Below the pieces are notes generated by a model. That model searched no databases, was not told the origin of the DNA, and saw only the letters and a list, made by a program, of their open reading frames with translations. Positions 1 to 64,000 of a DNA stretch of 64,000 nucleotides are shown here, one piece after another. Numbering within the stretch: the first letter of the stretch is position 1; the number at the start of each line of letters is the position of its first letter. A program made the position numbers and the translations under genes. The stretch lies in contig OZ024743.1 in assembly GCA_964016885.1 (NCBI GenBank), positions 164,362,001-164,426,000 of the forward strand. The letters run 5' to 3'. Origin of the DNA: Eledone cirrhosa. Lineage: Eukaryota.

Positions 1-87
1 ATATATGTATATATACATATATATATACATACATATATATATATATACATATATATACATACATATATATATATATACATATATATG

Positions 88-120
<33 letters not shown>

Positions 121-458
121 ACACACATACATACATATATACATACATATATATATACACATACATATATACATACATATATATATACACATACATATAT
201 ACATACATATATACATACATATATATATACACATACATACATATATACATACATATATATATACACATACATACATATATACATATATATATACACATAC
301 ATACATATATACATATATATATACACATACATACATATATACATACATATATATATACACATACATACATATATACATACATATATATATACACACATAT
401 ATACATACATACATATATATACATTCATATATATATACATACATATATATATATATAC

Positions 459-489
<31 letters not shown>

Positions 490-849
490 CATACATATAT
501 ATATATATATACATACATATATATATATATACATACATATATATATATATATATACATACATATATATATACATACATATATATATACATACATATATAC
601 ATACATACATATATACATACAAACATATATATATACATACATATATACATACAAACATATATATATACATACATATATATATACATACATATATACATAC
701 AAACATATATATATACATACATATATACATACAAACATATATATACATACATATATACATACATACATACATATATATATACATATATATATACATATAT
801 ATATATACATACATATATACATACATATATACATACATACATATATATA

Positions 850-885
<36 letters not shown>

Positions 886-975
886 TACATACATATATAC
901 ATACATACATATATATATATACATACATATATACATACATACATACATATATATATACATACATATATACATACA

Positions 976-1009
<34 letters not shown>

Positions 1010-1070
1010 CATACATACATACATATATATATATACATACATATATACATACATACATACATATATATAT
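1..1070. repeat. Imperfect (TA)n/(TACA)n microsatellite array
   Basis: Directly visible TA and TACA units; source of the spurious YI/HT ORFs. Confidence 0.98.
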
Positions 1071-1680
1071 GGTGGCTGGCAACTCGTTTTCGAGTACGGC
1101 CACTACTTTATAACCATGTAGGAGAACCCCTACCGATACGCTGAACGAGTGTGACTTTTTAGTCCAGCCAGCAACTTGAAAACTCTGGTACAAACACTAC
1201 ACTTGTGACAATTATTGACACATAGTGCTGGGCCCATGGTACCATGTAATGACAAGTGCAGAGAGATCTCCAGATACAAAGCAATGCCTGTGCCGTGAAG
1301 CTTTTATAGTGAGCAAAGGCACTGCACAAAGCCAGTCCCACTCTCTTAACCAAGATGATATTTACCAAAAAGAAGAACAAGTCAACATCATTGGATACCA
1401 TCAGGGTTGCAGGTGTTATATCAGAGTTTTCCTTCTCCTAGAATTCTGCCTTGACAAAGGCTAAGGGGTCATCTCTCCCGGTGATTTTGGATGGCCATTG
1501 ACTCTTAAGAGCTCCTTTGCCCTTTGACAGGTTTTGTTTTTAGTCCTGCAGGATGTCCAAAGTCACCCTCCTCACCAAGAAACCTTAGTGGGGTTGCCAG
1601 TTTAGTCGCCAACGACCCGACCATGAGACAGGTTGTACTGGGATACATGTTACCAGTAGCACCAAGTGGTGACCTGACAT
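1071..1680 (-). mobile_element. Non-autonomous bipartite RTE-derived element (family D), copy 1, longest
   Basis: Minus strand carries the RTE 5'UTR-type motif CTAGGAGAAGGAAAACTCTGA, a remnant of a terminal C2H2 finger (CSVC..LAGLKSH) and a 3' end TGGCCGTACTCGAAAACGAG..CAGCCACC similar to that of the RTE at 51294; 4 copies in window. Confidence 0.75.
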
Positions 1681-1703
1681 AACATATATATATACATACA
1701 TAT

Positions 1704-1758
<55 letters not shown>

Positions 1759-2062
1759 CATATCTATATATATACATACATACATATCTATATATATATA
1801 TATACATACATACATATATATATACATATATATATATATATACATACATACATATCTATATATATATACATACATACATATATATATACATACATACATA
1901 TCTATATATATATACATACATATATATATCTATATATATATACATACATATATATATCTATATATATATACATACATATATATATCTATATATATATATA
2001 TATATATACATACATACATATATATATATATACATATACATACATATATATATACATACATA

Positions 2063-2098
<36 letters not shown>

Positions 2099-2178
2099 CA
2101 TATACATACATATATATATACATACATACATATATATATACATACATATATATATACATACATATATATATATACATA

Positions 2179-2218
<40 letters not shown>

Positions 2219-2245
2219 CATACATACATATATATACATACATAC

Positions 2246-2283
<38 letters not shown>
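1681..2283. repeat. (TA)n/(TACA)n microsatellite with TCTA variants
   Basis: Directly visible. Confidence 0.97.
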
Positions 2284-2284
<1 letters not shown>

Positions 2285-2841
2285 GTGGCTGCCAACTCGT
2301 TTTCGAGTACGGCCACTACTTTATATCCATGTAGGAGAACCCCTACCGATGCGCTGAACGAATGTGACTTTTTAGTCCAGCCAGCGACTTGAAAACTCTG
2401 GTACAAAGACTACACCTGTGACCATTATTGACACATAGTGCAGGGCCCATGGTACCATGTGATGACAAGTGCAGAGAGATCTCCAGATATAAAGCAATGC
2501 CTGTGTTGTGAAGCTTTTATAGTGAGCAAAGGCACTGCACAAAGCCAGTCCCACTCTCTTAACCAAGATGATATTTACCAAAAAGAAGAACAAGTCAACA
2601 TCATTGGATACCATCAGGGTTGCAGGTGTTATATCAGAGTTTTCCTTCTCCTAGAATTCTGCCTTGACAAAGGCTAAGGGGTCATCTCTCCCGGTGATTT
2701 TGGATGGCTATTGACTCTTAAGAGCTCCCTTGCCCTTTGACAGGTTTTGTTTTTAGTCCTGCAGGATGTCCAAAGTCACCCTCCTCACCAAGAAACCTTG
2801 GTGGGGTTGCCAGTTTAGTCGCCAACGACCCGACCATGAGA
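2284..2841 (-). mobile_element. Family D element, copy 2 (5'-truncated)
   Basis: Near-identical to 1071-1628. Confidence 0.8.
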
Positions 2842-3550
2842 TAATATATATATACAAACATACATACATACATATATATATATATACATACATATATATA
2901 TATATACATACATATATATATACATACATATATACATATATACATACATACATACATACATATATATATATATACATACATACATACATACATATATATA
3001 TATACATATATATATATATACATACATACATACATACATATATATACATACATACATACATACATATATATACATACATACATACATATATATATATACA
3101 TACATACATACATATATATACATACATACATACATATATATACATACATACATATATATATACATACATATATATATACATACATATATATATACATACA
3201 TATACATACATATATATATACATACATATACATACATATATATATACATACATATACATATATATATACATACATATACATACATATATATATACATACA
3301 TATACATATATATATACATACATATATATATATATATGTACATATATATATATATATGTACATATATATATATATATGTACATATATATATATATATGTA
3401 CATATATATATATATATGTACATATATATATATATATACATACATATATATATATATATATGTACATATATATATATATATACATATATATACATTATAT
3501 ATATATATACATTATATATATATATATACATTATATATATATATATATAC

Positions 3551-3622
<72 letters not shown>

Positions 3623-3629
3623 CACATAT
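2842..3629. repeat. (TA)n/(TACA)n microsatellite including 20-bp TATATATGTACATATATATA units
   Basis: Directly visible. Confidence 0.97.
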
Positions 3630-3801
3630 ACTAAGAGTACTAAGAGTGAGAAATGAAATTTCGTTTCATTTTTTCCGTTTATCGTTTTCGGTACCTCTGG
3701 CCGATTAACTCACTCGATATGCAAATTGGGCTGCTCAGCCGTTAATATGCATAAGGAAAGTATATACTTTCAGACGTTCAACCATCTGGCAGGAAGGTAT
3801 A

Positions 3802-3842
3802 CGTTGCTGACGATAGCTAATAAGCTTGAAAGTAGTACAGCG
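3802..3842 (+). ncRNA. Type I hammerhead ribozyme-like motif (stem III imperfect)
   Basis: CGTTG-CTGACGA-T-AGCT-AATA-AGCT-T-GAAA-GTA-GTA-CAGCG; stem I CGTTG/CAGCG. Confidence 0.65.
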
Positions 3843-3988
3843 TTCCTTTGTCAGTGTTGAACAAATGAGCAATGATGGTTGCTAGACTCTGTACAGCTTA
3901 ATTCGGGATGTTTGTTTACAAACACACCGAGCATTATAATAAGTGTTCGGTGAATCCATACGTACATATATATATGTGTGCATGTATG

Positions 3989-4026
<38 letters not shown>

Positions 4027-4069
4027 CTACTGTACGTCTGTATACATATATGTATGTATGTATACATAT

Positions 4070-4718
4070 ATGATAATAAGGGCGCTGCGGAGTTGCAAAT
4101 GGGTTACATATGAAAAAAGTTTGTCCTTCATCAGTGATCTTCCAACTATCATAGGCATTTCATCGCTTTAAAGACCATATACCTCCGGTTGGTGCGAGCA
4201 ACGAATAAAAAAAGTCGTTGGGACACGTAAATAAAGGGGACGCGAGGGTAAACAAACAAAATGGTGAGGCAACAGAAAGTGAGGAAGAAGGAGACAAGTC
4301 CCAGATTTCTATGAATTTAAGTTCGGTGAAATCGTGAACGAGAGAATAAAGACCATCAAACCTGGTTGAAATGTGAGCAAGGAAGGAATTTCGCACAGGT
4401 CTAACGGGAGGAAGAAGGGGTCTGGTCTGCGAATTCGGTAAACATAAGTTCTGTGAAATCGTAGACGAGAGAGAAAAAATTCCGACCAGCTTGGCCGAGA
4501 ATGTGAGAGAAAAGAATTACTCACAGGTCAAACGGGAAGAAAGAGGAGAAGAGGTAGTGACAGAGAATGAGTGAGTGAAGGGTGAGGAAGAGGCTAACAG
4601 AGAGAGAGACTGCTAGAAAGGGTAAAGATACATAGAACGAAAAAGACGGTGTAGCAGCAGAGGAAAAAATATGTGTAAATATGATAAGGGCGCTGCGGAG
4701 TTGCAAATGGGTTACATT
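4070..4718. mobile_element. Unclassified ~650-bp element with ~35-bp terminal direct repeats
   Basis: ATAAGGGCGCTGCGGAGTTGCAAATGGGTTACAT near 4075 and 4684; internal diverged ~128-bp tandem at 4318/4446; microsatellite on both sides. Confidence 0.5.
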
Positions 4719-4733
4719 GTATGTATGTATACA

Positions 4734-4779
<46 letters not shown>

Positions 4780-4811
4780 TATATATATATATATATATAT
4801 ACGTGTGTGTG

Positions 4812-7800
4812 TTTGTGGTTTGTATGCATGAGTGTTGGTGTGTGAGTGTGTGTGAGTGCGTCGTGTTAATAAGTTGTTTTTTTTTTATGACCATGCTATA
4901 AAATGGAGGGGTAGAGAGGGCCCTTGAGTCTAGAAGACATCCTCTAGTGCTGGTGGCACAAATAAAAGCACCCAGTCCATGCTGTAAAGTGGCGCTGGTG
5001 TTAGGAAGGGCATCCAACCAGTGTATCAATGCCAAAACGCTTATCAGCACAGCAACAAAGAGGAACAACAACAAAATATGAAGATGTCGCATCTCAGAGT
5101 TGCAACACTTAATGTTGGCACTCTCAGAAGTAGATCTGCTGAAATAGTGGAGATGCTGGAGAGAAGGCAGGTGGATGTGTGCTGCGTGCAAGAGGTGAGA
5201 TGGAGAGGTGCCTCTGCGAGACTAGTCGTAGGCAAACGTCTTAGCTATAAGCTATTCTGGGTAGGTAAGGATGATGGGTTAGGGGGAGTAGGCATTTTCC
5301 TGGCTGAGAAATGGATCAATAAGACAATAGAGGTAGTTTGAGTTAGTAATCAAATAATTTAGCTTAGATTAGTTGTAGGCAGGAGACTACTGACAATCAT
5401 CTCGGCCTATGCTCCCCAAGCAGACCTAGGCAAAGATGAGAAAGACTGCTTTTACGAGCAACTTTTACAAACAACCGCAATGACAGAGGACGGAGACATC
5501 GTTATGCTAGCAGGAGACTTCAATGGTCATGTTGGACAGCTCCAGGATGGTTACACTGGGATACATGGTGGGCACAGTTACGGCTCAAGAAATGAAGAAG
5601 GAGTGAGACTTCTTGAATTTTGTGATGCAGGTACATTGACTATTTGCAACACAAACTTCCAGAAACCTGCCAACCACCTAATAACCTACAAATCTGGTGA
5701 GCACATAAGCCAGATTGACTTCTTACTAGTTAGGCAGCGGGACAGGCAGATAGTGTCTAATACCAAGGCATACCCTGGGGAAGAATGTACCCCACAGCAT
5801 AGGTTAGTTGTTAGTAATATCTCAGTAAGCAAGAGATGGAATGAGACATATAGGAAGGTGTGGAGAAGGAAGGTCTGAAAGCTAAAAGACCTTTCACTAA
5901 AATACAAATTTAGGAAAGCCCTTCAAGATGTATATGACGAAAAAGAAGCAGATTTAGAGAATAACTGGAAATTCTTACGTGACAACTTGCTGCAGGCTAC
6001 TGATGAAACTTGTGGCTGGAGCAGAGCTCCAACCAGACAGCGAGTGACCTGGTGGTGGAACAGCACAGTAGATAAGGCTATTAGAGACAAAAGACTAGCA
6101 TGGAAGGCTTGGAAAAAGGGTGGGAGTAGGGAAGAATATACAGCCACTAAGAGAGAAGCTAGACGTCAGGTGTACTTAGCACGCAGGGACGCGGAGAGTA
6201 GGAGGTTTGCCAATATTCTGCGACGGGAAGATCAGAGGCGTGCGGTGTTCCACATTGCAAGGCAGTGTGTCAATGCAAATCAGGATGTTGTTGCAGATAA
6301 ATGTGTCTGGGATGATGCCGGTGTACTTAGTGTCACGAATGATCAGAAAAAGGAAACCGGGAAATGTCATTATGAGAGACTGATGAATGTGGAGAACAAA
6401 TGGGAGAGAGAGAAATTACCCTTCGTAGATCCGACAGAGGGACCAGCTATTGAGATTGACGAATATAGGGTCCGAGAAGCGATTAGGGATAGCCATTGTA
6501 AGGCTGCTGGACCATCAGGAATAGTTGCTGAGATGCTGAAGGCATCAGGGGACGTAGGCACTAAACTGGTTGCACGCATCATCAATCAGGCTATATATGG
6601 TGGTGTCATACCCAAAGACTGGTGCAGCAGTATTCTCATAAATTGCTACAAAGGTAAAGGGGATGCTCTGGAGAGGAGCAATTATAGGGGTATAAAACTG
6701 ATAGATCAGTTTATTAAAGTGGCAGAAAGGATATTAGCACAACTAATTAGAGAAAGGGTCAAACTAGATGAGATGCAGTTTGGTTTTGTGCCTGGGAAGA
6801 GTACAACAGATGCCCTCTTCTTGGTGAGACAATTGCAAGAGAGGTACTTAGAGAAAAATAAGCCACTATACTTAAGCTTTGTTGACCTAGAGAAGGCCTT
6901 TGATAGGGTACCCCGATCTGTCATCTGGTGGTCCCTAAGGAAGCTAGGTGTTGAGGAATGGCTCGTGAGGACAGTGCAAACTTTGTACAGAGGTACTCTC
7001 AGTAAAGTCAGGGTAGGAATGGAGTTTGAGGAATTCCAGATACAAGTAGGAGTACATCGAGGCTCGGTCCTCAGCCCGCTCTTGTTCATTATAGTCCTCC
7101 AAGCCATAACAGAAGAGTTTAACACTGGCTGTCCATGGGAACTTCTCTATGCTGACGATCTGGTTCTTAGAGCAGAATCAGTAGAGGAGCTAGAGAATAA
7201 ATTCTGGCTATGGAAACAGCAGTTGGAAGCAAGAGGACTGAGAGTGAACCTAGCTAAGACAAAAGTTTTGATGAGTAGGAAAGAGGACAAAACCCTGATT
7301 CCGTCAGGGAAATGGCCATGTTCGATATGCAGAAAAGGAACTGGCATAAATTCTATAAAATGCACACAATGCAGATCCTGGGTACACAAGAGATGTAGCG
7401 GAATAGCAGGCAAACTAACAGGTAGGTAGAAATATGTATGCAGTAGATGTACAGGGAAATTAGACAGTAGAAGTCGCACTGATAGACACATTTTTCAAAT
7501 GCAGGAGGGTGCTATAGAAGTGGTGGATAGCTTCCGGTACCTAGGAGATCAGATTAGCATGGGAGGAGGGTGTTCCGAGGCCAAAGTATCTAGAATAAGG
7601 ACGGGTTGGAAGAAGTTTAGGGAGCTGCTTCCTCTGTTGACGAAGAAGGGTTTCTCCCTGCGTACGAAAGGCCGGTTGTATGATGCCTGCGTGAGGAGCG
7701 CGATGCTGCATGGTTGTGAGACATGGGCAGCAACAGCAGAGGATATGCGACGGCTGGAGAGAAATGAGGCAAGCATGCTCCGTTGGATGTGCAGTGTAAA

Positions 7801-8163
7801 TGTGCGTGAACGACCCAGCATAAATATGTTGAGAGAGAAACTGTGTCTGAGAGGAATAGAATGTAGTGTACGGGAGAGGAGACTGAGGTGGTATGGACAT
7901 GTGATGCGCATGGAGGATGACCGATGGGTGAAGAAGTGCCAGGAAATGCCAGTTGAAGGAAGACGTGGTAGAGGTAGACGAAAAACATGGGCAGAGGTGG
8001 TGAGAACAGACCTCAGATCATTGAAGATCACTGTGGAGATGACGAAGGACCGTGACGAGTGGAGATGACGAAGGACCGTGACGAGTGGAGAGATGCTGTG
8101 CTGAATAAGACCCGTCCTACCCTTGCAAGCATGGAAAAGCGGACGTAAAATGATGATGATGAT
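4812..8163 (+). pseudogene. RTE-clade LINE family A, near full-length decayed copy (APE + RT + PHD-like finger)
   Basis: ORF fragments 5078-8148 match the intact ORF at 45519 ([32 protein letters not shown]) with stops and frameshifts; (GAT)n tail. Confidence 0.93.
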
Positions 8164-8221
8164 ATATATATATTTATATATATATATATATAAATATGTT
8201 TATATATATACATATATAAAT

Positions 8222-8929
8222 CATCATCACCGTTTTACGTCCGTTCTTCCACGCTAGCATGGGTTAGACGGGTTGTCCTGTTGTGGGCAGTGTCTGGTCG
8301 GCTGACCATGCCTTGCTCATACAAGAACTGATTTGGCTTGATTTCTACAGCTGGATGCCCTTCCTAACACCAACCTCATTTACAGTGAGTGCTGGGTGCT
8401 TTTTCGTGGCACCTACACGTCCACTTTACAGTGTGGGCTGGGTGCTTTTTTGCCGTGGAACCTCCATGACCACCTTGCAGTGGGGGGGGGGGCATATTGT
8501 CTATATGCTTCAGCTTGTACCCATGGGAGGTCGGGTACTCTGTATTACTGCGTGACACCAGAGGTCACGGTCGTGTGTCATCGCCCTTGAGAGGTGTAAT
8601 TGGGTAAGGTCAACTTTTATCACCTCATCCCAGGTCATCTCGTGTCTCCCCACTCTGCGGTTTCCATCGACTTCTAGTGCTCTGCACCTTTTTATGCAGC
8701 TGTCATCCTTCATACGCATCACATGTCCATACCAACGCATCCGCCTCTCCTGCACACAGCATTTGATTCCTCTGATGCTCAGTCTCTCTCTCAATTCATT
8801 TATGCTTTGCCGTTCGCATATATTACTATTACACATCCATCGGAGCATGCAGGCTTCATTTCTCTCTAATCTACGTAAGTCTTCCACCTTCAGCGCCCAG
8901 GTCTCACTACCATGCAACATTGCTGTTCT
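8222..8929 (-). mobile_element. RTE family B, 3' fragment
   Basis: MLHGSETW...[10 protein letters not shown]-terminus plus 3'UTR and (ATC)n tail; matches 12961-13669. Confidence 0.9.
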
Positions 8930-10911
8930 TTAAGTTTAAGTCTATTGTCCCACCATACCATGAATAGGTTAGCTATGTCGCCTGCAATGCTAACACCAAT
9001 GGCTGCTCTCTCCTCTTGGGCATATGTTTTTCCATTAAATTTGAACACATGTTCCTTAAGGGTTAATTTTATGCTGGCCCCCACCGCATGTGCAATCATT
9101 TTCTTTAGTTCATCGTGGTTTTCAGGGGTCCATATGGCTCTGGTCCACCCGTTCCATCTATCTGTGTGGGTTTTCTTGGCCATTGACGTAATGGTAGGTG
9201 GTCTGCCTCTTGCTGGTCTTGTAGGGCACAGGTTGCGAAGGCCATATGTATCTAGATAATTATTACTATAGGTAAGTTTAAGTAGGAGTCCCAGCTCACT
9301 GGTATCAATCCCACGGAATTCAACATTGCTCTCACTGATCATTTCTACGCATTTCTCCACAGCAAAATCCACGTCAATAGATGGATACAGTGACACAACA
9401 TCCATACTACCTATTATGCAGTTTGCTGGGTCCCTAGATCGGTTACCCTCGCCGATTCTGCTGAGGAGGTCCTCCGTGCTGTCACATATATCTGGGGACA
9501 TTTCAATGATGGGGCGTATGATCAGGGAGAGGAAGTAGGACAGTCTGTAGTTACTAGCAATGTTAGCTCCACAGACTGGCCGTATTGGTGGTCCTGTGAC
9601 AGAGTCACTGCTCGTTTTATGGTCTTTTCAAAGCCCATACAATGCTGGCACGTCATTGTTCCAGGCCTGGAAGTTGTTGGCAGTCCTTTTGTTGGGCTGC
9701 ATTATATTTGTCCACATCATCATATGGGCATTGAGGGCTTTTTCTCTATCCTCATGCTCCTGTGGTGTTACTTCTCTTGTGTTAGTGATGTGGGGTTGCA
9801 TTGCCTGGATGTAGTTTGGCAGACTGTCAAGCGACATTCTGCCAGACTTGTCTGTTGGAAAGCATGCAATCTCTCCATTACGTGAGCACTGCATGAGCTT
9901 ACGCAAGCCATTTGCAGATTTTTCTCCCAGTTGCTGGGCCTCGATTCTATTATGCTTCTTGCTATACTGTTCTATAATATTTCTAAGTTTAGATCTAGCT
10001 ACACTAAATTGTGCTTCTGTTTGTTCATCGACCTGCGATGGCAATTGAATGTGTTTGTTAAAAGCTAAAGTCGTGGCGTGGACTCGTCGCAGGTCGAATG
10101 ACTTATCGGAGGGATTATAAAAAGTAGAGTTCCTGGCTGCTGCTTTGTGTACTAATGCTATTGTTAGATGTGTTGTTTCTATTTCTATTTCCACCAACAG
10201 CCTCATGGTTGTTTCAATGTCTCATTATTACTCGGTAGAGGGTCGGACGCCATGCTTTCCAGCATAGTTACGTCCCTTTACGATCTGAGTTAAAATCCCG
10301 CCGAGTTTGACTTTGCCTTTCATCCTTACAGGGTCGATAAAATAAAGTACCAGTAATGCACTGGTATGCTGGCCTTATGCCTAAAGTAGAAACAATTATT
10401 ACTCCTGTCACTTTCCTCTGGCTCATTGTTATTATCTACTCTATTTTGTGTGTGTGTGTGTTCGTCCTGGTTATTTTTCTCTGTCCATAGTCTCCCTTCT
10501 CCTTTCAATCCTATTACCTTCCCTTATTTCTGTGCTACTGTCATTAGCTGCTTTCTGTGTGTTTGTTAAGATTGTGGTGGTGGTAAGAGGTATTGAATGT
10601 ATGTTGTTGTTGTTGTTGATGTGTGTTGTCTCTGTGTATGTTATTGTTGTGTGTGTTGTTATTGTTGTTTGTGTCTGCGTGTCTGTTGTTGTTTCTGAGT
10701 ATGTTATTATTGTTGATGTGTGTTGTTATCGTTGTTTGTGTCTGTGTGTTGTATATGTGTGTGTGTGTGTGTGTGTGTGCGTGTGCGTGCGTATGTTTTT
10801 GTTTTTGAGGCTCCAATGTAATTTTGTAAATGATTTTTCATTTCTGACAAGCATTTTATCATATTTACCTTATTATATGTGGCATATTTAGGTGGTAGTT
10901 GTAATATTGAT
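8930..10911 (-). pseudogene. Penelope-like element family X, inverted 5' part (N-terminus to RT core)
   Basis: PTDKSGRMS, PALYGL, GSMDVVSLYPSID, AAIGVSIAGDIANLFM; frameshifted. Confidence 0.82.
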
Positions 10912-12940
10912 TGTGTCCCTGTATTCATCTATTGACGAGGATTTTGCTGTGGAGAAATGCGTAGAAATGATCAGTGAGAGCAATGTTGAATTCCGTGGGA
11001 TTGATACCAGTGAGCTGGGACTCCTACTTAAACTTACTTATAGTAATAATTATCTACATACATATGGCCTTAGCAACCTGTGCCCTACAAGACCAGCAAG
11101 AGGCACCTACCATTACCTCAATGGCCAAGAAAACCCACACAGATAGATGGAACGGGTGGACCAGAGTCATACGGACCCCCGAAAACCACGATGAACTACA
11201 GAAAATGATTGCACATGCGGTAGGGGCCAACATAAAATTAACCCTTAAGGAACATATGTTCAAATTTAATGGAAAAACATATGCCCAAGAGAAGGGAGCA
11301 GCCATTGGTGTTAGCATTGCAGGCGACATAGCTAACCTATTCATGGTATGGTGGGACAGTAGACTTAAACTTAAAGAACAATTAGAAGACCCCTTAACCC
11401 TGAAAATGTACTCCCACTACGTTGATGATATAAACATCGTAGTAAAAACAGCCCCACTAGAGAACAGTCAGGAATTAGAGAAAAACACCATGGAAAGCAT
11501 CCAGCAAATAGCTAACTCCATCCAACAGAGAATTAGAGTTTCTATAGACTACCCAAGCAAACACCCCAACCATCGATTACCTGTACTAGACACAGAGTTC
11601 TGGTTAGATACCATTAATAACAAAAAACAAATCCTCCATTCCCATTATGCCAAACCCATGACTTCCAAATATCTGATCCACCGAAACAACTGTTTCGGAT
11701 CACACCAAAATCAACATACTGATTGCGGATTTAGTACGGGTGATGAGAAACGTGTCCCGCATGTGCAACCCCGAAGAATTAGAGAGACACATACAACAAT
11801 TCATCCACCATATGCAGTTATCTGGTTACAATCAGAGAGATAAAATCAGAGTATATAGAGGAGCTAAAACCAAATGGGAAAAAATGGTAAATAATGACAC
11901 AAATGGGACCTGCCCCTTGTATAGGAGCAAATTTTGGAATAGAATAGAAAGAACTAGGAATAAGGTTAATAGAATAAACTCATGGTATGGTAGCAATAAA
12001 TACCAGAGTGTAATGTTCATCAATACAACCCCTAGAGGTGAATTAGCTGACAAATTTAGAAGGGCCCTACATAAAGATAAACTCAATATTAAGATAGTAG
12101 AAAGACCAGGTACCTCCGTAAAAACACTTATTAGCAATACATACCCTTTTCAAAGACCTCCCTGTATAGATAAGAAATGTATAATCTGTAAATTAAGCCC
12201 CCATATTAACTGTAAAACTAGAAATGTAGTATATAGCATAAGATGTACTGAAGGACAATGTAGAGATAAGAATATAGTGTACATAGGTGAGACAGCCCGT
12301 AGTATAGGGGAACGGATAAATGGACACTGGCGAGACCTTCAAGATAGTAAAGAATCATCTGTACTCTACCAACATGCTAAAATAGAACATAAGGGTAAAT
12401 TAGAGAACATAGAAATAAAAATAGAATCTACACACAGAAAAGACGCAATGTTTAGACAAATCAGAGGCAATAAACACAAAAAAAAAAAATAATAATTACA
12501 ACCAAAATTAAATAGAAAATATGAGTGGAACAGCAACATCACAACTTACAATTAAGGACAAAATGAAAACACACACGCACATAGAACAAACAACCAACCA
12601 GTAACATGTAAATAAACAAATAAATAAACAAATATAAACACACACAGACACCCGGATGTAACACATACACAAACTAAGCACACAACACACACAAAAACAA
12701 GATGGTGTAGGACAGAACAAAGGAGAGGCACAAAAACAAAGAAAAGAATCCCCAGTCACTGAACAGGTCACAGAATGTGTGACGAAAGAACATTGACAAT
12801 ATATAAACAAGCATCTGGTTGTGGAACCAACCAACCAAACGGAAATTTATAAATTCCTAAATTTATATTAAATAGAAGTGAAAGCAACTGGTGCGTGTGT
12901 TTCTTATTGGCAACATGACCCTCCCAAAGTATAACAATAT
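10912..12940 (+). pseudogene. Penelope-like element family X, RT + GIY-YIG + pLTR
   Basis: YVDD, LPVLD, Cys linker CxxxxCxxC, NVVYSIRC...YIGETARSIGER GIY-YIG; 3' end matches 24590-24763. Confidence 0.88.
12754..12797 (+). ncRNA. Degenerate hammerhead in family X pLTR
   Basis: Homologous to 24544-24588 but core reads CTGAACA and stem III is damaged. Confidence 0.5.
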
Positions 12941-12960
12941 ATATTTATATATATATATAT

Positions 12961-15900
12961 CATCATCATCACCGTTTTACGTCCGTTCTTCCACGCTAGC
13001 ATGGGTTAGACGGGTTGTCCTGTTGTGGGCAGTGTCTGGTCGGCTGACCATGCCTTGCTCATAAAGGAACTGATGTTCTTAATTTCTACAGCTGGATGCC
13101 CTTCCCAACACCAACCTCATTTACAGTGAGTGCTGGGTGCTTTTTCGTGGCGCATACATGTCCACTTTACAGTGTGGGCTGGGTGCTTATTTGCCGTGGC
13201 ACCTCCACGACCACCTTGCGGTGGGGGGGGGGGCATATTGTCTATATGCTTCAGCTTGTACCCATGGGAGGTCGGGTACTCTGTATTACTGCGTGACGCC
13301 AGAGGTCACGGTCGTGTGTCATCGCCTTTGAGAGGTGTAATTGGGTAAGGTCAACTTTTATCACCTCATCCCAGGTCATCTTGTGTCTCCCCACACCGCG
13401 GTTTCCATCGACTTCTAGTGCTCTGCACCTTTTTATGCAGCTGTTATCCTTCATACGGATCACATGTCCATACCAACACAGCCGCTTCTCCTGCACACAG
13501 CATTTGATTCCTCTTATGCCCAGTCTCTCTCTCAATTCATTTATGCTTTGTCGTTCACGTATATTACTATTACACATCCATCGGAGCATGCAGGCTTCGT
13601 TTCTCTCTAATCTACGTAAGTCTTCCACCTTCAGCGCCCAGGTCTCACTACCATGCAACATCGCTGTTCAGATACACGCATCATACAGTCTGCCTTTCAT
13701 TTTGAGGGAGAAGCCTTTTGCAGCTAGCAGTGGTAGTAGTTCCCTAAACTTCTTCCATCCCGTTCTTACCCTAGTTATTGTACTTTCTGAACACCCATCT
13801 CCGCTGCTAATTCGGTCACCTAAGTAGCAGAAGCTGTCTACTGTTTCTACAGAGCCCTCCCAGAGATTGGTGGTACTTGTTTCCTGTGGCTGTTTGCTGC
13901 TTGCTGTCCCAGCACAGCTGCTGCATGTGAAGCCTACATTCTTAATTAAGCTTCCTGAGATACCGCTACATCTCTTGTGTACCCATTGTTTGCATTTGGG
14001 GCAGAGAATGGAGTTCCTACCTACCCCTTTCCTACATACTGAGCAAGGCCATTTCCCTGAGGGGATCTGGGTTCTGTTTTCTCGTCTACTTACAAGGACC
14101 TTAGTCTTTGTCATGTTGACTTTGAGACCCTTACTCTCTAGTCCCTGCTTCCAAGCTTGGAATTTCTTCTCTAGTTCTACCATAGATTCAGCTATAAGTG
14201 CGAGGTCATCAGCATACAGGAGTTCCCATGGGCATCCGGTCTTGAACTCCTCCGTTATTGCCTGCAGGACTATGATGAACAGGAGGGGGAAAAGAACTGA
14301 GCCCTGGTGGACCCCAACCTGTACGCTAAATTCCTCGCTATACTCATTGCTAATCCTAACTTTGATGACTGCTCCCCTATACATGGCTTGTACAGCTTTC
14401 ACAAGCCATTCATCTATCATCTACATCTACTCCTAGTTTTCTAAGAGCCCACCAGATTACAGCACATGGAACTCTGTCAAAGGCTTTCTCAAGATCGACG
14501 AATGCCAGGTAGAGTGGCTTACTTTTAGCTAGGTATTTTTCCTGTAACTGCCTCACAAGGAAGAGGGCATCAGTGGTGCCATTTCCTGGTACAAACCCAA
14601 ATTGCATCTCATCTATTTTCACCCGGTCCCTAATTAACTCTTTCTGTTACTTTCATGACCTGGTCCATCAGCTTTATTCCTCTATAGTTTCCTCTATCAA
14701 GTGCATCACCTTTGCCTTTGTAGCAGTTGACAATGATGCTACTGCACCAATCTTTTGGTATGACACCTAGTATTACCTGGTTAACAATACATGTGGTTAT
14801 AGTGTGACCTACAGACCAGATGCCTTCAGCATCTCGGCAGCTATACCCGATGGACTGGTTGCCTTCCCCATCTTCATATCTTTGATTGCTTTACTTACTA
14901 CGCTGCTGCTGACTTGTACTGCTGGCCCCTCTATAGGGTCTACTTGGGGTAGGGTCTACTTGGGATAGGGTCTCTTCTTCCCATGCATTCTCCTCATTTA
15001 GTAATCTATCATAATGACTCTTCCATGCATCTTTCTTCTCAGCACTTGTGAGGGCAAGCTCAGCTTTATCATTCCGGATACACTTCTCTCCAATGACATC
15101 ACAATTCTCTCTGACACACTGTCTCGCAATCTTGAACACCTCCTGTTTCTGGTCCTCACATTGCAAAACATGCTTGAATTTTCTATCCTCTGCTTCCCTC
15201 CTAGCTAAGTATACTTGTCGCCTAGCTTCCCTCTTGGTCTCTATTTAATGTACCCTGCTCCCCCCCGTTCTTCCACTCTTTCCATGCCTGTCTCTTGGCC
15301 TTAACTGCCTCATCTACCTTATTGTTCCACCACCAAGTCACTCTCCTCCTGCTTGTGGTCTTACTCCAGCCACAGACCTCATCCGTCGCCTCTAGTAAGT
15401 TAATTTTTAGGAACTCCCAGTGCTCTTCTACATTGAATGTCTGTATCTTTTCTTCTTTACTGTCATAGGCGTTGAGTAAAATATCTTTAAATCTGTTACT
15501 GGTTGAGGGGTCTTTCAGCTTCCAGATCTTTCTTCTCCAGGTTGGCCTCTGTTTCCAGATTCGTCTAGTTCTGACTGTGAGGTCGCTGACAACTAAGCTA
15601 TGTTGGGATGTACATTCCTCACTAGGGAAGGCTTTTGTGTTTACGACCGTCCATCTATCTGACTAGAATGCTCCCCTGATCTATAGGTGATCAGGTGGTT
15701 GTCGGGTTTTTTGAAGTTTGTGTTACATATCGACATGTCATTGGCATCGCAGAATTCTAGAAGTCTGAATCCTTCCTCATTTCTTGTGCCAACACAATGG
15801 CCTCCATGGACTCTATTGAAGCCGTCGCAGTGTTTACCTACGTGTCCGTTAAAATCTCCTGCGATGATTAGGAAGTCATTGTCGTTTGTTAGAGCAGTAG

Positions 15901-16021
15901 TGTGCATTAGGGACTCGTAAAACCTATCCTTAAGTTCGTCTGGCAGGCCCGATTGGGGTGCGTAAGCTGATATTATTGTGGTAATTGTTTTACTCAGGAC
16001 TAGTCCGAGTTTAATGATTCT
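12961..16021 (-). pseudogene. RTE family B, long decayed copy (5'-truncated within the endonuclease)
   Basis: [32 protein letters not shown]-like Cys motif; many indels; (ATC)n tail at 12961. Confidence 0.92.
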
Positions 16022-16052
<31 letters not shown>

Positions 16053-16059
16053 TATAAAT

Positions 16060-16090
<31 letters not shown>

Positions 16091-16133
16091 AAAATAGACA
16101 AAGAAGCCTTCAATACATCAAAAGTCTTTATTA

Positions 16134-16175
16134 GCCTACAAAGTTTCGTCCCATTAATAAGGACTCATCAGGGCA
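16134..16175 (-). ncRNA. Canonical minimal type I hammerhead ribozyme
   Basis: Minus strand GCC-CTGATGA-GTCCT-TATTAAT-GGGAC-GAAAC-TTT-GTA-GGC, followed by AATAAA. Confidence 0.85.
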
Positions 16176-16203
16176 AGTAAACATTAACGTCCAGAACAAG
16201 CCA

Positions 16204-16642
16204 AATACGTGACGTATTCTATTCTATAGCGATTAGGTCTTCAAAATGTTTATTATAAACATACAGCATATTTTCGAATATTCTATGTCTATATTCACAT
16301 ATATATCGCTATTTCAGAGCATTTATTCCAATTTCTAATTTCTGCCGGACCGGCAACCGCTCTTTCAAGCCAGTTCCTGTACACAGCTAAGTATTCTATA
16401 AGTCTCTAGCTGTGTCATTCTCGATAAAAGCACTGGATATGTAATCCTGAAGATTTCTAATAAGAATGAAACGCGTAGGTTACTTCCCTTGCTTTTATCG
16501 AGAATCTAATTGTAATACGTGACGTATTCTATTCTATAGCGATTAGGTCTTCAAAATGTTTATTATAAACATACAGAATATTTTCGAATATTCTATGTCT
16601 ATCTTCACATATATATCGCTATTTCAGAGCATTTAATCCAAT
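16204..16642 (+). mobile_element. Retrozyme-like partial tandem, 310-bp period
   Basis: 129-bp direct repeat at 16204-16332 and 16514-16642 flanking an HHR; multiple internal hairpins. Confidence 0.6.
16441..16483 (+). ncRNA. Type I hammerhead ribozyme
   Basis: GTAATC-CTGAAGA-T-TTCT-AATA-AGAA-T-GAAAC-GC-GTA-GGTTAC; stem I extended by a perfect 16-bp helix 16417-16432/16490-16505. Confidence 0.85.
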
Positions 16643-16825
16643 ATATAAATATATATATATATAAATATATAAATATATTACTAATTCTCACTTATTCCTA
16701 ATTAAACTATTTTTCACTGTGAACAATTTGTCAGCATTTTCTTTTCCGTTTACCAATATATCATAACTTGTGTGTTACACCTCTATTCTTTTAAATATCA
16801 TATCCTCACACGAGATACAGAAAAT

Positions 16826-18122
16826 GCTAACAAAAACGGATACAACTCTTAACACAAATGAAGAGATTCTACAGGAACTCAAGAAAATTAACACCAACCT
16901 ATCTGTGCTGGTCGACAAACTTGACTCCACAAATAAGGAAACCGTCACCGGATACAAACCCTCCGAAATCGGCGATAACCTCCAAAACCTTTGCGATACT
17001 ATCCAAACTATGTTCACTACTACCAACCCAGGAAAAACCAACGAAGAACCATGTGAGATTGATTCATACAAAATGAAAATTCAAACAATTCCAAATGGGA
17101 ACAAATCCCTCAGAGACAGAAAGTTCTCATTCTGGAAGATGATACAAAATCACAACAAAGCGGAGATATATGAAAAATGGCTTAACTCAACCCCTCTAAC
17201 TCTCTCCCGTAAAATACAAATAAAGTCCATTCCAAATGAATCCGAACCTCAAAGACACCTTAGGGAAAGAATGGCATTGGAAAAAATGAAGACAGAAATT
17301 GAACTTCTTAAATTGAGGGCTCAGACAAATGAGGAAAAAAATCAAAACCATCGATGAAGAGATCCTCCTGGAAATCAACAATAAAACTGAAGGCCCCAAG
17401 GTAGAGAAGATCTCCAAATTATGGAAAGGGGACTGCAACAGAGAAGAACTGAAATCCCTTCAACGCTGGGAAAAAAGTGCCGCTTGGTTCCTACACTATG
17501 AATCGACTTTTCAAACGGATTACACCTCCAATAACCCGTTCATAAAAATAGGAAAACCCATAACTGAACTGCACAACAACTTCGCAAACCCCCCAGCCAC
17601 TAACAAACGAAGAAGGAAGCACCACACCGAAGATGAACTTCCCAACCTCGCTACCATAAGAAGGAACAAAAACCCTAGAAATCATCTCCCCCAGAATGAC
17701 ATTTACAACTTTCCTCCTTCAAGGAGATACCATACCAAATCACTCAACTCCTACGCGGATGCCTCATCGTCAAACATAGGGAAAAGATACCACCACCATG
17801 ATAGATGTAACAACTTCCCCGCTTCAAGGGGACAGCAAGGTAATTTCCATTTTCTCAACTCTCACTTCCACAACAAACCCACACCACACGATACAACCAA
17901 CGTAGGCCACCTATAACACCACAATCCAACATGGCACATAGAAACACACACCCATACTCACAGTACAGGAACACCCCATTCAATCTACAACCACTAACCC
18001 GAACCACATTTTACAACAACAAGGAATATAACAAACACAGGAGACCACTTAACATCAGCAGACAACTCCTCTACCCCAACCATTTTTTAGACACAGCACA
18101 CAGATACAGGCAAACAAAATAA
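16826..18122 (+). pseudogene. Upstream ORF (ORF1-like, coiled-coil/basic) of the Penelope-like element, broken into three pieces
   Basis: ORF pieces 16770-17357, 17329-17916 and 17931-18122; first break at an A7 run; no recognisable domain. Confidence 0.6.
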
Positions 18123-20405
18123 CACAAGACAGGGAGGAGAAACCGAGAGTAATAAAAATTATCAATCTAACTAGTGCAGAACCAACACCCAACCTTATCA
18201 ACTTACTCTCCAAAGGTCTTAAATTCACACCGACCCCACTACGTCCTAACTACTATGAAATGAAGGAAGACATCACAGACTTCTGTAGAAAGTTACGACT
18301 CAGTGAAGAACTATTCGACCAGTACAATGAGGATGAATCATTAGCCAGAAATAGAAGCAATTACACCCCATCAAAAGGTAGAAATAAAATCCTGGACGAA
18401 TTCTGTGAACACATCACAAACTTCCCTTACCAACACTTGCACAGACAAAAACACAAGCCAAACCTCAACAAGAAAGAATGGGAAGAATTAAATAGATTAA
18501 AAACCGACAGAACCATTACAATTAAAGAGGCTGATAAAGGGAATACAGTAGTCCTAATGGAGACAGAATTCTATATCAACTTAGCGCTCTCCACTTTGGA
18601 AAACGAAACATACTACGAAAAGGCTGAACACTACAATCAACAGAAAATTATGAGAAACCTAAAAACTCTGATCAACCAATACAAAGAAGGACTCACTAAC
18701 AAGGAATTCAGCTTCATCACAGACTTCACAAGTAAATCCAGCCTTTTCTACGGTATCCCTAAAGTACATAAAAGCGAATTAATAAGTAAGGCATGCAAGG
18801 AAGCCACAGACAGTCATCAATGTCCCCTCACCCAATGATGTCAAATTAAGACCTATAATAGCAGGCCGCGCTTGCGAAACCCACCGCCTTAGCAACTTCA
18901 TTGATACCATTCTCAAGCCTTTTCTCAAACACATCAAAAGCTATATAAGGGACGACCTAGATATGCTCAATCACCTCCCTAATATGCCCCTTTCTGAACA
19001 AACCATACTAGTGACGTTCGATGTAGTTAACCTATACTCCAACATCCCCCACAACCTAGGAATAGAAGCTATCCAATTCTGGCTGGATAATTACCACAAT
19101 GAACTCCCACAACGCATCAAAAAAGAATTTGTGATAGAGGGACTCAAATTTATCTTGGAGAACAATTACTTCGTTTTCAATAACAAACCCTACAGGCAGA
19201 AATCTGGGACCGCTATGGGAACGAAAACAGCCCCCACTTATGCCAACCTAGTCATGGGATACCTGGAAAATCACCCTCTACACTAAAGTCCTAAACAAAT
19301 TTGGAAACACTCTCCACTTACACATAGAAAGGAACTGGAAGCGATATCTAGATGACTGCTTCATCCTTTGGCACGAAAACATCGAGAAACTTAAAGAATT
19401 TCACACCCTTATAAATGGGCTCAACACGAATATTAACTTCACGATGGAATACAGCCATCAACAACTCCCCTTCCTCGACATCCTCATTAAGATCCATAAC
19501 AAAAAAATAGAAACAGACATATACTACAAGCCCACAGACTCCAAGCAATATCTTCCTTTCAACTCTTGCCACCCTAGACACGTTAAAATTAATATTCCCT
19601 ACAACTTAGCCAAGAGAATCTGTACTATAGTCTCCAATAAAAACACCTGCTACTTACGGCTACAAGAACTAAAGGACACACTCATAGGCAGGGACTACCC
19701 TGCATCACTAATTGACAATGGAATCCAACGTGCCCTAAAACTCAGTACCCAGGACCTTAGACACCCTAAAGTAAATCAACCGAAACTAAAAGCTCTTCCA
19801 TACATCTCCACACACAACCCCCTCAACAATGAGGCCTTTGACACCATCCTCCAGAACATCCCTGTGTTGTAAAAGGACCATAGAATGAACCAAATCCTAC
19901 GAACACACGATATCATAAAGAGCAAAAGACAATCTAAGTCAATGAAAAACATCCTAACACATGCCAAAGTACTGCCAACCACAACAACGAAACCCAGAGT
20001 AAAAAAATGCGATAGACCCAACTGTGGCATATGCATCAACCTAATAGAGGGTTCGGAATTCTATTTCAAAGAAGGACAACGTTCTATAGTAAAACACAAT
20101 TTCACATGCGCATCAGAAAATCTAATATATGTATTAACTTGCTCAGGTTGTCGATAACAATACATAGGCCAGACCAAAAACAGCTTCCGCCAACGCATCA
20201 CTGTCCATAGATCCCAAATTAAAATACGGGAATACAGGAGAATACCACTGAGAACACATTGATACCTGTGCCGCCCAAAATCATCCCAACTTCAGAATCT
20301 TTCCCCTCTACAAATTTAAAGATAATGCCACCCACACCCAGCGCATCAGCAAGGAATCTTACTTTATTAACAAATACGGACCCCGTCTAAACACTTCTCC
20401 CTAAG
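18089..20405 (+). pseudogene. Penelope-type reverse transcriptase + GIY-YIG endonuclease, frameshifted
   Basis: ORF pieces starting 18260, 18963, 19444 and 19885 carry consecutive RT and EN motifs. Confidence 0.9.
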
Positions 20406-21852
20406 ACAAACCCACAACATACACACGTCAACATACATACCTACATCAGCATACATCTCTACCCACATATAAACACAATGACATACGTAAACACACATGT
20501 TCTATGGTGCAACATAAATATACACAAGTTTGCATACCTTTTGATGTCTATAGATATAAACGTGCCGACACACACACATACATAAACGCACAACATGCAT
20601 TGCACACTGATGGGTACATACATATTTGTACACAAGTATTTCAATACGGCAAGGCCTAATGGATTCCCCTTGCAGTACGTACAATCTGGACACACTCCAG
20701 ATACATATTTGTACACAGGTATACAATTTCTGGACACACTCCAGATACATGTGTACAATTTGTACACAAGTATACAATTTGTGTACAGGTATACAATTTC
20801 TGGACACACTCCAGATACATATTTGTACACAGGTATTCCAATACGGCAAGGCCTAATGGATTCCCCTTGCAGTACGTACAATCTGGACACACTCACACAC
20901 ACCTTGGTATTATGCCAATACTATATATCATTTCACACCTTATATTATTAAGGTTTTTGATGTTCTATTGAGAGAATCGATTTCACTGAAAATATCGAAT
21001 AATGTACACCATTTTACCAGTATCACAAAAATATTTACTGGTCCACCCACACACACACACGTGTATGTGCACATACGCACATATATACACACACACATAC
21101 ACACGCGTACATTAACATACAAAGAGACATATATACACACACACACACACTTCTCCGTATAAGACAAGAGCTGAAAAATATCTTTTAACATGTTAAAATA
21201 TCCCCCACACATTCCTACTGACCATCCCTCTACCACGAATTACTCTGCTACACACACACACACACACACACACACTTGTCTTAATAGGCATTTGAACTGT
21301 CAACAGGCTGCGGTTCGCACACACATCCCTGCTGACCATTATCACAACAACGAACCTCTTTACTACTACTACTACACACACACACACACACACACACACA
21401 TATTTGTTTTGAAAGACTTATTTTTCAGTGACTTCTCAATCAGCCGACACAAACCTACATTTGGCGCAAAATCAATTTTTAACATTCACATGACCTCTAC
21501 TGACCAATCAAAATTGGTTTGACCACACAAATTTTTGCAACACGGATTGGCGCAAAGCTTATTTTAATACCGCTGGAGCCACTTTTTTAACATAAAAACA
21601 GGTAGAATTTCCAAAACTAATCAGATTAGAGCAAACATCATGGACGCTCTATCTCAAAATTATTTTTGAAAAGCATTAGAAATGCGCAACAGGTAAAACT
21701 TAAAACCAAAACTGAATACTAACCCATACTATTACTAATTCTCACTTATTCCTAATTAAACTATTTTTCCCTGTGAACAATTTGTCAGCATTTTCTTTTC
21801 CGTTTACCAATATATCATAACTTGTGTGTTACACCTCTATTCTTTTAAATAT

Positions 21853-21956
21853 ATAAATGTATATATATATAAATAAATAAATAAATGTATATATATATAA
21901 ATAAATAAATATATATATATATAAATAAATAAATAAATATATATATAAATAAATAA

Positions 21957-21987
<31 letters not shown>

Positions 21988-22702
21988 TATATATATATAT
22001 ATAAATAAATAAATATATATATATATAAATAAATAAATATATATATATATAAATAAATAAATATATATATATATAAATAAATAAATATATATATATATAA
22101 ATAAATAAATATATATATATATAAATAAATAAATATATATATAAATAAATAAATATATATATATAAATAAATAAATATATATATATAAATAAATAAATAT
22201 ATAAATAAATAAATATATATATAAATAAATAAATATATATATAAATAAATAAATATATATATATATATATAAATAAATAAATATATATATATAAATAAAT
22301 AAATAATATATAAATAAATAAATATATATAAATAAATAAATATATAAATATATATATATAAATAAGTAAATATATATATATATATATAAATAAATATATA
22401 TATAAATAAATATATATATAAATAAATATATATATATATATAAATAAATATATATATATATATAAATAAATATATATATATATATAAATAAATATATATA
22501 TATATATAAATAAATATATATATATATATAAATAAATATATATATATAAATAAATATATATATAAATAAATATATATATAAATAAATATATATATAAATA
22601 AATAAATAATATATATATATATAAATATATATATATAAATAAATATATATATAAATAAATATATATATAAATAAATATATATATAAATAAATAAATAAAT
22701 AA

Positions 22703-22733
<31 letters not shown>

Positions 22734-22734
22734 A

Positions 22735-22775
<41 letters not shown>

Positions 22776-22850
22776 TATATATATATATATAAATAAATAT
22801 ATATATATATATATATAAATAAATATATATATATATAAATAAATATATAT
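21853..22850. repeat. (TA)n/(TAAA)n microsatellite
   Basis: Directly visible; local 24-bp higher-order unit. Confidence 0.97.
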
Positions 22851-23250
22851 AACTCTGGATGTCGGTGAGCATGTCCAGCTAACCTCAGTCTCCTCTGTGT
22901 CACTTTTGAGCTGACTTTTGGGATGCTCCCATACAGCTCTGAGTTTTTCATCCTCAGTGTATACTGATTAATGTTCAGAGCCATCCTCAGCATTCTCGTG
23001 TAGCACCCATCCACCATCTGAGTGAGTTTCTTGGTCAGTGTCCAAGTCTCAGACCCATACAGCAGCACAGACTCCACTACATGGACACACTAGAAGAGGA
23101 AGACCAAGGTTAATGTATGTTGATGCCCTATGGACAGACACTGGTCTGTTGGAGATGCAGGACATGGCAGCGATAATGAGGGACAGAGACCGCTGGAGAG
23201 AACTCGTCCATGGATCTCGGCAATTTTACCCGCCTTAGATAGATAGATAT
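22851..23250. mobile_element. RTE/RTEX-like LINE 3' fragment with 5' inversion and (TAGA)n tail
   Basis: Minus 22851-23077 LLYGSETW...[13 protein letters not shown]; plus 23072-23238 RRGRP...RDRWR then TAGATAGATAGA. Confidence 0.85.
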
Positions 23251-23868
23251 ATATATAAATAAATATATATATATATAAATAAATAAATAAATATATATAA
23301 ATAAATAAATATAAATAAATAAATAAATATAAATAAATAAATATATATATATAAATAAATAAATATATATATATAAATAAATAAATATATATAAATAAAT
23401 AAATATATATAAATAAATAAATATATATATATAAATAAATAAATATATATAAATAAATAAATATATATAAATAAATAAATATATATATATAAATAAATAA
23501 ATATATATATATAAATAAATAAATATATATAAATAAATAAATATATATATATAAATAAATAAATATATATAAATAAATAAATATATATGAATAAATAAAT
23601 AAATATATATATATAAATAAATATATATATATAAATAAATATATATATATATAAATAAATATATATATATATAAATAAATATATATATATATATATAAAT
23701 AAATATATATATATATATATAAATAAATATATATATATATATATAAATAAATATATATATATATATAAATAAATATATATATATATATAAATAAATATAT
23801 ATATATATAAATAAATATATATATATAAATAAATATATATATAAATAAATATATATATAAATAAATAT

Positions 23869-23899
<31 letters not shown>

Positions 23900-23904
23900 A
23901 ATAA

Positions 23905-23937
<33 letters not shown>

Positions 23938-24067
23938 TATATATATATATAAATAAATATATATATATATAAATAAATATATATATATATAAATAAATAT
24001 ATATATATATAAATAAATATATATATATATAAATATATATATATATAAATATATATATATATAAATA

Positions 24068-24135
<68 letters not shown>

Positions 24136-24220
24136 AATATATATATATAAATAAATAAATATATATATATATATAAATAAATATATATACATATATAAAT
24201 AAATATATATATATAAATAA
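23251..24220. repeat. (TA)n/(TAAA)n microsatellite
   Basis: Directly visible. Confidence 0.97.
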
Positions 24221-24820
24221 ATATTGTTATACTTTGGGAGGGTCATGTTGCCAATAAGAAACACACGCACCAGTTGCTTTCACTTCAATTTATTATATAT
24301 TTATAAATTTATAAATTTACAAATCTACAAACTTATAAATTATAAATTTCTGGTTGGTTGGTTGGTTCCACAACCAGATAGTTGTTTATATATAAATAAA
24401 TAAACAAATAGAAAAATGAACACAAACACACACAGACACCCGGATGTGGCACATGCGCAAACTGAGCACACAACACACACACAGAAACAAAATGGCGTAG
24501 GATAGAAGAAAGAAAAGGCACAGAAACGAAGAAAGGAATCCCCAGTCACTGAAGAGGTCACAGAGTGTGTGACGAAAGGACTATGACTATATATATAAAC
24601 AACTATCTGGTTGTGGAACCAACCAACCAACCAGAAATTTATAATTTATAAGTTTGTAGATTTGTAAATTTATAAATTTATAAATATATAATAAATTGAA
24701 GTGAAAGCAACTGGTGCGTGTGTTTCTTATTGGCAACATGACCCTCCCAAAGTATAACAATATCGGTTTCAACACACGATTTCAGATAAAGAATCTTGCT
24801 AAACAAATTCAGAAACGAAA
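24221..24820 (+). mobile_element. Penelope family X pLTR-only insertion with inverted terminal copy and 3' tail
   Basis: ~174-bp inverted repeat 24221-24394/24590-24763; spacer homologous to 12610-12800; unique 57-bp tail. Confidence 0.85.
24544..24588 (+). ncRNA. Type I hammerhead ribozyme with one extra nucleotide before stem II
   Basis: AGTCA-CTGAAGA-G-GTCACA-GAGTG-TGTGAC-GAAAG-GA-CTA-TGACT. Confidence 0.8.
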
Positions 24821-25004
24821 TATAAATAAATATATATATATAAATAAATATATATATATATATAAATAAATAAATATATATATATAAATAAATATATATA
24901 TATATATAAATAAATATATATATATATAAATAAATATATATATATATTAATATATATGTATATAACTAAATATATATATATATAAATATATATATATAAA
25001 TAAA

Positions 25005-27270
25005 TAGAGACCAAGAGGGAAGCTAGGCGACAAGTATACTTAGCTAGGAGGGAAGCAGAGGATAGAAAATTCAAGCATGTTTTACAACGTGAGGACCAGA
25101 AACAGGAGGTATTCAAGATTGCGAGGCAGTGTGTCAGAGATAGTTGTGATGTCATTGGAGAGAAGTGTATCCGGAATGATAAAGGTGAGCTTGCCCTCAC
25201 AAGTGCTGAGAAGAAAGATGCATGGAAGAGTCATTATGATAGATTACTAAATGAGGAGAATGCATGGGAAGAAGAGACCCTATCCCAAGTAGACCCTACC
25301 CCAAGTAGACCCTATAGAGGGGCCAGCAGTACAAGTCAGCAGCAGCGTAGTAAGTAAAGCAATCAAAGATATGAAGATGGGGAAGGCAACCAGTCCATCG
25401 GGTATAGCTGCCGAGATGCTGAAGGCATCTGGGTCTGTAGGTCACACTATAACCACACGTATCGTTAACCAGGTAATACTAGAAGGGACCATACCAAAAG
25501 ATTGGTGCAGTAGCATCATTGTCAACTGCTACAAAGGCAAAGGCGACGCACTAGATAGAGGAAACTATAGAGGTATAAAGTTGATGGACCAGGTCATGAA
25601 AGTAACAGAAAGAGCTATAGCACAGCTGATTAGGGACCGGGTGAATATAGACGAGATGCAATTTGGGTTTGTACCAGGAAGAGGCACCACTGATGCCCTC
25701 TTCCTTGTGAGGCAATTACAGGAAAAGTACCTAGCTAAAAGTAAGCCACTCTACTTGGCATTTGTCGACCTTGAGAAAGCCTTTGACAGAGTTCCACGTG
25801 CTGTAATCTGGTGGGCTCTTAGAAAACTAGGAGTAGATGAATGGCTTGTGAAAGCGGTACAAGCCATGTATAGGGGAGCAGTCATCAAAGTTAGGATTAG
25901 CAATGAGTATAGCGAGGAATTTAGCGTACAGGTTGGGGTCCACCAGGGCTCTGTTCTTAGCCCTCTCCTGTTCATCATAGTCCTGCAGGCAACAACGGAG
26001 GAATTTAAGACCGGATGCCCATGGGAACTCCTGTATGCCGATGACCTCGCACTCATAGCTGAATCTATGATAGAACTAGAGAATAAATTCCAAACCTGGA
26101 AGCAGGGACTAGAGAGAAAGGGTCTCAAAGTCAACATGACAAAGACTAAGGTCCTTGTAAGTAGACGAGAAAACAGAACCCAGATCCCCTCAGGGAAATG
26201 GCCTTGCTCAGTATGTAGGAAATGTGTAGGTAGGAACTCCATTCTCTGCCCCAAATGCAAACAATGGGTACACAAGAGATGTAGCGGGATCTCAGGAAGC
26301 TTAATTAAGGATGTAGGATTCACATGCAGCAGCTGTGCTGAAACAGCAAGCAGCAAACAGCCACAGGAAACAAGTACCACCAATCTCTGGGAGGGCCCTG
26401 TAGAAACAGTAGACAGCTTCTGCTACCTAGGTGACCGAATTAGCAGCGGAGATGGGTGTTCAGAAAGTACAATAACTAGGGTAAGAATGGGATGGAAGAA
26501 GTTTAGGGAACTACTACCACTGCTAGCTGCAAAAGGCTTCTCCCTCAGAATGAAAGGCAGACTGTATGATGCGTGTATCCGAACAGCGATGTTGCATGGT
26601 AGTGAGACCTGGGCGCTGAAGGTGGAAGACTTACGGAGATGAGAGAGAAATGAAGCCTGCATGCTCCGATGGATGTGTAACAGTAATATACGTGAACGAC
26701 AAAGCATAAATGAATTGAAAGAGAAACTGAGCATAAGAGGAATCAAATGCTGTGTGCAGGAGAGGCGGTTGCGCTGGTATGGACATGTGATGCGTATGAA
26801 GGATAACAGCTGCATAAAAAGGTGCAGAGCACTAGAAGTTGATGGAAACCGCGGAGTGGGGAGACCCAAGATGACCTGGGATGAGGTGATAAAAGCCGAC
26901 CTTACCCAATTACACACGACCGTGACTTCTGGCGTCACGCAGTAATACAGAGTACCCGACCTCCCATGGGTACATGCTGAAGCATATAGACAATATGCCC
27001 CCACCGCAAGGTGGTCCTGAAGGTGCCACGGCAAAAAAAGCACCCAGCCCACACTGTAAAGTGGACGTGTAGGCGCCACGAAAAAGCACCCAGCACACAC
27101 TGTAAATGAGTTTGTTGTTAAGAAGGGCATCCAGCTGTAGAAATCAAGCCAGATCAGTTCCTGTATGAGCAAGGCATGGTCAGCCGACCAGACACTGCAC
27201 ACAACAGGACAACCCGTCTAACCCATGCTAGCGTGGAAGAACGGACGTAAAACGGTGATGATGATGATGA
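25005..27270 (+). pseudogene. RTE family B, 5'-truncated copy
   Basis: ORF 25371-26642 RT ([18 protein letters not shown]) with PHD-like finger, premature stop, 3'UTR and (GAT)n tail. Confidence 0.93.
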
Positions 27271-27273
27271 AAT

Positions 27274-27328
<55 letters not shown>

Positions 27329-27364
27329 AATAAATATATATATATATATAAATATATATATATA

Positions 27365-27396
<32 letters not shown>

Positions 27397-27447
27397 AATA
27401 TATATATATAAATAAATATATATATATAAATATATATATATAAATAA

Positions 27448-27750
27448 ATGGGTACATGCTGAAGCATATAAACAATATGCCCCCACCGCAAGGTGGTCGT
27501 GGAGGAGCCACGGCAAAAAAGCACCCAGCCCACACTGTAAAGTGGACGTGTAGGCGCCACGAAAAAGCACCCAGCACTCACTGTAAATGAGGTTGGTGTT
27601 AGGAAGGGCATCCAGCTGTAGAAATCAAGCCAGATCAGTTCCTGTATGAGCAAGGCATGGTCAGCCGACCAGACACTGCACACAACAGGACAACCCGTCT
27701 CACCCATGCTAGCGTGGAAGAACGGACGTAAAACGGTGATGATGATGATG
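27448..27750 (+). mobile_element. RTE family B 3'UTR-only fragment
   Basis: Matches 26965-27270; (GAT)n tail. Confidence 0.88.
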
Positions 27751-27756
27751 AAATAT

Positions 27757-27835
<79 letters not shown>

Positions 27836-27840
27836 AATAT

Positions 27841-29401
27841 AACTGTAACTATAGACTTCCCTTCCAAACACCCTAACAATAGACTACCTGTATTAGAGAC
27901 AGAACTCTGGATTAACACTATAGACGAGAGAGCTCAAATTCTCCACTCACACTATGCTAAACCCATGGCCTCCAAATACCTGATACTCAAAAACTCAGCA
28001 ATGTCCAGTAGTGCTAAGTTTAATATTCTGATCGCAGATTTGGTACGAGTGATGAAGAATGTGTCCAGCATGTGCGACCCAACAGAAATGGAAGGACACA
28101 TCCAACACTTCATCAACCGCATGCAGTTCTCTGGCTACAACCAAAGAGACAGAGTCAGAGTATACGAAGGAGCCATGGAAAAGTATAAGACCCTCATAGA
28201 ACTGGACATGAAAGGAATTTGCCCACTATACAGGAGCAAATCATGGAATAGCTTAGATAGGGCTAGACATAAGATAGGGAAGGCCACATCATGGTACGAC
28301 AACCAGAGATATCAGAGTGTCATGTTTGTGGACGCCACCCCTGGAGGGAAATTAGCTAACCAGTGTAGAAAGGCCCTGAGAAAGACCCACTTAAAAATAA
28401 AGGTGGTAGAAAAGCCAGGAACCACCATAAAATCCCTGATCAGCAAAACCTACCCTTTTAAGAAAACCCACTGTACCAATAGGAAATGTATCATATGTAA
28501 GGTGAAGCCCCGGATAAACTGTAAAACTAGAAACGTAGTCTATAGCATAAGATGTACAGAGGGTACTTGCAGAAACACGACAACAACATACATAGGTGAG
28601 ACAGCTCGTAGCATAGGTGAAAGGATAGACCAACACTGGGGGGAACTAAAAGGACGAAAAAACGGGTCAGTACTATACGAACATGCTAGACAACAACATG
28701 ACGGTAACATAGACAACATAGAAATTAGAATAATATCTAAACATAGGAATGACCCAGCAGATAGGCAAATCAGAGAGGCCAGTGAAATAGAAATTAGAAG
28801 ACCAAAGCTAAACAGAAAGAATGAGTGGAACAACAACAACACCCAAACAAACAACACTGACCTAAGAGAAGTATAAATAAATAAGTAAATTAAATTAAAT
28901 AAAATAAGATAAATAAATACATACACAAGCACATAAACCCACACTAGTCACCCAGCAGACACAACACTATACACACTAGTCACACATCACACATAACACT
29001 ATACACACACGCAAACGCATGCGCAGAGAAGACAAAATAAAATAAGATAAACAAACAAGCAAATAAATAAATAAATATATAGACAGACTGAACAAAAAAA
29101 TGGCGTAGACATACAACACAACAGGAGGAACAATGAATATAACACCACTGACGATGTTGCAGATGTGCAACGAAAGATTTATGTAAATTATGTAAACTAT
29201 ATATATATGTGTTTGTCTATATTGTATCTGTATTATTTTTGACCGCCGGTCAGTCAATGGCAACATTGAGGACCGAGTAAGTTAGATCGCAGATATGTAT
29301 ATATAAAAGACAGCGAGAAGCGAAAACCAACCAAACAGTGAGTGTGTTCTGTTATTAATTCTGGCAATATTACGCAAATATGACCCTCCCCAAATATAAC
29401 A

Positions 29402-29404
<3 letters not shown>
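27841..29404 (+). mobile_element. Penelope family X-related subfamily, 5'-truncated (thumb + GIY-YIG + pLTR)
   Basis: ORF 27965-28876 NVVYSIRC...YIGETARSIGER..QIREASEI..PKLNRKNEW; 3' end TGACCCTCCCCAAATATAACAAT like family X. Confidence 0.88.
29146..29183 (+). ncRNA. Hammerhead-like motif with weak stem I
   Basis: CTGACGA-T-GTTGCA-GATG-TGCAAC-GAAAG-AT-TTA; same position in the pLTR as 24544. Confidence 0.6.
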
Positions 29405-29442
<38 letters not shown>

Positions 29443-29453
29443 TATATAAATAA

Positions 29454-29761
29454 ATGGGTACATGCTGAAGCATATAAACAATATGCCCCCCCCCCCCCCC
29501 CCCACCGCAAGGTGGTCGTGGAGGTGCCACGGCAAAAAAGCACCCAGCCCACACTGTAAAGTGAACGTGTAGGCGCCACGAAAAAGCACCCAGCACTCAC
29601 TGTAAATGAGGTTGGTGTTAGGAAGGGCAACCAGCTGTAGAAATCAAGCCAGATCAGTTCCTGTATGAGCAAGGCAAGGTCAGCCGACCAGACACTGCAC
29701 ACAACAGGACAACCCGTCTCACCCATGCTAGCGTGGAAGAACGGACGTAAAACGGTGATGA
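29454..29761 (+). mobile_element. RTE family B 3'UTR-only fragment
   Basis: Same start and near-identical sequence as 27448-27750. Confidence 0.88.
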
Positions 29762-29804
<43 letters not shown>

Positions 29805-29805
<1 letters not shown>

Positions 29806-32240
29806 CGTCGTCGTCGTCGTCATCATCATCATCGTCGTATAACGTCCATGTTCCACGCTTGCATGGGTTTGGACGGGAGTTTTCCCACTTGAGTCAAGAG
29901 TGGTTGTCTTGCTCGCATAGGACTGTCTAGCGGGTTTTCTACAGCTGGATGCTCTTCCTAACACCAACCACATTTACAGTGTGGGACTGGGAGGTTTTTA
30001 CCGTGTTGCCTACACAGCCACATTACAGCGTGGACTGTGTGTTTTTTGTCGTGACACCTACACGATCTCATTTGTTTCGGCCTGGATGTTGTGGCACCAA
30101 CATAACTTTACATTGAAAGGGGCGGTGTGGATGGGGTGGGGGTGGTGGGACGGGGGTGTATTATGTTAGAGATGCCTACTGACTGTAGTAGGTTTTACTT
30201 TGTATTTAGGTAAGGCGGGTCTTCTCTATTACTGAGTACCGCCAAAGGTCTCAGTCCAGTAACATTGTCTTGGAGACGTGTAAGTGTGTGAGGTCGGAGT
30301 TTATCAGGTCGTCCCAGGTTTTTCTGGGTCTGCCTACTCCGTGGCTACCGTCTATCTTTATTGCCCTGCACTTTTTTATACAGCTGTCGTCTTTCATGCG
30401 CATCACGTGACCATACCAACGTAGCCTTCTCTCGAGTAAACAACATCTGATCCCTCTTATTTCTAATTTTTCCCTTAGTTCATTTATGGTTAGCCGTTCA
30501 CATATATTACTATTGCACATCCAGCCGAGCATGCAAGCTTCGTTCCTCTCTAGTCTGCGTATATCCTCTGCACACAATGCCCAGGTCTCACTGTCATGCA
30601 GCATTGCTGTTCTTATGCAGGCATCATACAGCCTGCCTTTCATTTTTAGGGAGAACCCTTTAGCGGTTAATAGTGGTATAAGCTCTCTGAACTTTTTCCA
30701 TCCAGTTCTGACTCTAGCTACTGTACTTTCAGAGCACCCTCCCCCACTGCTGATTTTATCACCCAGGTAACGGAAGCTGTCCACTATTTCTATAGAACCC
30801 TCTGCGCAATTGAAAGAGCTAGTATTTTGTGGGCACTTGCTACTACTTATTGCACCAGAGCACCGGCCACATGTAAAATCTATGTTCTTAGTTAGCTTAC
30901 CTGTGATCCCACTACATCTTTTATGCACTCATACTTTGCATTTGGGACATAAAATGGAGTTTCTACCTACGCCATTCCTACACACTGAGCATGGCCACTT
31001 CCAGGAAGGGACCGCCGCCTTATTTTCTTTCCTACAAACTAGAACTTTAGTCTTAGCCAGGTTAATTTTAAGGCCTTTTGATTCTAGGCCGTGCTTCCAT
31101 GTTTGGAATTTCTTCTCTAGCTCGGCCATTGATTCAGCTATGAGCGTTAGATCATCTGCGTATAGGAGTTCCCATGGGCAGCCGGTCTTGAACTCCTCTG
31201 TTATAGCCTGAAGGGCAATAATAAATAGTAGGGGGCTAAGAAGAGAGCCCTGATGGACGCCAACTTTTACGCTAAACTCTTCACTATATTCGTTGATAAT
31301 TCTAACCTTGCTGACTGTTTCTTTATACATGGCTTGTATAGCCCTCACATGCCATTCATCAACACCTAGTTTTCTAAGAGCCCACCAGATAATGGAACGG
31401 GGGACTCTGTCGAAGGCTTTTTCCAAGTCGACAAAAGCTAAGTATAGGGGTTTACTTTTAGCTAGGTACTTCTTCTGTAGTTGTCGTACAATGAAAAGAG
31501 CGTCTGTGGTACTTCTGACACAAACCCGAACTGCATTTCATCTAGATCAATTCTCTCTGATTAGTTGCGCTATTACTTTTTCCGTGACCTTCATGACCTG
31601 GTCGATTAATTTAATGCCTCTATAGTTACACCTATCTAGGGCATCTCCTTTACCCTTGTAACAGTTAATGATGATGCTGCTATGCCAGTCCTTCGGAACA
31701 ACCCCATTCTGTATGACTTGGTTTACTATCCGGGTGACCATGGTGTGTCCCACCGTTCCAGAGGCTTTCAGCATCTCAGCAACTATTTCCGAAGGCCCAG
31801 CCGCCTTACCCGTCTTCATATCTTTGATTGCCTTACTTATTATACTACCTTCGACTAACACTGCTGGTCCCTCTATTAGGTCGATGTGGGGGAGACTGTC
31901 TTTCTCCCATTTGTTCTCTTCATTTAGAAGCCTTTCGTAGTGACACTTCCAAGCTACCTTCTTATCAGCGTCAGTGATGGCAAGTATGCCATCATCGTTA
32001 AGTACACACTTCTCCCCGACAATATCACAGTTTTCCTTGACACATTGCCTAGCAATCCTGAACACCTCACGTTTTTGGTCCTCACGTTGTAGAACATGCT
32101 TGAACTTTCTTTCCTCTGCTTCCCTTATTGCGAAGTACACTTGTCTCCTAGCTTCCCTCCTGGCCACTTGATAGTCTTCTCTACTTCCCCCATCCCGCCA
32201 TACTTTCCAAGCCTGCTTTTTAGCCTTAATTGACTCCTCC
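29805..32240 (-). pseudogene. RTE family C, 5'-truncated decayed copy
   Basis: ORF pieces 31547-32240, 30929-31426 and 30251-30928 with RT motifs; (ATC/GTC)n tail. Confidence 0.92.
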
Positions 32241-32273
<33 letters not shown>

Positions 32274-32308
32274 TATATATACATACACACACACACATAT
32301 ATATACAT

Positions 32309-32341
<33 letters not shown>

Positions 32342-32448
32342 CACATATATACACATACACACACACATATATACACATACACACACACACATATATACAC
32401 ACACACACATATACACACACACACATATATACATACACACACACACAC

Positions 32449-32500
<52 letters not shown>
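32241..32500. repeat. (CA)n/(TA)n compound microsatellite
   Basis: Directly visible. Confidence 0.97.
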
Positions 32501-32503
<3 letters not shown>

Positions 32504-32730
32504 AATAAAAATAAAGATAATAATGACAAAAATAAAAGCAAAGAAGGGGTGAGAAGGAAGAAAAGAAAAGATAGCCAAGAAGGGGGAAGGAAGGAAGAAA
32601 ACGAAGAAATAGAAGAGGAATGAGGGAGAAGGGGGGTATATATGTATTGGTTTTGTGGGTAATTAAAGGGTCTAGATATAAGAGGGTATAAAGTCTAAGT
32701 ATATGCAGTTTGTCAGTTGGTAGTAAGAGG

Positions 32731-34575
32731 TTAAGGGTTCGATTTGTAGTGCGAAAATTTCTCTTTGAATCTATGGTTACAATAAATTGATCTCTCAATT
32801 TTATTGTTGAGTAACCTATTCTTCGAACTTAAGATGTGGAACAGCTCAAGGTCGCATAATCGACAGCTTCTCATACCACTCCGATATGGGGGCGCGTTTG
32901 ATAATTTTTTCCACTTCAGGGTGTATTGATGGTTACTTTCCCTTAGTTGCCAGGTCTTGATTGCAAGGGTAGTTACACAACGGTGCTGGGAATGTTTCAT
33001 TGCGTAACGGTGTGTATACCAACGAGCTTTAAAAGTATTCCCAGTCGCTCCGATGTAATACCATTTCTGGTTGTCTGATTCCACTGTGCATTGGTAAACC
33101 AGGTTAGACTGCATACATTCATTTTGTAATGGACAGGTTTCAGGTAGGTGGCAGTAACATTTCTTGTTATGGGCAACTTTGGCATTATTTGTGGGCTGCG
33201 ATGCCTGAACAAGTGTGTTACGTTTTGTTTGCCTATTAGCGGGTGGTTGTGTATTAGATATTCTGTTGTGTTCGGTGGTAATTGTATTGTTATTGTTGTA
33301 AATTTGTGTTTTGGTGTTGTTATGTATCTTTTTAGCGTTAAGCATCTTAATGTGTGCTTCTATATTTGGTGCCGTGGAGTAGGATAGTCTAATAGATTTA
33401 GTGTTAAGGATTTTGCTGTATCTCTGTGAATCTGGAAAGTGCCTATTTATTATTCTAAAGAAAGTAGAGGGTAGGTTAGTACTAATAGAGGTGTTAAATA
33501 TGGGGTTATACCAAATATATTTTCTACTGCGTGACTTGTTTGATTTCGATGTTGTATTTCTATTTGCCGTATACTTTGCAGTTCTATGCGTAAATCTGTG
33601 TATGCGTGTGTTTCTGGAGTTTGTGTTATGCGTGTTCGTGTGTGCTTCACAGAGGCTTTCATCTATATATTCTACTCTATCTAAGTGGCCTGCCTTGTCT
33701 AATGCGGTATTGTAGTATTCTGCATGTTCTTCGAAGATTTGCCGGTTAGATGAGAGGCGGGAGATCCTAAGGGATATGCTGCGTGGAATGGATTTAATTA
33801 TTGATAGTGGGTGGTTTGAGTTACAGTTGATGTATGCTAAGTTTTCATTAATCTTGTGAAAAGGTCTTATAAGTCCCGTATTTAGGTTAAGCGTCACATC
33901 TAGAAAGTTAACTGTTTTAGTGCTATACTCATACGTTATGCTAAGGTCTAGTTTTCCGAGAGTCTTTCTAATATTCTTACGGAGTCTTTCTATGCTCTGG
34001 TTATTTAGGTTCTTAACTAGGAGAAGGGCGTCGTCTCTGTAGATTCCACCGTGAAGGTCGCTAAACTCGCTTTGTAAACTATGGGCTATGTAAATACCTA
34101 CTAAGTCTGTGACTTGAGCCGAGTCGTTAGCCCCCATCGTGATGTCAAAGTTATTTAATCTATCCTTATGTTCCCAATAGGCGTTTTCAAATTTAATTAT
34201 TGTTTTCCTAGCAGCTAATATGATTTTTATCTCGTCGTCTGTTATGTCGGAATTGGCTTTGGCGAATGCTAAGGCTTTATCCAAGGTGTTGGGGGATATA
34301 GATGAGTAATAATTGTTAATGTCAAATTGTATAAATTTAGATACTTCTTTGTTAGCTATATTGTTAAACCATTTAATTGTTTCGGTAGCGTTACCCCATA
34401 GTTTAATCACTAGTTTATTCTTCATTTGTGCTATCATTCTGTCTAATATATGTTTACTAATTTTCCCGATGCCCGATTTGGATGGGCATATAAGTCTAAT
34501 AGTGGGGTTATAATCAAAATTTACCTTGTGGTCTTTGAGGTTAAATGTGGGGGTACATGGCTTATGTGGCTCCGT
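32731..34575 (-). CDS. Penelope-like RT + GIY-YIG (family Y-related), 5'-truncated but uninterrupted frame
   Basis: Frame open from about 34575: LKDHK..PTIRLICPSKS, FDINNYYSSI, ITMGANDSAQVTDLVG, GIYRDD, NLVYQC..YYIGAT, CRLC. Confidence 0.88.
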   Translation of the reverse strand, partial: TEPHKPCTPTFNLKDHKVNFDYNPTIRLICPSKSGIGKISKHILDRMIAQMKNKLVIKLWGNATETIKWFNNIANKEVSKFIQFDINNYYSSISPNTLDKALAFAKANSDITDDEIKIILAARKTIIKFENAYWEHKDRLNNFDITMGANDSAQVTDLVGIYIAHSLQSEFSDLHGGIYRDDALLLVKNLNNQSIERLRKNIRKTLGKLDLSITYEYSTKTVNFLDVTLNLNTGLIRPFHKINENLAYINCNSNHPLSIIKSIPRSISLRISRLSSNRQIFEEHAEYYNTALDKAGHLDRVEYIDESLCEAHTNTHNTNSRNTRIHRFTHRTAKYTANRNTTSKSNKSRSRKYIWYNPIFNTSISTNLPSTFFRIINRHFPDSQRYSKILNTKSIRLSYSTAPNIEAHIKMLNAKKIHNNTKTQIYNNNNTITTEHNRISNTQPPANRQTKRNTLVQASQPTNNAKVAHNKKCYCHLPETCPLQNECMQSNLVYQCTVESDNQKWYYIGATGNTFKARWYTHRYAMKHSQHRCVTTLAIKTWQLRESNHQYTLKWKKLSNAPPYRSGMRSCRLCDLELFHILSSKNRLLNNKIERSIYCNHRFKEKFSHYKSNP

Positions 34576-37500
34576 TATATAACTGCTCTGTAAAACAACC
34601 GGTGTTATTACATTGAGCTATTTATCTTACTGGTAATAAGATAGTAATTAATGACTATCTTTCACTATTTAGGGTTTGTATAAAAAATATATAACCATAA
34701 AAGGTTTTATTACATACATAACCATAAATAGTATCCTTAATACTAATAACTGCTCCATATTGTTGAGCTGATATACAATAAATTACCAGCATGCTGATCA
34801 AAGACCAACTCCCTGTCAACAAGAACATACCTATACCACCCAAAAATACATATGAAAAGTTATTGATCAACAGTGTAAACTCCTTTATCAATAGAGTGAG
34901 ATGGAGGACATTCCATTATGATAAAAACAAATCTAGCAAGGATAATAATACCAACAAATTTGACTCCTTCGGCTTTAAAACCTTTAGAAGCCCCCCTCAT
35001 AACACACTACTAAACCACTTCGAAAATGACCTAATAAAACTAGTTAAGAATATTAAATACAAAAAAACACCGTAATAAAAACACCTTCTTAAACAAACTT
35101 AGCACCTCTATTAATGATTTCAAAACTAGTAGTAACATTTTTGTACATGCCGACAAAACTAATAACATATACAGCCTGGATTATAATACTTATAGAAAGT
35201 TTATATATAATGAACTACATAAAAGCTACAAGAAAACCACTATGAAAAACTTAGAAGATATTAATATGGAAGGCTATAATATAGTATCCAAACTAGGGCT
35301 CCAGAGACATACACAACCTTATACCCCAAACCCCCCTAGATTCTCTCTTAAGGACCATAAGGAGGACTTCATTAGCAACCCCTCGATTAGACTCATCTGC
35401 CCCTCCAAGTCTGACATTGGCATTATCAGTAAAAAAATTCTAGATAAAATCATCCCTCAGATTAAACACACGATTTACCTTAAACAATGAGGAAATACGG
35501 GTGAAGTGATTGAATGGTTCAAAAATATCAAAGATAACAAGGATAAAAAATTTATTCAATTTGATATCAATTCTTACTACATCTCTATTTCCCCTATCCT
35601 ACTAAAAAAGGCACTTATAATGGCCATGTACAATAGTGACCTGACTAGACCCCAGATTGATGTCATACTTGCAGCCCGTAAAACACTAATCACCTTTGAA
35701 GACGAATTATGGACCCGCAAAGATACGCAAAACAACTTCGACATTACCATGGGGTCTAGTGACTCGGCGCAGGTCACTGATTTAGTCGGCCTATATTTAC
35801 TTAACCAAATCCATAAGGACCTTCCTCACCTCAGCGGTGGTTTGTATCGCGACGATGTACTTCTACTTATAGATTATAAAATATTCAGTATAGAAAGAAC
35901 TAGAAAACTATTCCACAAAACATTCAAAAACTATAACCTTAGTATTACCATGGACAAAAACACCAAAAACGTCAACTTCCTAGACGCCACACTCTACCTA
36001 GACTCAATGATATATGCACCTTTCCACAAACCTAATGAAAAACTCATCTACGTAGATACCAAGTCTAACCACCCTAAATCTATATTGAACTCTATCTCTA
36101 AGGGAGTATCTAATAGAATCTCTAATCTATCCTATGACAAACACATTTAACAATAACTCGCAATATAATCAGGCATTAGCTAGATCAGGCCATAATACAG
36201 GGATAGAGTTCCTACCTACAAAAACGCATAGCTACAACATTATTTCACACAACATGTCCATGAGAAAATTTAATAATAAGAATACCAACCACACACACAC
36301 TAATAGAGATGATAACAACAAAAGTAACCCACACCACAGAAATTACCATAGTAACATTAAAGGAAACAAATCACCAGACATAAAAAACAGAAATAGAAAA
36401 AGAAATAATACATTTTTCAACCCTCCTTTCAATCTAAACGTCTCTACCAACCTACCTAGGGCTTTCTTCTCACTACTGGATAAACACTTCCCATCCGGCC
36501 ACAAGTACCATAGCCTTTTAAACAAAAACACTATTAAAATCTCATACTCTACTACGCCTAACTTAGCATACCACATAGCTAGTAGCAATAAAAGAAAAAT
36601 TAATTCTTACTTCCAACAAACTAAATCACAACAGACGATAAACCTGCAAAATAACATTATAGCAACTAACCATAATATCAATAGAAATAATAGTATTAGT
36701 ACTAGTGTAAACATTAACGCTGCGAATGACAACCCACATAACCATAACCCTATAGCTAACATCCAAACTTCTACACAGCATATTAACCGGCAGACTAACA
36801 CCCAGAATAATTGTAACTGTAGATCAAATAGAACCTGCCCTTTAGATAAAAAATGCTTAACCAAGGATATCATATACTCATGTACAGTCACAACTAACAA
36901 CTCTTCTGAAACCTATATAGGCTCTACTTCTAACTGCTTCAAAACTAGATACAATTCGCACCTCCACTCTTTCAAAAAACACAGTCTAGCCAACTCCACT
37001 TCACTATCTAGCTACATACACTAACTAAAAATAAAATATATACACTTAAATGGGAAGTGGTAGGTAGTGCAACATCGTACAAACCACCTAATAAATTTTG
37101 TAACCTCTGTCTACTAGAGACCCATACTATCATCTTCTCTAACCATAATCTCCTTAATAAAAAATCAGAGGTGTTCGCATCTTGCCAACACCGCTTCCGA
37201 CACTCTTTCCAAAACTTTAAACCCTATATATAACAATGTCAGACTGGAACCGGCACCACCCCTAGCAATTAGCACACCTTACACCTCATCTCCACACCCA
37301 TTTATATACTCTATAGGTAATAGTGGCAGCATTATAGTACCATCTACCCTGGGGATACCCCCATGTACTTCTAATTCTGATATCTCGACCGTGGATTACT
37401 TAAACTGCATTGCACAAATATATGATTAATATAAACTGTAGACACGGTATTGGTTGTGCTAACATAATCCTGTGCATGGAGTGCCACCATGAGATAGATT

Positions 37501-39279
37501 GACGATTAAGTAAGTAATCTTATTATTATGCGACTATATATTCTATACGATGAGTACAATGAATTATGCAAAGGTGATACATGAGTTAGGAGTTTCTGTG
37601 TTGCTTGATGACCTGATTGGTATCTTTTGACGAGAGAACTGGTCCCCGGACCACCCTGGTGATATTTGAATTAGCCGGGGATGCAGTCATACAATGACCC
37701 GAAACTTGCCGGGAGTCTTGTATGATAATAAGACCATTATTAGTAATAAGACCCTTATTAGTAGTGAGACCCGTATAATTAATTTTGAAGTCTGACTCTT
37801 CTTATAGATTGTCCAGGTGTGGCACTCCATATTAGATTGTAATCATCATGATATGAACTCCTTTAGTACTTATTAATAGACTCCACTCTAATTTGTAGAT
37901 AAGATACCTAATTTAATTTATATATGAGATGGGAGTTTATGTATTACTTGATGGCCAGACTGGTGTCTTTATATGAGAGACTTGATCTCCAGACCACCCT
38001 GGAGATATTCAAACTTGCCAAGGATTCAGACATACAATGACCCAGAGCTTACCGGGAGTCACATATAAAATAATAGGACCATGCCAGGTCCTGCGGGTGG
38101 AACTACACTTACAAAGAACATTGATTTGGGGGTCTGACTCTTCTTATAGAATGTTCAGATATGACACTCCTTAATAGAAGGTAATCATCTTGATATATAC
38201 ACCTTTAGTACTTCTTAATAGACAACACTGTAACATATAGATACGTAACATAATCTAGAAATTAGTTATAGCAGCATATGATAGGCACTTATTTGAAACA
38301 CCATTAATGTAATTTAGGATAATAAATTTAACTAAGAAAACCAGCTAGTTACCTCCCCTTACGCATTAACTCCCCTTGGTCACACACACACTTCTGGAAT
38401 ATAATATCATCTCACAAAACTAAACAACATGATCTATTAATTAAGAATCGACAAGATACGGTTTATAACTTGGTTATATGCTGAACCATCGTGAATTATA
38501 TGATAGACCCGTGGTCTATGTATTGCGTCTCATGGATTATGTGAGTGGTGGTGTGCGCGAAGACAGTGGTACTGTTTTGCCTACGATATAATATGTTTTA
38601 TAATATGTTTGATATTTTTGATATTTTGGTGTTTCTCCACATTCGGGATTGTATATCACACAGGTGTATGCGAAAAAATGATTTAATAATTCAGCCCACA
38701 TAATAATATCGATTGCCTTCTTCAACTGCCTGACCCTGCAAGTAACAATCTGCCGCACTCTAATCCTGTATAAATAAAACGCGTGCATGCTACACGTGAG
38801 ATTGTTTCATACACTGACTACTCTAAACTTTCCTCTTGCTTTATCTTCATAAACTGCCAATGCTTCATTTTTATTTTTATCTTTATCCTTTAACCTTTAT
38901 ATGTAAATTGCCATGCTATATCATTTTGATGGATGTCATCCCACTGTGGGTCAATATGTGCATATGTTTTTATATGTCTCTTGTGTTGAAAAGGAGGTCA
39001 AGTATGTTATAGATCACTAAATAGTTGCTCCGAAGAATCCAAACCTCGGTTTGGAGGAAACAATTGTAAGCAAATAAATGATTTAAACTGAACTTTGATT
39101 ATTGTAATCTCTATATAACTGCTCTGTAAAACAACCTATGTTATTACATTGAGCTATTTATCTTACTGGTAATGAGATAGTAATTAATGACTATCTTTCA
39201 CTATTTAAGGTTTGTATAAAAAATATATAACCATAAAAGGTTTTATTACATACATAACCATAAATAGTATCCTTAATAC
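34576..39279 (+). mobile_element. Penelope-like family Y, full-length decayed copy
   Basis: ORF pieces 34791-37232 match the intact ORF at 56373; ~165-bp direct repeats 34576-34743 and 39112-39279. Confidence 0.9.
39025..39073 (+). ncRNA. Variant type I hammerhead (CCGAAGA core)
   Basis: TTGCT-CCGAAGA-A-TCCAAAC-CTCG-GTTTGGA-G-GAAAC-AATT-GTA-AGCAA. Confidence 0.78.
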
Positions 39280-39388
39280 ATATATATATATACATATATA
39301 TATACATACATACATATACATACATATATATATACATACATACATACATACATACACATACATATATATATATATATACATATATATA

Positions 39389-40104
39389 TCATCATCATCA
39401 TCAACGTTTAACGTCCGTGTTCCACGCTTGCATGGGTTTGGACGGGGGTAGTCCCACTTGAGGCAAGAGTGATTGTCTTGCTCGCATAGGACCGTCTGGC
39501 AGGTTTTCTACAGTTGGATGCCCTTCCTAACACCAACCACATTTACAGTGTGGGTCTGGGAGGTTTTTACCGTGTTGCCTACACGGCCACATTACAGCGT
39601 GGACTGTGTGTTTATTTGTCGTGACACCTACACGATCTCATTTGTTTCGGCCTCGATGGCGCGGCACCAACATAACTTTACATAGAACGGGGTGGTGTGG
39701 ATGGGGTGGGGGTGGTGGTGGTGGGACGGGGTGCATTTTGTTAGAGATGCCTACTGGCTGGAGTAGGTTTTACTATATATTTAGGTAAGGCGGGTCTTCT
39801 CTGTTACTGAGTACCGCCAAAGGTCTCGGTCCAGTGACATTGTCTTGGAGAGGTGTAAGTGTGTGATGTCGGAGTTTATCAGCTCGCCCCAGGTTTTTCT
39901 AGGTCTGCCTATTCCGTGACTACCGTCTATCTTTATTGCCCTGCACTTTGTTATACAGCTATCGACTTTCATGCGCATCACGTGTCCATACCAACGTAGC
40001 CTTCTCTCGAGTAAACAACATCTGATCCCTCTTATCTCTAATTTTTTCCTTAGTTCGTTTATGCTTTGACGTTCACGTATATTACTGTTACACATCCAGC
40101 GGAG
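39389..40104 (-). mobile_element. RTE family C, 3' fragment
   Basis: LRWMCNSN...RWYGHVMRM...KTRLT; matches 59717-60435. Confidence 0.9.
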
Positions 40105-40111
40105 TATATAC

Positions 40112-40142
<31 letters not shown>

Positions 40143-40297
40143 CATATATATATACATATACATATACATATACATATATATATATATACATATACATACA
40201 TATATATATATACATATATATATATATACATATACATATATATATACATATATATATACATATATACATATATACATATACACATATACATATATAC

Positions 40298-40346
<49 letters not shown>

Positions 40347-40425
40347 CACATATACATATACACATATACATATACATATACACATATACATATACACATA
40401 TACACATACACATATACATATATAC

Positions 40426-40458
<33 letters not shown>

Positions 40459-40659
40459 CATATATACATATATATATATATACATATATATATACATATA
40501 CACATATACATATACACATATACATATACACATATACATATACACATATACATACATATATATATATATACATATATATATACATACATATATATATATA
40601 CATACATATATATACATATATATATACATACATATATCTATATACATACATATATATAC

Positions 40660-40692
<33 letters not shown>

Positions 40693-40695
40693 CAT
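40105..40695. repeat. (TA)n/(TACATA)n microsatellite
   Basis: Directly visible. Confidence 0.97.
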
Positions 40696-41106
40696 GGTGG
40701 CTGCCAACTCGTTTTCGAGTACGGCCACTACTTTATATCCATGTAGGAGAACCCCTACTGATGCGCTGAACGAGTGTGACTTTTTAGTCCAGCCAGCGAC
40801 TTGAAAGCTCTGGTACAAACACTACACTTGTGACAATTATTGACACATAGTGCTGGGCCCATGGTACCATGTGACGACAAATGCAGAGAGATCTCCAGAT
40901 ATAAAGCAATGCCTGTGCCGTGAAGCTTTTATAGTGAGCAAAGGCACTGCACAAAGCCAGTCCCACTCTCTTAACCAAGATGATATTTACCAAAAAGAAG
41001 AACAAGTCAACATCATTGGATACCATCAGGGTTGCAGGTGTTATATCAGAGTTTTCCTTCTCCTAGAATTCTGCCTTGACAAAGGCTAAGGGGTCATCTC
41101 TCCCGG
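40696..41106 (-). mobile_element. Family D element, copy 3 (5'-truncated)
   Basis: Matches 1071-1480. Confidence 0.8.
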
Positions 41107-41238
41107 GTACATATATATGTATATATATATACATACATATATATATATACATATACACACATATATATACATATACATACATATATATATATACATATAC
41201 ACACATATATATATATACATATACATACATATATATAT

Positions 41239-41862
41239 GGTGGCTGCCAACTCGTTTTCGAGTACGGCCACTACTTTACATCCATGTAGGATAACCCCTA
41301 CCGAAGCGCTGAACGAGTGTGACTTTTTAGTCCAGCCAGCGACTTGAAACCTCTGGTACAAACACTACACCTGTGACAACTATTGACACATAGTGCTAGG
41401 CCCATGGTAGGACAACTATTGACACATAGTGCTGGGCCCATGTGAGGACAAGTGCAGAGAGATCTCCAGATATAAAGCAATGCCTGTGCCGTGAAGCTTT
41501 TATAGTGAGCAAAGGCACTGCACAAAGCCAGTCCCACTCTCTTAACCAAGATGCTATTTACCAAAAAGAAGAACAAGTCAACATCATTGGATACCATCAG
41601 GGTTGCAGGTGTTATATCAGAGTTTTCCTTCTCCTAGAATTCTGCCTTGACTAAGGCTAAAGGGGTCATCTCTCCCGGTGATTTTGGATGGCCATTGACT
41701 CTTAAGAGCTCCTTTGCCCTTTGACAGGTTTTGTTTTTAGTCCTGCAGGATGTCCAAAGTCACCCTCCTCACCAAGAAACCTTGGTGGGGTTGCCAGTTT
41801 AGTCGCCAACGACCCGACCATGAGACAGGTTGTACTGGGATACATGTTACCAGTAGCACCAA
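41239..41862 (-). mobile_element. Family D element, copy 4 (internal ~36-bp duplication near 41375-41442)
   Basis: Matches 1071-1665. Confidence 0.8.
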
Positions 41863-41863
41863 C

Positions 41864-41912
<49 letters not shown>

Positions 41913-41933
41913 CATACATATATATATACATAC

Positions 41934-41964
<31 letters not shown>

Positions 41965-42269
41965 CATACATATATATATATACATACATATACATATATA
42001 TATATACATACATACATATACATACATACATATATATACATACATATACATATATATATATACATACATACATATATATACATACATACATATATATACA
42101 TACATATACATATATATATATACATACATACATATATATATATACATACATACATATATATATATATACATATATATATATACATACATACATATATATA
42201 TATACATACATATATATATATATACATACATATATATATATATACATACATATATATACATATACATAC

Positions 42270-42314
<45 letters not shown>

Positions 42315-42446
42315 CATATATACATATATACATATATATATATACATACATATATATATATACATACATATATATATATATACATACATACATATATATA
42401 TACATACATATATATATATACATACATATATATATATACATACATA

Positions 42447-42487
<41 letters not shown>

Positions 42488-42498
42488 ACATACATATA
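41863..42498. repeat. (TA)n/(TACA)n microsatellite
   Basis: Directly visible. Confidence 0.97.
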
Positions 42499-43794
42499 TC
42501 ACTTTGATGACATTTTGAGAGCCTTGGGAGAGGGTTCCAACACTGATGTTATCTACCTTGATTTCAGCAAGGCCTTTGACAGGGTTGATCATAACATTCT
42601 ACTGAGAAAGCTGTCCAATATTGGTGTCACTGGAAAGCTGCTGCAGTGGATCAAGAGCTTCCTGTCAAACAGAACCCAACATGTTGTAGTTGAGGGAGTC
42701 AAATCAAGCCCAGCCAAAGTCAGTAGTGGAGTCCCACAAGGCACTGTGTTGGGCCCACTTCTCTTCATCATCTATATTAATGACATCACTGACATCATCA
42801 AACACAGCAACATTAAAATTTTCGCTGATGATCCAAGCTCCAAAAGGTCATCAATGGCGTGGATGACCGGATAAGCCTTCAGTCAGACCTACTGGCTGTT
42901 ACCCAATGGGCAGAAAAGAACAACATGTTACTGAACGAAGACAAATTCGAACTGATCCACTTTGGAAAAGAGGATGCTCTGAAACTCCCGTACTCCCTTC
43001 CCTCCGGGGAAACTCTCGTGGCATCTAACAACATCAGAGACTTGGGAGTAACCGTGGACAGCAACATAAGCTGGACCACGCATATAAGCAGCAAAGTTGA
43101 CATGGCCCGCAGAATGTGTTCCTGGATCCTCAGAACCTTCCAGTCGAGAGATTCCCGCACCATTATCCTTCTCTTCTCTACTTTCGCCCGACCACACCTT
43201 GAATACTGTTGTCCACTGTGGTCTCCCCACACGAAACAAAGTATCATGAAACTTGAAGCTCCTCAAAGGGCAATCACGAAAAAGATAGATGGCATGTCAG
43301 ACCTTGACTACTGGGGTCGATTGGAAAACCTGAAACTTTACTCACTCCAACGTCGCCGTGAGCGTTATATTATCTGCATGATGTGGAAAATGTTCCATCA
43401 TCACTGCCCAAATGATGTTGGCATCGCCTTCAAGATACACCCAAGGCTTGGGCCCCGTGCTATCCGTCCCATTCAAAAATCTAAATCGCAACTCATAACA
43501 ACAATACGGCACAATTATTTCACCTCAATCGGCCCTGCTCTCTTCAACATCACACCAGGACACGTCAAAACAGAAACTGACCACACAAAATTCAAGAAGT
43601 CTTTGGACAAATTCCTCCAAGTAATCCCGGACAAACCACCCACACCCGGATATGTCTCCGCAAACAGTAATTCTCTTCTCGAATGGGCCATGGTGCCCAA
43701 ATCCTGAATTGAAAGACTTCGCCAGGTGGTGCTATTAAGTTAGACATGGCCTGGGCCAATACTGGCCAAAACATTTCAAAGTTATTCAAAGTTA
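42499..43794 (+). pseudogene. CR1-like LINE, 5'-truncated RT fragment
   Basis: [33 protein letters not shown] then frameshift, RPHLEYC..LWSP, LYSLQRRRER; tail of TTCAAAGTTA repeats. Confidence 0.9.
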
Positions 43795-43803
43795 TATATA
43801 TAC

Positions 43804-43837
<34 letters not shown>

Positions 43838-44120
43838 ACATACATATATATATATATACATACATATATATATATACATATTTATATATACATATTTAGG
43901 GAGCAGTGGCTGTTAGGGCAAGACGTGTTTTCTTGGGCTCTGCTAGAGTCAGCAGCAACACACAACCACGTGTTGCTACACACACACAAGAGGAAAGAGA
44001 AAATTTAAAATTTATGAGACCAATAGAGATATGTACATTTATATATTTATATCTAGATATTGCTATTATCATTTACAGTCCCTCTGTGTTTAATGTATGT
44101 TCATTAGTATATGTGTTGTT

Positions 44121-44422
44121 ATTTCTGCTTGCATTTTGCATATATACATATATATATCTATATATATGCTTGCGTGGACCCCTCTCAAAAATTCGTTGGA
44201 TTTTCTAATTGGATACCCTAACACTGGATACCAATACTGAATACACCTGAACTTCTACCAGGAAATCTTTCGTTGTCATTTCTGCTTGCATTTTACATAT
44301 ATAGATATATATATCAATGGTTGCGTGGACCCCTCTTAAAGATTCGTTGGATTTTCTAATTGGATACCCCGAAACTGGATACCAATTACTGAATACACCT
44401 GAACTTCTACCAGGAAATCTTT
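44121..44422. repeat. Two-copy ~150-bp tandem repeat
   Basis: ATTTCTGCTTGCATTTT...GCGTGGACCCCTCT...CTACCAGGAAATCTTTC at 44121 and 44278. Confidence 0.9.
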
Positions 44423-45518
44423 CATATCAGTGAAAATTTTCTTTTCTTTGCTTCATATATATATATTATATATACTTGTCCGCCATTGCAAAAGGCCATA
44501 AATTCAAAATTTTGAAGAGAGAGGAAAAGAGAGAAGTGATCTATGAACTTGTAACATCTCACTGACCCCCCCCCCCCCCCGTCACCACACTAACAATAAC
44601 GCCTACACTCGCTCCCCACCATCACCACATTACTTTAAGATCGCTGTCCTGTCCCCTGTTGACATACTGCTGACTCTCTTTTGATGTATGTATGTGTATA
44701 TACATATGTGTATGTGTATGTGTGTGTATATGTATATCTCAGTGGATGCGACCAGATTTCAACACAGCAACAACTACAACAACAACAGCAGCAACACCAA
44801 CAACAACAACAACAGCAACAACACCATCGTCTGTGTTGAATGTGTGTGTATGTATTTGTATATATGCGACAGCAATAACAGCATCAACACCATTGTCTGC
44901 AGCAACAGCAGCAGTGAAATGAAGGACAACAACAACAGTAACAACTACAATAACAACTACAGCACCAACAACTGCCACCACCATCACTGACCATCCACCA
45001 CCACCACGCTGATACCATCCACCACCACCACACTGACACCATCCACCACCGCCATTACCAGCGTAAACAAACAATTATTATTGTTATTGTTATTATATAC
45101 AAGCCGAACTGGACTGGGAAAGGTCAACAGTTGACATGATAGTGATTTTGACGATTTTGACTTTGATTTTGTATCAGTACTGTCGGTAATATATGTATAT
45201 ATATATATATGTTTGTGAGTGGTGTGCGTGATTGTATGCATGAATGAGCGTTGGTATGTGTGGTTGTGGTTTGTATGCATGAGTATTAGTGTGTGAGTCG
45301 TGTCAATAAGTTTGTTTTTTTTTTCTAATGACCATGCTGTAAAATGGAGGGGTAGAGAGGGCCCTTGAGTCTAGTAAGACATCCTCTCTAGTGCTGGTGG
45401 CACAAATAAAAGCACCCAGTCCATGCTGTAAAGTGGCGCTGGTGTTAGGAAGGGCATCCAACCAGTGTATCAATGCCAAAAAGCTTATCAGCACAGCAAC
45501 AAAACAGCATAGAAAAAT

Positions 45519-48500
45519 ATGAAGACGTCGCATCTCAGAGTTGCAACACTTAATGTTGGCACTCTCAGAGGTAGGTCTGCTGAAATAGCGGAGATGCTGG
45601 AGAGAAGGCAGGTGGATGTGTGCTGCGTGCAAGAGGTGAGATGGAGGGGTGCCTCTGTGAGACTAGTCGTAGGCAAGCGTCTTAGCTATAAGCTATTCTG
45701 GGTAGGTAAGGATGATGGGTTAGGGGGAGTAGGCATTTTCCTGGCTGAGAAATGGATCAATAAGACAATAGAGGTAGTTCGAGTTAGTAATCGAATAATT
45801 AAGCTTAGATTAGTTGTAGGTAGGAGACTACTGACAATCATCTCGGTCTATGCTCCCCAAGCAGGCCTAGGCAAAGATGAGAAAGACTGCTTTTATGAGC
45901 AACTTTTGCAAACAACCACAATGACAGAGGACGGAGACATCGTTATGCTAGCAGGAGACTTCAATGGTCATGTTGGACAGCTCCAGGATGGTTACACTGG
46001 GGTACATGGTGGGCACGGTTACGGTTCAAGAAATGAAGAAGGAGTGAGACTTCTTGAATTTTGTGATGCAAGTACATTGACTATTTGCAACACAAACTTC
46101 CAGAAACCTGCCAATCACCTAATAACCTACAAATCTGGTGAGCACATAAGCCAGATTGACTTCCTGCTAGTTAGGCAGCGGGACAGGCAGATAGTGTCTA
46201 ATACCAAGGCATACCCTGGGGAAGAATGTACCCCACAGCATAGGTTAGTTGTTAGTGATATCTCAGTAAGCAAGAGATGGAATGAGACATATAGGAAGGT
46301 GTGGAGAAGAAAGGTCTGGAAGCTAAAAGACCTTTCATTAAAATTCAAATTTAGGAAAGCCCTTCAAGATGTATATGACGAAAAAGAAGACGATTTAGAG
46401 ACGTATGACATAGATAATAACTGGAAGTTCTTACGTGACAACTTGCTGAAGGCTACTGATGAAACCTGTGGCTGGAGCAGAGCTCCAACCAGACAGAGAG
46501 TGACCTGGTGGTGGAACAGCAGTGTAGATAAGGCTATTAGAGACAAAAGACTAGCATGGAAGGCTTGGAATAAGGGTGGGAGTAGGGAAGAATATACAGC
46601 CACTAAGAGAGAAGCTAGACGTCAGGTGTACTTAGCACGCAGGGAGGCAGAGAGTAGGAGGTTTGCCAATGTTCTGCGACGGGAAGATCAGAGGCGTGCG
46701 GTGTTCCACATTGCAAGGCAGTGTGTCAATGCAAATCAGGATGTTGTTGGTGATAAATGTGTCCGGGATGATGCCGGTGTACTTAGTGTCACGAATGACC
46801 AGAAAAAGGAGGCCTGGAAATGTCATTATGAGAGACTGATGAATGTGGAGAACGAATGGGAGAGAGAGAAATTACCCTTGGTAGATCCGACAGAGGGACC
46901 AGCTATTGAGATTGACGAATATAGGGTCCAAGAGGCGATTAGGGAAATGAAAAATGGTAAGGCGGCCGGACCATCGGGAATAGTTGCTGAGATGCTGAAG
47001 GCATCAGGGGACGTAGGCACTAAACTGGTTGCACGCATAATCAATCAGGCTATATATGGTGGTGTCATACCCAAAGACTGGTGCAGCAGTATTCTCATAA
47101 ATTGCTACAAAGGTAAAGGGGATGCTTTGGAGAGGAGCAATTATAGGGGTATAAAACTGATAGATCAGGTTATGAAAGTGGCAGAAAGGATTTTAGCACA
47201 ACTAATTAGAGAAAGGGTCAAACTAGATGAGATGCAGTTTGGTTTTGTGCCTGGGAAGAGTACAACAGATGCCCTCTTCTTGGTGAGACAAATGCAAGAG
47301 AGGTTCTTAGAGAAGAATAAGCCACTATACTTAGCCTTTGTTGACCTAGAGAAGGCCTTTGATAGGGTACCCCGATCTGTCATCTGGTGGTCCCTAAGGA
47401 AGCTGGGTGTTGAGGAATGGCTTGTAAGGACAGTGCAAACCTTGTACAGAGGTACTCTCAGTAAAGTCAGGGTAGGAATGGAGTTTAGTGAGGAATTCCA
47501 GATACAAGTAGGAGTACATCAGGGTTCAGTCCTCAGCCCGCTCTTGTTCATTATAGTCCTCCAAGCCATAACAGAGGAGTTTAAGACTGGCTGTCCATGG
47601 GAACTTCTCTATGCTGACGATCTGGCTCTTATGGCAGAATCAGTAGAGGAGCTAGAGAATAAATTCCGGCTATGGAAACAGCAGTTGGAAGCAAGAGGAC
47701 TGAGAGTAAATCTAGCTAAGACAAAAGTGTTGATGAGTAGAAAAGAGGACAAAACCCTGATTCCGTCAGGGAAATGGCCATGTTCGATATGCAGAAAAGG
47801 AACTGGCATAAATTCTATAAAATGCACACAATGTAGGTCCTGGGTACACAAGAGATGTAGCGGGATAGCAGGCAAACTAACAGGTAGGGAGAAATATGTA
47901 TGCAGTAGATGTACAGGGAAGTTAGACAGTAGAAGTCGCACTGATAGACACATTTTTCAAATGCGAGAGGGCGCTATAGAAGTGGTGGATAGCTTCCGGT
48001 ACCTAGGAGATCAGATTAGCATGGGAGGAGGGTGTTCCGAGGCCATAGTATCTAGAATAAGGACGGGTTGGAAGAAGTTTAGGAAGCTGCTTCCTCTGTT
48101 GACGAAGAAGGGTTTCTCCCTGCGTACGAAAGGCCGGTTGTATGATGCCTGTGTGAGGAGCGCGATGCTGCATGGTAGTGAGACATGGGCAGCTACCGCA
48201 GAAGATATGCGACGGCTGGAGAGAAATGAGGCAAGCATGTTCCGTTGGATGTGCAGTGTAAATGTGCGTGAACGACCCAGCATAAATGTGTTGAGAGAGA
48301 AACTGTGTCTGAGAGGGATAGAATGTAGTGTACGGGAGAGGAGACTGAGGTGGTATGGACATGTGATGCGCATGGAGGATGACCGATGGGTGAAGAAGTG
48401 CCAGGAAATGCCAGTTGAAGGAAGACGTGGTAGAGGTAGACCACGAAAAACATGGGCGGAGGTGGTGAGAACAGACCTCAGATCATTGAAGCTCACGGTG

Positions 48501-48587
48501 GAGATGACGAGGGACCGTGACGAGTGGAGAGATGCTGTGCTGAATAAGACCCGTCCCACCCTTGCAAGCAGGGAAAAGCGGACGTAA
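45519..48587 (+). CDS. Intact RTE-clade LINE ORF (family A): APE endonuclease, RT and PHD-like finger, 1022 aa
   Basis: Uninterrupted ORF; [49 protein letters not shown]; (GAT)n tail directly after the stop. Confidence 0.96.
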
Positions 48588-48610
48588 AATGATGATGATG
48601 ATGATGATGA

Positions 48611-49253
<643 letters not shown>

Positions 49254-50228
49254 ATCATTAGAATAGCGACTGATCTGGAGGAGAGATATGGAATAAAGCC
49301 TGATATAAATCTCTCACCCAGAGAAATCGGAAGATCCTATTCAATGTTCAAACAAGAAAAAAAAATTGACCAATTTACAGAAAAGGTTGTGCATGGATAC
49401 TTGAGGCGTAAAACACAGACCATAGAGGGGATAAACCACTCAAAAAGCCTGGCATGGTGTTCCGACAAGTTTATGACATCACACCTTGAGGGATATCTCT
49501 ATGCAATACAGGAACAAGAACTCCCTACCAAATATCTGCTGCACAAAAGAGGAGGGCCAGCAGCTGACAATAAATGTAGGCTATGTAAAACAAAGATCGA
49601 GGATGTAAGCCATTGTTGCCAGCTGCGAAAGAATGTCATCTCGCTACTACCTCCCCATGAGACACGATGGGATAGCTAGAACTATCTGGAACGCACTTCG
49701 GAAAACAAAATTAACAACAAACGAGGAAGAATATATTGAGACAGATGGCACTAAGGAATACTGGTGGAACCTGAAAATAAAAACTGCCACCAAATTAAAG
49801 CACAACCGGCCTGATATTGTAGTTTGGGACCACACATTGAAAACGTGTTCTGTTGTGGAGATCAGCTGCCCACTTGATGTAAACGTTGTCAGAAAAATAC
49901 AGGAGAAGGAGGACATCTACGGACCATTGATGAGGAGCTTACAAATCCAGTATCCAAGATACACCTTTAGCTTCATACCCATCATTATTGGTGCTACGGG
50001 TTATATACCAACCCGCTTGGACCAAAGTATGACCGAACTTGGATTTGCGGACAAAAAGCGCAGCTCCCTAATTCATCGTCTACAAATGGCTGCGATAGCT
50101 GGCACCTTCAAAATATGCAAAACATTCTTGCGATTCAAGGGATGACAATTTCTTTTCTTTTACAACCTTGCCACCAGGAAGGTGGCCGGTCAAAAAAAAA
50201 TATACTCGAAATTAAGAGAAAGAGAAAA
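49254..50228 (+). pseudogene. R4/Dong-like non-LTR element 3' fragment (CCHC knuckle + restriction-like endonuclease)
   Basis: CRLC...H..C, RHD, RPDIVVWD..VEISCP..K; near-identical to 62932-63905, with a frameshift. Confidence 0.85.
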
Positions 50229-50260
50229 CATATATATATATACATACATATATATATACA

Positions 50261-50292
<32 letters not shown>

Positions 50293-50307
50293 CATACATA
50301 CATATAC

Positions 50308-50388
<81 letters not shown>

Positions 50389-50403
50389 CATATACATACA
50401 TAC

Positions 50404-50439
<36 letters not shown>

Positions 50440-50690
50440 ACATACATATATATATATACATACATATATATATATACATACATATATATATATACATACA
50501 TATATATATATACATACATATATATATATACATACATATATATATATACATACATATATATATATACATACATATATATATATACATACATATATATATA
50601 TACATACATATATATATATACATACATATATATATATACATACATATATATATACATATATATACATATATATACATATATATACATACA

Positions 50691-50768
<78 letters not shown>

Positions 50769-50769
50769 C

Positions 50770-50819
<50 letters not shown>

Positions 50820-50870
50820 ACATATATATATACATACATATATATATACATACATATATATATACATACA

Positions 50871-50939
<69 letters not shown>

Positions 50940-50967
50940 ACATATATATATACATATATATATATAC

Positions 50968-50998
<31 letters not shown>

Positions 50999-51233
50999 CA
51001 TATATATATATACATACATATATATATATACATACATATATATACATATATATATATCCATATATATATATACATATATATATATACATACATATATATA
51101 TATATCCATACATATATATATATACATACATATACATACATACATATATATATATACATACATATATATATATACATACATACATATACATACATACATA
51201 TATATATATACATACATATATATATATATATAC

Positions 51234-51267
<34 letters not shown>

Positions 51268-51293
51268 ATATACATACATATATATATATATAC
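50229..51293. repeat. (TA)n/(TACA)n microsatellite with 18-bp higher-order unit
   Basis: Directly visible. Confidence 0.97.
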
Positions 51294-51402
51294 ATGATGG
51301 CTGCCCCCTCGTTATCGAGTATGGCCATTGCACAATAAAAAAAAAAAATAAATAAAAAAAAAAAAAATAAATAAATAAAAAAAAAAAAAAAAAAGGGAAA
51401 AG

Positions 51403-51435
<33 letters not shown>

Positions 51436-51545
51436 TATACATATATATATACATACACATATATATACACACACATACATACACATACATACATATATAC
51501 ACACACACATACATACACATACACTCACACATATACATTAATAAC

Positions 51546-51594
<49 letters not shown>

Positions 51595-51673
51595 GCAATA
51601 ATATTAATAACGACAACAACAACAATAATATACATATTCATATATATATACACACACACGCACGCACATAAGC

Positions 51674-51711
<38 letters not shown>

Positions 51712-64000: not shown

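Follow-up and report, generated by a model that had tools for sequence, protein, structure and literature searches.

A hammerhead retrozyme joined 5′-to-5′ to a Penelope-like element end between TA tracts of the Eledone cirrhosa genome

A chimeric insertion between two TA tracts

The window analysed here is a 64-kb stretch of the Eledone cirrhosa genome, to which all coordinates refer unless a locus is named. At its centre of interest lies a chimera flanked by two TA tracts, in which a retrozyme (family A) is joined 5′-to-5′ with the end of a Penelope-like element (PLE; family B). The left (TA)n tract (16022–16090), a target site, is abutted by the 3′ end of the PLE arm. This arm (16091–16205, minus strand) is a 5′-truncated pseudo-LTR (pLTR) end of the short type, with an 11-bp deletion relative to other family B copies, and copies elsewhere terminate in TA at the same site. 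It contains a type I hammerhead motif on the minus strand (16134–16174), for which cleavage is predicted after GUA, at the 16137/16136 step, and AAUAAA follows on that strand. The two arms meet at 16204–16205 with a 2-nt overlap, and the string across this junction occurs once in the genome. The right arm (16204–16642, plus strand) comprises 1.4 retrozyme units of 310 nt and has a long-type end, at unit position 129. Its type I hammerhead (16441–16483), with a palindromic ACGCGU stem III and a predicted cut after 16477, sits at the tip of a long hairpin (16417–16505). Downstream, the arm runs through the short-type end site (16608–16616, unit positions 95–103), at which the other arm ends in ordinary insertions and which is passed over here; the 26 nt that separate the short and long end sites (16617–16642) form the 'tail'. 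The right (TA)n tract (16641–16678) is again the target site. All of the features listed by the first-pass annotation, namely the TA tracts, both hammerheads, the 310-bp partial tandem and the hairpins, are present in the sequence.

The two units of the window arm differ in haplotype (positions 90 and 123, with a private change at 64). Mixed haplotypes within one arm are rare among the arms examined, and this mosaic points to template switching or to a dimer template of mixed composition.

Several other elements surround the chimera. A broken PLE of family N, with RT and GIY-YIG-like reading frames, follows on the plus strand (16676–21852) as a separate neighbouring insertion; its direct terminal repeat measures 123 bp, a CxxC linker precedes the GIY-YIG-like motif, and the strict hammerhead descriptor found no match in it. 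We considered element N as a special partner of the retrozyme and rejected it, as a TA tract intervenes and sequence similarity is lacking. On the other side lies a broken LINE (13250–16020, minus strand) with an APE-type endonuclease, RT and a PHD-like zinc finger, truncated at the TA tract, which we take to be RTE-like. PLE family C is also represented in the window, by a broken long copy and a head-to-head short/long pair with a tail of ∼60 nt (10900–12960, 24225–24825).

The minus-strand hammerhead had been described as canonical. It does have all the core letters when read by eye, but its stem I comprises only 3 contiguous pairs, which is why it escaped the strict descriptor, and taken alone it folds no better than shuffled sequences (z about −1.1). 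Rfam gave no match in the window at gathering score; below threshold, Hammerhead_3 hit the minus motif (E = 0.025) and HH9 the plus motif (E = 0.29). A caveat of the first-pass annotation, that the minus hammerhead may be a separate pLTR fragment, proved well placed, since the motif lies outside the retrozyme unit, in the pLTR end of family B. The left 113 bases of the 552-base query (16091–16642) belong to a family of their own, for which at least 1,091 candidate places were counted and in which direct repeats 4.5–4.6 kb apart enclose broken frames. RT-type motifs can be recognised in these frames by eye; in four pieces searched against Pfam, GIY-YIG was found in one, below the cut-off (E = 0.0015), and RVT_1 in none. 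Judged by these repeats and frames, family B is a PLE of ∼4.5 kb, an ordinary EN+ member, and the window's minus hammerhead is its putative pLTR motif. Like the pLTR hammerheads of PLEs, for which dimeric cleavage is described (PMC4209133), the minus motif is type I with a weak helix III; the window copy departs from them only by its truncation and the deletion noted above.

The 310-nt retrozyme family

The direct repeat of the right arm (16204–16338 and 16514–16648) has a spacing of 310 and an identity of 96%. Its hammerhead comprises a 6-bp stem I, the core CUGAAGA, a 4-bp stem II on a U·U pair, GAAA and the ACGCGU stem III, and is prolonged by a perfect 16-bp extension helix (16417–16432 with 16490–16505). 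The fold of this hairpin has a z score of −6.8, equalled by none of 200 shuffles, and the strict descriptor gave this one match in the 64-kb window and none in 30 shuffles. For the whole unit, including the small hairpins pointed out earlier, z is −4.3. When a two-unit transcript is folded to minimum energy, the ACGCGU hexamers fail to pair, so the case for cleavage as a dimer comes from the literature. No reading frame of 80 codons or more was found within the unit, and no hammerhead core on its minus strand; the window copy has a single hammerhead.

Elsewhere in the genome, family A arrays are pure tandem units, terminated by TA and without LTR/PBS/PPT organisation. Across ∼860 unit pieces, nine of the 12 conserved positions of the catalytic core vary in at most one piece, and the remaining three in six or seven. 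Subfamily changes fall in N7, in loop II and at stem positions where pairing is kept. Of 13 polymorphic unit columns, seven lie in the 45-nt hammerhead, yet they spare the conserved core except for the free N7, and changes in stem I retain pairing. No pair was found changed on both sides, in an alignment of 6 sequences that is too shallow to judge covariation. Family A has the sequence properties of a non-LTR retrozyme and appears to work like one, and it would plausibly give rise to circular RNA. The retrozyme reading of the first-pass annotation is upheld by the dispersed 310-nt arrays and their nearly invariant core, and the genome search for such arrays that it proposed found them on many contigs, with up to 27 units per arm.

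The genome searched comprises 3.0 Gb. The query of all 552 bases has one full-length match; the other 149 matches listed (of 199) start at query position 113 or beyond. A degenerate pattern for the family A core matched 16,874 times (8,539 + 8,335; control, 0), with 310-nt spacing among the matches listed, and the ribozyme-core copies are ∼98% identical. If each core match represents one unit, the family totals ∼5 Mb. On the forward strand alone there are 870 long and 730 short ends; doubling these counts gives roughly 1,500–1,700 insertions, an estimate in which the end patterns miss variants and for which reverse-strand counts were set aside as inflated by overlapping matches. Family A is young, because units deviate from the majority of their own arm by only 0.11% on average. 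In contigs from four sequencing runs, three other organisms carry about one unit, with 5–7 differences; depth is low in two of the three. Among the contig pieces listed, none crosses the B–A junction, a result that carries no weight either way.

Family A resembles the metazoan non-LTR retrozymes (PMC7229834; bioRxiv 10.64898/2026.07.22.740005) in its non-coding tandem unit within the 170–400 nt range, its low GC, its one type I hammerhead per unit and its dispersal as monomers to multimers, and its U·U pair at the base of helix II is shared with HHR_Amex2 of axolotl. For published elements of this kind, cleavage and circles have been demonstrated in coral, mussel and axolotl (PMC7229834), whereas for family A cleavage is predicted and circles are plausible.

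Two-armed insertions and mixed joints

Most family A insertions in (TA)n consist of two arms placed head-to-head. Each arm ends in TA at unit position ∼103 (short) or ∼124–136 (long, ∼129). In an unbiased stretch (C1:1–86.3 Mb), we counted 44 long and 44 short ends, which formed 33 pairs by coordinate, all of them short/long; reading the 22 unpaired ends yielded 10 further short/long pairs. Hence 43 of the 55 insertions there are two-armed, and none is same-type. The full set of 157 fetched loci, partly picked as suspected oddities, contained after checking 102 short/long pairs (100 without two duplicated segments) versus 2 same-type pairs, L259 (short/short) and L258 (long/long); in seven two-armed loci, one arm ends off both sites. 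Before reading, the script had scored 98 pairs as short/long and 4 as short/short, with 2 more truncated by the locus edge and 10 showing an odd end. On checking, the short/short calls at L248 and L281 proved spurious, and L269 proved to be short/long with a deletion. Among arms shorter than 25 nt, three of four obey the rule and L248 breaks it. In all, the two arms of family A take opposite ends ∼98% of the time. Target-site duplications are not readable here, both flanks being TA. At L161 (1384–1670), ∼290 nt of unrelated, GC-richer sequence are captured between two retrozyme arms.

This footprint matches the 'tail' and two RT start sites of PLEs, and the local PLE families follow the same rule, with one-of-each pairs in 8/9 cases for B, 5/5 for C, 3/3 for N and 4/4 for G. 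Family B arms end at 334–342 and 440–442 of the reference, giving a tail of ∼105 nt, and the sole short/short pair of this family is L065:3711–4300. In the insertions at L065 and L084 the flanks are inverted copies of each other (target-DNA fold-back).

EN+ PLEs are described as having an inverted copy, a tail that is often one-ended and a TA preference (PMC8557442, PMC3846280). A purified PLE protein, predicted to be dimeric, cuts and extends both strands in vitro, from a start site that is alike on both strands, and two start sites define the PLE tail (PMC11167929). With these elements family A shares partial tandems, an inverted 5′-truncated copy at the 5′ end, two start sites and a tail at one end that falls within the PLE type (∼30–40 bp); its preference for (TA)n is that of some EN+ PLE clades. 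Unlike them, it is protein-free, and BLAST found no similarity between it and those local PLEs that were compared. The EN+ tail is described as optional in those sources, whereas family A arms are opposite-ended almost without exception, and the start sites of the anole PLE are not homologous to the target (PMC11167929), whereas those of family A resemble TA. Taken as a whole, the footprint indicates that PLE machinery likely moves family A by two-ended priming. Inverted insertions also arise from L1 twin priming, where two priming events are joined mid-way. Two joined priming events likewise underlie the bridged insertions described for synchronous L1 (bioRxiv 10.1101/2024.08.27.596794). In contrast to L1, with its poly(A) tail and variable internal site, both arms of family A start at fixed internal sites that lie close together on a tandem template, and they terminate in TA.

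Two further tandem families show two-armed insertions. A sister family with a 316-nt unit (923 candidate places, e.g. L154:5069–5730, L197–L221) conserves the end-site region and hairpin shape of family A; its hammerhead, read by eye, has U3–A8 instead of C3–G8 and a longer, 4-bp stem III. The 3–8 pair of the hammerhead is known to be compensable (PMC11167929). Its 11 pairs include one true short/short (L209); similar calls at L206 and L212 were spurious and due to internal AT runs. The other family has a 521-nt period (2,406 candidate places, e.g. L082:2640–3540, L222–L241), with ends 118 nt apart, and follows the short/long rule. Compared by eye, it has a tail similar to the one in PLE family B; its CUGAUGA-C-GAAA motif differs from a standard hammerhead. 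The descriptor also matched other hammerhead-like families, with a palindromic CUAG stem III (L090:4934 and 5908, L137:1141).

PLE sequence lies at the retrozyme 5′ junction in 8 of the 157 loci, head-to-head and in the sense orientation in all eight (24 single-arm partners tested). These are the window (B), L078 and L255 (C), L098 (N), L083 (D), L177 (F), where the joint runs across an assembly gap, and L267 and L275 (B-like). In the unbiased stretch, 1 of 55 insertions has such a mixed joint. At a ninth joint, L082, the partner is the 521-nt tandem family, represented by its first 120 nt in antisense. L186 and L192 were dropped from the set, their partners being ambiguous, and L036 and L211 proved false as mixed pairs. 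The short/long rule is kept in the window, L078, L098 and L177, and broken at L255 (long/long), L083 (short/short) and L082 (short/short); for gap-free PLE joints typed at both ends it is kept in three of five, L267 and L275 being outside this count. A cross-family rule, apparent in the first four joints, was therefore abandoned once these three broke it. Given these exceptions, the chimeras are not evidence for a single coordinated complex, and we read the mixed joints as the work of two separate complexes, one arm each, whose cDNAs were then joined. Secondary joining of older insertions is a fair rival at any single locus, the window included. At L049, two PLEs are joined without a retrozyme and the rule is kept.

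How the two arms may arise

The two arms of an insertion are closely related. Their majority haplotypes are identical in 35 of 38 insertions, compared with 8.7% between insertions (16–20% within a subfamily), and a private variant is common to both arms in 7 of 38. Either arm can be the farther-reaching one (52 versus 39 of 91 pairs). In 10 of the 91 pairs neither arm contains the other, which excludes fold-back copying of one cDNA for these insertions and calls for two priming events. Arm–arm junctions overlap by 0–5 nt in 29 of 49 cases. Arm 5′ ends fall at the predicted cleavage site in 7 of 257 cases (9.1 expected); given this absence of enrichment, a linear monomer is not the template.

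Long arms contain blocks of minority variants that recur every 2–10 units, sometimes with several periods per arm, and represent either a young satellite forming or multimeric circle templates. Such blocks indicate that arm length stems partly from DNA-level amplification and not from RT laps. Higher-order periodic blocks were seen in L247, L265/L306, L164, L096, L073 and L091. A minority variant is present in both arms in 7 of 43 insertions, several near the junction (control, 8 of 1,806), so arm-to-arm conversion may contribute to the common haplotype. Of the 24 variants fixed in whole arms, 12 are found at a single locus only. Of 103 variants restricted to a single unit, not one reappears at a matching unit index at a different locus.

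We consider it probable that the window insertion formed when a retrozyme was joined to the last 115 bases of a PLE by way of PLE proteins priming both ends of a cut TA tract. Transcripts of tandem arrays would self-cleave after GUA, probably as dimers via the palindromic stem III, and be ligated into 310-nt circles. A PLE RT/GIY-YIG dimer would then nick both strands of (TA)n, and on the same RNA one end would prime at unit position ∼103, its counterpart at ∼129. Both cDNAs would extend beyond the point of cleavage, and microhomology of 0–5 nt would connect their distal ends; occasionally, as in the window, the cDNA of another element would supply the second end. Long arms would later extend at the DNA level. 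The two-armed pattern explains why the two hammerheads face away from each other. For the general mechanism, we lean, with slightly more confidence than doubt, toward an asymmetric PLE dimer that primes both cut (TA)n ends on one circular ribozyme RNA, with subunits always short versus long, giving giant head-to-head arrays and sometimes a PLE cDNA as second arm; the non-coding tandem families carried by this machinery would number three or more (310, 316 and 521 nt). As to the autonomous partner, the unit lacks BLAST similarity to the seven references compared (B, N, two of C, F, G and E).

The alternatives weighed here concern different steps, and our assessments of them are not meant to add up to one. 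The junction in the window could be secondary: two independent insertions in one TA cluster, with the inner arms removed by a deletion or a later 5′ join, the families and PLE mobility being unchanged. TA tracts in this genome are sinks for many families, three of seven typed retrozyme mixed joints break the short/long rule, the antisense partner at L082 is what a join into an older insertion would leave, and the window arm is a mosaic of two haplotypes. We nevertheless think this unlikely, as antisense arms should then be met at least as often, yet all eight PLE partners are sense, and the window joint, with its short overlap and no intervening TA, resembles ordinary arm–arm joints. About as doubtful is a template consisting of uncleaved linear multimer transcripts, with the hammerhead a minor pLTR heirloom and arrays that grow as satellite DNA. 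The periodic variant blocks fit this idea, as do insertion by the anole PLE in vitro without need of a hammerhead (PMC11167929) and in vitro cleavage of just one of nine Xenopus retrozyme dimers (bioRxiv 10.64898/2026.07.22.740005). The counts of private and recurring variants, however, fit a one-unit template better than copying from a heterogeneous array, and two diverged families retain the core, the sister having a compensated 3–8 pair.

We regard it as improbable that the 310-nt unit is the pLTR of a still unseen autonomous PLE and the arrays its by-products. Xenopus retrozymes are often pLTR-like (bioRxiv 10.64898/2026.07.22.740005), and by eye the family A hammerhead core and stem II share 24–25 of 27 letters with the pLTR of PLE family D/J, the U·U pair included. 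Against this origin, none of 157 loci has an arm continuing co-oriented into a reading frame, long spans between paired ends, fetched in search of an autonomous element, are pure 310-nt arrays, and no similarity beyond the hammerhead was seen (BLAST to the seven references; D/J by eye). Ambisense viroid-like circular RNAs carry hammerheads on both strands, and the first-pass annotation had proposed a possibly ambisense element; the window does have hammerheads of opposite polarity, 270 bp apart. We consider an integrated replicon of this kind, with a ribozyme on each strand, very improbable and, as far as the genome goes, already refuted. In contrast to such RNAs, the two motifs belong to different units linked once in the genome, the minus motif being part of a widespread family with RT/GIY-YIG-type frames, and the minus strand of the unit has no core. 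The co-occurrence of both hammerheads that the annotation had suggested looking for was not borne out either: among 156 other retrozyme loci, 3 have the B hammerhead nearby and none has it at the junction. With the ambisense reading unsupported, the main source of surprise in the annotation is lost.

What is new here is the PLE-type two-armed footprint of a retrozyme, with its near-strict short/long rule, together with the PLE partner arms. PLEs are regarded as strong candidates for the mover of animal retrozymes, on indirect grounds: hammerhead type, co-occurrence and pLTR likeness (PMC7229834; bioRxiv 10.64898/2026.07.22.740005), the last two being added by the latter source, which leaves the mechanism open. 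The evidence for family A is instead an insertion footprint. The word 'inverted' is absent from the main text of PMC7229834, and the available text of bioRxiv 10.64898/2026.07.22.740005 describes no two-armed pattern, tail or PLE joint, all of which are present in family A. Our literature search, with supplements and most subscription journals outside its scope, found no report of two-armed retrozyme insertions or retrozyme–PLE joints. The origin of the inverted copies and one-sided tail of PLEs has been called undefined (PMC8557442, PMC3846280). Family A, young, protein-free and with more than a thousand insertions, displays both features under a near-strict rule, with start sites mapped to within a few bases, and its 310-nt unit could serve as substrate in the PLE assay already established in vitro. 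If the asymmetric dimer is real, the insertions would be a direct footprint of PLEs mobilising animal retrozymes, and would reveal the manner in which they do so. PLE family D/J (L303 reverse ∼1300–1420, L153, L281, L101) is a candidate lead for the autonomous partner or ancestor of family A; it has a microsatellite-rich 3′ UTR of ∼3.3 kb.

Follow-up and report, generated by a model that had tools for sequence, protein, structure and literature searches.

The window analysed here, 64,000 nt of the Eledone cirrhosa genome (GCA_964016885.1, contig OZ024743.1, positions 164,362,001–164,426,000 of the forward strand), carries two related Penelope-like elements (PLEs) on opposite strands. The minus-strand insertion has an intact reading frame and two pseudo-LTRs (pLTRs), each with one hammerhead motif; the hammerhead of the plus-strand element, at 39025, is without a partner in its own insertion (Table 1).

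Table 1. The two elements and the anatomy of their hammerhead motifs, in window positions.
Feature	Position	Strand	Remarks
Second element, bearing the 39025 hammerhead	34577..39279	+	ORF region 84% identical to the first element; ORF in pieces
Type I minimal hammerhead, AATT subfamily	39025..39073	+	Sole hammerhead of its insertion
Core C3-C4-G5-A6-A7-G8-A9 (U4C variant), CCGAAGA	39030..39036	+	Sequence anatomy and genome counts
A10.1, 7-bp stem II with CTCG loop, G11.1	39037..39056	+	Sequence anatomy
Self-complementary stem III 8-mer ACAATTGT, predicted dimer helix	39060..39067	+	Duplex energies, covariation
Predicted scissile bond, after GUA	39068..39069	+	Inferred from hammerhead numbering
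3' pLTR, ending in a (TA)n-rich microsatellite	54676..55350	-	99.85% identical to the 5' pLTR
Hammerhead, AGCT subfamily, in the 3' pLTR	54883..54929	-	Predicted cut between 54887 and 54886
Intact 832-aa ORF, RT and C-terminal GIY-YIG-type nuclease	56373..58871	-	Hydra-clade motifs RVRWR, DKT, CxCx5C, CxxC, CxH, YRDD
5' pLTR	58879..59549	-	99.85% identical to the 3' pLTR
Hammerhead, AGCT subfamily, in the 5' pLTR	59082..59128	-	4,199 nt from the 3' copy

The intact ORF has the features listed for the Hydra clade in section 11 of PMC8557442, the part of that paper used for this comparison: an RWK-type motif (RVRWR, position 49), DKT (136), the CxCX5C linker (CNCRANRTC, 691), CxxC (CNLC, 789), CxH (CQH, 817) and a C-terminal nuclease, the position of which rules out an assignment to Naiad. 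The (TA)n insertion preference and the pLTR/tandem structure of the clade were found as well. Pfam and PDB sequence searches with the 832-aa ORF returned no family and no match; its best named homologs are mollusc proteins at 33–39% identity. When 136 RT hits from the 3.0-Gb genome were scored, 52 proved 100% identical to the query, the window included, most of them in 832-aa frames, which indicates that the family is young and the element active. Parts of the element are covered by contigs from four runs and three organisms, contigs being unable to show RNA ends. Going by protein motifs and (TA)n targets rather than by a reference tree, we assign the host to the Hydra clade as a young Penelope-like element.

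Several other elements share the window. A sister Hydra-type family (32731–34617 on the minus strand, and the 3' UTR at loci L087–L113), 67% identical in nucleotide sequence over part of the RT, shows, at 25 of 30 loci, only half of the core (GAAAC-GGTC-GTA) plus an 8-mer that is self-complementary; no CYGANGA was found within 250 nt upstream of this half core, and the hammerhead may be degenerate or split. Among the non-LTR retrotransposon ORFs, which we take to be RTE-type, are those at 45513–48587(+), 5363–8068(+) and 60112–61842(-); one, 1,024 aa long, is apparently intact. Further Penelope-like fragments lie at 18053–19872 and 27815–28876, and all of these are within (TA)n-rich sequence. 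Canonical CTGA-core motifs resembling the minimal hammerheads of other families occur at 3807(+), 16447(+) and 24549(+), the first two with U·U at 10.1/11.1 and a 6-nt stem III. In the second element, the long 3' UTR also contains two tandem copies of ∼340 nt, 72% identical to each other (37577–37915 and 37920–38257, plus strand).

A 32-nt core was found at 39030–39061(+), 54894–54925(-) and 59093–59124(-), and 0 of 100 shuffled sequences matched it. Each of the three sites has the CCGAAGA core with C4 and the GUA triplet that the first-pass annotation had reported, and we confirm that they are a genuine hammerhead motif. Three helices surround the core in the type I architecture, open at stem I; six positions of the canonical core C3 U4 G5 A6 N7 G8 A9 fit and U4 is replaced by C. 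G12 A13 A14, the A15.1–U16.1 pair and an NUH triplet are present as GAA, A-U and GUA in the window, with GUC or GUA in relatives. In place of a purine–pyrimidine pair at 10.1–11.1 there is A·G. Stem I is TTGCT/AGCAA in the plus-strand copy and 4 bp long (TGCT/AGCA) in the minus-strand copies. In the plus-strand copy, stem II and its loop read TCCAAAC-CTCG-GTTTGGA between A10.1 and G11.1, after which come GAA, stem III (ACAATTGT) and A17; stem III of both minus-strand copies is ACAGCTGT. This anatomy, and a location in the pLTR of a PLE such as is typical of dimer-type minimal PLE hammerheads, bear out the earlier identification as a Penelope-type minimal hammerhead. None of the 150 listed of 224 Rfam matches to the window was a hammerhead, two focused Rfam scans of the motif, with matches considered up to E=10, likewise turned up no hammerhead family, and a degenerate-motif scan of metagenomes found 0.

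All three copies announced by that annotation are present, but the two on the minus strand are the pLTRs of a single insertion, and the window thus holds two independent versions of the motif, not three. Between these two subfamilies 46 of 48 motif positions are identical versus 213 of 284 flank positions (Fisher p=5e-4): the motif has diverged less than its surroundings. This comparison, together with the lineage-wide C4 and the stem covariation described below, sustains the claim that the motif is under selection, a conclusion that we draw from comparative data.

Exact 35-mer counts across the genome gave 3,749 copies with CCG, 27 with CTG (U4 revertants) and 45 with CCA (G5A decay copies). 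U4 copies are not commoner than the opposite-strand CpG change (27 versus 45), and on the flank tree the CTG rows occur singly, at scattered places. A relaxed-pattern search for older relatives, in which the pattern required CCGA and left out the A7 of the window family, produced 3,948 hits against a reversed-control count of 675. Because it was conditioned on CCGA, this search does not reach U4 sister families whose stem II sequences differ. Where ORF remains are present upstream of older C4 motifs, most stretches of them share 60–85% identity with the window ORF; for a short-stem C4 family the figure is 36–49%, in the nuclease region. When the main older group was searched without conditioning on the core, the first 100 of 684 motifs, scored by eye, comprised 87 CCG, 8 CTG and 5 CCA. 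The copy counts and the carriage of C4 by older families indicate that C4 is the family state, an old trait across the lineage, and not decay.

Among the C4 motifs seen, the most distant (loci L292:1487–1546(-), L294, L300, L302 and L306) have a short stem II with G10.1–C11.1 or A-U, and a stem III of ACATATGT, ACACGTGT or ACATGTGT. Position 11.1 is A, U or C in the older C4 families, which rules out that C4 originated through pairing with G11.1 in some inactive structure; such pairing, with a predicted probability of 0.41–0.61 in the window copies, may still dampen the youngest family.

Stem II had been described as invariant, which fails beyond the window: at one pair, the first 100 of 684 motifs in the older group show A-U in 90, G-C in 8, G·U in 2 and A·C in 0. 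The A·G at its base is present in the window copies as annotated, but a selected A·G pair is ruled out by the variability of 10.1/11.1 among 83 older motifs, drawn from the pattern hits and from loci fetched around those hits (UA 54, CA 9, AA 6, GC 5, CU 4, AU 2, UU 2, CC 1). Judged from this comparison, the site is tolerant and A·G one of its several states; U·U occupies it in 14 of 26 published Hydra-clade rows in the accessible part of PMC8557442. Loop II varies freely in older families. Two candidate upstream pairings, of GAAAAGGAGGUCA with loop II and of GGCUG with stem III, are unsupported beyond one lineage and were dropped because of this freedom of loop II. A purine-rich conserved block, TGAAAAGGAGGTCA, lies ∼25–30 nt upstream of stem I at 38987–39000(+) and at the equivalent positions of both pLTRs, and older families have related forms of it, GAATAGGAGGTTA.

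Stem III is self-complementary across many subfamilies, as supposed, although the palindrome is not always perfect. Of 93 copies of the window family, 33 have AATT, 15 AGTT and 45 AGCT, and on the flank tree these three states are linked as a chain. Besides the two stem III forms of the window there is thus a third common one, ACAGTTGT, whose self-complementarity depends on G·U pairs. Genome-wide, 653 copies carry AGTT, the G·U intermediate, versus 12 with AACT, the A·C intermediate, an asymmetry expected for pairing of RNA and not of DNA. Stem III is self-complementary in 74 of the 83 older motifs, the remaining nine all being singletons; the commonest forms are GATT (43), AATT (18), GATC (6) and ACGT (4). 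In 24 representatives, hand-chosen and mutually related, all stem III cells are paired and both variable pairs show double changes, counted as sequences rather than as events. Over all three helices of this set, stems I–III, 91% of cells are paired, with a covariation score of 0.246 that was equalled in 0 of 500 shuffles and compares with 0.03–0.08 for slid controls.

The short stem III appears unable to fold alone, no 8-mer being predicted to form a hairpin. Predicted duplex energies are -11.1 kcal/mol for AGCU, -6.4 for AAUU, -3.4 for AGUU and -1.0 for AACU, and the constrained dimer lies 8–16 kcal/mol below two constrained monomers. The unconstrained lowest-energy folds are not the active fold, and the cofold minimum differs from the fully active dimer. 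Because the 8-mer is not predicted to form a hairpin and its self-complementarity is kept, covariation and folding energies suggest that two motifs likely pair through stem III.

If the motif cuts in vivo, insertions could retain traces of it. The 3' ends of 45 sampled AGCT copies all lie downstream of the predicted cut, at +46/47 in 24 copies and reaching +210/211 in 21, which implies that the templates were uncut or re-ligated at this site. The 5' junctions were counted among ∼2,019 read-through AGCT copies and ∼1,730 AATT copies, numbers that serve as totals only, since the ambiguity codes behind them also admit the true base. At offset 0, the first base after GUA, 16 of 22 hits in the AGCT subfamily were junctions (15 events). 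Neighbouring positions gave 1/1 hits at -9, 2/5 at -3, 3/9 at -2, 1/7 at -1, 5/13 at +1, 2/11 at +2 and 3/8 at +18. Set against the upstream background of ∼3.6 junctions per nt (16 of 45 copies within 200 nt), the 15 events have a Poisson p of ∼6e-6 for a uniform background, and none of the symmetric junctions makes use of the 8-nt palindrome. The background is not uniform, since a larger peak, composed mostly of AT-microhomology fold-backs, stands away from the cut site at +6 (27 of 30 inspected, among 41 hits). Several offset-0 junctions also have 1–4 nt of microhomology. The offset-0 peak was absent from the AATT subfamily, which had one junction at 0, two at -1 and one at +1; 3 of 91 sampled AATT copies start at -2. 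A peak in AGCT, which has the strongest predicted duplex, and none in AATT would agree with the dimer model, a reading made post hoc. We regard the single junction peak as a lead, not proof, that cutting occasionally takes place in vivo. Many very short tail-to-tail inverted insertions (∼40 nt plus 40–210 nt; loci L139–L168) were also seen inside (TA)n, joined at AT microhomology 6–9 nt downstream of the predicted cut.

The reading that we favour, with a probability of roughly 0.6, is that the motif is a slow, dimer-dependent minimal hammerhead of type I in the pLTR of an active Hydra-clade PLE, with C4 fixed in the lineage. Cleavage would be slow, after GUA, and would probably occur only when two motifs pair via the self-complementary stem III; the low rate is suggested by analogy with the effect reported for U4C in a viroid. 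With slow cutting, most transcripts would still be uncut, or have been re-ligated, when reverse transcription sets out from a point 47 or 211 nt downstream and traverses the motif. The stem III partner could sit in the other pLTR of that RNA, could be a separate RNA, or could require the element's protein. An intermolecular dimer or cleavage assisted by protein, in the manner of the accessible account in PMC11167929, would fit as well as the pair of co-transcribed pLTRs proposed in the first-pass annotation.

A hammerhead-shaped element that is catalytically silent, kept for RNA dimerization or protein binding near the starts of reverse transcription, with C4 marking lost catalysis, would equally leave the site read through in every intact copy and the AATT subfamily without a junction peak. 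The anole PLE, in which cleavage is dispensable in vitro (PMC11167929, as far as accessible), and the sister family, which keeps GAAAC-palindrome-GUA in 25 of 30 loci with no recognizable 5' core, lend this some plausibility. We nevertheless consider it unlikely: C3, G5, A6, G8, A9, G12, A13, A14 and NUH are fixed, in part as set by the search pattern, whereas N7, 10.1/11.1 and N17 (any base except G in the pattern-defined set) vary as they do in active hammerheads, and the AGCT junction peak falls exactly on the predicted bond.

Cleavage might otherwise depend on protein assistance rather than on a dimer, the RT-nuclease protein folding the ribozyme so that U4C costs little. This too seems quite improbable as a replacement for dimerization, with which it could operate jointly, since taken alone it leaves unexplained the paired covariation at the centre of the 8-mer, a loop in a monomer; in its favour, free RNA is predicted to fold into inactive structures, and the anole PLE hammerhead cleaved only when its protein was present (PMC11167929, available part). 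Very unlikely, finally, is that C4 arose in a founder as a tolerated, nearly neutral change to an otherwise ordinary minimal PLE hammerhead, neither selected nor attenuating here: a single origin could account for all the families, which share flanks, the wider search was conditioned on C4, and the viroid with U4C stays infectious (PMC3088659, in the part consulted), yet C4 lies in a CpG whose commonest decay gives back U4 and no U4 family appeared in the two groups tested, despite flank divergence of several substitutions per site (a rough internal tree length of 6.7 from a short alignment).

The favoured reading, a slow dimer-dependent hammerhead, combines known parts. Minimal type I hammerheads of metazoan PLEs, with low activity in vitro, have been proposed to act as dimers (Cervera and de la Pena, 2014; PMC4209133), and small PLE hammerheads with a short palindromic stem III cleave as dimers (Lunse, Weinberg and Breaker, 2017, cited in PMC6765202). 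The window family resembles the former in pLTR location, a stem II of 7–8 bp, a stem I of 4–5 bp and a small palindromic helix III, and the latter in stem III and PLE association. The consensus of PMC4209133, however, is CUGANGA with a conserved G10.1–C11.1 and a core variant U3–A8, in contrast to C4 and A·G here, and no CCGA core appears in its text and supplements, as far as covered.

The Hydra-clade hammerheads of Craig et al. (2021; PMC8557442) are like ours in clade, by protein motifs, and in (TA)n targets; their stem III halves are also complementary over 8–10 nt, and a mismatch at 10.1/11.1 is common. They were found with a CUGA descriptor and have a ctga core in all 26 rows, whereas the window family has CCGA; the octopus family listed there has a different motif, and the motif strings of the window family are absent from the accessible supplement. 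A natural viroid variant has the same U4C substitution (Ambros and Flores, 1998; PMC3088659), which reportedly lowers activity in vitro considerably and allows infectivity, but it is rare there and stands in a full hammerhead with tertiary contacts, as against fixation in thousands of genomic copies from several retroelement families here. In the anole Poseidon PLE (Frangieh et al., 2024; PMC11167929), two start sites are likewise described, with two alternative 3' ends of insertions ('tail'), and the RNA template is unprocessed; that element belongs to another clade and has been shown to be protein-assisted, and no dimer test of the anole hammerhead was seen in the part available. Nothing bearing on C4 was met in the accessible parts of PMC7229834, PMC11014351, PMC3884650, PMC3907566 and a 2026 retrozyme preprint. 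We found no report of U4C fixed in retrotransposon hammerheads in the texts and supplements searched, a provisional result since published alignments and figures, those of Lunse 2017 among them, may already include such a core. The dimer model is therefore already established and U4C is known from the viroid, while its fixation across a PLE lineage is, provisionally, apparently new.

A stronger version of our reading is doubtful. It would have the lineage actively keep a slowed core, at a CpG that mutates back to U, as a timer, with dimer-dependent cutting after, or rarer than, reverse transcription through the site; the 5' junctions at the scissile bond would be a fossil of cutting in vivo, and CCGA hammerheads would make up a large class that neither CUGA-based searches nor Rfam detect.

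The role of hammerheads in Penelope-like elements is left unresolved in the literature, as far as the accessible parts of PMC8557442 and PMC11167929 go. That stem III changes run solely via G·U provides comparative evidence for RNA-level pairing between two motifs. Descriptors anchored on CUGA overlook roughly 7,000 motifs in this genome, as does Rfam: 3,749 exact copies and, in excess of the control, about 3,270 further hits. Some Penelope families reported to be without a hammerhead may therefore carry such variants. With an active element, a fixed core variant, stem III duplexes graded in predicted strength and thousands of datable insertions, this lineage constitutes a natural test series.
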